Shown piece by piece: positions 1-64,000 of a DNA stretch of 64,000 nt. The translations under genes and the position numbers were made by a program. The notes below the pieces were generated by a model. It ran no database searches and was not told where the DNA came from. It was given only the letters and a program-made list of their open reading frames with translations. This DNA is from Escherichia coli (lineage in GTDB: Bacteria; Pseudomonadota; Gammaproteobacteria; Enterobacterales; Enterobacteriaceae): the NCBI RefSeq assembly GCF_044647545.1, contig NZ_CP172818.1. One strand, written 5' to 3'. Numbering within the stretch: position 1 is the first letter of the stretch; the number at the start of each line of letters is the position of its first letter.

Positions 1-414
1 ACGGGACGGCACATTATACAGAATTTGCGGCAGGTCAGTATGTTCAGCGATGGCTTTGAAATGCTGATACAAACCTTCTTGCGACGGACGATTGTAGTAA
101 GGGGTTACCGTCAGGCAGCCGACGATACCGCTGTCATTGAAGCGCTGCGTCAGGCTAATGGCTTCCGCAGTAGCGTTAGCACCGGTCCCGGCAATCACCG
201 GAATGCGCCCGTCAGCCAGCTCCAGCGTCATCATCACCACATCAGCATGTTCGTCATGATTTAAGGTAGCGGACTCGCCAGTGGTGCCAACAGAAACGAT
301 CGCCGAAGTACCGCTGGCGACATGATAATCAATCAGTTTTTTCAAGCTAGCCCGACAGACATTACCTTTTTCATCCATCGGAGTAACAATCGCGACAATA
401 CTTCCCGTGAACAT
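1..414 (-). CDS. dapA: 4-hydroxy-tetrahydrodipicolinate synthase, N-terminal part only (gene continues beyond window start)
   Basis: Reverse strand from CAT at 412-414 translates [19 protein letters not shown]..., the DapA N-terminus; no stop inside the window. Confidence 0.9.
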
Positions 415-559
415 GGGCCATCCTCTGTGCAAACAAGTGTCTCAATGGTACGTTTGGTATGGCATTAAAAGCAAGCAGACAGAACCGTTCTGATTGTTGT
501 ATGCATGTTTTTTTTATGCTTTCCTTAAGAACAACTCACCCCTTGAAGGAATAACCAGT

Positions 560-1132
560 TTGACACTGTCATCGCAACATTATCTGGTGATCACTGCGTT
601 GGGTGCCGATCGCCCTGGAATAGTGAACACCATCACCCGTCATGTCAGTAGTTGCGGCTGTAATATTGAAGACAGTCGCCTGGCGATGCTGGGAGAAGAG
701 TTCACGTTTATCATGCTGCTTTCCGGTTCATGGAATGCCATTACTCTGATTGAATCAACGTTACCGTTGAAAGGTGCCGAACTGGATCTTTTAATCGTGA
801 TGAAGCGCACGACGGCGCGTCCGCGTCCGCCAATGCCAGCATCTGTCTGGGTTCAGGTCGATGTGGCAGACTCCCCGCATTTAATTGAACGCTTCACAGC
901 ACTTTTCGACGCGCATCATATGAACATTGCGGAGCTGGTGTCGCGCACGCAACCTGCTGAAAATGAACGGGCTGCGCAGTTGCATATTCAGATAACTGCC
1001 CACAGCCCCGCATCTGCGGACGCAGCAAATATTGAGCAAGCGTTCAAAGCCCTATGTACAGAACTCAATGCACAAGGCAGTATTAACGTCGTCAATTATT
1101 CCCAACATGATGAACAGGATGGAGTTAAGTAA
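560..1132 (+). CDS. gcvR: Glycine cleavage system transcriptional repressor (ACT domains)
   Basis: ORF 494..1132; 190-aa product if started at in-frame TTG 560 (LTLSSQHYLVITALGADRPGIVN...). Start codon choice is an inference from the known length. Confidence 0.85.
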   Translation: MTLSSQHYLVITALGADRPGIVNTITRHVSSCGCNIEDSRLAMLGEEFTFIMLLSGSWNAITLIESTLPLKGAELDLLIVMKRTTARPRPPMPASVWVQVDVADSPHLIERFTALFDAHHMNIAELVSRTQPAENERAAQLHIQITAHSPASADAANIEQAFKALCTELNAQGSINVVNYSQHDEQDGVK

Positions 1133-1602
1133 TGAATCCACTGAAAGCCGGTGATATCGCACCGAAATTTAGCTTGCCGGATCAAGACGGAGAACAAGTT
1201 AATTTGACCGACTTCCAGGGACAGCGTGTTCTGGTTTATTTCTACCCGAAAGCCATGACCCCCGGCTGTACCGTACAGGCCTGCGGCTTACGCGATAACA
1301 TGGATGAGTTGAAAAAAGCGGGCGTTGATGTGCTGGGTATCAGCACCGATAAACCCGAAAAACTCTCCCGTTTTGCGGAAAAAGAGCTGCTTAACTTTAC
1401 GCTCCTGTCTGATGAGGACCACCAGGTGTGCGAACAATTCGGCGTCTGGGGTGAAAAGTCCTTCATGGGCAAAACCTACGATGGTATTCATCGCATCAGC
1501 TTCCTGATTGACGCTGATGGCAAAATCGAACATGTTTTTGACGATTTCAAAACCAGCAATCACCACGACGTTGTGCTGAACTGGCTGAAAGAACACGCCT
1601 GA
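1132..1602 (+). CDS. bcp: Thiol peroxidase / bacterioferritin comigratory protein (peroxiredoxin)
   Basis: 156-aa ORF with peroxiredoxin active site AMTPGCTVQAC; ATG overlaps the gcvR stop by 1 nt. Confidence 0.93.
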   Translation: MNPLKAGDIAPKFSLPDQDGEQVNLTDFQGQRVLVYFYPKAMTPGCTVQACGLRDNMDELKKAGVDVLGISTDKPEKLSRFAEKELLNFTLLSDEDHQVCEQFGVWGEKSFMGKTYDGIHRISFLIDADGKIEHVFDDFKTSNHHDVVLNWLKEHA

Positions 1603-1796
1603 TTACTTTGCTCCATTCCGTGCTGGCTGCGCTTGCGGTCAGCACACCTCACTTCTCGTGATCAAGATCACATTCTCGCTTTCCCCTGCGACACGGGTGT
1701 CGAATCCATTTATTGCTGAACGTTAATGACCATCATTTTTGTACCGTTCAGAATCCAGTTAACACATAAATTATTGAATATATTAAATTAATCAGA

Positions 1797-1813
1797 CTGG
1801 CATCCTTTATGCA
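1797..1813 (+). promoter_or_regulatory. Sigma-54 (-24/-12) promoter of the hyf operon
   Basis: cTGGCATcctttaTGCAa: GG and GC separated by 10 nt, matching TGGCAC-N5-TTGCA; about 40 nt upstream of the hyfA ATG; operon encodes a sigma-54 activator (HyfR). Confidence 0.7.
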
Positions 1814-1854
1814 ATATGAAATGCAATGTTTCATATCATTTTCAAGGAGCCGAC

Positions 1855-2472
1855 ATGAACCGCTTTGTGGTGGCCGAACCACTGTGGTGTACAGGATGTA
1901 ATACCTGTCTCGCTGCCTGTTCGGACGTGCATAAAACGCAAGGTTTACAGCAACACCCGCGCCTGGCCCTGGCGAAGACGTCAACACTCACTGCCCCTGT
2001 CGTGTGTCATCACTGTGAGGAAGCCCCTTGCCTGCAGGTCTGCCCGGTCAATGCCATCTCCCAGAGGGACGATGCGATCCAACTCAACGAAAGCCTCTGT
2101 ATTGGCTGCAAGCTTTGCGCCGTGGTCTGCCCATTTGGCGCAATCAGCGCTTCAGGAAGCCGTCCGGTGAATGCCCCTGCGCAATATGTTTTTCAGGCTG
2201 AGGGCTCACTCAAAGACGGCGAAGAAAACGCGCCAACCCAACATGCTTTGCTGCGCTGGGAACCGGGTGTCCAGACCGTCGCGGTGAAATGCGACCTGTG
2301 TGATTTCTTGCCAGAAGGTCCGGCCTGCGTTCGCGCTTGTCCGAATCAGGCGTTACGGCTGATCACCGACGATAGCCTGCAACGTCAGATGAAAGAAAAA
2401 CAGCGCCTTGCCGCAAGCTGGTTTGCCAATGGCGGGGAGGATCCCCTTTCCCTCACTCAGGAGCAACGCTAA
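1855..2472 (+). CDS. hyfA: Hydrogenase-4 ferredoxin-like subunit (multiple 4Fe-4S Cys clusters)
   Basis: 205 aa from ATG 1855 after caaggag RBS; motifs CTGCNTCLAAC, CHHCEEAPC, CIGCKLCAVVCP, CDLC...CVRACP. Confidence 0.92.
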   Translation: MNRFVVAEPLWCTGCNTCLAACSDVHKTQGLQQHPRLALAKTSTLTAPVVCHHCEEAPCLQVCPVNAISQRDDAIQLNESLCIGCKLCAVVCPFGAISASGSRPVNAPAQYVFQAEGSLKDGEENAPTQHALLRWEPGVQTVAVKCDLCDFLPEGPACVRACPNQALRLITDDSLQRQMKEKQRLAASWFANGGEDPLSLTQEQR

Positions 2473-4490
2473 TGGATGCCCTGCAATTATTAACCTGGTC
2501 GCTGATCCTCTATCTGTTTGCCAGTCTGGCTTCGCTATTTTTACTCGGTCTGGACAGACTGGCTATTAAGCTTTCCGGCATCACATCGCTGGTGGGCGGC
2601 GTGATTGGCATCATCAGCGGAATTACGCAATTACATGCAGGCGTAACTTTAGCCGCCCGTTTTGCCACACCTTTTGAATTTGCCGATTTAACCCTGCGAA
2701 TGGATAGCCTCTCGGCATTTATGGTGCTGGTTATCTCCTTGCTGGTGGTGGTTTGTTCGCTCTATTCATTGACTTATATGCGCGAATACGAGGGTAAAGG
2801 CGCGGCGGCGATGGGCTTCTTTATGAATCTTTTCATCGCATCGATGGTTGCCCTGCTGGTGATGGACAACGCTTTTTGGTTCATCGTGCTGTTTGAAATG
2901 ATGTCGCTGTCTTCCTGGTTTCTGGTCATTGCCAGGCAGGATAAAACGTCGATCAACGCTGGCATGCTCTACTTTTTTATCGCCCACGCCGGATCGGTGC
3001 TGATTATGATCGCCTTCTTGCTGATGGGGCGCGAAAGCGGCAGCCTCGATTTTGCCAGTTTCCGCACGCTTTCACTTTCTCCGGGGCTGGCGTCGGCGGT
3101 GTTCCTGCTGGCCTTTTTCGGTTTTGGCGCGAAAGCCGGGATGATGCCGTTGCACAGCTGGTTGCCGCGCGCTCACCCTGCCGCACCATCGCACGCTTCG
3201 GCGTTGATGTCTGGCGTAATGGTCAAAATCGGTATTTTCGGCATCCTTAAAGTAGCGATGGATCTGCTGGCGCAAACGGATTTGCCGCTGTGGTGGGGCA
3301 TTCTGGTGATGGCGATCGGCGCAATCTCCGCGCTCCTGGGCGTGCTATATGCGCTGGCGGAACAGGATATCAAACGGCTGCTGGCCTGGAGTACCGTCGA
3401 AAACGTCGGCATTATTTTGCTGGCGGTCGGTGTGGCGATGGTCGGTCTGTCACTGCACGACCCGCTGCTCACCGTTGTTGGACTGCTCGGCGCGCTGTTT
3501 CATCTGCTCAACCATGCGCTGTTCAAAGGGCTGCTGTTTCTCGGCGCGGGCGCAATTATTTCGCGTTTGCATACCCACGACATGGAAAAAATGGGGGCAC
3601 TGGCGAAACGGATGCCGTGGACAGCCGCAGCATGCCTGATTGGTTGCCTCGCGATATCAGCCATTCCTCCGCTGAATGGTTTTATCAGCGAATGGTACAC
3701 CTGGCAGTCGCTGTTCTCACTAAGTCGTGTGGAAGCCGTAGCGCTACAACTTGCGGGTCCTATTGCTATGGTGATGCTGGCAGTCACTGGTGGGCTGGCA
3801 GTAATGTGCTTCGTCAAAATGTACGGCATTACTTTCTGTGGTGCGCCGCGCAGTACACACGCTGAAGAGGCACAGGACGTGCCAAATACGATGATCGTCG
3901 CCATGCTACTGCTCGCGGCACTCTGCGTATTCATTGCGCTTAGTGCCAGTTGGCTGGCACCGAAGATAATGCACATTGCCCATGCGTTTACCAATACCCC
4001 TCCCGTCACTGTCGCCAGCGGAATAGCACTTGTACCCGGCACGTTTCATACACGGGTCACTCCCTCATTACTGTTGCTGTTACTACTGGCGATGCCTTTG
4101 CTGCCTGGCCTTTACTGGCTGTGGTGTCGTTCGCGCCGCGCAGCGTTTCGTCGCACAGGAGATGCCTGGGCATGCGGCTACGGCTGGGATAATGCGATGG
4201 CCCCGTCAGGCAATGGCGTGATGCAGCCGCTGCGTGTGGTCTTTTGTGCGCTATTTCGTCTACGACAACAGCTCGACCCTACGCTGAGGCTGAACAAAGG
4301 TCTTGCGCACGTCACCGCCAGGGCTCAGAGCACAGAACCCTTCTGGGATGAGCGGGTGATCCGCCCCATCGTGAGCGCCACCCAACGGCTGGCCAAAGAA
4401 ATACAGCATCTGCAAAGCGGCGACTTTCGTCTCTATTGCCTGTATGTGGTCGCCGCACTGGTTGTGCTGCTAATCGCTATTGCCGTCTAA
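2472..4490 (+). CDS. hyfB: Hydrogenase-4 membrane subunit, NuoL/Mrp antiporter-like
   Basis: 672-aa polytopic hydrophobic ORF; start overlaps hyfA stop (TAATG). Confidence 0.92.
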   Translation: MDALQLLTWSLILYLFASLASLFLLGLDRLAIKLSGITSLVGGVIGIISGITQLHAGVTLAARFATPFEFADLTLRMDSLSAFMVLVISLLVVVCSLYSLTYMREYEGKGAAAMGFFMNLFIASMVALLVMDNAFWFIVLFEMMSLSSWFLVIARQDKTSINAGMLYFFIAHAGSVLIMIAFLLMGRESGSLDFASFRTLSLSPGLASAVFLLAFFGFGAKAGMMPLHSWLPRAHPAAPSHASALMSGVMVKIGIFGILKVAMDLLAQTDLPLWWGILVMAIGAISALLGVLYALAEQDIKRLLAWSTVENVGIILLAVGVAMVGLSLHDPLLTVVGLLGALFHLLNHALFKGLLFLGAGAIISRLHTHDMEKMGALAKRMPWTAAACLIGCLAISAIPPLNGFISEWYTWQSLFSLSRVEAVALQLAGPIAMVMLAVTGGLAVMCFVKMYGITFCGAPRSTHAEEAQDVPNTMIVAMLLLAALCVFIALSASWLAPKIMHIAHAFTNTPPVTVASGIALVPGTFHTRVTPSLLLLLLLAMPLLPGLYWLWCRSRRAAFRRTGDAWACGYGWDNAMAPSGNGVMQPLRVVFCALFRLRQQLDPTLRLNKGLAHVTARAQSTEPFWDERVIRPIVSATQRLAKEIQHLQSGDFRLYCLYVVAALVVLLIAIAV

Positions 4491-4500
4491 GGAAATCACC

Positions 4501-5448
4501 ATGAGACAAACTCTTTGCGACGGATATCTGATCATTTTTGCGTTAGCACAGGCCGTGATTCTGCTGGCGCTAACCCCGCTTTTTACGGGGATTTCCCGGC
4601 AGATACGCGCGCGTATGCACTCCCGTCGCGGACCGGGGATCTGGCAGGATTATCGCGATATCCACAAACTGTTTAAACGCCAGGAAGTTGCGCCGACATC
4701 TTCAGGTCTGATGTTCCGCCTGATGCCGTGGGTATTAATCAGCAGCATGCTGGTGCTGGCGATGGCCCTACCACTATTTATTACTGTTTCCCCTTTTGCG
4801 GGCGGCGGCGATCTGATCACCCTTATCTATCTTCTTGCCCTATTTCGTTTTTTCTTTGCTCTTTCCGGGCTGGATACCGGAAGCCCCTTTGCGGGAATCG
4901 GTGCCAGTCGCGAGTTAACGCTCGGCATTCTGGTCGAACCCATGCTCATTCTCTCACTGCTGGTATTGGCGCTGATAGCGGATTCCACGCATATCGAGAT
5001 GATCAGCAAGACGCTGGCGACGGGCTGGAACTCGCCGCTAACCACCGTACTGGCGTTACTGGCCTGTGGTTTTGCCTGCTTCATTGAGATGGGAAAAATT
5101 CCCTTTGATGTTGCTGAAGCAGAACAGGAATTACAGGAAGGCCCGCTGACCGAATATTCCGGTGCCGGGCTGGCGCTGGCGAAGTTGGGGCTGGGGCTGA
5201 AACAGGTCGTGATGGCATCACTGTTTGTGGCCCTGTTTCTGCCCTTTGGGCGCGCGCAAGAGCTTTCTCTCACCTGCCTGCTGACTTCACTTGTCGTTAC
5301 GCTGCTCAAGGTTTTGCTGATTTTTGTTCTGGCCTCTATCGCAGAAAACACGCTGGCACGCGGGCGATTTTTACTCATTCACCATGTGACCTGGCTTGGC
5401 TTCAGCCTTGCTGCGCTTGCCTGGGTCTTCTGGTTAACCGGTCTGTAA
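4501..5448 (+). CDS. hyfC: Hydrogenase-4 membrane subunit (NuoH/HycD-like)
   Basis: 315 aa from ATG 4501 (MRQTLCDGYLIIFALAQ...); hydrophobic; upstream ggaaatcacc RBS. Confidence 0.9.
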   Translation: MRQTLCDGYLIIFALAQAVILLALTPLFTGISRQIRARMHSRRGPGIWQDYRDIHKLFKRQEVAPTSSGLMFRLMPWVLISSMLVLAMALPLFITVSPFAGGGDLITLIYLLALFRFFFALSGLDTGSPFAGIGASRELTLGILVEPMLILSLLVLALIADSTHIEMISKTLATGWNSPLTTVLALLACGFACFIEMGKIPFDVAEAEQELQEGPLTEYSGAGLALAKLGLGLKQVVMASLFVALFLPFGRAQELSLTCLLTSLVVTLLKVLLIFVLASIAENTLARGRFLLIHHVTWLGFSLAALAWVFWLTGL

Positions 5449-5464
5449 GGAGCACTAACGGAAT

Positions 5465-6904
5465 ATGGAAAATCTTGCTCTGACGACGTTATTGCTGCCT
5501 TTTATCGGCGCACTGGTCGTTTCGTTTTCGCCACAACGTCGGGCCGCCGAATGGGGGGTTTTGTTCGCCGCGCTGACCACGCTGTGCATGTTGTCACTGA
5601 TCTCCGCGTTTTATCAGGCCGATAAAGTTGCCGTCACGTTGACGTTGGTCAACGTGGGGGATGTGGCGTTGTTTGGCCTGGTCATTGATCGCGTGAGTAC
5701 GCTGATTCTGTTTGTGGTGGTGTTCCTCGGTTTGCTGGTCACGATCTACTCCACGGGTTATCTGACGGATAAAAATCGCGAACACCTGCATAACGGCACG
5801 AATCGTTATTACGCATTTTTGCTGGTTTTTATCGGCGCGATGGCGGGACTGGTACTCTCCTCGACGCTGCTCGGTCAGTTGTTGTTTTTTGAAATTACGG
5901 GCGGCTGCTCCTGGGCGTTGATCAGTTATTACCAGAGCGATAAAGCGCAGCGTTCAGCACTAAAAGCGTTACTTATCACTCATATCGGTTCGCTGGGGTT
6001 GTATCTTGCCGCCGCCACGCTGTTTTTGCAGACCGGAACGTTTGCGCTTAGCGCGATGAGCGAGTTACACGGCGACGCACGTTATCTGGTTTATGGCGGC
6101 ATCCTGTTTGCCGCGTGGGGGAAATCGGCCCAGCTACCGATGCAAGCGTGGCTACCGGATGCAATGGAAGCGCCAACACCGATCAGCGCCTATCTCCACG
6201 CCGCATCGATGGTGAAAGTGGGCGTTTACATTTTTGCCCGTGCCATTATCGACGGCGGCAATATCCCGCATGTGATTGGCGGCGTTGGCATGGTTATGGC
6301 ACTGGTCACCATTCTTTACGGCTTCCTGATGTATTTGCCACAGCAGGATATGAAGCGGTTGCTGGCCTGGTCGACCATCACTCAACTTGGCTGGATGTTT
6401 TTCGGCTTGTCGCTCTCCATCTTCGGCTCGCGGCTGGCGCTGGAGGGCAGCATCGCCTACATCGTCAACCACGCGTTCGCTAAAAGCCTATTTTTCCTTG
6501 TAGCAGGTGCGCTGAGTTACAGCTGCGGCACGCGCTTGTTGCCGCGTCTGCGTGGCGTATTGCACACCCTGCCGTTGCCAGGCGTGGGTTTCTGCGTAGC
6601 CGCGCTGGCGATTACTGGCGTACCGCCGTTCAACGGCTTCTTCAGTAAATTCCCGCTGTTTGCCGCCGGTTTTTCGTTGTCAGTGGAGTACTGGATCCTG
6701 CTGCCCGCCATGATTCTGCTGATGTTTGAATCGGTCGCCAGTTTCGCCTGGTTTATTCGCTGGTTTGGTCGCGTCGTGCCTGGCAAACCGAGCGAGGCCG
6801 TCGCCGATGCCGCACCGCTGCCAGGATCAATGCGCCTGGTGTTGATTGTACTGATTGTGATGTCGCTGATTTCCAGCGTAATCGCCGCGACCTGGTTGCA
6901 GTAA
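5465..6904 (+). CDS. hyfD: Hydrogenase-4 membrane subunit, antiporter-like (NuoM/N family)
   Basis: 479-aa polytopic ORF, paralogous in character to hyfB and hyfF. Confidence 0.9.
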   Translation: MENLALTTLLLPFIGALVVSFSPQRRAAEWGVLFAALTTLCMLSLISAFYQADKVAVTLTLVNVGDVALFGLVIDRVSTLILFVVVFLGLLVTIYSTGYLTDKNREHLHNGTNRYYAFLLVFIGAMAGLVLSSTLLGQLLFFEITGGCSWALISYYQSDKAQRSALKALLITHIGSLGLYLAAATLFLQTGTFALSAMSELHGDARYLVYGGILFAAWGKSAQLPMQAWLPDAMEAPTPISAYLHAASMVKVGVYIFARAIIDGGNIPHVIGGVGMVMALVTILYGFLMYLPQQDMKRLLAWSTITQLGWMFFGLSLSIFGSRLALEGSIAYIVNHAFAKSLFFLVAGALSYSCGTRLLPRLRGVLHTLPLPGVGFCVAALAITGVPPFNGFFSKFPLFAAGFSLSVEYWILLPAMILLMFESVASFAWFIRWFGRVVPGKPSEAVADAAPLPGSMRLVLIVLIVMSLISSVIAATWLQ

Positions 6905-6915
6905 GGAGATGATGA

Positions 6916-7566
6916 ATGACCGGTTCTATGATCGTAAATAATCTGGCGGGACTGATGATGCTGACATCGCTGTTTGTGATTAGCGTCAAAAGCTATCGCC
7001 TGTCATGCGGATTTTACGCCTGCCAGTCGCTGGTGCTGGTGTCTATTTTCGCCACCCTCTCGTGCCTGTTCGTCGCAGAGCAACTGCTGATCTGGTCCGC
7101 CAGCGCCTTTATCACCAAAGTGCTGCTGGTACCGTTAATCATGATTTACGCTGCACGAAATATTCCCCAGAACATCCCGGAAAAAGCGTTATTCGGTCCG
7201 GCTATGATGGCATTGCTCGCGGCATTAATTGTCCTGCTTTGCGCATTTGTCGTTCAGCCCGTGAAGCTACCGATGGCTACCGGGCTGAAACCGGCGCTGG
7301 CGGTGGCGTTAGGTCATTTTCTGCTTGGCCTGCTGTGCATTGTCAGCCAGCGCAATATCCTGCGGCAAATTTTTGGTTACTGCCTGATGGAAAACGGCTC
7401 CCATCTGGTGCTGGCGCTTCTTGCCTGGCGTGCACCGGAACTGGTGGAAATTGGTATCGCTACCGACGCCATCTTCGCCGTCATTGTGATGGTGTTACTG
7501 GCAAGAAAAATATGGCGTACCCACGGCACGCTGGACGTGAACAACTTGACCGCGCTGAAGGGATAA
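6916..7566 (+). CDS. hyfE: Hydrogenase-4 small membrane subunit (NuoK-like)
   Basis: 216-aa hydrophobic ORF in operon context. Confidence 0.88.
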
Positions 7567-7570
7567 TGAG

Positions 7571-9151
7571 ATGAGTTATTCTGTGATGTTCGCTTTACTC
7601 CTGCTCACGCCGCTGCTTTTTTCGCTGCTCTGTTTTGCCTGCCGGAAATGGGGACACTCTGCGACTCGCACGGTGACAGTACTACATAGCTTAGGGATCA
7701 CACTGCTGCTGATTCTGACACTGTGGGTGGTCCAAACTGCCGCTGATGCGGGAGAAATATTCGCTGCGGGACTGTGGCTTCATATTGATGGTCTGGGCGG
7801 TTTGTTCCTCGCCATTCTTGGTGTGATTGGCTTTCTCACCGGTGTTTACTCGATTGGCTACATGCGTCATGAAGTGGCACACGGCGAGCTTTCACCCGTT
7901 ACGCTGTGCGATTACTACGGTTTCTTCCATCTGTTTTTGTTCACCATGCTGCTGGTTGTTACCAGCAATAACCTGATTGTGATGTGGGCGGCGATCGAAG
8001 CCACCACCTTAAGCTCGGCGTTTCTGGTAGGCATTTACGGTCAGCGTTCATCGCTGGAAGCTGCATGGAAGTACATCATTATTTGTACTGTTGGTGTCGC
8101 TTTTGGTCTGTTCGGTACCGTGCTGGTATACGCCAACGCCGCCAGCGTTATGCCGCAGGCAGAAATGGCGATATTCTGGAGCGAGGTTCTTAAGCAATCG
8201 TCCTTGCTTGACCCAACATTAATGCTGTTGGCCTTTGTGTTTGTGCTAATTGGCTTTGGCACCAAAACCGGGCTATTCCCCATGCACGCCTGGCTGCCAG
8301 ATGCTCACAGTGAAGCGCCGAGTCCGGTCAGCGCCCTGCTCTCCGCCGTATTGCTGAACTGCGCGCTATTGGTGCTGATTCGCTATTACATCATTATTTG
8401 CCAGGCCATCGGCAGCGATTTCCCCAACCGGTTGTTGCTCATCTTCGGCATGTTGTCGGTTGCCGTGGCGGCATTTTTCATTCTGGTACAGCGGGACATT
8501 AAGCGTCTGCTGGCGTACTCCAGCGTGGAGAACATGGGACTGGTCGCGGTGGCGTTAGGCATTGGCGGGCCGCTGGGAATTTTTGCCGCGCTGCTGCACA
8601 CCTTAAACCACAGTCTGGCAAAAACGCTGCTGTTCTGCGGTTCCGGCAATGTACTGCTCAAGTACGGCACGCGCGATCTCAACGTCGTCTGCGGAATGCT
8701 CAAAATCATGCCATTTACCGCCGTGCTGTTTGGCGGCGGTGCGCTGGCGCTGGCCGGGATGCCGCCCTTCAACATTTTTCTTAGCGAATTTATGACCGTT
8801 ACCGCCGGACTGGCGCGTAATCACCTGCTGATTATCGTCCTGCTGTTATTGCTGTTAACGCTGGTGCTGGCGGGCCTGGTACGGATGGCTGCGCGGGTGT
8901 TAATGGCGAAACCGCCGCAGGCCGTTAACCGGGGTGAACTTGGCTGGTTGACCACCTCGCCAATGGTGATTCTGCTGGTCATGATGCTGGCGATGGGAAC
9001 GCATATTCCACAACCTGTCATCAGGATCCTGGCGGGCGCTTCCACTATAGTCCTCTCAGGGACGCACGACCTGCCTGCACAACGTAGCACCTGGCATGAT
9101 TTTTTGCCTTCAGGCACCGCATCTGTTTCGGAGAAACACAGTGAACGTTAA
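7571..9151 (+). CDS. hyfF: Hydrogenase-4 membrane subunit, antiporter-like
   Basis: 526-aa polytopic ORF; third antiporter-like paralog in the operon. Confidence 0.9.
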
Positions 9152-10856
9152 TTCATCGTCAAATCGTGGCGAAGCGATTCTCGCCGCCCTGAAAACGCAG
9201 TTCCCCGGCGCGGTGCTGGATGAAGAGCGACAAACGCCTGAACAGGTCACCATTACGGTGAAAATCAATCTGCTGCCTGACGTTGTGCATTATCTTTATT
9301 ATCAACATGATGGCTGGCTTCCGGTCCTGTTTGGCAACGACGAGCGGACACTTAACGGTCATTACGCGGTTTATTATGCCCTTTCTATGGAAGGGGCCGA
9401 AAAATGCTGGATCGTGGTGAAGGCACTGGTCGATGCCGACAGTCGGGAGTTTCCGTCAGTCACACCGCGCGTCCCTGCCGCGGTCTGGGGCGAGCGAGAA
9501 ATTCGCGATATGTACGGGTTGATTCCGGTTGGCCAGCCGGATCAGCGTCGGCTGGTGTTGCCCGATGACTGGCCGGAAGATATGCATCCGCTGCGCAAAG
9601 ACGCGATGGATTATCGACTGCGCCCAGAACCGACGACTGATACCGAAACGTATCCGTTTATCAACGAGGGCAACAGCGATGCGCGGGTGATCCCTGTCGG
9701 CCCGCTGCATATCACCTCCGATGAACCAGGTCACTTCCGCTTGTTTGTGGATGGCGAGCAAATTGTCGATGCTGATTACCGCCTGTTTTATGTCCATCGC
9801 GGCATGGAGAAACTGGCAGAAACGCGGATGGGCTACAACGAAGTGACCTTCTTATCCGACCGCGTGTGTGGGATTTGCGGTTTTGCCCACAGTGTGGCCT
9901 ATACCAACTCGGTTGAAAATGCACTGGGGATTGAGGTGCCGCAACGAGCGCATACTATTCGCTCGATTCTGCTGGAAGTCGAACGGCTGCATAGTCATTT
10001 GCTCAACCTTGGCCTCTCCTGCCATTTTGTTGGTTTTGATACCGGCTTTATGCAATTTTTCCGCGTGCGGGAAAAGTCGATGACGATGGCGGAATTGCTG
10101 ACCGGGTCGCGTAAAACCTACGGTCTGAATCTGATTGGTGGTGTTCGCCGCGATATTCTCAAAGAGCAACGTCTGCAAACGCTGAAACTGGTGCGCGAGA
10201 TGCGCGCCGACGTGTCGGAGCTGGTAGAGATGTTGCTTGCCACGCCGAATATGGAACAACGCACTCAGGGCATTGGCATTCTCGACCGACAAATCGCCCG
10301 TGATTATAGCCCCGTAGGGCCGCTGATCCGCGGCAGTGGCTTTGCCCGTGATTTGCGCTTTGATCACCCCTACGCCGACTACGGCAATATTCCCAAAACG
10401 CTGTTTACCTTTACCGGCGGCGATGTCTTCTCCCGCGTGATGGTCCGTGTCAAAGAGACGTTTGATTCGCTGGCAATGCTGGAATTTGCCCTCGACAACA
10501 TGCCAGATACCCCACTGCTGACCGAAGGCTTTAGCTATAAACCTCACGCATTCGCGCTGGGCTTTGTTGAAGCGCCACGTGGTGAAGACGTGCACTGGAG
10601 CATGCTCGGTGATAACCAAAAATTGTTCCGCTGGCGCTGTCGTGCCGCCACCTACGCCAACTGGCCAGTGCTGCGTTACATGCTGCGCGGCAATACCGTT
10701 TCTGACGCACCGCTGATTATCGGTAGCCTTGATCCCTGTTACTCCTGTACCGACCGTGTGACGCTGGTTGATGTGCGCAAGCGCCAGTCAAAAACCGTGC
10801 CGTATAAAGAGATCGAACGCTACGGCATTGATCGTAACCGTTCGCCGCTGAAGTAA
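9141..10856 (+). CDS. hyfG: Hydrogenase-4 [NiFe] large catalytic subunit
   Basis: N-terminal NiFe ligand motif [10 protein letters not shown] and C-terminal DPCYSCTDR. Start ambiguous: GTG 9141 (overlaps hyfF stop by 11 nt) or ATG 9096. Confidence 0.9.
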
Positions 10857-10865
10857 GGACAGAAA

Positions 10866-11411
10866 ATGCTGAAGTTACTGAAAACTATTATGCGCGCCGG
10901 AACCGCGACGGTGAAATATCCCTTCGCGCCACTGGAGGTCAGCCCAGGCTTTCGCGGGAAACCGGACCTGATGCCCAGCCAATGTATTGCCTGCGGTGCC
11001 TGCGCCTGTGCTTGTCCGGCAAATGCGCTGACTATCCAGACCGACGACCAACAAAATACGCGCACCTGGCAGCTCTATCTGGGGCGTTGTATTTACTGCG
11101 GACGTTGTGAAGAAGTGTGCCCGACCAGAGCCATTCAGCTTACCAATAACTTTGAACTGACCGTCACCAATAAAGCCGATCTCTATACCCGCGCGACGTT
11201 TCATCTACAACGTTGCAGTCGTTGCGAACGCCCATTTGCCCCGCAAAAAACCGTCGCACTGGCTGCAGAACTGTTGGCACAGCAACAAAATGCGCCACAA
11301 AACCGCGAAATGTTGTGGGCGCAAGCGAGCATCTGCCCGGAATGCAAACAACGCGCGACGCTGATCAACGACGATACAGATGTACCGCTGGTGGCTAAGG
11401 AGCAGCTATGA
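10866..11411 (+). CDS. hyfH: Hydrogenase-4 ferredoxin-type subunit (2x 4Fe-4S)
   Basis: 181 aa; [12 protein letters not shown] and [12 protein letters not shown] motifs. Confidence 0.9.
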
Positions 11412-12166
11412 GTCCAGTGCTTACGCAACATGTCAGCCAGCCCATAACGCTGGACGAGCAAACGCAAAAGATGAAGCAGCATTTGCTACAGGATATCCGT
11501 CGCTCGGCTTACGTTTATCGCGTCGATTGCGGCGGCTGCAACGCCTGCGAAATCGAAATTTTTGCCGCCATCACACCCGTATTCGACGCAGAACGTTTTG
11601 GCATTAAGGTTGTTTCATCACCGCGTCACGCCGATATTTTGTTATTTACTGGCGCAGTCACCCGGGCGATGCGTATGCCTGCACTTCGGGCATATGAGTC
11701 TGCCCCCGATCATAAAATCTGTGTTTCCTACGGCGCGTGCGGTGTCGGCGGCGGTATTTTCCACGATCTTTACAGCGTCTGGGGCGGCAGCGACACCATT
11801 GTCCCCATTGATGTTTGGATCCCCGGCTGCCCGCCAACACCGGCCGCCACCATTCACGGTTTCGCCGTGGCGCTCGGTTTGCTGCAACAGAAGATTCACG
11901 CGGTGGATTATCGCGATCCCACCGGGGTGACCATGCAACCGCTGTGGCCGCAGATCCCGCCATCACAGCGTATCGCCATTGAGCGAGAAGCGAGGCGGCT
12001 GGCGGGCTATCGTCAAGGGCGAGAAATTTGCGATCGGCTCCTGCGCCATTTAAGCGACGATCCTACAGGAAATCGGGTTAACACCTGGTTGCGCGAAGCT
12101 GACGATCCACGTCTCAATAGTATCGTTCAGCAACTCTTTCGCGTTCTCCGGGGGTTACATGGCTGA
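11408..12166 (+). CDS. hyfI: Hydrogenase-4 small subunit (NuoB/HycG-like, Fe-S)
   Basis: 252 aa; CGGCNAC ... GACGVGGG ... PGCPP motifs typical of NuoB-type small subunits; overlaps hyfH stop. Confidence 0.9.
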
Positions 12167-12572
12167 GGAGTGCAGGGAAATTGTTTTCTGGACGCTGCGA
12201 AAAAAATTTATCGCCAGTAGCGACGAGATGCCGGAACACAGCTCCCAGGTAATGTATTACTCGTTGGCTATCGGTCATCACGTTGGCGTGATTGATTGTT
12301 TGAATGTCGCCTTCCGCTGCCCACAGACGGAATACGAAGATTGGCTTGCACAGGTCGAAGAGGAGCAAGCCCGACGTAAGATGCTGGGGGTGATGACTTT
12401 TGGTGAGATTGTTATTGACGCCAGCCACACCGCCCTGTTGACCCGGGCATTCGCGCCACTGGCAGATGACGCGACGTCGGCGTGGCAGGCGCGTAGCATT
12501 CAATTCATTCATCTGTTGGATGAAATTGTGCAGGAACCGGTCATCTATCTGATGGCCAGAAAAATTGCGTGA
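12159..12572 (+). CDS. hyfJ: Hydrogenase-4 maturation/assembly factor (HycH-like)
   Basis: 137-aa ORF overlapping hyfI 3' end; operon position. Confidence 0.85.
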
Positions 12573-12601
12573 GAAGGATTTCTCATTAATAAGGACTGTT
12601 G

Positions 12602-14614
12602 ATGGCTATGTCAGACGAGGCGATGTTTGCCCCGCCGCAAGGAATAACAATTGAAGCGGTAAACGGAATGCTCGCGGAGCGGTTAGCACAGAAACACGGC
12701 AAGGCGTCTTTATTACGCGCCTTCATCCCGCTGCCGCCGCCGTTCAGCCCGGTACAACTTATTGAACTGCATGTTCTCAAAAGCAACTTCTATTACCGCT
12801 ACCATGATGATGGCAGCGATGTGACGGCAACAACAGAGTATCAGGGTGAGATGGTCGATTATTCGCGCCACGCCGTCCTTCTCGGCAGTAGTGGAATGGC
12901 GGAGCTACGCTTTATTCGCACCCACGGCAGTCGTTTTACTCCCCAGGATTGCACACTGTTTAACTGGCTGGCACACATAATCACTCCGGTTCTGCAATCA
13001 TGGCTCAATGATGAAGAACAGCAGGTGGCGCTGCGTTTGCTGGAGAAAGATCGCGATCATCATCGGGTACTGGTGGATATCACTAATGCAGTGTTGTCAC
13101 ATCTTGATCTCGACGATCTGATCGCTGACGTCGCTCGTGAGATCCATCATTTTTTCGGTCTGGCTTCAGTCAGTATGGTACTGGGCGATCATCGAAAGAA
13201 CGAGAAGTTCAGCCTGTGGTGCAGCGATCTTTCTGCCTCACATTGTGCGTGTCTGCCACGCTGTATGCCTGGCGAAAGTGTATTGCTGACACAAACGCTA
13301 CAAACCCGACAACCGACCTTGACGCACTGTGCAGACGATCTGTTTCTCTGGCAACGCGACCCGTTATTACACTTACTTGCATCTAACGGCTGCGAATCTG
13401 CGCTCCTTATACCGCTCACCTTTGGCAACCATACACCGGGTGCATTGTTGCTGGCGCATACCTCTTCCACTCTCTTTAGTGAGGAAAACTGCCAGCTACT
13501 ACAACATATTGCCGATCGCATCGCTATTGCCGTTGGCAATGCCGATGCCTGGCGCAGCATGACCGATTTGCAGGAAAGCTTGCAGCAAGAAAACCACCAG
13601 CTTAGCGAGCAGCTCCTTTCGAATCTGGGCGTCGGTGACATTATCTATCAAAGCCAGGCAATGGAAGACCTGCTCCAGCAGGTAGATATTGTGGCGAAGA
13701 GCGACAGTACGGTGTTGATTTGTGGTGAAACCGGAACCGGCAAAGAGGTGATCGCCAGAGCGATCCATCAACTTAGCCCACGACGCGACAAGCCACTGGT
13801 CAAAATCAACTGCGCTGCCATCCCCGCCAGTCTTCTGGAAAGTGAGTTATTCGGTCATGACAAAGGGGCATTTACTGGTGCGATTAATACCCATCGTGGT
13901 CGTTTTGAAATTGCCGATGGCGGCACGTTGTTTCTCGATGAAATTGGCGATCTGCCGTTAGAACTTCAGCCTAAACTGCTGCGCGTATTGCAGGAACGGG
14001 AGATTGAGCGTCTCGGCGGGAGTAGAACGATCCCGGTAAATGTCAGAGTCATTGCCGCCACCAACCGTGATTTGTGGCAAATGGTTGAAGATCGCCAGTT
14101 TCGCAGCGATCTCTTTTATCGCCTGAATGTCTTCCCACTGGAACTGCCGCCACTGCGCGACCGTCCGGAAGATATCCCTCTTTTAGCAAAGCATTTCACG
14201 CAAAAAATGGCGCGCCATATGAATCGCGCAATTGACGCCATCCCGACCGAGGCGCTACGCCAGTTGATGTCGTGGGACTGGCCGGGCAACGTGCGCGAGC
14301 TGGAAAACGTGATTGAGCGAGCGGTACTACTGACTCGCGGTAACAGTCTGAATTTACATCTTAATGTCCGACAAAGCCGTTTACTGCCGACGCTAAATGA
14401 AGATTCAGCGCTTCGCAGTTCAATGGCGCAGTTACTGCACCCGACGACGCCAGAGAATGACGAAGAAGAACGTCAGCGCATTGTTCAGGTATTGCGAGAA
14501 ACCAATGGCATTGTTGCCGGGCCCCGTGGCGCGGCGACACGATTAGGGATGAAGCGCACCACGCTGCTGTCACGAATGCAGCGTCTGGGGATCTCGGTTC
14601 GCGAGGTGTTGTAA
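12602..14614 (+). CDS. hyfR: Sigma-54-dependent transcriptional activator of hyf (FhlA paralog)
   Basis: 670 aa from ATG 12602; Walker A GETGTGKE, sigma-54 contact motif GAFTGA, C-terminal HTH. Confidence 0.92.
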
Positions 14615-14635
14615 TCTGTTTTTGCAGGAGTATGC

Positions 14636-15484
14636 ATGAGAAACAAACTCTCTTTCGACTTGCAGTTGAGCGCCAGAAAAGCGGCAATCGCTGAACGGAT
14701 TGCCGCCCATAAAATTACCCGCAGCAAAGTGTCGGTCTTTTTAATGGCGATGTCCGCAGGCGTGTTTATGGCGATCGGATTTACTTTTTACCTTACCGTT
14801 ATCGCCGATGCCCCGTCTTCACAGGCATTAACCCATCTGGTGGGCGGCCTTTGCTTTACACTCGGCTTTATTTTGCTGGCGGTTTGCGGCACCAGCCTGT
14901 TCACCTCGTCGGTAATGACGGTGATGGCAAAAAGTCGGGGCGTTATTAGCTGGCGAACATGGCTGATTAATGCACTTCTGGTGGCCTGCGGTAATCTGGC
15001 AGGTATTGCCTGTTTCAGTTTGTTAATCTGGTTTTCCGGGCTGGTGATGAGTGAAAACGCGATGTGGGGAGTCGCGGTTTTACACTGCGCCGAGGGCAAA
15101 ATGCATCATACATTTACTGAATCAGTCAGCCTCGGCATTATGTGCAATGTGATGGTTTGCCTGGCGCTGTGGATGAGTTATTGCGGACGTTCGTTATGCG
15201 ACAAAATCGTCGCCATGATTTTGCCCATCACCCTGTTTGTCGCCAGTGGCTTTGAGCACTGTATCGCCAATTTATTTGTGATTCCGTTCGCCATTGCCAT
15301 TCGCCATTTCGCCCCTACCTCCTTCTGGCAACTGGCGCACAGTAGCGCAGACCATTTTCCGGCACTGACGGTCAGCCATTTTATTACCGCCAATCTGCTC
15401 CCGGTGATGCTGGGTAATATTATCGGCGGTGCAGTGCTGGTGAGTATTTGTTATCGGGCTATTTATTTACGTCAGGAACCCTAA
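14636..15484 (+). CDS. focB: Formate channel, FNT family
   Basis: 282-aa polytopic ORF at the end of the hyf operon. Confidence 0.9.
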   Translation: MRNKLSFDLQLSARKAAIAERIAAHKITRSKVSVFLMAMSAGVFMAIGFTFYLTVIADAPSSQALTHLVGGLCFTLGFILLAVCGTSLFTSSVMTVMAKSRGVISWRTWLINALLVACGNLAGIACFSLLIWFSGLVMSENAMWGVAVLHCAEGKMHHTFTESVSLGIMCNVMVCLALWMSYCGRSLCDKIVAMILPITLFVASGFEHCIANLFVIPFAIAIRHFAPTSFWQLAHSSADHFPALTVSHFITANLLPVMLGNIIGGAVLVSICYRAIYLRQEP

Positions 15485-15486
15485 AA

Positions 15487-15516
15487 ATCAGCCCGGCGAA
15501 ACAGTTCGTCGGGCTG
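15487..15516. terminator. Bidirectional hairpin terminator between focB and perM
   Basis: cagcccggcgaa-acag-ttcgtcgggctg stem-loop flanked by an A-run (left) and T-rich tract (right), between convergent genes. Confidence 0.6.
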
Positions 15517-15520
15517 AAGA

Positions 15521-16582
15521 TTATTCTTGCGCGATTTGCCCATCGGGCCAGGCGTGAATCACGGCTTTGATCAGCGTCGCCAATGGAATGGCGAAGAATA
15601 CGCCCCAGAATCCCCACAAACCACCGAAGATCACCACCGATAAAATAATCACCAGCGGATGCAGGTTAACCGCTTCGGAGAACAACACCGGCACTAGCAG
15701 GTTGCCGTCCAGCGCCTGAATGATCAGATACACCGCGAAGCAGCTCCAGAATTCCGTGCCAGCACCAAACTGGAATAGCGCCACGCCAATCACCGGAATG
15801 GTCACCACAAATGCGCCAATGTACGGAATAAGAACCGAGAAGCCGACCAGCACCGCCAGCAGCAGCGAATAGTTCAGCCCGAAGAGTAAGAACCCCAGCC
15901 AGGTGGCGATCCCCACCACGATCATCTCCAGCACTTTGCCGCGGATATAGTTGGTGATTTGTTGATTCATCTCCTTCCACACCTGTCCTGCCAGTCCGCG
16001 GTTACGCGGTAGCACCCGACGAACGGCGTTCAGCATCTGCTCTTTGTCTTTCAGCAGGAAGAAGACCATCAATGGCACCAGCACCAGATAGACAGCTATG
16101 GTGAGCAAACCGACCAGCGAGGCGAGGGAAATTTTCACCACCGAATCGCCCATGGTCAGCATCCGACTGCGCATATTTTCGGCCATTGCATCAATAATGC
16201 CCGCGTCCATTAACGCCGGATAGCGGCGCGGCAACGTGGCGGCAAAGTCAGAAAGCTTATTGAGCATCCCCGGCATATCGCGAATTAAGTAGATGCCCTG
16301 CTGCCAGGCGATAGGCAATACCACGAACGCCATCAGTAGCAATATACCGACGAAAACCACCAATACAATCGACGTCGCCCAGCGGCGGGAGCAGCCAATA
16401 GATTGCAGGCGCACGGTTGGCCATTCCAGCAAATAGGCCAGCACAATAGCCACCAGCAACGGAGCAAGCAGGCCACTAAAGAAAAAGATAATGCCAAATC
16501 CGGCAACTAAAATAACCAGCAAGGCAATCGCTTCCGGGTCGCTAAAACGGCGGCGATACCATTGCATCAACATTTCGAGCAT
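15521..16582 (-). CDS. perM: AI-2E family inner-membrane transporter/permease
   Basis: 353-aa polytopic ORF (yfgO). Confidence 0.88.
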   Translation of the reverse strand: MLEMLMQWYRRRFSDPEAIALLVILVAGFGIIFFFSGLLAPLLVAIVLAYLLEWPTVRLQSIGCSRRWATSIVLVVFVGILLLMAFVVLPIAWQQGIYLIRDMPGMLNKLSDFAATLPRRYPALMDAGIIDAMAENMRSRMLTMGDSVVKISLASLVGLLTIAVYLVLVPLMVFFLLKDKEQMLNAVRRVLPRNRGLAGQVWKEMNQQITNYIRGKVLEMIVVGIATWLGFLLFGLNYSLLLAVLVGFSVLIPYIGAFVVTIPVIGVALFQFGAGTEFWSCFAVYLIIQALDGNLLVPVLFSEAVNLHPLVIILSVVIFGGLWGFWGVFFAIPLATLIKAVIHAWPDGQIAQE

Positions 16583-16734
16583 AAAGACCTTCCCTGAACC
16601 TCAAGAGCGGGATTGCGATCCGCAATTGTATCGAAATGTCACAAAAAAGACTTCGCTTTTTATGACGGATTCAGGAAACTGAAAAGTCATTTGAGTGGGC
16701 TAATCTTCGCCGTTACACTCAAAGGCGGCGCGGT

Positions 16735-16764
16735 GGGAACGATATTTCACAGTATCGGTCAAAT
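16735..16764 (+). promoter_or_regulatory. Candidate sigma-E (RpoE) promoter upstream of bepA
   Basis: GGAAC (16736-16740) then about 17 nt then TCAAA, resembling GGAACTT-N16-TCAAA; about 30 nt upstream of the bepA ATG. Confidence 0.4.
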
Positions 16765-16794
16765 GACTATCTTCAGAAATACAGGATAGAGGTT

Positions 16795-18258
16795 ATGTTC
16801 AGGCAGTTGAAAAAAAACCTGGTTGCAACCCTCATTGCTGCTATGACCATTGGTCAGGTAGCCCCGGCGTTTGCCGACAGCGCAGACACCTTGCCGGATA
16901 TGGGAACCTCCGCAGGAAGCACGCTTTCCATTGGTCAGGAAATGCAGATGGGCGACTATTATGTCCGCCAGCTACGCGGCAGCGCGCCGTTAATTAATGA
17001 CCCGCTGTTAACGCAATATATTAATTCGCTGGGTATGCGTCTGGTTTCGCATGCCAATTCGGTTAAGACACCGTTTCATTTCTTTCTGATCAACAACGAC
17101 GAAATTAACGCCTTTGCTTTCTTTGGCGGCAACGTGGTGCTGCACTCTGCCCTGTTCCGTTATTCCGATAACGAAAGTCAACTGGCTTCAGTTATGGCGC
17201 ACGAAATCTCCCACGTCACCCAACGTCACCTGGCGCGAGCGATGGAAGATCAACAGCGCAGCGCGCCGCTGACCTGGGTCGGCGCGTTAGGTTCTATTTT
17301 ACTGGCGATGGCCAGTCCGCAGGCGGGGATGGCAGCGCTGACCGGTACACTGGCGGGAACGCGCCAGGGGATGATCAGTTTCACCCAGCAAAATGAACAG
17401 GAAGCGGATCGCATTGGTATTCAGGTGCTGCAACGCTCAGGATTCGATCCGCAGGCGATGCCGACCTTCCTCGAAAAATTGCTCGATCAGGCGCGTTACT
17501 CCTCGCGTCCGCCGGAAATTTTATTGACTCACCCGTTGCCGGAAAGTCGTCTGGCAGATGCCCGCAACCGTGCTAATCAGATGCGCCCGATGGTGGTGCA
17601 GTCGTCGGAGGATTTCTATCTGGCGAAAGCGCGCACACTGGGGATGTATAATTCCGGACGTAATCAGCTCACCAGTGATTTGCTGGATGAATGGGCGAAA
17701 GGAAACGTTCGTCAGCAACGAGCGGCGCAATATGGTCGTGCTCTACAGGCGATGGAAGCCAATAAATACGATGAGGCGCGTAAAACGCTGCAACCGTTAC
17801 TGGCGGCAGAACCTGGTAACGCATGGTATCTCGATCTGGCTACCGATATCGATCTTGGGCAAAACAAAGCCAATGAGGCAATCAATCGCCTGAAAAATGC
17901 CCGTGATTTGCGTACCAATCCGGTGTTGCAGCTCAACCTGGCGAACGCTTATCTGCAAGGCGGTCAACCACAAGAAGCGGCCAATATTCTGAATCGCTAC
18001 ACTTTTAATAATAAAGATGACAGCAACGGCTGGGATTTACTGGCACAGGCGGAAGCCGCGCTAAATAACCGCGATCAGGAACTGGCTGCGCGAGCAGAAG
18101 GTTATGCGCTCGCCGGGCGACTCGATCAGGCCATTTCCTTGTTGAGTAGCGCCAGTTCGCAGGTGAAATTAGGCAGCCTGCAACAAGCGCGTTACGATGC
18201 GCGCATCGACCAGTTGCGCCAGCTGCAGGAACGCTTTAAGCCTTATACCAAGATGTAA
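16795..18258 (+). CDS. bepA: Periplasmic M48 zinc metalloprotease/chaperone with TPR domain (outer-membrane protein biogenesis quality control)
   Basis: 487 aa; signal peptide; [10 protein letters not shown] zinc motif; TPR-like C-terminus. Confidence 0.92.
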
Positions 18259-18278
18259 TTCGCATTAAAGGAAGAACA

Positions 18279-18638
18279 ATGACCAAACAGGTAAAAATCT
18301 ACCATAACCCACGCTGTTCAAAGAGCCGGGAAACGCTGAGCCTGCTGAAAGAAAACGGCGTGGAGCCAGAAGTGGTGCTCTACCTTGAGACACCCGCCGA
18401 TGCGGCAACGCTGCGTGATTTGCTGAAAATGCTGGGAATGAATAGCGCTCGTGAATTGATGCGCCAGAAAGAGGATCTTTATAAAGAACTGAACCTGGCT
18501 GACAGTTCGCTTAGCGAAGGGGCGCTGATTCAGGCAATGGTGGATAATCCAAAGCTAATGGAGCGCCCGATTGTGGTCGCGAATGGCAAAGCGCGGATTG
18601 GTCGTCCACCGGAGCTGGTACTGGAAATCGTGGGTTAA
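18279..18638 (+). CDS. yfgD: ArsC-family reductase-like protein
   Basis: 119 aa; N-terminal HNPRCSKSRETL Cys motif of ArsC/Spx family. Confidence 0.88.
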   Translation: MTKQVKIYHNPRCSKSRETLSLLKENGVEPEVVLYLETPADAATLRDLLKMLGMNSARELMRQKEDLYKELNLADSSLSEGALIQAMVDNPKLMERPIVVANGKARIGRPPELVLEIVG

Positions 18639-18667
18639 GAAGTGCTCCATCGCTAGTTGAAGCACAT

Positions 18668-18703
18668 TGCCGGATGCGACGCTTGCCGCGTCTTATCCGG
18701 CCG
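18668..18703. repeat. REP (repetitive extragenic palindromic) element
   Basis: gccggatgcgacgcttgccgcgtcttatccggcc, classic REP consensus with imperfect palindrome. Confidence 0.75.
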
Positions 18704-18743
18704 ACGAATACTATGGGTGCATATCCGACAATAAACGTCTTGT

Positions 18744-19445
18744 CTACAGTTTCAGAATTTCTTTCACAAACGGAATGGTCAGCTTACGTTGCGCGGTAAT
18801 CGACGCACGATCCAGCTGATCCAGCGTCATAAATAACGTGCGCATTTCTCTGTCGAGCCGCTTCAGCAAGAAACGCCCCACATCTTCCGGCAGTTCAAAA
18901 CCACGCAAACGCGCGCGTAACTGTAGCGCCTGCAACTTATCTTCATCAGAAAGTGGCTGCAATTTGTAGATCTGCCCCCAGTCGAGTCGCGACGCGAGAT
19001 CCGGTAATCCCAGATTCAACTGCCGCGGTGGACGATCGCCGGTGATCAACAACCGTGTTTTGCCCGATTCCAGAATTCGATTGTAGAGATCGAAAATCGC
19101 CATCTCCCACAACTCATCGCCTGCAATACACTCAATGTTGTCGATACAGACCAGCGACAAATGCTCCATACCGTCGAGCACTTCCGGAACAAACCAGGTG
19201 CGTTTATCCAGCGGGACATAGCCCACCGCATCGCCACGCTGCGACAATTCCGCGCAAGCCGCGTGCAGCAGATGGCTGCGCCCCGCGCCTTCGCGTGCCC
19301 AGAGATAGATGTAACCGCTATGTTCCTGACGCAGCACGTTTTGCAGCGCGGCCAGTAAAGAGGAGTTATCCCCCGGCCAGAAACTTGCAAAGGTTTCGTC
19401 GTCAGGAAGATAAAGTGGCAAAGAGAGCTGTGCCGGTGTGTTCAG
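18744..19445 (-). CDS. hda: DnaA regulatory inactivator Hda (AAA+), non-AUG start
   Basis: ORF track gives 248 aa from an upstream ATG; the 233-aa product begins at in-frame CTG (plus-strand cag 19443-19445), [16 protein letters not shown]... Confidence 0.85.
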
Positions 19446-19539
19446 AGATACCTCAACCAGGATTTCACAAAATCGCGAGAAGTTTACCACAGAATCCCAT
19501 GATGTTTGAACCGGGCAGCAACACTGCCCGGTCGGTACA

Positions 19540-20829
19540 TTATTTGTCTGTTATATCCGCGTCTTCTGCGTCCAGCACCACTTCTTCAGGGCGCAGCATA
19601 CTAATCAGTTTGAAGATCAAACTTAAGCCGATACCGACGATGGTCGCCAGCGCCATACCTTTCAGCTCCGCCGCGCCAATGTTTACCTTCGCGCCACTGA
19701 CGCCGATGATCAAAATAACGGAAGTCAGGATCAGGTTCTGTGCTTTGTTGTAATCCACTTTCGATTCGATCAACACACGAATACCGGAAGCACCGATGAC
19801 ACCGTAAAGCAGCAGCGAAACGCCGCCCATCACCGGCAATGGAATCATCTGGATAGCAGCAGCCAGTTTACCGACGCAGGAAAGCAGGATAGCGAAAATC
19901 GCCGCCCCGCCGATAACCCAGGTACTGTAAACACGGGTGATCGCCATCACGCCAATGTTTTCTCCGTAAGTGGTGTTTGGCGTGGAGCCAAAGAAGCCGG
20001 AGATCACGGTCGACAAGCCGTTAGCAAACATCGAACGGTGCAGACCTGGATCGCGCAGCAGATCTTTTTTGACGATATTAGCCGTTACCACCAGGTGCCC
20101 TACGTGTTCGGCAATAACCACTAACGCCGCTGGCAGAATAGTCAGAATGGCAAACCACTCGAAGCGCGGCGTATAGAGGGTCGGCAGCGCAAACCAGTGA
20201 GCATTAATAATCGGCGTGGTATCGACAATTCCCATTGCGAAAGAGAGCGCGTAGCCCACCAGCACGCCAATTAAAATCGGGATAATTGCCAGGAAACCAC
20301 GAAACAGCACGGAACCTAAAACCGTGACTGCCAAGGTGGTAATGGAGATGATGATGGTTTTGGAGTCTGGCGTTTGCCCTTCAGCCGGGAGTAAACCTGC
20401 CATACCGGCAGCTACGCCCGCCAGCTCCAGACCGATGACGGCAACGATTGCGCCCATTGCCGCAGGTGGAAACAGCACGTCCAGCCAGCCGGTCCCCGCT
20501 TTCTTCACGATAAAAGAAACCAGGCAGAACAGCACGCCGCACATAATAAAGCCGCCCAGCGCGACTTCATACCCTAACGGCAACAGTAACAATACCGGTG
20601 AAATAAAGGCAAAGCTGGAACCAAGATAAGCCGGGATTTTCCCTTTACAGATGAAGAGATACAGCAGCGTTCCTATACCGTTAAATAACAGTACAGTCGC
20701 CGGGTTAATATGAAATAAGACGGGCACCAGGACGGTTGCACCAAACATGGCGAACAAATGTTGCAAACTAAGCGGGATTGTCTGTAAAAGTGGCGGTCTT
20801 TCACTCACCCCGATAGCACGGCGCGTCAT
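19540..20829 (-). CDS. uraA: Uracil:H+ symporter (NCS2 family)
   Basis: 429 aa from ATG at 20829 ([16 protein letters not shown]...); polytopic. Confidence 0.93.
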
Positions 20830-20875
20830 AGAATTATCCTCTGTATTATGTGTTATAGGCGCTTTACTCAAAAAA

Positions 20876-20908
20876 AAGCCGACTCTTAAAGTCGGCTTTA
20901 ATTATTTT
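20876..20908 (-). terminator. Intercistronic hairpin plus T-run (attenuator/terminator) between upp and uraA
   Basis: Minus strand: gccgact-ttaag-agtcggc followed by TTTTTTTT. Confidence 0.65.
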
Positions 20909-20914
20909 TATTCT

Positions 20915-21541
20915 TTATTTCGTACCAAAGATTTTGTCACCGGCATCGCCGAGGCCCGGAATAATGTATCCGTGCTCGTTCAGTCCCTGGTCAATCGATG
21001 CGGTATACAGTTCGACGTCCGGGTGCGCTTTTTCCAGCGCAGCGATACCTTCTGGCGCAGCTACCAGTACCAGAACTTTGATGCTGCTGCAGCCCGCTTT
21101 TTTCAGCAGGTCGATGGTCGCGATAACGGAACCACCGGTTGCCAGCATTGGGTCAACGATCAGCGCCATACGCTCATCGATGTTAGAAACCAGTTTCTGG
21201 AAGTACGGTACCGGCTCCAGCGTTTCTTCATTACGGTACATACCGACGACGCTGATACGCGCGCTCGGAACGTTTTCCAGCACACCGTCCATCATCCCCA
21301 GACCGGCACGTAGAATTGGCACAACGGTAATTTTCTTACCTTTGATCTGATCGATTTCTACCGGGCCGTTCCAGCCTTCGATAGTTACTTTTTCCGTTTC
21401 GAGGTCGGCGGTCGCTTCGTAAGTCAGCAGGCTACCCACTTCGGAAGCGAGTTCGCGAAAGCGCTTGGTGCTGATATCTTGCTCACGCATCAGTCCCAGC
21501 TTGTGTTTGACGAGTGGGTGTTTGACTTCCACGATCTTCAT
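20915..21541 (-). CDS. upp: Uracil phosphoribosyltransferase
   Basis: 208 aa from ATG at 21541 ([17 protein letters not shown]...). Confidence 0.94.
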
Positions 21542-21785
21542 ACTCTTTCTCCTTTGAGGGGCAGCCACAAAAAAATCGACGGATTATACCTCCTTTCTTC
21601 AAGGCGGCAATATTATTTTCGTTGACTTTAGTCAAAATGATAACGGTTTGAGATAAAGTTATTTTGTATTCAAATGGTTATGGAAGAAGATTATTCCATC
21701 CGAAAACGATCCTTTGCCCTGGTACAAGTATTCTTTTGCCGCGCGCCTGGGGAAAAGACGTGCAAAAAGGTTGTGTAAAGCAGTC

Positions 21786-21801
21786 TCGCAAACGTTTGCT
21801 T
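21786..21801. promoter_or_regulatory. PurR operator (pur box) in the purMN promoter
   Basis: tCGCAAACGTTTGCtt, near-perfect palindromic PurR box, about 65 nt upstream of purM start. Confidence 0.75.
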
Positions 21802-21846
21802 TCCCTGTTAGAATTGCGCCGAATTTTATTTTTCTACCGCAAGTAA

Positions 21847-22901
<1,055 letters not shown>

Positions 22902-22902
<1 letters not shown>

Positions 22903-23540
22903 TGAATATTGTGGTGCTTATTTCCGGCAGCGGAAGTAATTTGCAGGCAATTATTGACGCCTGCAAAACCAACAAAATTAAAGGCACCGTACGGGCAGTT
23001 TTCAGCAATAAGGCCGACGCGTTCGGCCTTGAACGCGCCCGCCAGGCGGGTATTGCAACGCATACGCTCATCGCCAGCGCGTTTGACAGTCGTGAAGCCT
23101 ATGACCGGGAGTTGATTCATGAAATCGACATGTACGCACCCGATGTGGTCGTGCTGGCTGGTTTTATGCGCATTCTCAGCCCGGCGTTTGTCTCCCATTA
23201 TGCCGGGCGTTTGCTGAACATTCACCCTTCTCTGCTGCCGAAATATCCCGGATTACACACCCATCGTCAGGCGCTGGAAAATGGCGATGAGGAGCACGGT
23301 ACATCGGTGCATTTCGTCACCGATGAACTGGACGGTGGCCCGGTTATTTTACAGGCGAAAGTCCCGGTATTTGCTGGTGATACGGAAGATGACATCACCG
23401 CCCGCGTGCAAACCCAGGAACACGCTATTTATCCACTGGTGATTAGCTGGTTTGCCGATGGTCGTCTGAAAATGCACGAAAACGCCGCGTGGCTGGATGG
23501 TCAACGTCTGCCGCCGCAGGGCTACGCTGCCGACGAGTAA
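22902..23540 (+). CDS. purN: Phosphoribosylglycinamide formyltransferase 1
   Basis: 212 aa; overlaps purM stop by 1 nt. Confidence 0.93.
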
Positions 23541-23711
23541 TGCCCCCGTAGTTAAAGCGCCAGCTCTGCCGCTGGCGTTTTTCAATTCACCTGTAAATCG
23601 CAAGCTCCAGCAGTTTTTTTCCCCCTTTTCTGGCATAGTTGGACATCTGCCAATATTGCTCGCCATAATATCCAGGCAGTGTCCCGTGAATAAAACGGAG
23701 TAAAAGTGGTA

Positions 23712-27324
<3,613 letters not shown>

Positions 27325-27330
27325 TGCTTT

Positions 27331-27360
27331 GCGGGCCGACGAGAAATGTCGGCCCGCATT
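27331..27360. terminator. Bidirectional hairpin terminator between ppx and pdeF
   Basis: gcgggccgac-gagaaat-gtcggcccgc followed by attatt; convergent genes. Confidence 0.6.
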
Positions 27361-27362
27361 AT

Positions 27363-29606
27363 TCAGGCACTTTCGCGAATGGGTTCGATTTCATTCAGCG
27401 TATCAATTAACGGTTGCGGCTTACCAATAAGATAACCCTGCATATAATCGATCCCCAAAGAGAACACCGCCTCGCGGATCTCTTCGTTTTCAACGTACTC
27501 TGCCACTACCCGCATTTTCTTCATTCGCGCCAGGTGGCAAATCGACGCCACTATCTGATAATCCAGACTATTTGACACAATATTGCGGATAAAACTGCCG
27601 TCAATTTTAAGCAAATCGGCATTCACATTTTTAAGCCGCGCATAGCTGGCATAGCCGGTGCCGAAATCATCAATCGCAATCTGGCAGCCTAATTCCTGAA
27701 GATGCTGCAAGGTGATTTGCGCCTGCTTAACATTTGTCAGAGCATTACTTTCGGTGACTTCAAAAATAAGTTGCCACGCTTCAATTTGATATTTAGCCAG
27801 CAGCTGACTGACTTCAACGGGAAAACGAGCCTGACATACCGAGGTTGGCGACAGATTAATCGCAAAACGGTGAGCGGGCATCTTCGCTCTGTTTTCAGCC
27901 ATAAATTGCAGCGTATGCTCAATGACCCACATGTCGATACTCGACGATAAACCAAATTCGTGCGCGACCGGCAAGAAGCTGTCGGGGCTGATCAGTTCAT
28001 CATTCTCACCTTTCATGCGCAGAAGAATTTCATGGTAAACATCACCACGCATACCGGTAATCGGCTGGGCCATCAGGAAAAAATGGTTGTGTTCCAGCGC
28101 CTGCTGTAGCCGATTCATCATCGCGACTTTATCTTTCAATTCGCGTTGCAAATACATTGCCCCGCGACGCTGCATATTTTCCGGGGCGTTGGTCACGATG
28201 GAAAGCTCGGCGACCGTATTTAGCTCTCCCAGCAGCAGGTAGATATGATTCACTGGCGAGCGCACATAGCAGTAACTGACGCCAATCTGCGGTTGCATCG
28301 GCATTCCATCCCAAAAGAAACGAAATTGCTTGAGATGGCTATCCAGTGCGGTAATGCGCTCCTGGTGCGATTCTGTATTCAGTCGCAGCGCGAGATCGTT
28401 ACCCGAAAGCTGATAAACATCTTCACCCGGTTCCAGCAAGGGTGACAGCCAGTGAGAAAGTTTTTGCTTGTATTGAATCCGTAGCATGATGCCATAGTTC
28501 TTAACCAGCATTTCCATGCCAGGGATGCGTAAATAACAAAGCGCAGACCAGGGGGCATCACGCAACGCGCGATTCAGGGCGCGAACATTTGGCAGATGAA
28601 CCACCGGGTCCACATACGCAAGCCGCTGAATGCGTCTGACTACCGCTCTCTGACGGGTTGCCAGTACAGCCATATAATTGACAATAAAAGAGAATACCAG
28701 ATAACTGGAGGAGGTTATGGTCAGCTGCGTGGTATAGCCAGGATAAATGGGAATGTAATTTTGATAGCTGTGGATGCTGATCATCAACACGACCGCCCAG
28801 AGCAGCGAAATCAGCTTATAACCATAGCGCATCGCTCCCCACATCATCAGGGGCAGCAATAATGACAAGGTATAGTTGGTGCTAAAAATTGTGCTTTTTT
28901 CATTTAACGGCATGCATAACAGCAGCAGTAAAGCACCTAATGCCAGTAGCCAGAGTGCGAACTCTTTTTTGGTGACTTTGACATCAACCTGCTGTTTTAA
29001 TTGCGAATAATAACTACGTAAATAAAACGGATTTCGCACTACACGAATGATGAAGTAGCACAGCGGGACACCAATCAGATTGCCCACCAGTAAGGCCTGA
29101 TAATTGATTAAGGTCCCGAGGTTAAAAGGCATGACGCCGACCAGATTTTCTCTGCTCGCCAGTAATCCTACAAACGCAGCAAACTGGAAAAGTATCAGAA
29201 ACAGCGTTGCAGGAAACACAATCTGCCAGAATATACGCTGGGAAATTAAACGGGTATCACCATGTGAAACGTTGTTACGCCGGGGAGTAAAGACCCTGTA
29301 ACCGCCCCAACAGAGAATGATAATGATAATAAAATTAGCCGTTAATGAGAGCGTTTCGTAAAAACCCAGCTCTGCATATTTGCGGACAAAAATCCCTAAG
29401 GCGATCCCTGGCAATGCCGCCCAGCTGAAAAACATCATCATGCTGATCATCAGAGCCAGAGGCAGATAAAAGAGAAAAACCTCACCGGAAGAAATATGCG
29501 CGAAAGTATTAATGTGGGCGAAAATGGGCAAGATTAAAGAAGGCAGGAACAGCGGAAGCCCCCACCATTTATCACGTATTTTTATATAAGTTGCATTCAG
29601 TTTCAT
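27363..29606 (-). CDS. pdeF: Membrane-anchored c-di-GMP phosphodiesterase (MASE1 - degenerate GGDEF - EAL)
   Basis: 747 aa; N-terminal polytopic domain; EAL-type region with EIL variant (YHEILLRM) and downstream catalytic residues; yfgF. Confidence 0.88.
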   Translation of the reverse strand: MKLNATYIKIRDKWWGLPLFLPSLILPIFAHINTFAHISSGEVFLFYLPLALMISMMMFFSWAALPGIALGIFVRKYAELGFYETLSLTANFIIIIILCWGGYRVFTPRRNNVSHGDTRLISQRIFWQIVFPATLFLILFQFAAFVGLLASRENLVGVMPFNLGTLINYQALLVGNLIGVPLCYFIIRVVRNPFYLRSYYSQLKQQVDVKVTKKEFALWLLALGALLLLLCMPLNEKSTIFSTNYTLSLLLPLMMWGAMRYGYKLISLLWAVVLMISIHSYQNYIPIYPGYTTQLTITSSSYLVFSFIVNYMAVLATRQRAVVRRIQRLAYVDPVVHLPNVRALNRALRDAPWSALCYLRIPGMEMLVKNYGIMLRIQYKQKLSHWLSPLLEPGEDVYQLSGNDLALRLNTESHQERITALDSHLKQFRFFWDGMPMQPQIGVSYCYVRSPVNHIYLLLGELNTVAELSIVTNAPENMQRRGAMYLQRELKDKVAMMNRLQQALEHNHFFLMAQPITGMRGDVYHEILLRMKGENDELISPDSFLPVAHEFGLSSSIDMWVIEHTLQFMAENRAKMPAHRFAINLSPTSVCQARFPVEVSQLLAKYQIEAWQLIFEVTESNALTNVKQAQITLQHLQELGCQIAIDDFGTGYASYARLKNVNADLLKIDGSFIRNIVSNSLDYQIVASICHLARMKKMRVVAEYVENEEIREAVFSLGIDYMQGYLIGKPQPLIDTLNEIEPIRESA

Positions 29607-29957
29607 AGATGCTCAGCAGAATCCCCCACATCCTGAAGGAGGTGTATTCAGACAGGCATCCCACCTGACTTCGAATGATGATTATTCATCACTATAGAGA
29701 GCATTGATTCTAAGTGTCATATGAAAGTTCCAATTGATATATATCAAACAAAATAACCCTGATTAATGAATTATTACGTTTATCATGTTAATTCATCATT
29801 ATTACATCATCATTGTAAATAATTAAATTAACTTCCATAACATTAAAATATGTATCCACTGACGCTTTTTTACATAACGAAGAATTGACCATTTTGTCCT
29901 GTTGTGCCTTAATGTAAGTACCGTCCACAGCGTGGGACATACTTCAAGGAACCTTTT

Positions 29958-30149
29958 GTGAGTCAGGCAACCAGTATGCGAAAACGACACCGATTTAACA
30001 GTCGCATGACCCGTATCGTACTGCTCATCAGCTTTATCTTCTTCTTTGGCCGTTTTATCTACTCGTCCGTCGGTGCATGGCAGCACCATCAGAGCAAAAA
30101 AGAAGCTCAGCAATCCACACTCTCCGTCGAATCACCGGTACAACGTTAG
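29958..30149 (+). CDS. yfgG: Small membrane protein YfgG
   Basis: 63-aa ORF with one hydrophobic helix (IVLLISFIFFFGRFIY), flanked by AT-rich DNA. Confidence 0.7.
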   Translation: MSQATSMRKRHRFNSRMTRIVLLISFIFFFGRFIYSSVGAWQHHQSKKEAQQSTLSVESPVQR

Positions 30150-30459
30150 CGGTTACCTTCTCCACTTTCACAGGACATAACGGCACCTCGCTGTCGGATG
30201 CTTTTGCTCTTTGGGATTATCAAAGCGGCAGATATTCTTTCATCTTAAATTTTACGTCTTTGTCCTGACTGATGTTTATCCTGTTTGGCTGCGAAATAAA
30301 TATAAAATTAATACATATGTTTTAATGATGTATTTTTATAAATTATTTTCCACATGAATTTTAATAAATTTAATCTATTCCTTTATACGCAATACATTTA
30401 CTTTCCTCTTTTGATGATCTTAAATGTCTTATTTTTCGTAATGTGTATAACAAGGAATA

Positions 30460-30978
30460 GTGATGAAATTTAAAAAATGTCTTCTGCCTGTGGCAATGTT
30501 AGCGTCATTCACTCTGGCAGGATGCCAGTCAAATGCTGATGATCATGCCGCCGATGTTTATCAAACCGATCAACTGAATACCAAACAAGAAACTAAAACC
30601 GTTAATATTATTTCCATTCTTCCCGCAAAAGTTGCCGTAGACAACTCCCAAAATAAACGAAACGCACAAGCCTTCGGCGCGCTTATTGGTGCAGTCGCTG
30701 GCGGTGTAATCGGCCACAACGTGGGGTCTGGCAGCAATTCCGGAACGACGGCAGGTGCAGTTGGCGGCGGAGCTGTTGGCGCGGCAGCGGGTTCTATGGT
30801 GAATGATAAAACCTTAGTGGAAGGTGTTTCTCTAACGTATAAGGAAGGCACCAAAGTGTATACCTCCACCCAGGTGGGTAAAGAGTGCCAGTTTACGACA
30901 GGTTTAGCCGTTGTTATTACCACGACGTATAACGAAACGCGTATTCAGCCAAATACCAAATGTCCTGAAAAGAGCTAA
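30460..30978 (+). CDS. yfgH: Outer-membrane lipoprotein with glycine-zipper motif
   Basis: 172 aa; lipobox LAGCQ; Gly/Ala-rich GALIGAVAGGVIGHNVGSG... segment. Confidence 0.85.
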   Translation: MMKFKKCLLPVAMLASFTLAGCQSNADDHAADVYQTDQLNTKQETKTVNIISILPAKVAVDNSQNKRNAQAFGALIGAVAGGVIGHNVGSGSNSGTTAGAVGGGAVGAAAGSMVNDKTLVEGVSLTYKEGTKVYTSTQVGKECQFTTGLAVVITTTYNETRIQPNTKCPEKS

Positions 30979-30993
30979 TAATCAGGAGGAGTC

Positions 30994-31533
30994 ATGAAGA
31001 AAGTTTTTCTTTGCGCCATCTTAGCCTCCTTTAGCTATCCGGCTATCGCCTCATCATTGCAGGATCAACTCTCGGCTGTCGCAGAAGCGGAACAGCAAGG
31101 TAAAAATGAAGAGCAAAGGCAGCATGACGAATGGGTCGCGGAGCGCAACAGGGAAATCCAGCAAGAGAAGCAACGTCGCGCAAACGCCCAGGCCGCGGCT
31201 AATAAAAGAGCGGCAACGGCAGCGGCAAATAAGAAAGCTCGTCAGGATAAACTGGACGCCGAAGCCACTGCGGACAAAAAACGCGATCAAAGTTATGAAG
31301 ATGAGCTACGCAGCTTAGAGATTCAGAAACAAAAACTGGCACTGGCGAAAGAAGAAGCCCGCGTTAAGCGCGAAAACGAATTTATCGATCAGGAACTGAA
31401 GCACAAAGCTGCGCAAACCGATGTGGTGCAATCTGAAGCTGACGCAAACAGAAATATGACTGAAGGCGGTCGCGATCTGATGAAAAGCGTGGGCAAAGCA
31501 GAAGAGAACAAATCGGACAGCTGGTTTAATTAA
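30994..31533 (+). CDS. yfgI: Secreted/periplasmic coiled-coil, charged protein YfgI
   Basis: 179 aa; signal peptide; highly charged K/E/Q/A-rich. Confidence 0.8.
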   Translation: MKKVFLCAILASFSYPAIASSLQDQLSAVAEAEQQGKNEEQRQHDEWVAERNREIQQEKQRRANAQAAANKRAATAAANKKARQDKLDAEATADKKRDQSYEDELRSLEIQKQKLALAKEEARVKRENEFIDQELKHKAAQTDVVQSEADANRNMTEGGRDLMKSVGKAEENKSDSWFN

Positions 31534-31570
31534 TCGATGTAAGTAACTTCAAGCCTATAATTCTTGAAGA

Positions 31571-31603
31571 TAAAAAACCCTCTGTAGTAACAGAGGGTTT
31601 TGT
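31571..31603. terminator. Bidirectional terminator between yfgI and guaA
   Basis: aaaaaaccctctg-tagtaa-cagagggtttt hairpin with flanking A- and T-runs. Confidence 0.7.
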
Positions 31604-31627
31604 TCATTCATAGTGCAGGGATCAAAA

Positions 31628-33205
31628 TCATTCCCACTCAATGGTAGCTGGCGGCTTGCCGCTGATGTCATACACCACGCGGGAAATACCGTTCACTTCA
31701 TTGATAATGCGGTTGGAAACGCGACCGAGGAAATCGTACGGCAGATGCGCCCAGTGTGCGGTCATAAAGTCGATGGTTTCGACAGCACGCAGAGAGACAA
31801 CCCAGTCATACTTACGACCATCGCCCATTACGCCAACGGAACGTACCGGCAGGAAGACGGTGAACGCCTGGCTGACTTTGTCGTACAGGTCCGCTTTACG
31901 CAGTTCTTCAATGAAGATGGCGTCAGCACGGCGCAGCAGGTCACAATACTCTTTCTTCACTTCACCCAGAACACGAACGCCAAGGCCTGGTCCCGGGAAC
32001 GGGTGACGGTACAGCATGTCGTACGGCAGGCCCAGCTCCAGACCAATCTTACGCACTTCGTCTTTGAACAGCTCTTTCAGCGGTTCAACCAGGCCCATCT
32101 TCATCTCTTTCGGCAGGCCGCCCACGTTGTGGTGAGATTTGATGACATGTGCTTTACCGGTTGCAGAAGCAGCAGATTCGATAACGTCAGGGTAGATAGT
32201 GCCCTGCGCCAGCCACTTCACGTCTTCCAGTTTCAGTGCTTCTTCATCGAATACTTCAACGAAAACGCGACCGATGATTTTACGTTTTGCTTCCGGATCG
32301 TTTTCGCCAGCCAGCGCTGACAGGAAGCGATCTTCTGCCGGTACGTGAACAATGTTCAGACCAAAGTGATCGCCAAACATATCCAGAACCTGCTCTGCTT
32401 CGTTGAGACGCAGCAGGCCGTTGTCGACGAATACGCAAGTCAGGTTTTTACCGATAGCGCGGTGCAGCAGCATTGCGGTTACGGAGGAATCCACACCACC
32501 AGAGAGGCCGAGGATGACTTTATCGTCGCCTACCTGCTCGCGGATGCGAGCTACAGCATCGTCGATAATTTTCGCTGGCGTCCACAGGGCTTCACACTGG
32601 CAGATATCACGCACAAAACGCTCCAGCATGCGCATACCCTGGCGAGTGTGAGTCACTTCCGGGTGGAACTGTACGCCATAGAAGCGTTTTTCTTCGTTAG
32701 CCATGATGGCGAACGGGCAGCTTTCGGTGCTGGCTACGGTGATGAAGTCGGACGGGATAGCGGTAACTTTATCGCCGTGGCTCATCCAGACATCGAGCAG
32801 AGGTTTACCGTCTGCTGTCAGAGCATCTTCGATACCGCGAACCAGTGCGCTGTCGTTTACGACTTCAACCTGCGCATAGCCAAATTCACGTTCGTTAGAG
32901 GCTTCAACATGACCACCCAACTGCATTGCCATGGTCTGCATACCATAGCAAACGCCGAATACCGGTACGCCTGCTTCAAAGACATACTGCGGCGCACGCG
33001 GGCTGTTTTCTTCGGTGGTGCTTTCCGGGCCGCCGGAAAGAATAATGCCGCTTGGATTGAAGTCACGAATTTGTGCTTCTGTCACATCCCACGCCCACAG
33101 TTCGCAGTAAACACCCAGTTCACGCACGCGGCGCGCAACCAGTTGGGTGTACTGAGAACCGAAGTCCAGAATGAGGATGCGATGCTTATGAATGTTTTCC
33201 GTCAT
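31628..33205 (-). CDS. guaA: GMP synthase (glutamine-hydrolysing)
   Basis: 525 aa; GATase N-terminus, PP-loop SGGVDSSV. Confidence 0.95.
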
Positions 33206-33273
33206 TGACGCTTATTCCGAGGCAAGTGAAACAGATAATATAAATCGCCCGACATGAAGTCGGGCGAAGAGAA

Positions 33274-34740
33274 TCAGGAGCCCAGACGGTAGTTCGGGGA
33301 CTCTTTAGTAATGGTCACGTCGTGAACGTGGCTTTCCTGAATGCCCGCACCGCTGATACGTACAAACTCCGCTTTAGTACGCAGTTCGTCGATAGTACCA
33401 CAGCCGGTCAGGCCCATACAGGAGCGCAGGCCGCCCATCTGCTGGTGAATGATCTCTTTCAGGCGACCTTTATAGGCCACGCGACCTTCGATACCTTCCG
33501 GCACCAGTTTGTCGGCAGCGTTGTCGCTCTGGAAGTAACGGTCAGAAGAACCTTTGGACATCGCGCCCAGAGAGCCCATCCCACGGTAAGACTTGTAAGA
33601 ACGGCCCTGGTAGAGCTCGATTTCACCTGGGGATTCTTCAGTACCCGCCAGCATGGAACCTACCATCACCGCGCTTGCACCAGCAGCGATAGCTTTGGCG
33701 ATATCGCCAGAGAAACGAATACCACCGTCAGCGATAACCGGAATCCCGGTGCCTTCCAGGGCTTCTACTGCGTCAGCAACGGCGGTGATCTGCGGAACAC
33801 CTACGCCAGTCACGATACGCGTCGTACAGATAGAGCCAGGGCCGATACCGACTTTAACCGCGCTGCAACCAGCTTCTGCCAGAGCGCGTGCCCCCGCAGC
33901 TGTTGCCACGTTGCCGCCGATGATTTGCAGATCCGGATATTTAGCACGAGTTTCACGGATACGCTGCAGAACGCCTTCAGAGTGACCGTGAGAGGAGTCG
34001 ATCAGCAGAACGTCAACGCCTGCGGCAACCAGCGCGTCGACACGCTCTTCGTTACCAGCGCCAGCGCCAACCGCTGCACCAACACGCAGACGGCCTTGCT
34101 CGTCTTTACAGGCGTTCGGTTTACGTTCCGCTTTCTGGAAGTCTTTCACAGTGATCATGCCGATCAGGTGGAATTCGTCATCAACCACCAGCGCCTTTTC
34201 AACGCGTTTTTCGTGCATTTTTGCCAGCACCACTTCACGGGCTTCGCCTTCACGCACGGTTACCAGACGCTCTTTCGGCGTCATGTAAACGCTAACCGGT
34301 TGATTCAGATCGGTCACAAAACGCACGTCACGACCGGTGATGATGCCGACCAGTTCGTTTTCTTCGGTAACCACCGGGTAACCCGCAAAGCCGTTACGTT
34401 CAGTCAGTTCTTTCACTTCACGCAGGGTGGTTGTCGGCAGCACGGTCTGCGGATCAGTTACCACGCCAGATTCGTGTTTTTTCACACGGCGAACTTCTTC
34501 TGCCTGGCGTTCAATGGACATGTTTTTGTGGATAAAGCCGATACCGCCTTCCTGAGCCAGAGCAATAGCCAGGCGCGCTTCCGTTACGGTATCCATTGCT
34601 GCGGAAAGCATAGGGATATTCAGACGAATAGTTTTCGTCAGCTGGGTGCTGAGGTCAGCAGTATTCGGCAGAACGGTAGAATGAGCAGGAACGAGGAGAA
34701 CGTCGTCAAACGTCAGAGCTTCTTTAGCGATACGTAGCAT
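33274..34740 (-). CDS. guaB: IMP dehydrogenase
   Basis: 488 aa from ATG at 34740 ([19 protein letters not shown]...); catalytic loop [11 protein letters not shown]; CBS domains. Confidence 0.95.
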
Positions 34741-34871
34741 GGGCAATATCTCGACCAGAGTGGTTAATAAATATTGCCGCGGCATTATACAGAGCGTAAC
34801 CGATTGCATCTACCCCTTTTTGCAAAAAATGCTTGCTATCCCCGGAGGGCGGGTTACTATCGACTGAATAA

Positions 34872-36245
<1,374 letters not shown>

Positions 36246-36267
36246 AAAAATCGCGTAAAAAGGTGCA

Positions 36268-36488
36268 TTAAGCCAGCACGAATTCAACGCGTTTTTTCGA
36301 TATTAAACCATGCCCATGCTGACAGAAGTAATCCACTGCACCACAAGCTTTTAACACCTGCAACGCCTGATGACACTCAGGACAAAGTGCCTTGATTTCG
36401 GTAAATTTTCTCCCGCAAGATCGACAACGAGCATCTCGCCGTTATCCTGATCAAGCATCATGCTAGATTGTGGACAATGCAGTTCCAT
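36268..36488 (-). pseudogene. yfgJ: yfgJ-like small zinc-ribbon protein gene with interrupted reading frame
   Basis: Minus strand: GGAG RBS then ATG (36488) MELHCPQ...; C-terminal 58 codons (...ARCRSCG...LCPECHQ...YFCQHGHGLISKKRVEFVLA*) lie in another frame; span 221 nt is not a multiple of 3. Confidence 0.45.
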
Positions 36489-36557
36489 ATGAAACGCTCC
36501 ACATTCGCAGCCATTCCCTCTCCGTTCAGAAAGGGAAAGCAGATAAAAACACGATAA

Positions 36558-38030
36558 TTACTTACTTTTCTTGATGTGCTTCATCAGACGCTTACGCTTG
36601 CGCATCTGAGTCGGCGTCAGGGTATTACGCTTGTTCGCATACGGGTTTTCCCCTTCTTTGAACTGAATACGAATCGGCGATCCCATTACGTCCAGCGATT
36701 TGCGGAAGTAGTTCATCAGGTAACGCTTGTAGGAATCAGGCAGGTCTTTCACCTGATTACCGTGAATCACCACAATCGGCGGGTTATAACCCCCGGCGTG
36801 GGCATATTTCAGCTTCACTCGACGACCGCGTACCAGCGGCGGTTGGTGATCTTCAACCGCCATCGTCATGATGCGCGTCAGCATAGAGGTCCCCACACGA
36901 CGGGTGGAGCTGTCATACGCTTCACGTACTGATTCAAACAAGTTACCAACACCACTGCCGTGCAAGGCAGAGATAAAGTGCACACGAGCAAAATCGATAA
37001 AGCCCAGACGGAAGTCCAGCGTCTCTTTCACCTGCTCTTTCACTTCCTGGCTCAGGCCGTCCCACTTGTTCACTACAATCACAAGTGAGCGCCCACTATT
37101 GAGAATAAAGCCCAGCAAGGAGAGATCCTGATCGGAAATACCTTCACGCGCATCAATCACCAACATCACCACGTTGGCATCTTCAATGGCCTGCAACGTT
37201 TTGATTACCGAGAACTTCTCTACCGCATCGGTGATTTTGCCGCGTTTACGTACGCCAGCGGTGTCAATGAGCACATACTCACGTCCGTCGCGTTCCATTG
37301 GAATGTAGATACTGTCACGCGTCGTGCCAGGCATGTCGTAAACAACAACGCGTTCTTCACCGAGAATACGGTTAGTGAGCGTAGACTTACCGACGTTCGG
37401 ACGACCCACAATCGCCAGTTTGATCGGCAGACTTTGCGGGTCGAAGTCGTCTTCCTCTTCTTCTTCGCCGTTCTCTTCCGCTTCAAATTGCGCCCAGTAT
37501 TCGGCGTCTTCGTCGACTTCTTCTTGCGGTGCGAGATCTTCCATCCACGGCAGCAGCACGTGCTCCAGCAGACTTAATACGCCACGACCGTGAGACGCGG
37601 CGATCGGGTAGATTTCACCTAAACCAAGCGAGTAGAAATCAACCACTGCCTGATCGGGATCCAGACCGTCAGTTTTGTTTGCCACCAGGAAGGTCGGTTT
37701 TTCACGGGAGCGCAGATGTTTAGCAATCGCTTCATCCGCCGGCATCAGGCCCGCGCGCGCATCCACCATAAACAGTACGACGTCCGCTTCTTCAATCGCC
37801 AGCAGCGACTGTTCCGCCATGCGGGTTTCTACACCGTCTTCTGTGCCATCAATCCCGCCGGTATCAATGCAGATAAACTCACGGCCTTCAATTTCCGCAC
37901 GACCGTACTTACGGTCACGAGTCAGACCCGGGAAATCCGCAACCAGCGCATCTCGGGTGCGAGTTAGACGGTTAAATAACGTGGATTTTCCTACGTTAGG
38001 GCGCCCGACAAGCGCGACCACAGGTACCAT
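36558..38030 (-). CDS. der: Ribosome-associated GTPase Der/EngA (tandem GTPase domains + KH-like)
   Basis: 490 aa from ATG at 38030 ([16 protein letters not shown]...); second G-domain [10 protein letters not shown]. Confidence 0.94.
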
Positions 38031-38089
38031 GTTTAAAGCCTCATTTTTATAAATCATCAGACAACGCACGCTATATTCGTGTCGTTGTT

Positions 38090-38125
38090 AAAAACAGGAA
38101 AACGGCCCCTGTCCAGGAGCCGTTT
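38090..38125 (-). terminator. Hairpin plus T-run downstream of bamB
   Basis: Minus strand: aaaacggctcctggacaggggccgtttt followed by cctgttttt. Confidence 0.5.
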
Positions 38126-38147
38126 TCAAAGTGAACGACAGAGACGA

Positions 38148-39326
38148 TTAACGTGTAATAGAGTACACGGTTCCGTCTTTTGCCTGGATCAGCAGTTTGC
38201 CGTCAGCGGCAACCGGTTCAGTCTGGAAACCGGAACTATCAACTTTTTGCTGGGCAACGAAACGACCATCTTCGACGTTAATCCAGTGCAGATAACCTTC
38301 ACTGTCACCTACCACCAGGTTGCCATTATACAGCACCGGAGAAGTCAGCAGGCGATGCAGCAGATCGCTTTGTGTCCACAGCGTAACGCCGCCATCAATG
38401 GTCAACGCCATCACCCGGTCATTTTGATCGACCAGATAGATGCGATTGCCGTCGACGATGAAATCATTCACCGAACCCAGTTCGCGTTTCCACATAATCT
38501 GACCACTGCGCAGATCAAGCGCCGTCAGGTTACCATTATAGGCCAGCGCGAAAACAACGCCGTTAACAACGACGGGTGTCGTGTCAACATCGCTCAGACG
38601 GTCAATTTCGGTAGAACCGGTCGCCTGGGAAATACGCTGCTGCCAAATCATCTGGCCCTGTTCCATCAGCACTGCGCTGACGCGACCATTATCGCCACCC
38701 ACGACGGCCGCACCAAAAGCCGTTGCCGGCGCAGACTCGCCACGCAAAGAGAGCGAAGGCATATCGAGGTTAACTGTCCATTTGACAGCGCCGTCAGCTT
38801 CGTTCAGCGCTTGTAACTGACCGTTACTGGTGTGGATTAACACCAGACCGTCGCTGACCACCGGACGCGAAAGTGCTTCACCCGCGACTTTAGTTTGCCA
38901 TGCCACAGTACCATCGCTGGTATTCAGCGCGTAAACCTGCGCCTTTTCGCTGCCAATGTAGACATGCCCACCAGACACGGTCACACCGCCAGAAAGTAAT
39001 GCAGGCTCTTTAGAGAACCAGCCATCTTTCTCGGCCAGGCTGACAGACCAGATTTCTTTGCCATCATCCGCATTCAGCGCTTTTACTAAACCAGCGCGGT
39101 CCGCTGCATAGACAACGTTGTCCGCCAGTGCCGGATGAAGATTGGAATAGAAGTTGCCAATGCCGCTACCAACGGAAGTGCTCCACGCAGTAGTCGGCGT
39201 AAACTGGTTTTCAACGGTTGGCAATGGGGACATCTTTACCACATCTTCTTCGCTGTTAAACAGCGAACAGCCGCTTAAAAGGGTAACGGAAAGCAGTCCT
39301 GGCAGCAGTAATTTACGCAATTGCAT
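38148..39326 (-). CDS. bamB: Outer-membrane protein assembly factor BamB (lipoprotein, beta-propeller)
   Basis: 392 aa; lipobox LLSGCS; repeated PQQ-like blades. Confidence 0.94.
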   Translation of the reverse strand: MQLRKLLLPGLLSVTLLSGCSLFNSEEDVVKMSPLPTVENQFTPTTAWSTSVGSGIGNFYSNLHPALADNVVYAADRAGLVKALNADDGKEIWSVSLAEKDGWFSKEPALLSGGVTVSGGHVYIGSEKAQVYALNTSDGTVAWQTKVAGEALSRPVVSDGLVLIHTSNGQLQALNEADGAVKWTVNLDMPSLSLRGESAPATAFGAAVVGGDNGRVSAVLMEQGQMIWQQRISQATGSTEIDRLSDVDTTPVVVNGVVFALAYNGNLTALDLRSGQIMWKRELGSVNDFIVDGNRIYLVDQNDRVMALTIDGGVTLWTQSDLLHRLLTSPVLYNGNLVVGDSEGYLHWINVEDGRFVAQQKVDSSGFQTEPVAADGKLLIQAKDGTVYSITR

Positions 39327-39336
39327 CGGGTCCCTC

Positions 39337-39957
39337 TCAGATGGACAAATTATTAATTTTCATCTGCATCATTTCGCTCAGTGCCGGGGTAACATCGCTT
39401 TTCACGCCTGCTTCCCATGCACTACGCGCACCTTGCTTATCACCTTTGCTCAGCAATGCTTCGCCACGCAGGTCGGCAACAATGGCAGCCCACCCTTCAC
39501 CTTTGATGGTATCGAGGGTCTTCAGCGCGGCATCAGCCTGCTTGAGCTGTACCTGAACGCGGGCAAGACGCAGATTTATCACGGCTTTGAGATTTTCATC
39601 GCTCGTGTCCGCCAATCCCTGTTGTAACTGGGTGGCAGCTTTCTCTAGTTCATTTTTGTCAACAAATTGCTGCGCAAGTTCCAAAGAAGCCAGCGCACCA
39701 TAGGTATTTTTATTTTCAGCAGCAAATTTTTCCGCCGCCGGGATGCTATCCGGTTTGCCTTCGCTCACTGCGGTAACCGCATTTTGATAGGCAAGAGAAG
39801 CGGAGCGTGCAGAATCAACCTGATGGCTATTCCAGTAGCGCCAGCCAATCAGTGCGCCAACGCCCAAAATCACCCCAACAGCCAGTGCTTTGCCATTTTC
39901 AGCAAAAAAGCGTTTAACCGCTTCAACCTGGTCGTTTTCGTTCTCGTAAATTTCCAC
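39337..39957 (-). CDS. yfgM: Inner-membrane anchored TPR-like protein YfgM (ancillary SecYEG/PpiD partner)
   Basis: 206 aa; single N-terminal TM helix then helical repeats. Confidence 0.88.
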   Translation of the reverse strand: MEIYENENDQVEAVKRFFAENGKALAVGVILGVGALIGWRYWNSHQVDSARSASLAYQNAVTAVSEGKPDSIPAAEKFAAENKNTYGALASLELAQQFVDKNELEKAATQLQQGLADTSDENLKAVINLRLARVQVQLKQADAALKTLDTIKGEGWAAIVADLRGEALLSKGDKQGARSAWEAGVKSDVTPALSEMMQMKINNLSI

Positions 39958-39974
39958 GCTGTCCTTCTCCTTCC

Positions 39975-41249
39975 TTAACCCAGTAACGTGCGCAAATGCG
40001 CGGCTACGCTATCCTGCGCAACTGCCGTTTGCTCACCAGAGCGCAAATCCTTCACTACTGCTGTGCCGTTAGCCACTTCAGACTCACCCAGCACCACAGC
40101 AACGCGGGCACCCCATTTATCAGCACGGGCAAACTGTTTCTTAAAGTTGCCGCCGCCGTGGTTGGTCATCAATTTCACGCCCGGTAATTCATCACGCAGA
40201 CGCTCAGCTAATGCCATAGCCGCAGATTGTGTATCAGCACCTGAAGCCACCAGGTATATATCGACAACAGGATCGGCTTTAAATTCCGGATTAACGGCCT
40301 GTACTAACAATACAAGACGTTCGAGGCCCATCGCAAAACCGACAGCCGGTGTTGCACGACCGCCCAGTTGTTCCACCAGACCGTCATAACGACCGCCTGC
40401 ACACACGGTGCCCTGGGAGCCGAGACTGTTAGTCACCCACTCGAAAACGGTACGGTTATAGTAATCCAGACCACGCACCAGACGCTGGTTGACGGTGTAA
40501 GCGATCCCCGCGCTCTCAAGCAGTTTGCACAGACCGGCAAAATGCTCACGAGATTCCTCGTCCAGATAATCGCCTAATGCCGGAGCGTCGTTGAGAAGCG
40601 CCTGCACTTCCGGATTTTTTGAATCCAGCACGCGCAGCGGGTTAGTGTACATGCGGCGTTTGCAGTCTTCGTCCAGCTTTTCTTTATGCTGCTCAAGGAA
40701 TGCCACCAGCGCATCGCGGTAATTGGCGCGTGCTTCCAGCGAACCGATAGAGTTCAGCTCAAGAGTTACGTGCTCGGAAATACCCAGCGCGCGCCACCAG
40801 CGGGCAGTGAGCATAATCAGTTCGGCGTCGATATCCGGACCTTGCAGACCGAAAACTTCGCAGCCCAACTGATGGAACTGACGATAACGCCCTTTCTGCG
40901 GACGCTCGTGACGGAACATAGGCCCGATATACCACAGACGCTGTTCCTGATTGTACAGAAGACCATGCTCGATGCCGGCGCGTACACAGCCCGCCGTCCC
41001 TTCAGGGCGCAGAGTCAGGCTGTCGCCATTGCGATCCTCAAAGGTGTACATCTCTTTTTCAACCACGTCGGTGACTTCACCAATCGCACGTTTGAATAGC
41101 GGGGTCTGCTCTACAATCGGCAAGCGGATTTCACTGTAACCGTAGCTGCCGAGCACGTTTTTCAGTGTGCCTTCAATGCGCTGCCAGATGGCCGTTTCGC
41201 CAGGCAGGTAATCGTTCATGCCGCGAATGGCTTGAATGTTTTTTGCCAC
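39975..41249 (-). CDS. hisS: Histidine--tRNA ligase
   Basis: 424 aa; class II aaRS motifs. Confidence 0.95.
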
Positions 41250-41359
41250 GTTTATTCTCTTTCTGAATATAAAAATGAACCCTCAACGCTTCCCTCAATG
41301 TTTCGGGAGCCATGCGGGTTCAATCATACACGGGAAGCGAGGCGCTTCCCATCACGTTA

Positions 41360-42478
41360 TTATTTTTCAACCTGCTGAACGTCAATTCGACGCGCTTCGT
41401 CCAGCTGACTGGCTTTCGCACGAATGCGCGCTTCCAGCTGGTCGATCATATCGTTGTTGTCCAGACGGTCTTTGCGCACGCCATCTTCATAGAGGCCGCT
41501 TTTCTTGTTGCCGCCGGTGACGCCGAGTGTAGAAACCAGCGCCTCACCTGGGCCATTCACCACGCAGCCGATAATCGAAACGTCCATCGGAGTGATGATA
41601 TCTTCCAGGCGTTGCTCCAGCGCGTTAACCGTACCGATAACATCAAACTCCTGACGCGAACAGGTTGGACAGGCGATGAAGTTGATCCCGCGCGAACGGA
41701 TACGCAGCGATTTCAAAATATCGAAACCGACTTTGATCTCTTCGACCGGATCGGCCGCCAGCGATACGCGCAGCGTGTCGCCGATGCCTTCAGACAGCAG
41801 CAGACCTAAACCAATGGCGGATTTAACCGCCCCGCTGCGCGCACCACCCGCTTCGGTGATCCCCAGATGCAGCGGCTGATCGATCTGTTTTGCCAGCAAA
41901 CGATAAGACTCAACAGCGAGGAAGACGTCAGACGCTTTCACGCTGACTTTGAACTGATCGAAGTTCAGGCGATCGAGATGATCAACATGACGCATGGCGG
42001 ATTCCAGCAACGCCTGCGGCGTCGGTTCGCCATACTTTTCTTGCAGATCTTTTTCCAGCGATCCGGCGTTAACGCCAATACGGATCGGAATGTTTTTATC
42101 GCGCGCACAGTCAACCACCATGCGAATACGCTCTTCATTACCGATATTGCCAGGGTTAATACGCAGACAATCGACGCCGTATTCCGCTACTTTCAGCGCA
42201 ATGCGATAGTCGAAATGGATGTCAGCCACCAGCGGCACGTTAACCTGCTGTTTGATGAGTTTGAACGCTTCTGCCGCGTCCATCGTCGGTACGGAGACAC
42301 GGACGATATCAGCGCCAACACGTTCCAGCGCCTTGATTTGATTGACCGTTGCTTCGACGTCTGTCGTACGCGTATTGGTCATGGACTGTACGGCGATGGG
42401 AGCACCATCGCCAATCGGCACATTCCCAACGTAAATACGTGTTGATTTTCTACGTTGAATTGGAGCCTGGTTATGCAT
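41360..42478 (-). CDS. ispG: 4-hydroxy-3-methylbut-2-enyl diphosphate synthase (flavodoxin)
   Basis: 372 aa; C-terminal Fe-S Cys ligands (ACPTCSRQ). Confidence 0.94.
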
Positions 42479-42504
42479 GAAAAATCTCCCGCGTTACCCG
42501 TCTG

Positions 42505-43515
42505 TTACTGCGCCGGTGATTGTTCGGCATTGAGGGTCAGACGCGCAACCTGGTTAGTTCTGATAAAACGACTCAGATCGACAGGTTTCCCTTGATACTG
42601 GATCTGTACTGCGGCTGGCGCACCAATTTTCAGTTTGTACGGTGCCTGGCCGGTTAAGTTCAAATTACCGTCTTTACGCTGCATACCGCTAAACAGTTTT
42701 TTACCGGTAGCATCGGTGACTTCCAGCCAGCAATCGGCAGTAAAGTTCATCACCAGCGCATTCGGGTCAACCGCCGGCGTAGTCACGCCAGCCTGATCGG
42801 TTGGCAACGGCGCAGCGCCATCTGGTGTTGTTGTTGCCGCTGGTGCCGGAGTCGCAGCGGTATCAACATTTGCCTGCGAAGGTGGAACAACCGCATTCTG
42901 TTGTGAATCGACGGTTGGCGATGGAGCCGTCGTCGCGGCAGGTGTTTGCGTGTTAGTTGCGGTGGTATCCACCGGTGATGTCGGCGTGGTCGCCATAGCC
43001 TGATCTGTGGTTGTCGACGTATCTAACGGTACACTCTGGCTTTGATTATTATTCAGTTCCGCAGAAGATTGATCGGCCATAGTGGTGATCTCTTCCTGCT
43101 GAGCTTTGTGGTCTTGCCACCACCAGGCACCGCTCAGGCCAATAACCACAAACAACACCAGCCAGGTGAAGGTCATCAGCCAGCCGTCACGTTTTTTGCG
43201 GCGTTTACCGAGGGAAAAACTCTGCATCGGCGCAACTTTTGCAGCCCGTAGTGGAGCCTGCTTTTCCAGCCCTGGCAGCAGTTCTTCTTCTGGAATATGT
43301 ACCAGACGCGCATAAGAGCGGATATATCCGCGCAGGAATGTTGAAGCAAGATCGGCGGGTGCCTTATCTTCTTCAATGTCGCGTACCGTGGAAACCTTCA
43401 GGCAAAGTCGCTCGGCAACGGCCTGTTGACTAAGTCCTAGTTGTTCGCGAGCATTACGCAGGCGAGCGCCGGTAGTAAGTGCTTCATTTTGGTCGTGCGT
43501 GGCTTCAGTATTCAT
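42505..43515 (-). CDS. rodZ: Cytoskeleton protein RodZ (HTH - TM - Pro/Thr/Ala-rich linker - periplasmic domain)
   Basis: 336 aa; Xre-type HTH N-terminus, TM helix, low-complexity T/P/A linker. Confidence 0.92.
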
Positions 43516-43799
43516 TCGCTGCAGGTACGTTTAAATGAGAATTGAGATGCCGGTGAACCATCATGCTCACCCACACCGCGAAACATCCGTTAAGTTAACC
43601 GTTATCATACAGTATAAGACCGTCTGTGTGCTCGTGACAAAGCCCACATTCACTAAGGCTAACTTACTGTTGCATCGTTACATACTGCCTTAAAGTCAGC
43701 AAAAACGCACCGTTAATATTGACCAGACAATTGCAACTTAATACTTCATTCATAAAAGATTACGCCACGGTACATAAAGTAACCGTGGCGTAATGGCTA

Positions 43800-44954
43800 T
43801 CAGACCGCTTTAATATCGATGGCTTCACCCTGCATCCGTTTACGCAGGGTACGTTTCGTACGGTCGATAACATCGCCCGCCAACTGACCACAGGCAGCAT
43901 CGATATCATCACCACGAGTTTTACGCACAATAGTGGTGAAACCGTAGCTCATCAGCACTTTAGAGAAACGGTCGATACGACTGTTTGAGCTGCGTCCATA
44001 CGGCGCGCCAGGGAACGGGTTCCACGGGATCAGGTTGATCTTACACGGCGTATCTTTCAGTAGCTCCGCCAGTTGGTGCGCGTGTTCAGTGCCGTCGTTA
44101 ACGTGGTCAAGCATCACGTATTCAATAGTGACTCGGCCCTGATTGGCGTTGGATTTCTCCAGATAACGGCGTACCGCAGCAAGGAACGTTTCGATATTGT
44201 ACTTTTTGTTGATCGGCACAATTTCGTCACGAATTTCGTCGTTCGGCGCGTGCAGGGAAATTGCCAGTGCAACGTCGATCATATCGCCCAGTTTATCCAG
44301 CGCCGGAACTACACCGGAAGTGGAAAGCGTCACGCGACGTTTTGACAGGCCAAAACCGAAATCATCAAGCATGATTTCCATCGCCGGAACGACGTTGTTC
44401 AGGTTGAGCAGCGGCTCGCCCATACCCATCATCACGACGTTAGTGATTGGGCGCTGACCGGTGACTTTTGCTGCGCCGACAATTTTCGCCGCACGCCACA
44501 CCTGACCGATAATTTCCGATACCCGCAGGTTGCGGTTAAAGCCCTGCTGGGCGGTGGAACAGAATTTACACTCCAGCGCACACCCCACCTGCGAAGAGAC
44601 GCAGAGCGTGGCACGGTCGTCTTCCGGGATATACACCGTTTCGACGCGCTGATCGCCAACGGCAATTGCCCATTTAATGGTGCCGTCAGATGAACGCTGT
44701 TCTTCAACCACTTCCGGTGCACGGATTTCCGCCACCTCTTTCAGTTTGCCGCGCAACACTTTGTTGATGTCGGTCATCTCATCAAAGTTGTCGCAGCAAT
44801 AGTGATACATCCACTTCATCACCTGATCGGCGCGGAAGGGTTTTTCACCTAAATCTTTAAAAAACTCCCGCATCTGCTGACGGTTGAGATCCAGCAGGTT
44901 GATTTTTCCATCTTTAGTGGTGACGTTTTCAGGTGTGACTAATTGTTCAGACAT
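43800..44954 (-). CDS. rlmN: Dual-specificity rRNA/tRNA m2A methyltransferase (radical SAM)
   Basis: 384 aa; radical-SAM CALECKFC motif. Confidence 0.94.
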
Positions 44955-45103
44955 ATGCTATTCCGGCCTCGTTATTACACGTTATGGCCCCTGGAGGGTT
45001 GAAAAAAGAAACGCCCCGGTGAGCGGCTGCTCGTCCGGGGGCGCTGCATTGTACAAATTCTGGCGCACGGATGCCACGTTTGCACGTAGCATTTACGAAA
45101 TTA

Positions 45104-45535
45104 TTAACGGGTGCGCGGGCACACTTCGCCTTCGCCGAAGAAATAAGCGATTTCGCGAGCGGCAGATTCGACGGAATCAGAACCGTGGGTACCATTTTCG
45201 GTCAGGCTGTCAGCGTAATCAGCACGCAGAGTACCGGCCAGTGCGTTTGCCGGATTGGTCGCGCCCAGCAGATCGCGGTGACGCTGAACAGCATTTTCAC
45301 CTTCCAGCACGGAAACAACGATCGGGCCAGAAGTCATGAATTCAACCAGACCATCAAAGAACGGTTTTCCATCGTGTTCAGCATAAAAGCCACGAGCCTG
45401 TTCAACGGTCAGGTGCAGCATTTTGGTGCCGACAATTTTGAACCCTGCAGCTTCAAAGCGCGCAAAGATACTACCAATCACGTTTTTTGCTACCGCGTTC
45501 GGTTTGATGATGGAAAAAGTACGTTCAATAGCCAT
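45104..45535 (-). CDS. ndk: Nucleoside diphosphate kinase
   Basis: 143 aa; active-site NGTHGSDS. Confidence 0.95.
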
Positions 45536-45683
45536 TTTTACCTCTGTAAATTGTTCTGTTGTTGTCTGTACCAGCGTACGAGATGGCGCGGATTATAATG
45601 AGCAACAGAGCCGTTGACTATTGATGAAGGTAACATTTTTTTAAAATAAACCCAGTTTAAGCAACAATCAGGGGCAAAACAGA

Positions 45684-47996
45684 CTATTGCATGACAAATT
45701 TCACTGTCGCTATTTGCCCCACCTCATCCATCACCAGCAATTGATAATCGCCTTTATCCGTCAAATGCAGGGTCACGTTGCGCCCACGTTCAGTTAACGG
45801 TTCGCCGTTCAGAAACCACCAGCGTTCACCTGCCCCTCCACTTGATTGTAACGGCAAAGTCGCTTCCGCTGCGCCCGGTAAACGTTTAATAATCGCGCCA
45901 TCGCGCACACCTGTTAGCTGCAGCGGGAGTTGTGCATCGTGACCGTATGGCGGGCAAATTGTCGAGGCCGGTGGCAAGCGCACAGCGCGACGTTCTGATG
46001 CGGGCAGCCAGGGTTCCAGCGGTAGCGGCCAGACATTTATCATTTCTTGTCGCGCCTGAGGGCAATCAGCGGCAACACGTTTGCCGTTTTCATCCAGCCA
46101 GATGGGGAAACGAATGCCATTAATGCCTTCCTGCTCCGGCAGTAATAGAGTTGGCGGCTGACTCCCGTCCAGCAGCCAGGTTGCCAGGCGGCGGCGACAG
46201 TTACTGTCACCTTCCGGCAAAGACTGTCCGCCCGGCCAGCAGATAACGCCACGACTTACAGAGTCAGGACGTGGGTCTTCCGGCAGATTCGCACTGCGCG
46301 ACAGTAAGATATTATTGACCTGATTCAACAATGGTACGGCGCTGGCAAAGCCAAACTGACCAACAACGGGCGTGCCGTCCGGTCTGCCAGTCCAGATCCC
46401 AATGACATAGCGAGCGTTAACCCCAATCGCCCAGGCATCACGATAGCCATAGCTGGTGCCCGTTTTCCATGCCAGTGGGGCGACGCGCGGCAAGGCACCA
46501 TCCGGCAAGGGTTGCGCTTCATCAGCCATAATCCGGCGAATGATCCACGCAGCCCCCGACGACATTAAAGGCCGTTCAAGCAGCGGATCATCAGGCTGTA
46601 AGCGCAATTTACCTGCCTTGCCGTGGCGAGCAAACGCGGTATACGCTGCCGCCATATTTTCCAGTTTTGCACCAGCGCCGCCGAGAATGAGCGAAAGATT
46701 CGGCGCAGCACCGTTGGGCAAATATAACGGCAATCCAGCATTGCGTAACTTTGCCGCAAACCGTTTCGGTCCATAGGCTTCCAGCACCTGCACAGCAGGT
46801 AAGTTCAGCGATCGCACCAGCGCCTCACTCATGCTGATCGGCCCATGAAAACCGCTGTCAAAGTTGCCAGGTCGGTAATCACCGGTGCGTCGGGGGACGT
46901 CTTGCAACAGCGATGCCGGGTGGATCAAGCCTTCATCCAGCGCCAGACCATAAACAAACGGTTTGAGCACCGATCCTGGCGATCGGATCGCATTGACCAT
47001 ATCAACATGACCAAAGCGTGAATCATCGTTGAGATCAACCGATCCCACCCAGCCGCGAACACGCATATCGGTATGATCAACCACGATCATCGCCAGTGAG
47101 CTGCGCGGTGGCAATCGTCCTTTCCAGTTTTGCGCCAGTTCTTCCAGACGTCGTTGAAGACCGGCATCCAGCGTAGTAACGATTTTGTCGCTTTTGCTTT
47201 TACCGAGCATCATGCGCGAAAACAGCGGTGCCAGTTGCGGCATTTGTCGGGGTGCCAGCCAGATGGGTTCTTCCCTTGACTCTTTTACCTGCTCACGGGA
47301 CCACACACCTTGCACGGCCATCCTTTCGAGCACTTTATTACGCGCGGCTTCGGCACGTTCCGGCCAGCGATCCGGGCGCAGTCGGCTGGGCGCTTGCGGC
47401 AACACCGCCAGCATTGCCGCCTCGGAATAGCTTAAATTCGCAGGCGATTTTCCGAGATAAGCCCAACTTGCCGCACCGATCCCCTGCAACGTACCGCCAA
47501 ACGGAGCGCGGTTAAGATACAAGGTCAGAATTTCACGCTTAGACAGATGCCACTCCAGTTGCAACGCGCGCCAGAGCTGGCGAATTTTGCCGCCAAATGT
47601 TTTGGGGTGAGGATCAAGCAGACGAGCAACCTGCATAGTGAGCGTGCTGCCACCGGAAATAACCCTTCCCGAAGTGAGATCTTGCCATGCTGCGCGCGCC
47701 ACCGAGAATGGATTCACCCCCGGATGCTTCCAGAACCAGCGATCTTCATAATTGATCAGCGCTTCAAGGTAACGTGGAGAAACATCTTCGATTGTTACCG
47801 GATAACGCCAGATGCCTTCCGCATCGGCAAAGCGCCAGAGCGGCGTCCCATCCTGCGCCACAACCACTCGTGCGGGATTGACTTCATGCAGCGGTAGAGG
47901 CCAGAGTTTATCTGCTCCCCACGCTGCAAGAAAAAGGAGAAATGGCGCAGCTGCCAGCGTTATCCAGCAGCCGCGTTTGGTTAACAAGCGAGGCAT
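45684..47996 (-). CDS. pbpC: Penicillin-binding protein 1C (glycosyltransferase/transpeptidase-like)
   Basis: 770 aa; N-terminal TM; GT51 and transpeptidase regions; directly downstream of yfhM. Confidence 0.92.
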   Translation of the reverse strand: MPRLLTKRGCWITLAAAPFLLFLAAWGADKLWPLPLHEVNPARVVVAQDGTPLWRFADAEGIWRYPVTIEDVSPRYLEALINYEDRWFWKHPGVNPFSVARAAWQDLTSGRVISGGSTLTMQVARLLDPHPKTFGGKIRQLWRALQLEWHLSKREILTLYLNRAPFGGTLQGIGAASWAYLGKSPANLSYSEAAMLAVLPQAPSRLRPDRWPERAEAARNKVLERMAVQGVWSREQVKESREEPIWLAPRQMPQLAPLFSRMMLGKSKSDKIVTTLDAGLQRRLEELAQNWKGRLPPRSSLAMIVVDHTDMRVRGWVGSVDLNDDSRFGHVDMVNAIRSPGSVLKPFVYGLALDEGLIHPASLLQDVPRRTGDYRPGNFDSGFHGPISMSEALVRSLNLPAVQVLEAYGPKRFAAKLRNAGLPLYLPNGAAPNLSLILGGAGAKLENMAAAYTAFARHGKAGKLRLQPDDPLLERPLMSSGAAWIIRRIMADEAQPLPDGALPRVAPLAWKTGTSYGYRDAWAIGVNARYVIGIWTGRPDGTPVVGQFGFASAVPLLNQVNNILLSRSANLPEDPRPDSVSRGVICWPGGQSLPEGDSNCRRRLATWLLDGSQPPTLLLPEQEGINGIRFPIWLDENGKRVAADCPQARQEMINVWPLPLEPWLPASERRAVRLPPASTICPPYGHDAQLPLQLTGVRDGAIIKRLPGAAEATLPLQSSGGAGERWWFLNGEPLTERGRNVTLHLTDKGDYQLLVMDEVGQIATVKFVMQ

Positions 47997-50900
47997 TTAC
48001 GGTCTGACAATCAGCAAATCTTCAGCCGCGCCGGTCGCCCGCCATTGGGGAACATACATTGATTCCACCATCGGTTGCGGTACCTGATACGTTCCCGGCG
48101 TCACCGCCCGCGCCAGATACACCAGCGTTACCGGTTGGTATTCATCAACGGCAACCGCCGCCACAAAGCGATCGTCACGGAACTCAATGTGCTTAATGCT
48201 CGCCTGCTGCATCTGGTTCAGTAAGTTTTGCACTTCGCCACCACTTTGCTCCAGGCTGGCGCTACCGTTCGCCAGATTCTGGTTTTCCAGTTCCAGACCC
48301 GCAGGCAGCAGATCCACGACTAACGCATCCGGCACGCTGTTACTGGCTTTTACCTGCAACCAGACCAGCACCAGATCGCCGCTACGTAACGAGTCCAGCG
48401 ATTTGCTCTTACCATCAGTACCAAGAATATGACGCTCGATTTGCAGCACATTGTTCGCCGGTAAAGGTGCGGATTGCGGATAACCGCTGGCATCCACACG
48501 CAGCCATAACGGCTGATCGCCACTGTTGGTCACCTGCAAGGTGGCAAGTTGATCACTATTCAGATTGCTGTTTAGCGTTTTCTCGCCTGTCAGCGGCTCA
48601 GCTGAGAAAGAGGTTTGCGCCTGCCATTTACCCGGTAAATCCTGAACCGTACGGGCAGCCAGGAACAACGCGTTACTTTCCTGCGTCGATAGCCAGCGTT
48701 CACCAAACGCCTGCTGCGAAAGCGTATTCAGCAAAGTGTTCTGCTCATCGGGTAGCAGTTTATTTTCTTCCAGCAAGGAGAGCATTAACGCGTTGTCGCG
48801 CAGTGGGCTACCGTAATCACCCAGCCATTTCCGCTCATCATTACGCGGCGTTTTCAGCGCCAGCGCAATTGCTTCTTCACCACGCGTCGCATCACCCATG
48901 GTTTTCAGCGCAACGCCAAGTTGCAGCAGCGGTAAACCAGAAGCGGCATCTGCACGATGCTCCCAGATTTCACGCAGCGCACCCAGTGGAGCTTTTTGCT
49001 GACGGGCCAGCACCAGCGCAGCGTAAGACTGTACGGCGAATTTACTGGCTTTGAGATTATCCGCATACGGAATCGACATCATGCCCGGATCTTGTAAATA
49101 GCGCAGTAGACGCTCATTCCCCCGGTTAATGGCGTCTGTCGGCACGCTGTAACCCTGCTCACCTGCGCGGACCAGGAAATCCATCACGTAAGCCGTCAGC
49201 CAGTACTCTTCATCACCGTTTTTATCCCACAGCGCAAAGCCACCGTTATCACGTTGCATTTGCAGTAAACGAGAAATGCCGATATCGACTGCCGCACGGC
49301 GCTTCTCATCACTGTCGCCTTTGATGCCCAACGCCTGCAGTTGGGCTGCGTTGGTGTAAAGTGACGGGAACAGGCCGCTGGCGGTTTGCTCCAGACAACC
49401 GTACGGATACGCTTTTAACTCTTTGATATAACGTGCAATATTCAACGGTGGTTTGCCGCTCAACAACAATTGCCCTTCCAGCGTAACAGGCGAGAAGTTT
49501 TGCAATCCATCAGCTGGAATCGCCCATGTCTCACCAGGCTGCAACGCCGTACCGTAATTGACCGTTTGTGCCGGGAATGCCGGACGGACGCCGATTTTCC
49601 ACTGTTTATGCTGATCGGCAACGGTTTCCCCCGGTAACGCTAACCCGCTAATGGTGGCCTGAATGTCACCATCGCCAAACCCCGTCAGAGCACGCACCGG
49701 GATAAACAGCGTAGTACGCACCCCTGGCGCTAATTCAACGGCTGCGGGTGAATCGCTGACCAGTTCAAGCAAACCACTGGCGGTCAGGGCAACGTTCAGT
49801 TTTTGCGGTTTATCGGTAAGATTAGTGATATCCAGCGTCAGACGCGAGGTATCGCCACTCGCCATAAAGCGCGGCATGTTCAGTTCAGCAATCACCGGTG
49901 CGGCAACTATCACTTTGCTTTCGTTGCTACCGAAGTCATCTGCCGTCCAGGCTTGCGCCATGACGCGCAATTCACCGTTAAAATCGCCAATCGGCAGTGC
50001 AACCGAGCCTTCGCCCTGTTCGTTGAGCGTTACCGGCAGCGCCTGCTGCGCGACAATATTGACGTGATTGACCGGCGGTTTACCACCACGTTTCAGCTCA
50101 TCACCATCGCCACCGAAACGCAGAGCTGCCAGACGCCCCTGACCTTCAATAACCTGACCGTAAATATCGTAAATGTCTGCGCCATAGCGTTTCTGACCAA
50201 AGAACGCCTGCCACGGATCTGGCGTAACGTAGCCAGTAATATTCAGCACACCACTATCAACGGCAGACACCAGCACATTCACCTGTTTAGGCTTCTCGCC
50301 ATTTTTAGTGCTGGCTTTAATTTTCACGGTTAATGGTTGATTGGGACGCATTTTTGCTGGTGTTTCCAGCGCCAGATCGAGGCGACGGTTTTCATCACCA
50401 AGCGGCAGATGCAACACACCAACCGCGCGTTTTGGCGTCGCGGAGCGAGATTTATCGCCAGGACGCACCACCAGCGTACTCAAATAAAGATCATGACGAT
50501 TCCAGGTTTTATTGACCGGAATCGTCAGATCCAGCCCTTGAGCCGGAACATCAATCTCTTGCCACCACAGCGGCCCTTCACTGGACTCGACCATCGCATA
50601 ACCTTTACCCGCCGTTGGCGCAGCAATATGCAACTTAATGGTATCGCCAGGGCGATAACTGGCTTTATCCAGTTTCAGCGTGACACGGTCGGGTCGCACG
50701 GCACCGCTCCCGTCGCTGTTGTCCTGCCAGCTATAGCCAGCCCAGAAACGCACACTACTGACCGCTTCATTCGGCGCTTTGACTTCCAGACGATAAGCGC
50801 CCCACTCTACCGGGAAACTGACCTTGCCGGTTTCGTCCGCTTTCAGATCCAGAGTTTGTTCATTTTCGATCAGATCTTTTTGATCAAACTGTGACTGCCA

Positions 50901-52955
50901 GCCTTCATCTTCTGACCAGTTCCAGTAGTAATCGCGGCGTTCGCGAATCAGGCGCACCTGCAAGCCCGACACGGCTTTTTTTACGCCTTGCGCATCGCTA
51001 TAAACGATGTCAAAAGCGGCGTTACTGCCTTCATCAACAATGGGCTGTTTCACAGTGCTGTCAGTGCGATAATCGTAAGCCGATTTCGAGGCGAACTGCG
51101 GACGGATCCCCGGCAATGCATCGGCAGGCCAGATAGCCTGCTCAGCGCGGCGCGTCACCGGGCGACCGCCCGATTCCAGCAAACTACCCTGGAAAATAAC
51201 CTGTAATGGGGAATGCGTTTCCTTCCACTGGCTTTCTGTAGAAACTTCGCCACGCCCTTTATCATCCAGCGTCAACTGAACTTCATCCAGCGTGCGGGAA
51301 AGATTTTCGGCAGCTATCTCGCCGAATTCGAAACCAGGTAAGGCTGACACAGCTTCACGCAGTGGGCGCAGGAAAAGTTGCCCTTGCAAAATATTACCAT
51401 TAGCAGGCGCACCATACAGGTAGTACCCCACCACGGAGAATTTCACTTCATCTTTCGGCGTTAGCGGGGTTTTCTCACCGGTCAGATTCAGCGCCATGCG
51501 CTCTGGCATAAAATCTTCGACGTGGAAATCCCACATCCGGTACTGGTTATCGCCCGTGTTAGCGCGAATATGCCACATACCGGTTGCCGCATTGCTATCG
51601 AGTGGCCAGGTAAAGTGGTAGAGGCCATTCTCCGGCTGACTAACGACGCTCCTGAGTACCTGCCCGTCGGGTTTAATCACGTCTAACTTGATGGGTTGAT
51701 CGGGCAATGCTTTACCGTCTGCATCACGCAGCAAACCATTGAGGATGACCGTTTCACCCGGGCGATAAAGATCGCGCGGGCCAAACATGAAAAACTGTTT
51801 GCTATAGCCCGGCGCGCCAGCAATGTTAAATTCCGCTAAGTCCAGCGCCGGGAGTTTTAAATCGAGTAGCGTTGTCTGACCGTCTTTACGCGCCAGCAGT
51901 AATGCCGCATTTTTATCATTTTCCAGCTGCACATGCCCCTGAGCATCACTGGTTGCCTGAGTCAGAGTCTGCCCTTTCTCATTTAATAAAGAGACTTCTA
52001 TTCCTTGCTGGGCCGCGCCGTTTTCCAGACTTTGGGTAAAGATATCCAGACGATTGTGATAACGGTGAGCTGAAACGCCGATATCACTTAACGTAAACAG
52101 CGTCGCGGGATTACTGTAATCGTAACGTCCAGCCTGATTCATCACAGCCAGATACACGCCTGCCTGCTGAAGCGGTTTGATATCGCCCAGCGGCAGCAAT
52201 AATTTTTCACGGGTGTTACGCGCAGGATTGAGATCAAACCGTCCAGTGTAGACCAGATCCGCCATCTGCAGCAGTTTGTCTGACTGCCAGTTCGCCAGCG
52301 AATTGCGGTATTCCCATTGGCTAATGAAAGCGGGCAGTGATTCTGGTTTCACACGGAAGAAGTTAACATCGACATTGTTAACGTTGAGCGCCATTACCGG
52401 CAGCCCTTCAATAACTTTACCAGGTAACAACGAACCACGGCTGGCAAAACCGACGCTGGGTTGGATATCACGGGTAGTTATAGTTTTTTCGTCATCTTTA
52501 CTGAAGGTTGCGTTGTTGAGTGCTTTGACCTCCTTGCCAATAGTGACGATCAAATCACGTTTCGGTTCGAGGTGGCGTAAACGCAACTCTTTAAGATTAT
52601 CTGACAGCTCCCAGGCACCATCCACTTTGCCGCTTTTCTTATCGACGACATGGATAACGCGTGAGAAATCCTGATCCGGGTCGAGAGGAATGGAGAACGT
52701 CAGCACCAGCGTGGCTGCGCCATCAAGTTGAACTTCAGAGAGATCCAGCAATGTCAGCGCCTTACCGGCACTCTGTTGGGCCAGTTTTTGTCGCTCCGGC
52801 GCGGAAAGTTTTGCTGAACTCACGTTTTCTGAAGAGGCCGCTTTAGTAACTTCAGAAGGCGCATCTTTTTTCACCGCTGTTGGCGCGTTATCGTTGTTGT
52901 CGCACCCTGCCAGCGCCAGCATTAGCATGCAGGCGGCTACGCGTAACTTTTTCAT
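47997..52955 (-). CDS. yfhM: Alpha-2-macroglobulin family lipoprotein (protease trap)
   Basis: 1652 aa; lipobox LALAGCDNN; thioester motif GCLEQ; stop abuts pbpC start. Confidence 0.92.
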   Translation of the reverse strand: MKKLRVAACMLMLALAGCDNNDNAPTAVKKDAPSEVTKAASSENVSSAKLSAPERQKLAQQSAGKALTLLDLSEVQLDGAATLVLTFSIPLDPDQDFSRVIHVVDKKSGKVDGAWELSDNLKELRLRHLEPKRDLIVTIGKEVKALNNATFSKDDEKTITTRDIQPSVGFASRGSLLPGKVIEGLPVMALNVNNVDVNFFRVKPESLPAFISQWEYRNSLANWQSDKLLQMADLVYTGRFDLNPARNTREKLLLPLGDIKPLQQAGVYLAVMNQAGRYDYSNPATLFTLSDIGVSAHRYHNRLDIFTQSLENGAAQQGIEVSLLNEKGQTLTQATSDAQGHVQLENDKNAALLLARKDGQTTLLDLKLPALDLAEFNIAGAPGYSKQFFMFGPRDLYRPGETVILNGLLRDADGKALPDQPIKLDVIKPDGQVLRSVVSQPENGLYHFTWPLDSNAATGMWHIRANTGDNQYRMWDFHVEDFMPERMALNLTGEKTPLTPKDEVKFSVVGYYLYGAPANGNILQGQLFLRPLREAVSALPGFEFGEIAAENLSRTLDEVQLTLDDKGRGEVSTESQWKETHSPLQVIFQGSLLESGGRPVTRRAEQAIWPADALPGIRPQFASKSAYDYRTDSTVKQPIVDEGSNAAFDIVYSDAQGVKKAVSGLQVRLIRERRDYYWNWSEDEGWQSQFDQKDLIENEQTLDLKADETGKVSFPVEWGAYRLEVKAPNEAVSSVRFWAGYSWQDNSDGSGAVRPDRVTLKLDKASYRPGDTIKLHIAAPTAGKGYAMVESSEGPLWWQEIDVPAQGLDLTIPVNKTWNRHDLYLSTLVVRPGDKSRSATPKRAVGVLHLPLGDENRRLDLALETPAKMRPNQPLTVKIKASTKNGEKPKQVNVLVSAVDSGVLNITGYVTPDPWQAFFGQKRYGADIYDIYGQVIEGQGRLAALRFGGDGDELKRGGKPPVNHVNIVAQQALPVTLNEQGEGSVALPIGDFNGELRVMAQAWTADDFGSNESKVIVAAPVIAELNMPRFMASGDTSRLTLDITNLTDKPQKLNVALTASGLLELVSDSPAAVELAPGVRTTLFIPVRALTGFGDGDIQATISGLALPGETVADQHKQWKIGVRPAFPAQTVNYGTALQPGETWAIPADGLQNFSPVTLEGQLLLSGKPPLNIARYIKELKAYPYGCLEQTASGLFPSLYTNAAQLQALGIKGDSDEKRRAAVDIGISRLLQMQRDNGGFALWDKNGDEEYWLTAYVMDFLVRAGEQGYSVPTDAINRGNERLLRYLQDPGMMSIPYADNLKASKFAVQSYAALVLARQQKAPLGALREIWEHRADAASGLPLLQLGVALKTMGDATRGEEAIALALKTPRNDERKWLGDYGSPLRDNALMLSLLEENKLLPDEQNTLLNTLSQQAFGERWLSTQESNALFLAARTVQDLPGKWQAQTSFSAEPLTGEKTLNSNLNSDQLATLQVTNSGDQPLWLRVDASGYPQSAPLPANNVLQIERHILGTDGKSKSLDSLRSGDLVLVWLQVKASNSVPDALVVDLLPAGLELENQNLANGSASLEQSGGEVQNLLNQMQQASIKHIEFRDDRFVAAVAVDEYQPVTLVYLARAVTPGTYQVPQPMVESMYVPQWRATGAAEDLLIVRP

Positions 52956-53161
52956 TTTTCATCCCTGCCACAATGGCCCGTTAGCAACGTCGAATAATTA
53001 TTATGCGTGAGAATTTACGTTATGTAATTCAGTATCACGCCCATACAATCCGAATTTTAGTGAGAATTGTGGCTCAGACAGCCAAATCAGCCTCTTTTGC
53101 TTGTCGCTTTTCACTAAACATCCGACAATTTAGCCTAACCCCGGCAAAAATGGAGATGCCT

Positions 53162-54007
53162 ATGTCCACGACATGGTTTGTAGGAGCCGACTGGCTCGCC
53201 GAACATATTGATGACCCGGAAATTCAGATTATCGATGCCCGCATGGCGTCGCCTGGACAGGAAGATCGTAACGTTGCTCAGGAGTATCTGAATGGACATA
53301 TTCCCGGCGCAGTGTTTTTTGATATCGAAGCGCTTTCTGATCACACTTCCCCGCTTCCGCACATGCTGCCGCGCCCGGAAACGTTCGCCGTGGCGATGCG
53401 TGAGTTAGGCGTTAACCAGGATAAGCACCTGATTGTCTATGACGAAGGTAATCTTTTCTCAGCCCCACGAGCATGGTGGATGCTGCGCACCTTTGGTGTA
53501 GAGAAAGTGTCGATTCTGGGGGGTGGACTTGCAGGCTGGCAGCGCGATGTTCTGCTGTTAGAAGAAGGTGCAGTAGAGCTGCCGGAAGGAGAGTTTAACG
53601 CCACGTTTAATCCTGAAGCCGTGGTGAAAGTCACCGATGTGTTATTGGCAAGCCATGAAAATACGGCGCAAATTATTGATGCCCGCCCGGCTGCACGTTT
53701 TAACGCAGAAGTTGATGAACCTCGCCCAGGTTTACGTCGCGGACATATTCCCGGTGCATTGAACGTTCCGTGGACGGAACTGGTGCGCGAAGGCGAATTA
53801 AAAACGACCGATGAACTGGATGCGATATTTTTTGGTCGCGGCGTCAGCTATGACAAACCGATTATCGTCAGCTGCGGCTCTGGTGTAACGGCAGCCGTGG
53901 TTTTGTTGGCACTCGCGACGCTGGATGTGCCAAACGTGAAACTGTACGACGGCGCATGGAGTGAATGGGGCGCACGGGCAGATTTACCGGTTGAGCCATT
54001 GAAATAA
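53162..54007 (+). CDS. sseA: 3-mercaptopyruvate sulfurtransferase (tandem rhodanese)
   Basis: 281 aa from ATG 53162 (MSTTWFVGADWLAEH...); catalytic Cys in CGSGVTA. Confidence 0.92.
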   Translation: MSTTWFVGADWLAEHIDDPEIQIIDARMASPGQEDRNVAQEYLNGHIPGAVFFDIEALSDHTSPLPHMLPRPETFAVAMRELGVNQDKHLIVYDEGNLFSAPRAWWMLRTFGVEKVSILGGGLAGWQRDVLLLEEGAVELPEGEFNATFNPEAVVKVTDVLLASHENTAQIIDARPAARFNAEVDEPRPGLRRGHIPGALNVPWTELVREGELKTTDELDAIFFGRGVSYDKPIIVSCGSGVTAAVVLLALATLDVPNVKLYDGAWSEWGARADLPVEPLK

Positions 54008-54023
54008 GCTTTTTACAGGCAAT

Positions 54024-54051
54024 AAAAAACCGCCGAATTTGGCGGTTTTTT
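54024..54051. terminator. sseA terminator hairpin (copy 1 of a duplicated hairpin)
   Basis: aaaaaaccgcc-gaattt-ggcggtttttt; an about 80% identical copy recurs at 54295-54325. Confidence 0.7.
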
Positions 54052-54294
54052 ATTGCTGGTCTGTTCCCTCAATATACCAAACACCCACGACACAAACTCC
54101 TAACCTCTTTCAACAAAAAATTTCTTTATTATATCCACTGCGGCCCTTTCCGCCAACTTAAAAAATGTTCGGTAATAAAATAACCTGGCTTATTAGTCCG
54201 AATTCGGACAAATATAAACAAATCAGCTCAATATTAAAAATACTAATCGGTAAAAGATATTACTTAAACGTGTAAATTCACTTTCTTTAAACAA

Positions 54295-54325
54295 CAAAAA
54301 ACCGCCAAAATCAGGCGGTTTTTTG
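54295..54325. repeat. Second copy of the A-run/hairpin/T-run element (terminator-like)
   Basis: aaaaaaccgcc-aaaatcag-ggcggtttttt followed by gttgctggt, as after copy 1. Confidence 0.6.
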
Positions 54326-54474
54326 TTGCTGGTTTGGTTCGCGGCCTTTCCAGCAGATTGGCTTGTGTTGCATGAGCAACGCAGGTGCTTCACAGCAAAG
54401 CAATACTCGCCAGTAACTCTCTTTTTGTCAAGCGAAAGAGAGTAATCATTGTTTATTTAGCGTATTATCGACAC

Positions 54475-54780
54475 CGGCCCTTTCCGCCGTCTCGCAAACG
54501 GGCGCTGGCTTAAGGAAAGGATGTTCCATGGCCGTAAATGCAGGTGTTTCACAGCGCTTGCTATCGCGGCAATATCGCCAGTGGTGCTGTCGTGATGCGG
54601 TCTTCGCATGGACCGCACAATGAAGATACGGAGCTTTTGTATCGTACTTATTGTTTCTGGTGCGCTGTTAACCGAGGTAAATAATAACCGGAGTCTCTCC
54701 GGCAACAATTTATTGGTGGTTAACAACCTTCAGAACAGCAGGTAAGCCCGAATGCCGCCCTTTGGGGCGGCATATTTTAG
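54475..54780 (+). ncRNA. ryfA: ryfA-like small RNA / small-protein mRNA (boundaries approximate)
   Basis: -10-like TATTAT at 54463-54468; transcript would run to the terminator atgccgccc-tttg-gggcggcat + T-tract at 54752-54780; about 305 nt; position between sseA and sseB. Confidence 0.45.
54521..54595 (+). CDS. Candidate 24-aa hydrophobic small protein within the ryfA-like transcript (type-I toxin-like)
   Basis: Strong SD AAGGAAAGG directly upstream of ATG; MFHGRKCRCFTALAIAAISPVVLS*. Alternative ORF 54620..54745 (41 aa, MKIRSFCIVLIVSGALL...) has no obvious SD. Confidence 0.3.
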   Translation: MFHGRKCRCFTALAIAAISPVVLS

Positions 54781-55553
54781 ATTATCCGGTTCTGTTTAAA
54801 GTCACGCAAAAAACCACCCCAGCGACGTTCATAGAATGGCACAATATGTTCGGTAATAAAGTGGCTAATTCCTTTTTCCCCTTTTTTCACCTGACAAATA
54901 TCGATGGGTTCATCGCCAGGTAATGTATCGGTCGCTACACTTCCCGCCGCCTGAATAATTTCTTCGATATCACCATCGGCTTCAATGCCAATAAGTAAAT
55001 TAGGCTGTGCCTCTTTGTTCTCTTTAATTGAACAAATAAAAGCACGCTTCACCGGCTTAATAGTTTTAAATAAGGTGGTGAGAGAATCAATCATTTGTGC
55101 TGGTGGCTCTGCGACTTCCGATAATATCAGCGATTCACCGCCCTCCAGTACTTCCTGGCTGCTCAGCGGATTTCCTTCTTCACCAATCAACAAACTGATT
55201 TCACGCGGCATAAATTCTTTACCGGTTGGCAGTTTGGCATTAAGGAAGAGCGTTTCGCCAAGGGTCATCTCAAACAATGTGCGAACGGGCATTACGACAA
55301 ATGCCTGTTCGTCTTCAACCGCCTGTTGAAGTGCTTCTAACGAGGTAAAAAAAGGAATGACGCTGGTGCCGTCTTCTTTTTCCCAGTGCTGTAAATCAAG
55401 CGCGCTATCTTCAACCACAGCCTCGCCCTGCGCCGCCGTACCCGGCACCCAGACGGTGGATTCCAGTAGAGTACGGAAAAAGGCCGGGCGGTGCGCCGGT
55501 TCGGTTGCTGCTTTTTCCAGCAGGTCTTCAAGTTCATTTTTTGTTTCGGACAT
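54777..55553 (-). CDS. sseB: Protein SseB (enhanced serine sensitivity)
   Basis: 258 aa from ATG at 55553 (MSETKNELEDLLEKAATEP...); stop overlaps ryfA-like terminator. Confidence 0.88.
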   Translation of the reverse strand: MSETKNELEDLLEKAATEPAHRPAFFRTLLESTVWVPGTAAQGEAVVEDSALDLQHWEKEDGTSVIPFFTSLEALQQAVEDEQAFVVMPVRTLFEMTLGETLFLNAKLPTGKEFMPREISLLIGEEGNPLSSQEVLEGGESLILSEVAEPPAQMIDSLTTLFKTIKPVKRAFICSIKENKEAQPNLLIGIEADGDIEEIIQAAGSVATDTLPGDEPIDICQVKKGEKGISHFITEHIVPFYERRWGGFLRDFKQNRII

Positions 55554-55695
55554 AAGAACCACAATTCATTCAACGTTCGGGGCACAAGTGCCTGATGCGC
55601 CATACTTATCAGGCCTACAAGGGATTCACAATTTGTTGAATTTGCAATACTTTGTAGGCCGGATATGGCGTTTACGCCGCATCCGGCATATTAGT

Positions 55696-56979
55696 TTACG
55701 CCGTTAACAGATTAGCAATCGTGCGCACACCAAGTCCCGTAGCACCCGCAGACCACTGTTCAACCGGCGCTTTACGGTAAGTCGCCGAGCAGTCGATATG
55801 CAGCCAGCCTTGCTGATAGTTCTCAACAAAGTGCGACAGGAAGCCCGCCGCCGTGCTCGCGCCTGCCGGGTACGCCGCGCTTCCGGTATTGTTCAGTTCG
55901 GCAAAGTTAGACGGCAGCTGGCTGCGGTGGAACTCCGCCAGCGGCAGACGCCAGAACGGTTCATTCTCCTGCGCGGCACTCGCCAGCAAGCGACCGGCAA
56001 GCGCATCGTCAAAACTGAACAGCGCGTGATAATCATTACCCAGCGCAGTTTTCGCCGCCCCGGTGAGGGTCGCCGCATCAATGATCAGTTCCGGTTTCTG
56101 CGCACTGGCATCAATCAGGCCATCGGCCAGCACCAGACGCCCTTCCGCATCAGTGTTCATCACTTCAACTTTTTTACCGTTGCGATAGGTAATAATATCG
56201 CCCAGTTTGAACGCGTTGCCGCTGATCAGGTTATCCGCACAGCAGAGGAACAGCTTCACGCGCTTGTTCAGTCCGCGCGTAATGGCAAACGCCAGCGCCC
56301 CGGTAACCGTTGCCGCGCCGCCCATGTCCGACTTCATCGAGTCCATAAATGCGGTCTGTTTGATGCTGTAGCCGCCGGAGTCAAAAGTGATGCCTTTACC
56401 AACCAGGCACGCGTACACTGGCGCTTCTTTATCGCCAGTTGGGTTGTAATCCAGCGCCAGCAATACCGGAGAACGTTCTGAACCGCGTCCGACGGTGTGC
56501 AGCCCCATATAACCTTGATCACGCAGATCTTCGCCTTTGGTGATCCGGTAAGTCACACAATCGCCCGCGACATTGCTGATCAGATCAACAGCACGCTGTG
56601 CCAGTTGCGATGGCCCCAGTTCTTCTGCCGGTGCGTTGATGGTGTCACGCACCCAGTCGATGATCATCAGGCGGTTATCCAGTTCCTGGCGCTGGGCATC
56701 GTCCAGATCCGGCCACTCCACTTTACGCGTGCCTTTCGGGGCTTTGTAACCTTGCCAGAATGCCCAGCAGCGATCCGCATCCCAGCCTTCTCCGCTTAGC
56801 TGAACATGCTTGATGCCCAGACCATCAATCTTGCGCGCCGCACGCTGGATAAGCCCCAGATCGTCTGCCCCGTTCAAATGCAGGGTAATGCCATCATTAT
56901 TAATGCTGTAAGTTGCTTTTTCTCCCCAGCGCGCATCGGCAGGTTGGATAGAGAGGGTAATTTTCATCGCTTCTGTCAT
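55696..56979 (-). CDS. pepB: Peptidase B (M17 leucyl aminopeptidase family)
   Basis: 427 aa from ATG at 56979 ([10 protein letters not shown]...); M17 signature NTDAEGRL. Confidence 0.94.
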
Positions 56980-57027
56980 TTTAGTTATCCTTATTCGTTT
57001 AACGCAAAACGGGTCCCCCCAGCCCAT

Positions 57028-57228
57028 TTACTCGGCCTCGTCAAGCCAGACCAACAAAATCGCTTCGAGGATTTTTTCGTTGGATGCCTGCGGGTCGTCG
57101 TCGAAATCTTCCAGATCGCAAATCCACTGATGCATATCGGTGAATCGAACCGTTTTCGGATCAAGATCGGGATACGCATCGTACAGTGCTTCGCCAATTT
57201 CGCGGCTATCGGTCCACTTAAGTCCCAT
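57028..57228 (-). CDS. iscX: Fe-S cluster assembly protein IscX
   Basis: 66-aa acidic ORF ([24 protein letters not shown]...). Confidence 0.92.
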
Positions 57229-57239
57229 ACTAACCTCTG

Positions 57240-57575
57240 TTAATGCTCACGCGCATGGTTGATAGTGTAACGCGGGATTTCGACCACTAAATCTTCGTCG
57301 GTAACGCGCGCCTGGCAGCTTAAACGGCTTTCCGGCTCCAGTCCCCAGGCTTTGTCCAGCATGTCGTCTTCCTGCTCTGAGCTTTCCGGCAGCGAGTCAA
57401 AACCTTCACGAACGATGCAGTGGCAGGTGGTGCAAGCACAGGATTTTTCACAGGCGTGTTCAATCTCGATACCGTTACGCAGCGCAACGTCGAGAATGGT
57501 TTCACCACTATTCGCTTCCAGAACAGCGCCATCAGGGCAGAGATCCTGATGAGGCAAAATAACAATCTTTGGCAT
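57240..57575 (-). CDS. fdx: [2Fe-2S] ferredoxin of the isc system
   Basis: 111 aa; Cys ligands in [12 protein letters not shown]. Confidence 0.94.
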
Positions 57576-57576
57576 A

Positions 57577-59427
57577 TTAAACCTCGTCCACGGAATGGCC
57601 TTTCAGCGCACGACGAACCGACTGGTCCATGCGGCGAGCGGCGAAATCCTGGGTTTGTTTGTCTACGTTTTTAATCGCTTGTTCGATGGCGTCAACATCA
57701 TCGCCCTGCGCCACTTCACTCAGGTGAGCGGCAGCATCGTCGATATCCTGACGTTCTGCGGCGCTTAACAGCGCGGCATCAGCAGCCAGCGCGCCGTGCA
57801 GACTTTCCAGCACACGCGCCGCTTCTACTTTTTGTTCTGCCAGCATACGGGCTTTTACGTCCTGCTCGGCATAGCTCATTGAGTCTTTGATCATCGAAGC
57901 GATTTCGCTATCGGTCAGACCGTAAGACGGTTTGACCTGAATAGACGCCTCAACGCCGGTGGATTTCTCCATCGCCGTCACGCTCAAAAGACCGTCGGCA
58001 TCGACCTGGAACGTTACGCGAATATGCGCGCCGCCAGCCGGTAGCGCCGGGATACCACGCAGTGCAAAACGCGCCAGCGAGCGGCAGTCCTGCACCAGTT
58101 CACGTTCACCCTGCATCACATGGATAGACATTGCCGTCTGACCATCTTTAAAGGTGGTGAAATCCTGGGCGCGGGCCACCGGAATCGTGGTATTACGCGG
58201 GATCACTTTCTCCACCAGGCCGCCCATGGTCTCGAGGCCCAGCGACAGCGGGATCACATCCAGCAACAGCATTTCGCTGTCCGGCTTGTTACCCACCAGA
58301 ATATCCGCCTGAATCGCCGCGCCAATAGCGACGACTTTATCCGGGTCGATAGAAGTCAGCGGTGGACGACCGAAAAATTCGCCTACTCGTTCACGCACCA
58401 GCGGCACGCGAGTAGAACCGCCCACCATCACCACTTCCAGCACTTCATCAGCTTCTACGCCCGCATCTTTCAGCGCGCGACGACAAGCCAGTAAGGTTCG
58501 TTTTACCAGTGGCGCGATCAGTTCATTGAATTGTTCACGGCTGATTTCGCCCTGCCAGCCCGCAACGTTAACGGTCACAGAGTCCGCATCGCTCAGCGCG
58601 ATTTTGGCTGCAATGGCGGCATCCAGCAGTTCACGCTGAACGCGGTTATCGCTACGATCAGGAATGCCCGCCTGCTCGCGAATATAATCCGCCAGCAGAT
58701 GGTCGAAATCATCGCCGCCGAGCGCGGAATCACCGCCGGTTGCCAGCACTTCAAACACGCCGCGACTTAAGCGCAGAATGGAAATATCAAACGTCCCGCC
58801 ACCGAGGTCATAAACGGCGATCACGCCTTCCTGACCGGAATCCAGCCCGTAGGCGATAGCCGCAGCGGTCGGTTCGTTAAGTAAGCGCAGGACGTGAAGG
58901 CCCGCCAGACGCGCCGCGTCTTTGGTGCCCTGACGCTGGGCATCGTCAAAGTACGCCGGAACGGTGATAACTACACCATCCAGCTCGCCTGCCAGGGCTT
59001 CAGTTGCCCGCGCCGCCAGTGCTTTGAGGATGTCCGCAGAAACGCGCACCGGGTTCAGCAGTCCTGCCGCCGTTTCAATCATCGGAAGGCCGTTTTCGCT
59101 GGCCTGGAATTGATAAGGCAGATGTGGATAGCGTTGCTGGATATCAGCCAGCGAGCGCCCCATCAGGCGTTTAACAGAACTAATGGTGTTGGCGGTGTCG
59201 AGCGCTGCGTTAGTACGCGCGTCATAACCCACCGAATGCCCTTGCTGTTGATAGTGAACAACAGATGGCAGCAGGTGACGGCCTTCATGGTCGGCTAACG
59301 TTTCGGCCTGACCGCTGCGCACTGTCGCCACCAGCGAGTTGGTTGTGCCCAGGTCGATACCGGCCGCCAGACGACGCTGATGCGGCGCAGCACTCAAACC
59401 AGGTTCACTAATTTGTAATAAGGCCAT
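57577..59427 (-). CDS. hscA: Hsp70-type Fe-S cluster chaperone HscA
   Basis: 616 aa from ATG at 59427 ([17 protein letters not shown]...); Hsp70 signatures [16 protein letters not shown]. Confidence 0.95.
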
Positions 59428-59443
59428 GTTTAGCTTCCAGAAA

Positions 59444-59959
59444 TTAAAAATCGAGCAGTTTTTCTTCGAGTTGTTCGGCACTGCTTCGCAGTTTATCGAG
59501 AAAACGCAGCTTACGCACGGTATCCGCCGCCGCGTCCCACGTCTCGTTGTCTAACTGTTCAACCATCAACTGATGGCGGGTATCAAACATCTTTTTCACA
59601 CGTTTGATAAAGCTTTCCAGCCGCGCTTCATCTTTCGCCTGTTCGATCTCGTCCAGTTCTTCGCGCAGTTCCAGCTGTTCCATCAGGAACGCGGTGTCGC
59701 GCACAGTATGCTGCTCGCTGGCGAGATCAAAACCGTGCAAAGAAAGTAAATATTCCGCGCGCATTAACGGATGACGCAGCGTTTGCCAGGCCTGGTTAAT
59801 GGTTGCAGATTGCTGTACGGCGGCGAGTTGTTCCGCCTGGCTTCCGCTGGCGAATTTATCAGGATGATACTGACGTTGTAGATCCTGAAAACGCAGGCTC
59901 AGTGCCTGGGTATCGAGTTGATAACGGGCAGGCAAGCCAAAGAGGGTGAAGTAATCCAT
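59444..59959 (-). CDS. hscB: J-type co-chaperone HscB
   Basis: 171 aa; J-domain HPD motif (YHPDKF). Confidence 0.94.
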
Positions 59960-60054
59960 AACATTCTCAGGGCTGCGATCCGCCGCGATAACGGCGAATC
60001 AGGTAAAACAAACCCCACGCGCAGGCGACCACGGTGGGGTTATCGGTATGCGCA

Positions 60055-60378
60055 TCAAACGTGGAAGCTTTCGCCGCAACCACACTCATCTTTGACGTTC
60101 GGGTTAGTGAATTTAAACCCTTCGTTCAGGCCTTCTTTTACGAAGTCCAGCTGCGTACCGTCCAGAAATTGCAGGCTTTTGCCATCGACCACGACTTTCA
60201 CGCCTTTGTCTTCAAACACGATGTCTTCCGGCGTCGGTTCGTCAACAAATTCCAGTACATAAGCCATACCTGAACATCCGGAGGTTCTCACGCCCAGACG
60301 CAGGCCAAACCCTTTGCCGCGGTTAGCCAGAAAGGTATTTACTCGCGCTGCTGCACTGTCGCTCAGTGTAATCGACAT
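60055..60378 (-). CDS. iscA: A-type Fe-S cluster carrier IscA
   Basis: 107 aa from ATG at 60378; C-terminal CGCGESF. Confidence 0.94.
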
Positions 60379-60394
60379 AACCAAACCTCAACTC

Positions 60395-60781
60395 TTATTT
60401 TGCTTCACGTTTGCTTTTATAGTCCGCAATGGCGGCTTTGATCGCGTCTTCTGCCAGAATAGAACAGTGAATTTTCACCGGCGGCAGTTCAAGTTCTTCA
60501 GCAATATCGGTGTTTTTGATCGCCTGCGCTTCGTCGAGAGACTTCCCTTTCACCCATTCGGTGACCAGGGAGCTGGAAGCGATAGCAGAACCGCAGCCGT
60601 AAGTTTTAAAACGCGCGTCTTCAATGATACCTTCATCGTTGACTTTAATCTGCAACTTCATCACGTCGCCACAGGCCGGTGCACCCACCATGCCGCTGCC
60701 GACGTTCTCGTCGTTGTTGTCAAAGGAACCCACGTTACGCGGATTCTCGTAATGGTCGATAACTTTTTCGCTGTAAGCCAT
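60395..60781 (-). CDS. iscU: Fe-S cluster scaffold IscU
   Basis: 128 aa; conserved Cys (GAPACGDVMK, YGCGSAIAS, IHCSILAED) and LPPVK motif. Confidence 0.95.
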   Translation of the reverse strand: MAYSEKVIDHYENPRNVGSFDNNDENVGSGMVGAPACGDVMKLQIKVNDEGIIEDARFKTYGCGSAIASSSLVTEWVKGKSLDEAQAIKNTDIAEELELPPVKIHCSILAEDAIKAAIADYKSKREAK

Positions 60782-60808
60782 TATAAATTCTCCTGATTCC
60801 GATACCGA

Positions 60809-62023
60809 TTAATGATGAGCCCATTCGATGCTGTTCAGATCCACGCCCTGCTTGTACATTTCCCACAGCGGAGAAAGGTCACGCAGACGACCGATGGATT
60901 TACGAACTAACTCGATGGTGTAGTCGATCTCTTCTTCAGTAGTAAAACGACCTAAAGAGAAACGGATAGAGCTATGTGCCAGCTCGTCGTTCAGCCCCAG
61001 CGCGCGCAGCACGTAGGACGGTTCGAGGCTTGCTGACGTACAGGCGGAACCTGAAGAAACCGCGAGGTCTTTCAGCGCCATAATCAGCGACTCACCTTCA
61101 ACGTAGTTGAAGCTGACGTTGAGAATGTTCGGCGCACCGTGTTCCAGGTCACCGTTCAGGTAAACTTCTTCGATATCTTTGATGCCGTTCCACAGACGGT
61201 TACGCAGGCCGCGCAGACGTTCCATCTCGGTCGCCATCTCTTCTTTTGCGATGCGATAGGCTTCGCCCATACCAACGATCTGGTGAACAGGCAGAGTGCC
61301 GGAACGCATACCGCGCTCGTGACCGCCGCCGTGCATTTGCGCTTCGATGCGTACGCGCGGTTTACGACGCACATACAGCGCACCGATACCTTTCGGGCCA
61401 TAGATTTTGTGACCGGAGAATGACATCAGGTCAACTTTCAACTGGCTCAGGTCGATAGGCAGTTTGCCCACGCTCTGGGTTGCATCAACGTGATAGATAA
61501 TGCCACGAGCACGGCACATTTCGCCGATAGCCGCGATATCCTGCACCACGCCGATTTCGTTATTCACGTGCATGATAGAAACGAGGATGGTGTCGTCACG
61601 CATCGCTGCTTCCAGTTCTTTCAGGTCGATAATGCCGTTACGCTGCGGTGCCAGGTAGGTGACTTCGAAACCTTCGCGCTCCAGCTGACGGCAGGTATCC
61701 AGTACCGCTTTGTGTTCGGTTTTACTGGTGATGATGTGCTTGCCTTTTTTCTGATAAAAGTTGGCTGCACCTTTGATCGCCAGGTTGTCAGATTCGGTTG
61801 CACCAGAGGTAAAGACGATTTCACGCGGGTCAGCGCCGACCAGATCGGCAATCTGATTACGGGCGATATCAACCGCTTCTTCAGCCTGCCAGCCGAAACG
61901 GTGAGAACGGGAGGCCGGGTTACCAAAGGTTCCGTCCATCGTCATAAACTGCATCATTTTCTCGGCAACACGCGGGTCCACCGGCGTGGTTGCGGAGTAG
62001 TCGAGATAAATCGGTAATTTCAT
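60809..62023 (-). CDS. iscS: Cysteine desulfurase IscS
   Basis: 404 aa from ATG at 62023 ([16 protein letters not shown]...); PLP-Lys in [12 protein letters not shown]; active-site SSGSACTS. Confidence 0.95.
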
Positions 62024-62134
62024 TGCTCTATAAACTCCGTACATCACTCAATGCAAGGAACCAGGCTACCGGCTGGATGTACGACCGTGTTTACGGAGTG
62101 TTTAGCACTCCGGCCTGATTCTGAATTCTTTTTA

Positions 62135-62623
62135 TTAAGCGCGTAACTTAACGTCGATCGCGTCTTGTGTGCGGGTGCGTGGCGCGTCGTGAGTATGCTG
62201 ACGACCAGACACATCCAGCACTTCCTGGTTATTAACCAGTTCGCCTAAAGTAATGTTATTGAGAAAACCGGTAAGACGGTCGCTCAAATCACGCCACAGC
62301 GCGTGGGTCAGGCATTTATCGCCGCCCTGGCAGCCGCCTTTACCCTGACAACGGGTGGCATCTACAGATTCGTCAACGGCGCTAATCACTTCGCCAACGG
62401 CGATGCTGCTGGCATCTTTGCCTAACAGATAACCACCGCCTGGTCCACGTACGCTGGAAACCAGACCATTTTTACGCAGACGGGAAAACAGTTGTTCCAG
62501 ATAAGAAAGGGAAATTCCCTGACGTTCGGAAATATCAGCCAACGGTACCGGGCCCGCTTCAGAGTTGAGCGCAACGTCAAGCATTGCGGTCACGGCATAG
62601 CGCCCTTTAGATGTCAGTCTCAT
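62135..62623 (-). CDS. iscR: Rrf2-family [2Fe-2S] transcriptional regulator IscR
   Basis: 162 aa; N-terminal HTH; cluster ligands in [13 protein letters not shown]...H. Confidence 0.94.
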
Positions 62624-62732
62624 GTCTTACTTCACCTCAAACTCGCCCCTGCCCGGGGTTTTTTATTGTAAAAGTGGGGGTATTGCATAGCAGGGTCAAG
62701 TCTGACATTCCCGAGTAAATTGGTCAACTATT

Positions 62733-62756
62733 TACTTGACTGATTTAGTCGGGTAT
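62733..62756 (-). promoter_or_regulatory. Candidate IscR type-1 binding site in the iscR promoter
   Basis: Minus strand ATACCCGACTAAATCAGTCAAGTA fits ATAsyyGACTrwwwyAGTCrrsTAT; about 110-130 nt upstream of the iscR start. Confidence 0.5.
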
Positions 62757-62799
62757 TTAACCTTCAGTGCCATTTTTTTATCGTGGCGTTTGTACCTGT

Positions 62800-62873
62800 T
62801 GTCGGATGCGGTGTGAACACCTTATCCGACCTGGACCAAGCCTGATAAGACGCGTTAAGCATCGCATCAGGCA
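62800..62873. repeat. REP/BIME cluster (two palindromic units)
   Basis: gtcggatgcggtgtgaacaccttatccgac and gcctgataagacgcgttaagcatcgcatcaggc, classic REP units between trmJ and the iscR promoter. Confidence 0.75.
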
Positions 62874-62880
62874 ACCACTG

Positions 62881-63621
62881 TTATTCGGCCTTGTTACCTT
62901 TATTCTGCTGCTCAATAGAAGCCAGAATCCCGCGCAGGATATTCAATTCCTGGCTTTCCGGGCGTGCACGGGTAAACAGACGGCGCAATTTATTCATCAC
63001 CTGCCCCGGATGGTTTTCACGGATAAAACCGGTTGCCAGCAGCGTTTGCTCCAGATGACCATAAAAACGCTCCAGATCATCGACCAGCGGATACGGCGTC
63101 TCTTCATGCTCGACCTGCTCGCCATTTTCCTGAGTTGCCAGCCAGGCCATGCGCACTTCATAGGCAATAACCTGAACCGCCATCGCCAGGTTCAGCGAAC
63201 TGTATTCCGGGTTAGCCGCAATCGCGACATGATAATGGCATTTCTGCAGCTCTTCATTGGTCAAGCCGACGCGCTCGCGACCAAACACCAGCGCCACCGG
63301 GGTATTTGCCGCTTCAGCGACGCTTTTCAGACCGCATTCGCGCGGGTCGAGCATCGGCCACGGCAGCGTGCGAGAACGTGCGCTGGTGCCCACCACCAGG
63401 CTACAACCAGCCAACGCTTCGTCGAGCGTATCGACGATGTGCGCATTACCAATCACATCGCTGGCCCCTGCTGCCAGGGCAATCGCCTGGGAGTCGGGTT
63501 TCACCAGTGGATTAACCAGCCACAGATTGGTTAATCCCATTGTTTTCATGGCACGGGCAACAGAACCCATATTGCCGGTGTGTGACGTCTCCACCAGCAC
63601 AATTCGAATATTTTGCAGCAT
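62881..63621 (-). CDS. trmJ: tRNA (cytidine/uridine-2'-O)-methyltransferase TrmJ (SPOUT)
   Basis: 246 aa ([26 protein letters not shown]...). Confidence 0.93.
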
Positions 63622-63739
63622 TGTCTTTCTTCGTCTAAAGATTATTCGCGCATCTTATCATAAAACGAAGACAGATGCCGATCTCGCTGCTATACTCTGC
63701 GCCGTTTTCCCGTTCTTTAACATCCAGTGAGAGAGACCG

Positions 63740-64000
63740 ATGCATCCGATGCTGAACATCGCCGTGCGCGCAGCGCGCAAGGCGGGTAATTTAATTGCCA
63801 AAAACTATGAAACCCCGGACGCTGTAGAAGCGAGCCAGAAAGGCAGTAACGACTTCGTGACCAACGTAGATAAAGCTGCCGAAGCGGTGATTATCGACAC
63901 GATTCGTAAATCTTACCCACAGCACACCATCATCACCGAAGAAAGCGGTGAACTTGAAGGTACTGATCAGGATGTTCAATGGGTTATCGATCCACTGGAT
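63740..64000 (+). CDS. suhB: Inositol monophosphatase family protein SuhB, N-terminal part (continues past window end)
   Basis: ATG 63740: MHPMLNIAVRAARKAGNLIAKNYETPD...; no stop within window. Confidence 0.9.
   Translation, partial: MHPMLNIAVRAARKAGNLIAKNYETPDAVEASQKGSNDFVTNVDKAAEAVIIDTIRKSYPQHTIITEESGELEGTDQDVQWVIDPLD

Follow-up and report, generated by a model that had tools for sequence, protein, structure and literature searches.

The closest described relatives of the locus considered here are the timP-TimR system of Salmonella enterica (formerly ryfA / STnc2070) and the tandem RyfA1/RyfB1-RyfA2/RyfB2 siblings of Shigella dysenteriae (PMC5333039). Salmonella TimP is toxic on overexpression and localizes to the inner membrane, and its translation is repressed by TimR, the 5′ end of which pairs over 18 nt with timP (PMC7667032) at a site more than 60 nt upstream of the ribosome binding site (RBS) (PMC7667032, PMC11228461). 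The Salmonella timP leader contains the stem-loops SL1–SL4 and a pseudoknot, and the lower part of SL1 is required for translation, as its disruption lowers output (PMC11228461, PMC13000454). Overexpression of RyfA in E. coli slows growth (PMC4606813). Antitoxin-like transcripts have been detected as well, including a RyfB transcript of ~100 nt in S. dysenteriae (PMC5333039) and a ~95–100-nt antisense RNA, ECS011/IS129, in K-12 (PMC3175480). The timP/TimR pair resembles tisB/istR-1, zorO/orzO, shoB/ohsC, and dinQ/agrB in having adjacent, non-overlapping, divergent genes for toxin mRNA and antitoxin sRNA, limited pairing in the 5′UTR, and a structurally sequestered toxin RBS. Unlike these systems, timP requires no nucleolytic processing and is activated by the pseudoknot and a long-range structural switch (PMC11228461, PMC13000454).

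The window analysed here is a stretch of 64,000 nt of E. coli DNA, in which 769 bp separate the sseA stop (54007) from the sseB stop (54777). This spacer very probably holds one intact timP/TimR type I toxin-antitoxin module together with the wreck of a tandemly duplicated second module. Like Salmonella timP-TimR, the locus occupies the sseA–sseB site and has an RF00126 mRNA with the same 5′UTR architecture, a TimP ORF at +145, and a divergent upstream antitoxin gene whose RNA pairs through its 5′ end, over ~18–20 nt, with SL2 far upstream of the RBS. In contrast to the Salmonella locus, it descends from a tandem duplication, its TimP has 41 rather than 38 amino acids, and its long leader uORF runs into the timP AUG where that of Salmonella has 8 codons. 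The parental architecture, with two tandem timR-timP modules and pair-specific complementarity, is that of S. dysenteriae and is shared by the E. coli genomes nearest to the window. The surviving pair in the window is the downstream (type-2) module. The upstream module is destroyed, with timR1 gone and timP1 reduced to 13 nt; the stump that is left has the type-1 promoter allele, and the sibling RNA pair has been lost.

Repeats in the sseA–sseB Spacer

A preliminary description of the spacer recognized two similarly built units and gave coordinates for their motifs, terminators, and a 24-aa ORF, all of which agree with the sequence. TATTAT occurs at 54127–54132 (unit 1) and 54463–54468 (unit 2), and the 13-mer GGCCCTTTCCGCC at 54142–54154 and 54476–54488. 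Allowing one mismatch adds no further match to the 13-mer in the window; 0.05 sites are expected in 64 kb, and two or more were found in 0 of 100 shuffles. The GGCCCTTTCCGCC repeat extends to 23 nt at 87% identity (repeat family D1). The A-run/hairpin/T-run elements at 54024–54063 and 54297–54336 are 78% identical over 40 nt (direct repeat D2), and each is a perfect or near-perfect palindrome and hence a bidirectional terminator (inverted repeats I3 and I4).

54019–54056, unstranded: T1, palindromic bidirectional intrinsic terminator after sseA (I3, 19-nt arms, 95% complementary; D2 with T2)
54292–54328, unstranded: T2, bidirectional terminator (I4, 15-nt arms, 100% complementary)

T1 is identical across all aligned E. 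coli loci and is predicted to be the timR1 terminator as well in the parental architecture. T2 serves as the predicted terminator of TimR on the minus strand, and would end any unit-1 transcript on the plus strand. Local alignment also joins the sseA 3′ end plus T1 to the 3′ end of IS128 (54255–54336 with 53980–54063, z = 12.8), and the timR gene to the timP 5′UTR (z = 5.1). The motif CCTTTCC shows no excess across the window (6 seen, 7.0 expected), and four of the six copies lie inside 375 nt at the locus because of paralogy. The third copy (54345–54351), whose complement GGAAAGG lies at 54514–54520, is accounted for by the origin of the timR gene, a decayed direct repeat of the timP 5′ region that is read in the antisense direction.

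The repeat structure is genuine and beyond chance, and its source is segmental duplication. Consequently, the -10 element, leader, and terminators shared by the two units reflect paralogy and not regulatory design. The look-alike units are E. coli timP (ryfA) and a 23-base stump of a destroyed second copy. These homologies, the architecture, and the complementarities are direct observations at the sseA–sseB locus.

The timP Toxin mRNA

The proposal that unit 2 specifies a small-toxin mRNA from the ryfA locus is supported by its match to Rfam RF00126 (ryfA; 54474–54778, plus strand), which scores 314.5 bits against a gathering threshold of 80 and covers the full model (1–296 of 296). Unit 2 is 100% identical to timP2 of FDAARGOS_497, its ORF product matches NCBIfam NF040796 (toxic_TimP; 79.8 bits, cutoff 45), and a RefSeq timP CDS is annotated at the equivalent position in E. 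coli genomes. Its repression by a small RNA, also part of the proposal, is expected by analogy with Salmonella.

54463–54468, plus strand: timP -10, TATTAT, 7 nt upstream of the Rfam/Salmonella-equivalent +1 at 54476
54476–54778, plus strand: timP (ryfA) toxin mRNA, type-2 allele, unit 2 (Rfam RF00126)
54479–54520, plus strand: SL1 of the timP 5′UTR (Rfam consensus structure, minimum-free-energy fold)
54597–54616, plus strand: SL4 (GCGGUC...GACCGC), predicted to sequester the TimP Shine-Dalgarno (SD) region (Rfam consensus, fold)
54620–54745, plus strand: timP CDS for the 41-aa toxic inner-membrane protein TimP (MKIRSFCIVLIVSGALL...; NCBIfam NF040796, function by family)
54752–54778, plus strand: intrinsic terminator of timP, converging on the sseB stop codon (9-bp stem with 7 GC pairs and a U-run in the terminator scan)

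We infer the start sites of timP and TimR, their toxicity and translation mechanism, and the lack of unit-1 expression from work in Salmonella, Shigella, and K-12. The timP mRNA would start at ~54476, and its 144-nt 5′UTR would fold into SL1–SL4 with the CCUUUCC:GGAAAGG helix at the base of SL1. SL4, to which a function is assigned from PMC11228461 and PMC13000454, would trap the SD of the TimP ORF. The TimP ORF is kept in 17 of 17 homologues with its AUG at +145, as in Salmonella, and SL4 is invariant in all 17. This set draws on at least 15 enterobacterial timP loci among the matches listed for a genome-contig scan with GCGGTCNNNGCANNGACCGCAC, a scan that was too permissive, as the listed matches were mostly chance ones in GC-rich genomes.

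The structure of the leader is well supported. Alignment to the Rfam consensus structure contains only one non-canonical pair, and the minimum-free-energy fold recovers SL1, SL2, and SL4, including the lower SL1 stem in which CCUUUCC (54479–54485) pairs with GGAAAGG (54514–54520). Across 14 homologues, 97.8% of cells in this lower stem and 98.8% in all three SL1 helices are paired with little covariation; for the CCUUUCC:GGAAAGG stem, covariation is uninformative, with five of the seven pairs invariant. The leader helix suggested in the preliminary description is real, but it is not a clamp on the toxin RBS, since 100 nt separate GGAAAGG from the TimP AUG further downstream.

Upstream Open Reading Frames in the timP Leader

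The toxin had initially been equated with a 24-aa ORF, and GGAAAGG with the SD of this ORF. Both assignments have to be abandoned, as the toxin is TimP (+145), with its SD sequestered in SL4.

54521–54595, plus strand: 24-aa ORF (ORF list; no NCBIfam match)
54528–54623, plus strand: 31-aa uORF (AUG 6 nt after AAGGA; UGA overlaps the timP AUG as AUGA)

The 24-aa ORF is intact in 7 of the 17 homologues and missing or interrupted in the other 10, among them the sister copy timP1. In timP1 and E. whittamii, codon 6 is a stop codon; Citrobacter, Yersinia, and Erwinia lack the ATG. GGAAAGG abuts the ATG at 54521 with zero spacing, and therefore cannot serve as the SD of this ORF; moreover, the motif is kept even where no ATG follows. 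The 24-aa ORF is most likely not a gene. The 31-aa uORF is homologous by position to the Salmonella +53 uORF, the start-codon knockout of which leaves timP translation unaffected (PMC11228461).

It could still be argued that a small uORF in the leader is translated, with an SD (GGAAAGGA) gated by the CCUUUCC leader in a mok/hok-like translational coupling in E. coli. For such a role the 31-aa ORF (54528) is a more plausible candidate than the 24-aa ORF (54521). AAGGA is found 6 nt before the AUG at 54528, the stop of this uORF overlaps the timP start, and the SL1 stem conceals the SD-like sequence. Type-2 alleles of Escherichia, one Citrobacter, and Superficieibacter also keep the frame open. 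However, timP1-type alleles have GCG and K-12 has GTG in place of the +53 AUG, the frame closes early in Yersinia, one Rahnella genome, and Salmonella (PMC11228461), and neither ORF has a family match. In Salmonella, disruption of lower SL1 reduced rather than raised translation (PMC11228461), and the 24-aa ORF is further disfavored by its zero spacing and poor conservation. Translational gating of a uORF is very unlikely on this evidence.

The TimR Antitoxin

The preliminary description raised unit 1 as a sibling sRNA that could pair in trans. The pairing scan and the Salmonella work (PMC7667032) point instead to TimR as the repressor, which is encoded on the opposite strand between the two units.

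54297–54396, minus strand: timR (RyfB-type) antitoxin sRNA gene, ~100 nt (pairing, fold, position)
54403–54431, minus strand: predicted timR promoter (-35 TTGACA, 54431 to 54426; 17-nt spacer; -10 GAGTAT, 54408 to 54403)
54537–54556, plus strand: candidate TimR-binding site in SL2, timP +62..+81 (complementarity to the TimR 5′ end)

The timR gene lies directly upstream of timP on the opposite strand with no overlap, and its promoter hexamers stand back to back with the timP -10, ~30 nt apart. This position and polarity are the same as those of TimR/RyfB1 in the literature (PMC7667032, PMC5333039). The timR start is placed at ~54396 on the basis of the predicted promoter, and the complementarity to timP would begin there. 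In contiguous-helix scans, the 5′ 19–20 nt of TimR pair without interruption with timP +62..+81, giving 17 Watson-Crick pairs as compared to 13 in the best of 300 shuffles. These scans replaced unconstrained RNAduplex of the whole RNAs, which returned long, loop-ridden duplexes no better than shuffles. The TimR fold has z = -3.4 and ends in a 10-bp terminator hairpin followed by a U-run (T2, minus strand), and the gene contains GGAAAGG, the complement of the third CCTTTCC. In the duplicated genome pairing is cognate-specific, with 17 bp for timR1:timP1, 20 bp for timR2:timP2, and at most 11 for the crossed pairs.

Based on these features, TimR would be transcribed divergently from the TTGACA promoter and end at hairpin T2. 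Its 5′ end would base-pair with the SL2 loop region (+62..+81) and block the structural switch needed for initiation.

Unit 1, IS128, and the Probable Duplication Scar

The E. coli genomes closest to the window match it at 100% identity over 45000–54063 and at 99.8–99.9% from 54162 onward, and they carry the full tandem duplication T1-timR1-timP1-sseB′/sseA′ remnants-T2-timR2-timP2. Relative to this arrangement, 502 nt of copy 1 have been replaced in the window by 98 nt, leaving 23 nt of timP1 promoter and leader. These 23 nt (54132–54154) are 100% identical to the type-1 timP1 allele and are the sole part of the replaced stretch that matches timP1.

54127–54154, plus strand: unit 1 core, TATTAT -10 and first 13 nt of the former timP1 mRNA (D1; timP1 alignment)
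54155–54161, unstranded: junction filler, ~10 nt (AACTTAA...), from the timP1 stump to the sseB′ remnant (alignment; BLAST match to the parental architecture again from 54162)
54162–54254, plus strand: IS128 body, sseB 3′-end remnant followed by an AT-rich spacer (sister-genome annotation, repeat D6)
54255–54291, plus strand: decayed sseA 3′-end copy immediately before T2 (local alignment z = 12.8)
54138–54338, plus strand: Rfam IS128 (RF00125) match spanning the unit-1 stump, sseB′/sseA′ spacer, and T2 (188.4 bits, gathering 80)

Unit 1 would represent the remains of the sister copy timP1 (-10 and first 13 nt), fused to debris of the duplication junction consisting of a piece of the sseB 3′ end, AT-rich spacer sequence, a piece of the sseA 3′ end, and a duplicate sseA terminator; this debris would be what Rfam lists as IS128. 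In sister genomes, PGAP labels the sseB remnant a partial SseB pseudogene, and repeat D6 within the body covers 18 nt at 94% identity to 54843–54860 (local alignment z = 3.5). The 5′ 35 model positions of IS128 align poorly in the window, and the model scores 213 bits on the timP1-timR2 spacer of a full-duplication genome. The idea of a sibling was sound to the extent that a sibling relationship underlies the repeat; the window, however, does not hold two near-full-length, near-identical transcription units, since only 23 nt of the former timP copy are shared and the remainder is sseB′/sseA′ debris.

The IS128 spacer is present in 1,755 of 5,426 E. coli genomes, and other Escherichia species have a single ryfA without IS128. 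K-12 is a deletion derivative with two timR copies. Its IS128 (RF00125) resembles the window in fusing a timP-type -10 and 13 nt of leader to an sseB′ remnant, and its IS129/ECS011 RNA (opposite strand, ~95–100 nt) is the positional counterpart of TimR. In contrast to the window, K-12 has a timR copy upstream of the stump and a direct junction, whereas the window has an orphan 68-nt segment, ~10 nt of filler, and the opposite promoter allele. Of the timP leader, K-12 and the window have each retained precisely the -10 and +1..+13, joined near the same sseB′ point but with opposite promoter alleles. The matching 13-nt leaders could hint at selection rather than decay, but one ancestral deletion followed by gene conversion between repeats is a simpler reading. 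It is very doubtful that the stump is alive through selection for a short-leader IS128 RNA or for a junction-created, divergent minus-strand RNA that modulates the timP/TimR balance.

Unit 1 could still fire from its retained -10, and a live sibling sRNA has been considered that runs from the TATTAT promoter to T2 and uses its CCUUUCC 5′ end as a decoy or modulator on timP +39..+45 or TimR nt 45–52. The retention of the -10, start-site region, and terminator, the above-threshold Rfam match, the persistence of the spacer in about a third of E. coli genomes, and the exact +1..+13 shared with K-12 are consistent with such an RNA, as is the 90–95-nt signal in the original 2002 Northern, which was obtained with a double-stranded probe (reported in PMC3175480). 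Strand-specific Northerns in K-12, however, detected no IS128 RNA (PMC3175480), and IS128 overexpression produced no phenotype (PMC4606813). The body is pseudogene debris with no significant structure (z = -1.2), is absent from roughly two thirds of E. coli and from other Escherichia species, and has lost its native upstream promoter region to the replacement in the window. Pairing is equally unconvincing. The motif in unit 1 has the same sense as the timP CCUUUCC and cannot pair with it, and it allows ~7 bp with GGAAAGG in timP; the best IS128:TimR helix has 8 bp (one G-U), involving the GGAAAGG stretch of TimR, and the best IS128:timP helix has 10 bp (one G-U) unrelated to the motif. All of these are within shuffled controls. 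Additionally, SL1 forms intramolecularly at the extreme 5′ end, leaving little chance for a 7-bp competitor in trans. A live IS128 sRNA is most improbable in light of these results, and the reading of unit 1 as a timP1 stump joined to junction debris is preferred.

The Orphan 68-nt Segment

Upstream of the stump, the window contains sequence found in none of the other collections searched.

54064–54131, unstranded: orphan 68-nt segment (26 A, 22 C, 1 G, 19 T), replacing timR1 and the upstream part of the timP1 promoter

Searches of 5,426 E. coli genomes and of plasmids, phages, and metagenomes gave no match to this segment, exact-product look-ups of the ORFs spanning it gave none either, and the stump/sseB′ junction (54155–54161) was not found in metagenomes. 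To our knowledge, the segment does not resemble recombineering scars (FRT, lox, att). Exact-protein look-ups with SseA and YfhM recovered the parental lineage, but no genome with the variant in the window. Derivation of the segment from the deleted 502 nt by hypermutation or inversion was considered and rejected, as no score exceeded the best shuffle with plain or reduced alphabets (z at most 3.0).

The replacement might instead be an assembly or sequencing artefact, namely a collapsed 682-bp tandem repeat in a genome that truly carries the full timR1-timP1 copy. Tandem repeats of ~90% identity are prone to misassembly, the flanks are identical to full-duplication genomes, and the replaced stretch is unique among all collections searched. 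A collapse, however, would yield a chimeric timP and not 68 nt of unrelated G-poor sequence. Furthermore, the 23 nt that survive keep their proper order and belong to the expected (type-1) allele. The neighbouring IS128 body departs from the sister genomes as well, by a 1-nt deletion, in line with an imported or diverged tract. An artefact is decidedly unlikely on these grounds.

Unlikely, too, is a live minus-strand element in which a promoter, TTGGCG-17-TATAAT (54156 to 54128), drives a ~98-nt, C-poor RNA that ends at T1 and replaces TimR1 with a new specificity. This promoter is the sole strict sigma-70 match in 53950–54850 (10 of 12 positions), although one such match is no more than shuffles give (mean 1.6), and both of its hexamers are partly made by window-specific bases. 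The RNA would occupy the exact timR1 position, end at a perfect terminator, and fold better than shuffles (z = -3.2), but the terminator supplies much of this z-score, and there is no above-chance complementarity to timP, IS128, or TimR. Conservation cannot be assessed for a sequence that occurs nowhere else in the genomes, plasmids, phages, and metagenomes searched. A wrecked first module beside an intact timP/TimR pair remains the preferred reading of the spacer.

Implications for timP-TimR Biology

The locus was already known, and the timP/TimR mechanism has been published in detail, such that the finding mostly confirms existing annotation. What is particular to this strain is that its first module carries a unique 98-nt replacement. 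For the family, the duplicated modules constitute orthogonal toxin-antitoxin pairs, and in K-12 the TimR copy that matches timP perfectly, over 20 bp, is the distal one, a point to consider in any E. coli 'timR' deletion. IS128, which has long stood among the sRNAs with no assigned function, is explained as a junction scar of the timPR tandem duplication with a leftover toxin promoter, and this origin argues for retiring IS128 as an sRNA gene.

Repeat structure of the sseA–sseB spacer and the timP mRNA

The preliminary description of the sseA–sseB gap proposed two look-alike promoter-plus-leader units, with unit 2 encoding a small toxin and unit 1 acting as a sibling sRNA, and all of the elements it listed were recovered at their positions. 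The leader motif GGCCCTTTCCGCC has only two matches in the 64-kb window with one mismatch permitted, at 54142 and 54476 (0.05 expected; two matches in 0/100 shuffles). Together with the upstream -10 region, the repeat spans 23 nt at 87% identity. The two hairpins are paralogues over 40 nt (78% identity), and both are palindromic, bidirectional terminators (T1, 54019-54056, after sseA; T2, 54292-54328). The 7-mer CCTTTCC shows no overall enrichment in the window (6 observed vs 7.0 expected), with four of the six copies inside 375 nt at this gap.

Unit 2 was correctly placed in the ryfA family, and the toxin mRNA is timP. The features of the gap are as follows.

Features of the sseA–sseB gap
54138-54338, plus strand: unit 1, match to the Rfam IS128 model (188 bits)
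54431 to 54426 and 54408 to 54403, minus strand: timR promoter predicted from sequence (perfect TTGACA; GAGTAT)
Near 54396 to T2, minus strand: TimR RNA, ~100 nt, start predicted
54474-54778, plus strand: ryfA/timP mRNA (unit 2), full-length match to Rfam RF00126 (314.5 bits)
54479-85 with 54514-20, plus strand: outer helix of stem-loop SL1, CCUUUCC:GGAAAGG (Rfam consensus and minimum-free-energy fold)
54528-54623, plus strand: 31-codon uORF (AUG 54528 = +53), preceded by AAGGA and 6 nt, a proper SD spacing
54620-54745, plus strand: timP CDS, 126 nt (RefSeq annotates timP at the corresponding place in E. coli genomes)

The 41-aa TimP product scores 79.8 bits against NCBIfam toxic_TimP (cutoff 45). 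Taking 54476 as +1, its AUG lies at +145, as in Salmonella timP (PMC7667032). The proposed CCUUUCC:GGAAAGG helix is real, being present in both the Rfam consensus and the minimum-free-energy fold; across 14 homologues 97.8% of cells are paired and five of the seven pairs are invariant. This helix is the outer part of SL1, and GGAAAGG is not the SD of the toxin. In Salmonella, destabilization of lower SL1 abolishes translation and a compensatory change restores it, while the TimP SD is held in SL4 and released by a pseudoknot and a long-range interaction (PMC11228461, PMC13000454).

Small ORFs in the timP leader

The 24-aa ORF that had been put forward as the toxin is not the toxin. Its ATG (54521) abuts GGAAAGG with zero spacer, the ORF is found in only 7 of 17 timP homologues, and it has no family match in NCBIfam. 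In E. whittamii and in timP1, the sister allele, it is cut off by a stop at codon 6, and Citrobacter, Yersinia, and Erwinia lack the ATG, yet conserve GGAAAGG. The 24-aa ORF is probably no gene at all.

The 31-codon uORF is the positional homologue of the short Salmonella uORF, whose start codon could be knocked out without effect (PMC11228461). The 31-codon frame is open in the type-2 alleles of Escherichia, in one Citrobacter, and in Superficieibacter, and not open in timP1-type alleles and Yersinia, with an early stop in one Rahnella genome. The UGA of the uORF overlaps the TimP AUG (AUGA), a mok/hok-like layout.

The TimR antitoxin

The antitoxin is TimR, which lies on the minus strand, a strand left out of account when unit 1 was proposed as the repressor. 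The promoter hexamers predict a TimR start near 54396. The first 19–20 nt of the RNA pair contiguously with timP +62..+81, including 17 Watson-Crick pairs compared to 13 in the best of 300 shuffles. This arrangement fits published TimR/RyfB1, in which the TimR 5' end supplies an 18-nt pairing stretch whose target precedes the RBS by >60 nt (PMC7667032; PMC5333039).

The third CCTTTCC of the preliminary description (54345-51) is within the timR gene. Read on the plus strand, this gene aligns with the timP 5'UTR as a degenerate direct repeat (54335-54445 vs 54470-54600; local alignment z = 5.1), which accounts for the recurrence of CCTTTCC. The antitoxin apparently originated when part of the toxin leader was duplicated in tandem, the copy being transcribed in antisense.

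Unit 1 and the origin of IS128

The sseA–sseB spacer is a hot spot of rearrangement. E. coli genomes such as FDAARGOS_497 match the window at 100.000% identity over 45000-54063 and at 99.8-99.9% beyond, starting at 54162. The spacer in these genomes reads T1-timR1-timP1-sseB'-AT-rich stretch-sseA' 3' remnant-T2-timR2-timP2, the same order as RyfB1/RyfA1-RyfB2/RyfA2 in S. dysenteriae (PMC5333039), and PGAP labels the sseB' remnant a partial SseB pseudogene. The IS128 model falls on the timP1-T2 debris of these genomes (213 bits). Within the IS128 region, the start shows homology to the sseB 3' end (repeat D6; z = 3.5) and the 3' part to the sseA 3' end and T1 (z = 12.8). The IS128 spacer is found in ~1,755 of 5,426 complete E. 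coli genomes, the remainder having a single-module short form. One ryfA without IS128 is the state in E. whittamii, in Escherichia sp. E1V33, and in more distantly related enterics; therefore, the short form is ancestral.

In the window, 98 nt (54064-54161) stand in place of 502 nt of the parental arrangement, which comprised timR1, timP1, and the first part of sseB'. Only 54132-54154 of this replacement match, with 100% identity to the -10/+13 region of the type-1 allele timP1. The orphan segment (54064-54131) has a single G among its 68 nt, which makes it the 68-mer of the window that is poorest in G. Neither it nor the short junction filler has a counterpart in the E. coli genomes, plasmids, phages, and metagenomes searched, and no relation of the segment to the deleted DNA was found. 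The orphan segment and junction jointly create a strict sigma-70 match on the minus strand (TTGGCG 54156 to 54151, 17-nt spacer, TATAAT 54133 to 54128; 10/12 positions), the sole one in the region, which faces T1; one such match is not above chance. Transcription from it would yield a ~98-nt RNA that terminates at T1 and has no complementarity to timP.

Unit 1 had been proposed as a sibling sRNA that could pair in trans. Its leader carries the motif in the same sense as timP and could pair solely with GGAAAGG. Its best helices (8 bp with TimR, 10 bp elsewhere in timP) are within shuffled expectation, and its body lacks a significant fold (z = -1.2). The 36-aa ORF of unit 1 is strain-specific: K-12 has a stop in it, sister genomes are frameshifted, and public assemblies have no record of it. 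Strand-specific Northerns in K-12 detected antisense ECS011/IS129 (~95-100 nt) and not IS128 RNA, which the authors considered either artefactual or expressed only under certain conditions (PMC3175480), and overexpression of IS128 gave no phenotype in biofilm, motility, or fimbriae (PMC4606813). Consequently, unit 1 is read as a probable scar in which a -10 and a start site are left over.

Module specificity and K-12

Cognate pairs in the duplicated genome form 17 (timR1:timP1) and 20 (timR2:timP2) Watson-Crick bp, while crossed pairs form ≤11 bp, consistent with the finding that RyfB1 acts only on RyfA1 (PMC5333039). The window keeps the cognate type-2 pair. K-12 W3110 (locus L001, 1036-1500) carries two timR copies. 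The distal copy, upstream of IS128, forms 20 bp with K-12 timP, and the proximal copy, which adjoins timP, is a type-1 orphan (≤11 bp). K-12 also has a related derivative, in which a timP-type promoter and 13 nt are fused directly to sseB' and the upstream timR copy is kept. K-12 timP is seemingly chimeric, with a type-1 promoter and type-2 SL2.

Other loci

The first ~60 nt of the ryfA matches in Citrobacter amalonaticus (L089, 8069-8340) and Yersinia (L125, 5125-5409; L080, 4554-4837) do not align with SL1. At these 5' ends, sequence similar to the timR-gene repeat (GGTTCGCGGCCTTTCCAGC...) runs into the 3' half of SL2, which suggests that the timR repeat and the timP 5'UTR recombined, giving rise to deletions. 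In Y. similis (L080, 4361-4467), Rfam Ysr224 (Yersinia sRNA 224; 133.9 bits) is annotated directly upstream of ryfA, on the ryfA strand, at the site expected for the TimR gene. An IS200/IS605 transposase insertion is present in the spacer of one genome, E. coli strain 1190, and in another (locus L010) the spacer is longer and timP1 is truncated (28 aa). In the sseB-pepB gap, 55657-55701 is a REP-type palindromic element with a sub-threshold Rfam naRNA4/CssrE match (37.8 bits vs 59.5).

Overall, the family assignment and the helix of the preliminary description stand, while its toxin ORF, SD role, antitoxin, and status of unit 1 do not. The timP/TimR system is already known, and the small increments are where IS128 came from, the assignment of the antitoxin in K-12, and the orphan segment of the replacement.

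What the first reader, a model, noticed from the sequence alone, without database searches (positions are those of the whole stretch)
54521..54745. Two candidate small hydrophobic ORFs inside the ryfA-like transcript
ORF-1 (54521-54595, 24 aa, MFHGRKCRCFTALAIAAISPVVLS) has a strong SD and a basic N-terminus followed by a hydrophobic stretch. ORF-2 (54620-54745, 41 aa, MKIRSFCIVLIVSGALLTEVNNNRSLSGNNLLVVNNLQNSR) has a TM-like helix but no obvious SD and might be translationally coupled or not translated. Both are below the 60-aa cutoff of the supplied ORF track and would be missed by standard gene callers. Small membrane peptides of this size are typical type-I toxins.
Basis: seen in the sequence. 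Interest (0 to 1): 0.5.

Follow-up and report, generated by a model that had tools for sequence, protein, structure and literature searches.

The report
Known TimP toxin plus chance ORF
One of the two small ORFs is the already known and annotated membrane toxin gene timP of the enterobacterial timP/TimR toxin-antitoxin locus, and the other is a non-conserved reading frame lying across the structured RNA leader that controls that toxin, so the finding is ordinary.

Summary
Both ORFs are in the sequence as described. ORF-2 (54620-54745) is timP. It matches NCBIfam toxic_TimP at 79.8 bits against a cut-off of 45. RefSeq annotates it at exactly these coordinates in an identical E. coli genome. It lies in the ryfA RNA (Rfam, 314 bits) between sseA and sseB, with the antitoxin sRNA gene timR upstream on the other strand (54396-54296). 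Its reading frame is intact in 50 of 51 distinct homologous sequences.

ORF-1 (54521-54595) lies wholly in the timP 5' leader, and every part of it coincides with an RNA element. Its "strong SD" is the 3' arm of the lower SL1 stem. Codons 4-5 appear to be switch site 2 of the published model. Codons 6-12 are the TimR target. Codons 15-24 and the stop are SL3 with the pseudoknot strand.

ORF-1 is not conserved as a gene. It has TAG at codon 6 in 2,807 of 5,426 complete E. coli genomes. It has no start codon in Yersinia, Erwinia, some Citrobacter and Salmonella (ATA). Its pN/pS is about 1, against 0.46 for the timP N-terminus.

Verdict: already known (timP); ORF-1 is most likely a chance frame. 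Whether TimP is actually made in E. coli is still untested.

The parts
54474..54778 (+). timP mRNA, formerly called the sRNA RyfA: 5' leader, timP CDS and terminator
   Evidence: Rfam RF00126 ryfA, 314.5 bits against a gathering score of 80, full length 1-296. The K-12 ryfA annotation (b4440) starts at the equivalent base. The fold z-score is -5.57.
   Evidence: NCBIfam NF040796 toxic_TimP, 79.8 bits against a cut-off of 45. RefSeq CDS WP_242812848.1 lies at exactly these bases in a 100% identical genome. The exact sequence is named TimP on about 1,000 contigs. ATG and ORF are intact in 50 of 51 distinct homologs.
54608..54619 (+). Alternative in-frame upstream ATG in the SL4 loop, giving a 45-aa version
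   Evidence: the ORF listing reports 54608..54745. The 45-aa version was used for CFT073 (PMC8205139). In Salmonella the start equivalent to 54620 was proven by an ATG->AAG mutation (PMC7667032).
54521..54595 (+).
   Evidence: TAG at codon 6 in 2,807 of 5,426 E. coli genomes. No start codon in 9 of 26 distinct leaders or in Salmonella (ATA). pN/pS 0.98 across all taxa and 1.43 within Escherichia. The peptide is absent from the 15-billion-protein collection. No CDS is annotated over it in the RefSeq rows shown.
54480..54519 (+). SL1. The lower stem pairs CUUUCC (54480-54485) with GGAAAG (54514-54519); the 3' arm is ORF-1's 'SD'
   Evidence: Rfam consensus structure. 98.1% of cells are paired, and 2 of 6 pairs change on both sides. 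The GGA core has an unpaired probability of 0.02 or less. In Salmonella this stem is needed for timP translation (M7/M7', PMC11228461).
54503..54509 (+). Pseudoknot 5' strand (site 1, CGCUGGC), which pairs with 54577-54583
   Evidence: 7 pairs, 100% of cells paired, 4 pairs with compensatory changes. The pseudoknot is essential for translation in Salmonella (PMC11228461).
54530..54535 (+). GGCCGU, probably 'site 2' of the published RNA switch (ORF-1 codons 4-5)
   Evidence: G57, C59, C60, G61 and T62 are invariant. By eye it is complementary to site 1 and to the 5' arm of SL4. The model is that of PMC13000454. Assigning site 2 to these bases is my inference.
54537..54560 (+). SL2 (54541-54560) carrying the TimR target (54537-54555), which is ORF-1 codons 6-12
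   Evidence: Complementary to the TimR 5' end over 16 bp (one G.U), plus a 3-bp extension. This site and the upstream TimR 5' end covary in more than 20 loci. SL2 is 97.3% paired.
54563..54596 (+). SL3, including the pseudoknot 3' strand 54577-54583. ORF-1's stop UGA (54593-54595) lies in its basal stem
   Evidence: Rfam structure and pair counts.
54597..54616 (+). SL4 (GCGGUCU/GGACCGC), which sequesters the weak timP SD (GGAC)
   Evidence: Rfam structure. G, A and C of GGAC have an unpaired probability of 0.04 or less. SD sequestration in SL4 was shown in Salmonella (PMC11228461). Its invariance in my sample is forced by the search pattern.
54752..54778 (+). Intrinsic terminator of the timP mRNA
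   Evidence: 9-bp G+C-rich stem followed by a T-run. It is the end of the Rfam model.
54296..54396 (-). timR, the antitoxin sRNA gene (about 101 nt), divergent from timP
   Evidence: 91 of 101 aligned positions (about 90%) match the annotated K-12 timR (b4811). The first 26 nt are identical. It ends in a terminator hairpin with a U-run. Rfam has no family for it.

Best explanation
The interval is the 5' two-thirds of the timP mRNA (old name RyfA) of the enterobacterial type I toxin-antitoxin locus timPR. ORF-2 is timP itself, a 41-aa inner-membrane toxin.

In the published Salmonella model, the full-length mRNA first folds so that the weak SD is locked in stem-loop SL4. A purely structural switch then frees the SD and recruits the 30S subunit: a pseudoknot forms between SL1 and SL3, and site 2 pairs with SL4. 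The divergently encoded sRNA TimR pairs with the SL2 loop and prevents the switch, which keeps the toxin off.

ORF-1 is not a gene. It is the frame that happens to stay open across SL1's 3' arm (its apparent SD), site 2, the TimR target and SL3 (its stop codon). It stays open because this leader tolerates no indels and is G+C-rich.

Shown here by computation: the identity of timP; the presence and complementarity of timR; conservation and covariation of the RNA structure; and the non-conservation of ORF-1. Taken from the literature for Salmonella and inferred for this E. coli allele: toxicity, membrane targeting, the switch mechanism and TimR repression.
For: Identity of the locus:
- Rfam ryfA, 314.5 bits.
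- NCBIfam toxic_TimP, 79.8 bits against a cut-off of 45.
- RefSeq timP CDS at identical coordinates.
- K-12 annotates timR, ryfA and timP, and nothing else, between sseA and sseB.

timP behaves as a gene:
- ATG and ORF intact in 50 of 51 distinct homologs from Escherichia, Citrobacter, Superficieibacter, Yersinia, Rahnella and Erwinia.
- pN/pS of the N-terminal 20 codons is 0.46 in frame, against 0.80 and 1.02 in the other two frames.

RNA structure:
- 96-97% of 1,040 pair cells are standard pairs, against 38-48% when partners are slid by 1-3 columns.
- The pseudoknot is 100% paired, with 4 of 7 pairs compensatory.

TimR:
- About 90% identical to K-12 timR (91 of 101 aligned positions), with an identical first 26 nt.
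- Its 5' end covaries with SL2 locus by locus.

Against ORF-1 as a gene:
- The TAG-at-codon-6 allele is in 2,807 of 5,426 E. coli genomes. Intact-type alleles are in 1,969 and 235.
- The start codon is missing in 9 of 26 distinct leaders and is ATA in Salmonella (primer sequences).
- pN/pS is 0.98 and 1.43, the worst of the three frames.
- The SD core is paired.

Mechanism: PMC7667032, PMC11228461 and PMC13000454.
Against: - No experiment shows TimP synthesis or toxicity from an E. coli allele.
- In UPEC and APEC the ryfA phenotypes did not need the ORF, and deleting timR had little effect (PMC8205139, PMC13188913).
- Within Escherichia alone the timP pN/pS is only 0.71, and one off-frame scores lower (0.61), so the coding signal is weak at that scale.
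- ORF-1 keeps its ATG in all Escherichia sequences sampled.
- Its frame has no internal stop in 22 of 26 distinct leaders, which is more open than the other two frames.
- ORF-1 is intact in K-12 and in roughly 40% of E. coli genomes, so occasional translation there cannot be excluded.
- SL4 invariance in my sample is an artefact of the search pattern.
Confidence: 0.85

Rival explanations
1. ORF-1 is a translated leader ORF in the E. coli alleles where it is intact. Ribosomes terminating at UGA 54593-54595, one base before SL4, would melt SL4 and couple ORF-1 translation to timP initiation, as mok does for hok. TimR bound across codons 6-12 would block this.
For: The geometry fits. The stop lies 1 nt before SL4 and 24 nt before the timP AUG. 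TimR's target lies inside ORF-1. The ATG is retained in every Escherichia sequence sampled and in Rahnella and Superficieibacter. The frame is the most open of the three.
Against: More than half of E. coli genomes stop at codon 6 while keeping timP intact. There is no start codon in Salmonella, Yersinia, Erwinia and some Citrobacter. The SD is sequestered in a stem that is itself required for timP translation in Salmonella. Mutating the only AUG-initiated uORF in Salmonella had no effect, and translation worked in a purified system by way of the pseudoknot. A GFP fusion to a putative start site in S. dysenteriae ryfA1 (predicted 30-aa product; which ATG and which RBS I could not establish) gave no protein (PMC5333039).
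Confidence: 0.06
2. ORF-1 encodes an independent second small hydrophobic toxin or membrane peptide.
For: It has a basic N-terminus followed by a 15-residue hydrophobic stretch. This puts it in the top 2.8% of small ORFs in the window, and it is the only one that also has an SD core.
Against: It is not conserved within the species. pN/pS is 1 or more. The variable middle (codons 6-12) tracks the TimR sequence rather than any peptide property. The hydrophobic stretch is shorter than a typical membrane span. It matches no NCBIfam family, and the peptide is absent from protein collections.
Confidence: 0.02
3. In E. coli the transcript works only as a regulatory RNA (RyfA), and timP is an untranslated relic.
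For: ryfA alleles with the ORF destroyed complemented all UPEC phenotypes (PMC8205139). Loss of timR had minimal effects in APEC (PMC13188913). K-12 ribosome-profiling supplements do not list it. Within-Escherichia pN/pS is 0.71, which does not stand out from the off-frames.
Against: The ORF, its ATG and its length are kept in 50 of 51 distinct sequences across six genera, despite high nucleotide divergence. The whole translation-control apparatus (SL4, pseudoknot, TimR pairing) is conserved and covaries. The N-terminal coding signal is in the right frame. An RNA role and a toxin role are not mutually exclusive.
Confidence: 0.1

Closest known systems
timP/TimR (timPR) type I toxin-antitoxin system of Salmonella enterica and other Enterobacteriaceae (Andresen et al. 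2020, PMC7667032; Eleftheraki & Holmqvist 2024, PMC11228461; Eleftheraki et al. 2026, PMC13000454)
   Same: The RNA family (ryfA) and the protein family (toxic_TimP) are the same. So is the position before sseB. It has a divergent TimR with a 5' end complementary to SL2. The four stem-loops are the same, as are the SL1-SL3 pseudoknot and the SD locked in SL4.
   Different: This is an E. coli allele: 41 aa rather than 38, with a different C-terminal half and a different SL2/TimR sequence class. The leader contains a 24-codon open frame that Salmonella lacks (ATA instead of ATG). Expression and toxicity of E. coli TimP have not been demonstrated.
RyfA1/RyfA2/RyfB1 sibling sRNAs of Shigella dysenteriae (Fris et al. 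2017, PMC5333039)
   Same: The locus is homologous. RyfB1 is TimR. Specificity of each antisense RNA for its own RyfA copy matches the allele-specific covariation seen here.
   Different: The window has one ryfA/timP copy, not two. The Shigella work treated the RNAs as non-coding.
hok/mok/Sok translational coupling (plasmid R1)
   Same: A structured toxin mRNA with a sequestered SD and an upstream overlapping frame. This is the model that ORF-1 superficially resembles.
   Different: mok is conserved and required for hok translation. ORF-1 is not conserved. The Salmonella uORF, which is in a different frame, is dispensable, and timP uses a pseudoknot and RNA switch instead.

Membership tests
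TimP toxin (NCBIfam NF040796) / timPR type I TA | The protein scores above the curated family cut-off | tested here: met
   79.8 bits against a cut-off of 45, residues 1-39 of 41. The identical protein is named TimP in NCBI.
TimP toxin (NCBIfam NF040796) / timPR type I TA | The ORF lies inside the ryfA RNA (RF00126), about +145 from the transcript start | tested here: met
   ryfA match at 54474-54778. The ATG at 54620 is +147 from the K-12-annotated start, which is +145 in Salmonella numbering.
TimP toxin (NCBIfam NF040796) / timPR type I TA | A divergent upstream sRNA (TimR) whose 5' end is complementary to the timP 5'UTR, followed by an intrinsic terminator | tested here: met
   Window 54396-54296 (-) is about 90% identical to K-12 timR. 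It gives a 16-19 bp duplex with 54537-54555. It covaries with SL2 across loci.
TimP toxin (NCBIfam NF040796) / timPR type I TA | A leader of four stem-loops with an SL1-SL3 pseudoknot and the SD sequestered in SL4 | tested here: met
   96-97% of cells are paired. The pseudoknot is 100% paired with 4 compensatory pairs. The SD G, A and C have an unpaired probability of 0.04 or less.
TimP toxin (NCBIfam NF040796) / timPR type I TA | The product is an inner-membrane protein that is toxic on overexpression and is repressed by TimR | not testable with these tools
   Shown only for Salmonella. It is explicitly undetermined for E. coli.
Functional upstream/leader ORF (mok-like coupling) - for ORF-1 | Start codon and reading frame conserved among homologs | tested here: not met
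   TAG at codon 6 in 2,807 of 5,426 E. coli genomes. Non-start triplets in 9 of 26 distinct leaders. ATA in Salmonella.
Functional upstream/leader ORF (mok-like coupling) - for ORF-1 | An accessible ribosome-binding site | tested here: not met
   GGAAAG is the 3' arm of the SL1 lower stem: 98.1% paired, with covariation. The GGA core has an unpaired probability of 0.02 or less.
Functional upstream/leader ORF (mok-like coupling) - for ORF-1 | Downstream translation depends on it | not testable with these tools
   Only the different-frame 8-codon Salmonella uORF was tested, and it had no effect.
Small hydrophobic type I toxin peptide - for ORF-1 | Purifying selection on the peptide (a synonymous over non-synonymous pattern) | tested here: not met
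   pN/pS is 0.98 across all taxa and 1.43 within Escherichia, higher than both off-frames.
Small hydrophobic type I toxin peptide - for ORF-1 | A hydrophobic segment long enough to span a membrane | tested here: inconclusive
   The best 15-aa Kyte-Doolittle window scores 2.29 (top 2.8% of small ORFs), but the stretch is only about 15 residues.

The most novel reading that the evidence does not exclude
In the K-12/window-type alleles, found in roughly 40% of E. coli genomes, the intact 24-codon ORF-1 might be translated at a low level. Termination one base before SL4 would then help open SL4. This would give these alleles an extra, allele-specific, TimR-sensitive route to TimP synthesis that Salmonella and the TAG-class E. 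coli alleles lack.
Probability: 0.05. Interest if true: 0.4.

Novelty: already known. Interest (0 to 1): 0.08.

Why it matters
It matters little as a discovery. timP/TimR is published, and NCBI's pipeline already annotates timP at these bases.

There are two useful points. First, a convincing-looking small ORF (SD motif, basic N-terminus, hydrophobic tail) can be produced entirely by a structured, indel-intolerant RNA leader. Population-level frame checks expose this quickly. Second, TimP expression has never been shown for an E. coli allele, so the question of a dual-function RNA versus a toxin remains open in E. coli.

Tried and rejected
- **Genome scan too loose.** Only 15 of 120 loci were Enterobacterales, and Salmonella was missed because its SL4/start context differs (GACCGCAACATGA).
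- **Protein searches did not reach Salmonella.** Searches with E. coli TimP and with Citrobacter TimP returned only Escherichia/Shigella (plus one partial sequence labelled Klebsiella) or Citrobacter proteins. One call failed on the 40-aa minimum.
- **A wrong guess, corrected.** I first took locus L151 for Salmonella, because it fits the published nucleotide numbering. The protein look-up shows its TimP is that of Citrobacter amalonaticus. The Salmonella sequence around the ORF-1 start was recovered from primer tables instead.
- **Duplex folding uninformative.** Whole-molecule RNAduplex of TimR against the leader gave -67 kcal/mol, against -59 +/- 5 for shuffles. The pairing claim therefore rests on direct reading and on covariation.
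- **Ribosome-profiling papers on K-12.** Neither main text mentions ryfA. The one held supplement lacks ryfA, both start coordinates and both peptides. The other paper has no held supplement. This is weak negative evidence only.
- **No Rfam family for TimR**, even at E = 1.
- **Promoter scan.** It found no consensus sigma-70 promoter for timP or timR. The transcript start is taken from the K-12 annotation and the Salmonella primers.

Full report
**1. The observation**

Both ORFs exist as described. ORF-1 is listed at 54521..54595 (+, ATG, 24 aa, MFHGRKCRCFTALAIAAISPVVLS). ORF-1 is preceded by UAAGGA (54511-54516). ORF-2 is preceded only by a weak GGAC. The whole region is a full-length match to the Rfam family ryfA (RF00126, 314.5 bits, 54474-54778). 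It lies between sseA (ending at 54007) and sseB (minus strand, from 54777).

**2. ORF-2 is timP**

- A 501-base query around the finding matches 5,425 of 5,426 complete E. coli genomes, and every listed record annotates timP under the match.
- In the 100% identical genome NZ_CP033850, the timP CDS (WP_242812848.1) maps to window 54620-54745, which is exactly ORF-2.
- The peptide scores 79.8 bits against NCBIfam NF040796 toxic_TimP, whose cut-off is 45. ORF-1 and the 31-aa frame starting at 54528 match nothing.
- The exact ORF-2 sequence is named TimP on about 1,000 contigs.
- E. coli K-12 annotates timR (b4811), ryfA (b4440) and timP (b4812) between sseA and sseB, and nothing else.

The published work was done in Salmonella.
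- TimP is a 38-aa inner-membrane toxin encoded in the former sRNA RyfA. Its start codon was proven by an ATG->AAG mutation. It is repressed by the divergent sRNA TimR, which pairs with the 5'UTR (PMC7667032).
- The SD is locked in SL4. Translation needs a pseudoknot between SL1 and SL3, which TimR binding disrupts (PMC11228461).
- A site 2-site 4 interaction frees the SD, and a site 1-site 2 interaction holds the inactive state (PMC13000454).

**3. The antitoxin gene is present**

The minus strand 54396-54296 matches the annotated K-12 timR at 91 of 101 aligned positions (about 90%). Its first 26 nt are identical, and it ends in a terminator hairpin with a U-run. Its 5' end, GCUGUGAAGCACCUGC, pairs with timP 54540-54555 (GCAGGUGUUUCACAGC) over 16 bp with one G.U. 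The pairing extends 3 bp further, to 54537. Rfam has no family for TimR.

**4. Comparative set**

Pattern scans of genome and metagenome collections gave 66 ryfA copies and 51 distinct sequences. By record title or protein look-up they include Escherichia species, Citrobacter, Superficieibacter, Yersinia, Rahnella and Erwinia. At the aligned positions, timP has an ATG and an intact 38-42-codon frame in 50 of 51 sequences; one metagenome copy is frameshifted.

**5. ORF-1 is not conserved**

- The commonest E. coli allele reads ATG TTC CGC GAC CGT TAG, which is five codons.
- An allele-specific 35-mer ending in that TAG is found in 2,807 of 5,426 complete E. coli genomes.
- The two intact-type alleles are found in 1,969 and 235 genomes.
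- None of the records listed in those searches annotates a feature over the ORF-1 region.
- The aligned start triplet is AGT, AAT, TCG, ATT, ACT, GGT or ACA in 9 of 26 distinct leaders.
- The Salmonella primers of PMC11228461 read GGAGAGGATAACCCATGGCCGTAAGCG. The ORF-1 start is therefore ATA there, and the only AUG is the one at +53.
- That +53 AUG corresponds to window 54528, which is a different frame. It opens an 8-codon uORF, and mutating it did not affect timP translation.
- Pooled pN/pS in the ORF-1 frame is 0.98 across all taxa and 1.43 within Escherichia, higher than both off-frames.
- For comparison, the first 20 timP codons give 0.46 in frame, against 0.80 and 1.02 off-frame.
- Neither the window's ORF-1 peptide nor the K-12 version is in the 15-billion-protein collection.

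**6. What constrains the ORF-1 sequence instead**

I counted pairs on a 26-sequence leader alignment. With the Rfam secondary structure, 96.3% of cells are standard pairs. With the pseudoknot added, the figure is 97.3%. When partners are slid by 1-3 columns it falls to 38-48%.

| ORF-1 segment | Window bases | RNA element | Evidence |
|---|---|---|---|
| "SD" GGAAAG | 54514-54519 | 3' arm of the SL1 lower stem, pairing with 54480-54485 | 98.1% paired, 2 pairs compensatory; GGA core unpaired probability 0.02 or less; stem required for timP translation in Salmonella |
| Codons 4-5, GGCCGU | 54530-54535 | Probably site 2 of the switch | Nearly invariant; assignment to site 2 is my inference |
| Codons 6-12 | 54537-54555 | TimR target in SL2 | Most variable part of the "peptide"; a near-identical copy lies 85-100 nt upstream of ryfA in more than 20 loci and changes in step with SL2, allele by allele and genus by genus |
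| Codons 15-24 and the stop | 54563-54596 | SL3 | Codons 19-21 carry the pseudoknot 3' strand; pseudoknot 100% paired, 4 of 7 pairs compensatory |

The upstream copy in the third row is the TimR 5' end on the other strand. Those codons therefore evolve as an RNA-RNA specificity determinant.

The frame has no internal stop in 22 of 26 distinct leaders, including those with no start codon. Stops are rare in all three frames of this G+C-rich, indel-free segment.

**7. Chance**

The window contains 283 ATG-ORFs of 24-60 aa. Of these, 23 have an SD core, and 2.8% reach ORF-1's hydrophobic score. About 0.65 such ORFs are therefore expected per window by chance.

**8. Caveats**

- TimP synthesis and toxicity have not been shown for any E. 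coli allele.
- ORF-destroying ryfA alleles complemented the UPEC phenotypes (PMC8205139).
- Loss of timR had little effect in APEC (PMC13188913).
- A GFP fusion to a putative start in Shigella ryfA1 gave no protein (PMC5333039). I could not tell which ATG was used.
- A K-12 ribosome-profiling supplement lists neither ORF.
- Within Escherichia the timP coding signal is weak: pN/pS is 0.71, and one off-frame scores 0.61.
- SL4 invariance in my sample is forced by the search pattern.

**9. Verdict**

ORF-2 is the known, annotated type I toxin gene timP. ORF-1 is most likely a chance open frame across the timP regulatory leader. A low-probability residual reading is that, in the alleles where ORF-1 is intact, terminating ribosomes next to SL4 contribute to timP activation.

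Noticed in passing
window 54138-54338 (+): There is a full-length Rfam IS128 sRNA match here (188 bits). Its first ~22 nt (54139-54160, CTGCGGCCCTTTCCGCCAAC) repeat the ryfA 5' end. In K-12 the equivalent junction is a ryfA promoter-like stretch plus the first ~20 nt of ryfA, fused to the IS128 body. IS128 therefore looks like a remnant of a duplicated ryfA start. Its 3' end overlaps timR antisense and shares the hairpin at 54300-54325 as a bidirectional terminator.
   Followed up: partly
window 54019-54056: A terminator hairpin just after sseA matches the terminator of the annotated K-12 timR, which sits at this position in K-12. The rest of that timR copy is absent from the window, which keeps only the timR copy next to ryfA.
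   Followed up: partly
L173 (E. coli K-12 NC_000913.3) about 1683-1778, minus strand: K-12 has a second, unannotated TimR-like copy next to ryfA. Its 5' end (GCUGAGACGCGCUUGC) matches the SL2 of the TAG-class timP alleles, not K-12's own timP. The annotated timR, 400 nt further away, is the one that matches K-12 timP.
   Followed up: partly
window 54537-54560 and homologous loci (L001, L004, L005, L016, L029, L047, L064, L099, L123, L147, L167, L170 and others): The E. coli locus is unusually diverse: the 501-base query is 86-100% identical across genomes. It falls into discrete SL2/TimR sequence classes found in 2,807, 1,969 and 235 genomes. TimR's 5' end covaries with SL2 in each class, which suggests orthogonal toxin-antitoxin RNA pairs and recombination between them.
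   Followed up: partly
L001 1139-1264 and 1821-1946; also L146, L153, L156: Some E. coli genomes carry two tandem timP copies of different allele classes, as with Shigella ryfA1/ryfA2. In L001 they are separated by an sseB pseudogene fragment. The window has one copy, identical to copy 2 of NZ_CP033850.
   Followed up: partly
window 54521-54592 and alignment A1: The ORF-1 frame has no internal stop in 22 of 26 distinct leaders, including those with no start codon. The comparable counts are 16 of 26 and 5 of 26 for the other two frames. This is probably a by-product of conserved RNA elements and G+C content, but it was not formally tested.
   Followed up: partly
L140 (metagenome contig Ga0157363_1000132): This is the only one of 51 distinct homologs in which timP is disrupted: a frame change gives a 24-aa product.
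   Followed up: no
L169 (human gut metagenome contig): This is a mosaic allele. Its SL2 (GCAGGCACACCGTAG) matches the target of the Salmonella TimR primer sequence, and it has the 8-codon uORF MAVSAGTP. Its timP, however, is an E. coli-type 41-aa sequence.
   Followed up: no
window 54687-54703 (-): The conserved hairpin CCGGAGUCUCUCCGG inside the timP coding region is flagged as terminator-like on the minus strand. It is part of the Rfam ryfA consensus structure.
   Followed up: no
window 53003-54007 (+): The mechanical ORF for sseA is 334 aa, but RefSeq K-12 sseA is 846 nt (281 aa). The long N-terminal extension is therefore probably only an artefact of taking the first start codon.
   Followed up: no

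What the first reader, a model, noticed from the sequence alone, without database searches (positions are those of the whole stretch)
62624..62760. IscR autoregulatory site upstream of the isc operon
The minus-strand sequence ATACCCGACTAAATCAGTCAAGTA fits the type-1 IscR motif, consistent with feedback control of the intact iscRSUA-hscBA-fdx-iscX cluster.
Basis: partly seen in the sequence, partly recalled or inferred. Interest (0 to 1): 0.2.

Follow-up and report, generated by a model that had tools for sequence, protein, structure and literature searches.

The report
Known E. coli iscR promoter operator
This is the well-studied control region in front of the E. coli iron-sulfur cluster assembly (isc) operon, where the cluster-loaded IscR repressor binds two adjacent sites to shut off its own operon; it is real but entirely ordinary and already known.

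Summary
The quoted sequence is present on the minus strand at 62756..62733. It is the first 24 of 25 bases of a type-1 IscR site (site A, 62756..62732), with 1 mismatch to the published consensus. Shuffled sequence gives 0 such matches.

Site B contains the -35 hexamer TTGACC. Seventeen bp downstream lies an extended -10, TGtCAGACT. Bound IscR would therefore occlude RNA polymerase.

About 205 bp upstream of the iscR start codon are 100% identical to E. coli K-12 MG1655. The 76-bp operator is at least 99% identical in 5,348 of 5,424 matching complete E. coli genomes. IscR here equals K-12 IscR, with E43, C92, C98, C104 and H107. All eight genes from iscR to iscX are intact.

In 80 other gammaproteobacterial species the A+B tandem, the TG and the -10 form a sharply bounded 60-bp conserved block.

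A 2025 paper uses a 30-mer that is 29/30 identical to site B as its [2Fe-2S]-IscR binding substrate. It also shows IscR-dependent repression of PiscR.

Verdict: observation confirmed, interpretation supported, already known, low interest. The only loose end is a small conserved hairpin in the iscR 5'UTR.

The parts
62732..62756 (-). IscR type-1 site A (promoter-distal operator), ATACCCGACTAAATCAGTCAAGTAA. It lies about -65..-41 from the inferred transcription start.
   Evidence: 24/25 match to the consensus. The position exactly 25 bp upstream of site B has 6 or fewer mismatches in 72 of 80 orthologous promoters. Identical to K-12.
62707..62731 (-). IscR type-1 site B (promoter-proximal operator), ATAGTTGACCAATTTACTCGGGAAT. 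It lies about -40..-16 and covers the -35 hexamer, the spacer and the T of the extended -10 TG.
   Evidence: 22/25 match. It has 3 or fewer mismatches in 75 of 80 orthologous promoters, with T2, T5, T6, A8 and T18 invariant. The 30-mer 'iscRB' oligo used for [2Fe-2S]-IscR fluorescence anisotropy in PMC12594620 is 29/30 identical to window 62734..62705.
62722..62727 (-). -35 hexamer TTGACC, embedded in the left half-site of site B.
   Evidence: Read from the sequence. TTGAC is near-invariant in 80 orthologs: T 80, T 80, G 78, A 80, C 78. Assigning it as the -35 is an inference from the 17-bp spacing to the -10.
62699..62707 (-). Extended -10 element TGtCAGACT (TG at 62707-62706, hexamer CAGACT at 62704..62699).
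   Evidence: Conserved in orthologs although outside the IscR motif: G26 78/80, A29 76/80, A31 67/80, T33 79/80, the usual -14, -11, -9 and -7 signature. The simple sigma-70 scan did not call it because the hexamer matches TATAAT at only 3 of 6 positions.
62691..62691 (-). Inferred transcription start (+1), which gives a 68-nt 5'UTR.
   Evidence: Inferred from the -10 position: 7-8 nt downstream of the hexamer, where conservation ends. It agrees with my recollection of site coordinates -65..-41 and -40..-16 in Giel et al. 2006/2013, which I could not retrieve. The primer-extension-based positions in P. aeruginosa are close: -67..-43 and -42..-18. No transcription-start data were obtained here.
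62624..62690 (-). iscR 5'UTR, including the hairpin CCCCGGGCAGGGG (62658..62646) and the Shine-Dalgarno GAGGTG (62638..62633).
   Evidence: Sequence. The hairpin is the only element of the centroid fold. Its position, 21-22 nt before the ATG, is kept with different stem sequences in Enterobacteriaceae and Erwiniaceae.
62135..62623 (-). iscR, the Rrf2-family [2Fe-2S] regulator that binds sites A and B.
   Evidence: 162 aa, 100% identical to K-12 IscR. NCBIfam equivalog NF008110, 344.7 bits against a cutoff of 275. Matches PDB entries 4HF0, 4HF1, 4HF2 and 4CHU. E43, C92, C98, C104 and H107 were read from the translation.
62025..62134 (-). iscR-iscS intergenic 'iscR stability element' (Rfam RF01517), a second, post-transcriptional layer of control on the same mRNA.
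   Evidence: Rfam match of 136.5 bits against a gathering score of 40, full length.
57028..62023 (-). Regulated genes: iscS 60809-62023, iscU 60395-60781, iscA 60055-60378, hscB 59444-59959, hscA 57577-59427, fdx 57240-57575, iscX 57028-57228.
   Evidence: Same lengths as K-12, no internal stops. Five are identical to K-12; Fdx and HscA each differ at one residue.

Best explanation
Window 62691-62756 (minus strand) is the E. coli iscR promoter (PiscR) with its operator. The operator is two abutting 25-bp type-1 IscR sites. Site A (62756..62732) lies where RNA polymerase makes upstream alpha-CTD/UP contacts. Site B (62731..62707) contains the -35 hexamer TTGACC and runs up to the extended -10. 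When the Isc machinery satisfies the cell's Fe-S demand, IscR carries a reduced [2Fe-2S] cluster. In that form it binds type-1 DNA, occupies A and B, and blocks RNA polymerase. This represses iscRSUA-hscBA-fdx(-iscX), including iscR itself. When clusters are scarce or oxidised, IscR becomes apo or [2Fe-2S]2+, leaves the type-1 sites and the operon is derepressed. This is a homeostatic negative feedback loop. Shown here: the presence, statistics, identity to K-12 and deep conservation of the sites and promoter elements, an intact regulator with its ligand residues, and an intact operon. Taken from the literature: cluster-dependent binding and IscR-dependent repression. Inferred: the exact transcription start and steric occlusion as the mode of repression.
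For: Sites with 1 and 3 mismatches, abutting, against 0 expected by chance. About 205 bp upstream of the ATG are 100% identical to MG1655. The 76-bp operator and promoter are at least 99% identical in 5,348 of 5,424 matching complete E. coli genomes, always single-copy and chromosomal. In 80 species of Enterobacterales, Vibrionales, Alteromonadales and Aeromonadales, the iscR upstream region carries site B (3 or fewer mismatches in 75/80) and, exactly 25 bp upstream, site A (6 or fewer mismatches in 72/80). Only 3 matches with 4 or fewer mismatches occur in the rest of about 355 kb of the same loci. Information content rises abruptly one base before site A and falls abruptly after the -10 hexamer, with random flanks. 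IscR is the NCBIfam equivalog, identical to K-12, with E43, C92, C98, C104 and H107. Literature: PMC12594620 uses AAATAGTTGACCATTTTACTCGGGAATGTC ('iscRB', 29/30 identical to the window) to measure [2Fe-2S]-IscR binding. It reports weakened binding on cluster oxidation, 32-fold repression of PiscR-lacZ by holo-IscR, none by IscR(C92A), and no induction by the redox-cycling agent PMS in a strain lacking iscR. PMC4055776 states that E. coli IscR autoregulates through type-1 motifs in the isc promoter. [quoted passage not shown]
Against: Nothing substantive. The simple sigma-70 scan found no promoter in 62500-63000, because the -10 hexamer CAGACT is weak; the TG extension and the conservation pattern compensate. 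The primary papers that mapped the sites and the transcription start (Schwartz 2001; Giel 2006, 2013; Nesbit 2009; Rajagopalan 2013) are not in the held library. The -65..-41 and -40..-16 numbering and the relative contributions of A and B therefore rest on my memory plus inference. The published iscRB oligo differs from the genome by one base. The reported weak 'site C' could not be located: no further match with fewer than 10 mismatches in 62600-62900.
Confidence: 0.97

Rival explanations
1. The conserved 60-bp block is only a strong core promoter plus UP element, conserved for RNA polymerase contacts. The resemblance to an IscR site is incidental, because TTGAC is part of both.
For: The -35 TTGACC sits inside site B. 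The right half-site of IscR motifs is known to resemble a -35 element (PMC8561392). A/T-rich flanks at -41..-65 could act as an UP element. The -10 and TG are conserved alongside the sites.
Against: Both 25-mers keep the dyad GACT/AGTC-type half-sites and the terminal ATA/TAT. This includes positions RNA polymerase has no reason to constrain, such as site B positions 18-25 in the spacer and all of site A. The same 25-bp unit occurs twice in exact 25-bp register in 72/80 species. Direct binding of [2Fe-2S]-IscR to the site B oligo and IscR-dependent repression are published.
Confidence: 0.01
2. Only site B is the working operator. The site the first reader flagged (site A) contributes little or nothing to repression.
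For: Site B overlaps the -35 element and is much better conserved: 3 or fewer mismatches in 75/80 species against 32/80 for site A. A few species (L067, L071, L072, L076, L077) lack a recognisable site A. In P. aeruginosa, IscR fills site B first and site A only at higher concentration (PMC6599224).
Against: In this window site A is the better consensus match (1 mismatch against 3). Its position and register are retained in 72/80 species. PMC6599224 summarises the E. coli model as IscR binding either site independently. My recollection of Giel et al. 2013 is that both A and B contribute to repression and only site C is dispensable, but I could not verify this here.
Confidence: 0.1
3. The sites are operators for a different Rrf2-family regulator (for example NsrR) rather than IscR.
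For: Rrf2 proteins share the winged-helix fold. The IscR sequence gives weak sub-threshold matches to the NsrR, RirA and CymR models.
Against: The sites match the IscR type-1 consensus at 24/25 and 22/25. They always lie immediately upstream of iscR orthologs. Regulation is lost in delta-iscR strains.
Confidence: 0.005

Closest known systems
E. coli K-12 PiscR operator (IscR type-1 sites A and B; Schwartz 2001, Giel 2006/2013)
   Same: Base-for-base identical from the REP element to the iscR ATG. Same regulator protein, same operon, same tandem abutting arrangement.
   Different: Nothing in the operator itself. Upstream, the window has one REP/BIME unit between trmJ and iscR where K-12 has three. 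This is strain-level repeat variation outside the promoter.
Pseudomonas aeruginosa PAO1 iscR promoter sites A and B (PMC3899308, PMC6599224)
   Same: Two abutting 25-bp type-1 sites, at -67..-43 and -42..-18. Site B, ATAGTTGACCTAATTACTCGGATAA, is 21/25 identical to the window's site B. Repression is by holo-IscR.
   Different: PAO1 site A is a poorer consensus match (68%). Binding is sequential or cooperative (B, then A), whereas it is reported as independent in E. coli. PAO1 has no site C and no suf operon.
IscR type-2 sites (hyaA, sufA, ydiU promoters)
   Same: Same regulator. They also overlap the -35 region.
   Different: The motif differs (AWARCCCYTSnGTTTGMnGKKKTKWA). These sites are bound by apo-IscR as well and can activate transcription. 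There is no match in the window with up to 3 mismatches.

Membership tests
IscR type-1 binding site | 25-bp imperfect palindrome matching ATASYYGACTRWWWYAGTCRRSTAT | tested here: met
   Site A 24/25, site B 22/25. No matches in 100 shuffles. The next best genuine candidate in 64 kb has 7 or more mismatches, apart from a terminator-like palindrome with 4.
IscR type-1 binding site | Lies in or over the RNA polymerase binding region of a promoter that IscR represses | tested here: met
   Site B contains TTGACC, 17 bp upstream of TGtCAGACT. Conservation of the TG and of the -10 positions A29, A31 and T33 in 80 species supports this assignment. The transcription start itself is inferred, not measured.
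IscR type-1 binding site | Bound with high affinity only by [2Fe-2S]-IscR, not by apo-IscR | not testable with these tools
   Literature only. PMC12594620 measures [2Fe-2S]-IscR binding to a 30-mer 29/30 identical to window 62734..62705, and finds no repression by IscR(C92A).
IscR type-1 binding site | Cognate IscR with cluster ligands C92, C98, C104, H107 and the discriminating residue E43 is encoded in the genome | tested here: met
   iscR at 62135-62623 is 100% identical to K-12. All five residues were read from the translation. NCBIfam equivalog NF008110 scores above its cutoff.
IscR type-1 binding site | Conserved upstream of orthologous iscR genes (phylogenetic footprint) | tested here: met
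   80 species: site B has 3 or fewer mismatches in 75; site A in exact 25-bp register has 6 or fewer mismatches in 72; the conserved block has sharp boundaries.
E. coli PiscR (the specific known locus) | Sequence identity and synteny with K-12 trmJ-iscRSUA-hscBA-fdx-iscX | tested here: met
   100% identity over the promoter and 5'UTR. Same gene order and same protein lengths; six of the eight Isc proteins are identical to K-12, and Fdx and HscA each differ at one residue. The operator is at least 99% identical in 5,348 complete E. coli genomes.
IscR type-2 binding site | Match to AWARCCCYTSnGTTTGMnGKKKTKWA | tested here: not met
   No match with up to 3 mismatches anywhere in the window.

The most novel reading that the evidence does not exclude
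The operator itself holds nothing new. The most novel reading still open concerns the leader. The short GC-rich hairpin in the iscR 5'UTR (62658..62646) ends 22 nt before the ATG. Its position and pairing are kept, but not its sequence, across Enterobacteriaceae and Erwiniaceae, and it is flanked by an A-run upstream and a short U-run downstream. It might be an undescribed post-transcriptional element of isc control. Candidate roles are a leader pause or attenuator, a barrier against 5'-end decay, or, read on the + strand, a terminator for antisense transcription through iscR. I found no description of it in Rfam or in the papers I could read.
Probability: 0.15. Interest if true: 0.3.

Novelty: already known. 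Interest (0 to 1): 0.05.

Why it matters
It matters only as correct annotation. The site is the sensor-to-output link of the Fe-S cluster homeostasis loop in E. coli, one of the best-characterised examples of a transcription factor whose DNA specificity is switched by a [2Fe-2S] cluster. Nothing about the copy in this window departs from the textbook case, so it needs no follow-up. The cross-species footprint made here shows cleanly that the tandem A+B architecture, the embedded -35 and the extended -10 are ancestral to a large part of the Gammaproteobacteria. That agrees with published work in Pseudomonas and Yersinia.

Tried and rejected
1. I tried to retrieve the primary mapping papers: Giel 2013 by DOI and PMC4108476, Schwartz 2001 (PMC64955), Nesbit 2009 (PMC2709974), Rajagopalan 2013 (PMC3676455), Mettert and Kiley (PMC4390428 and PMC4248867), Fleischhacker 2012 (PMC3447993) and Thomason 2015 (PMC4288677). 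None is held.

2. Full-text searches for the site sequences and for the expected transcription-start coordinates found nothing useful. The transcription start and the -65/-16 numbering are therefore inferred or remembered, not documented here.

3. I looked for the reported weak 'site C' with the consensus. The best remaining candidates in 62600-62900 have 10 or more mismatches, so it cannot be placed by sequence.

4. The sigma-70 consensus scan found no promoter. I rejected this as evidence against a promoter because the scan's threshold (at least 4 of 6 per hexamer) excludes the weak, TG-extended -10.

5. RNAalifold on 23 leaders returned no consensus structure, because MAFFT put the Erwiniaceae hairpins one column out of register. 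A per-sequence hairpin search showed the conserved stem-loop instead. That script stopped with an error after 28 of 34 sequences.

6. The 4-mismatch match at 20875-20899 was considered as a possible extra IscR site. I rejected it as most likely a chance resemblance: a perfect GC-rich palindrome flanked by an A-run and a T-run between upp and uraA, with the conserved outer ATA/TAT replaced by AAA/TTT.

7. A type-2 IscR motif was tested and is absent.

8. An Rfam search at a permissive E-value over 62560-62900 gave only sub-threshold naRNA4 (REP-derived) matches upstream of the promoter and nothing in the leader.

Full report
**What is in the sequence.**
- The end of the window is the E. coli isc locus on the minus strand. 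The genes are trmJ (62881-63621), iscR (62135-62623), iscS, iscU, iscA, hscB, hscA, fdx and iscX (57028-62023), then pepB and sseB. suhB diverges on the + strand.
- Each of the eight isc genes has the K-12 length and no internal stop. Six proteins, including IscR, are identical to K-12. Fdx and HscA each differ at one residue.

**Is the match more than chance?**
- I searched the window with the published type-1 consensus ATASYYGACTRWWWYAGTCRRSTAT. The consensus is quoted in PMC6599224 and PMC3899308.
- With up to 3 mismatches the search returns exactly two matches. 100 dinucleotide-preserving shuffles give none.
- The second is ATAGTTGACCAATTTACTCGGGAAT (62731..62707, 3 mismatches; site B). 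The two sites abut without a gap.
- A full tally over both strands finds only one other position below 7 mismatches. It is a perfect palindrome between upp and uraA at 20875-20899 (4 mismatches) that looks like a terminator hairpin.
- No type-2 IscR motif is present in the window.

**Identity with the known locus.**
- About 205 bp, from the REP element down to the iscR ATG, are 100% identical to MG1655.
- The only difference upstream is repeat copy number: one REP/BIME unit here against three in K-12.
- A 76-bp query covering the operator and core promoter is found once per chromosome in 5,424 of 5,426 complete E. coli genomes. Identity is at least 99% in 5,348 of them.
- IscR is the NCBIfam equivalog and matches the crystallised E. 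coli protein in 4HF0, 4HF1, 4HF2 and 4CHU.
- The cluster ligands C92, C98, C104 and H107, and the specificity residue E43, are all present in the translation.

**Promoter anatomy.**
- Site B carries TTGACC at its positions 5-10 (62727..62722).
- Seventeen bp downstream is CAGACT (62704..62699), preceded by TG (62707-62706, the last base of site B and the next base). This makes an extended -10.
- This places +1 near 62691 and gives a 68-nt leader. Site B then lies at about -40..-16 and site A at about -65..-41.
- Those numbers match my recollection of Giel et al., which I could not retrieve. They are within 2 nt of the primer-extension-based positions in P. aeruginosa: -42..-18 and -67..-43.
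- The transcription start is inferred. The generic sigma-70 scan did not call this promoter because the hexamer is weak.

**Comparative evidence.**
- A scan of one genome per species with IscR returned 80 loci. They come from Enterobacterales, Vibrionales, Alteromonadales and Aeromonadales.
- Every locus has a type-1 match upstream of iscR.
- The promoter-proximal site has 3 or fewer mismatches in 75/80. The position exactly 25 bp upstream has 6 or fewer mismatches in 72/80.
- Elsewhere in about 355 kb of these loci, only three matches have 4 or fewer mismatches.
- I anchored all sequences on site B and computed information content per column. It jumps from about 0.4 to 1.7 bits one base before site A. 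It stays high through both sites, the G of the TG (78/80) and the -10 signature A29, A31 and T33 (76, 67 and 79 of 80). It collapses to background after position 34.
- The footprint therefore covers the operator plus the core promoter and nothing else.
- Anchoring on the motif inflates conservation within site B itself. It does not inflate it at site A, the TG or the -10.

**Mechanism.**
- Held literature supplies the functional steps.
[quoted passage not shown] It measures binding to a 30-mer 'iscRB' site that is 29/30 identical to window 62734..62705.
- The same paper shows that oxidation of the cluster weakens binding. It reports 32-fold repression of PiscR-lacZ by holo-IscR, none by IscR(C92A), and no induction by the redox-cycling agent PMS in a strain lacking iscR.
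- PMC4055776 states that E. coli IscR autoregulates iscRSUA-hscBA-fdx through type-1 motifs. It adds that iscX(yfhJ)-pepB-sseB also rise in an iscR mutant.
- PMC8561392 notes that all promoters with type I sites are repressed, and that E43 discriminates type I from type II sites.
- Together with the anatomy, the best explanation is steric exclusion of RNA polymerase by holo-IscR on sites A and B. This closes a negative feedback loop on Fe-S cluster supply. The occlusion step is inference from position.
- A weak, non-conserved 'site C' is reported for E. coli. It cannot be located with the consensus.
- A second, post-transcriptional layer lies downstream: the iscR-iscS stability element, at 62025-62134 (Rfam RF01517).

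**Rivals.**
- The block could be only promoter and UP element. This is contradicted by the conserved dyad positions that polymerase does not read, by the exact 25-bp duplication, and by published binding data.
- Only site B might matter. This is a reasonable refinement, because B is better conserved and a few species lack A. However, in this window A is the better match and its register is widely retained. The published E. coli model has both sites bound independently.
- A different Rrf2 regulator could use the sites. Nothing supports this.

**Verdict.**
- The feature is the already-known E. coli PiscR operator. Interest is very low.

**Side observation.**
- The E. coli leader is about 40 nt longer than in Yersinia, Proteus, Vibrio or Aeromonas.
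- The extra part contains a 4-bp GC hairpin, CCCCGGGCAGGGG (62658..62646), ending 22 nt before the ATG.
- A hairpin at the same distance occurs in Enterobacteriaceae and Erwiniaceae with different stems: GCCC/GGGC, TCCGG/CCGGA, CCCCG/CGGGG and GCCCG/CGGGC.
- It is the only element of the centroid fold. The leader as a whole is not unusually stable (z = +1.57).
- On the + strand it reads as a terminator-like site. It has no Rfam family. I could not determine a function.

Noticed in passing
window 62646-62658 (minus strand), with L002-L038 leaders: Small GC-rich hairpin CCCCGGGCAGGGG in the iscR 5'UTR, ending 22 nt before the ATG. Its position and pairing are conserved, but not its sequence, across Enterobacteriaceae and Erwiniaceae. 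It is absent from the short leaders of Yersinia, Proteus, Vibrio and Aeromonas. On the + strand it scores as a terminator-like site (GCCCCTGCCCGGGGT + TTTTTATTGT). In Siccibacter and Mangrovibacter it is followed by a U5 run in the sense direction. Function unknown; no Rfam family.
   Followed up: partly
window 20875-20899: Perfect palindrome AAAGCCGACTCTTAAAGTCGGCTTT between upp and uraA, flanked by an A-run and a T-run. It is the third-best match in the window to the IscR type-1 consensus (4 mismatches). It looks like a bidirectional or intra-operon terminator hairpin, and the resemblance is probably chance.
   Followed up: partly
window 62768-62898: The trmJ-iscR spacer holds one REP/BIME unit, seen as sub-threshold naRNA4/REP matches. 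K-12 MG1655 has three tandem units, so its spacer is 451 bp against 257 bp here. The best-matching complete genomes differ by a 13-bp indel in this repeat.
   Followed up: partly
window 56980-57027: The pepB-iscX spacer is 48 nt here against 177 nt in K-12. The roughly 129-nt difference was not examined and is probably another REP-type insertion in K-12.
   Followed up: no
window 54138-54338 and 54474-54778 (+), 41269-41360 (-): Rfam gathering-level matches to IS128 RNA, ryfA (the K-12 annotation has timR, ryfA and the toxin gene timP here, between sseA and sseB) and sroE.
   Followed up: no
L056:3941-3965 and L076:3713-3737: Two Alteromonadaceae genomes carry an additional good type-1 IscR match (2 and 3 mismatches) about 1.7-1.9 kb downstream of the iscR ATG, roughly where iscS ends. 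This suggests a second IscR-controlled promoter inside the operon in that family.
   Followed up: no
window 62705-62734 versus PMC12594620 methods: The published 'iscRB' 30-mer (AAATAGTTGACCATTTTACTCGGGAATGTC) differs from the K-12 and window sequence (AAATAGTTGACCAATTTACTCGGGAATGTC) by one base in the central A/T tract. This is either a typo or a deliberate variant.
   Followed up: no
L015 (Shimwellia) 1826-2000 and L036 (Escherichia sp. ESNIH1) 1896-2000: These two species have much longer iscR leaders, 175 and 105 nt. The extra sequence is inserted between the conserved promoter and the conserved hairpin and Shine-Dalgarno module. The nature of the insertions was not examined.
   Followed up: no
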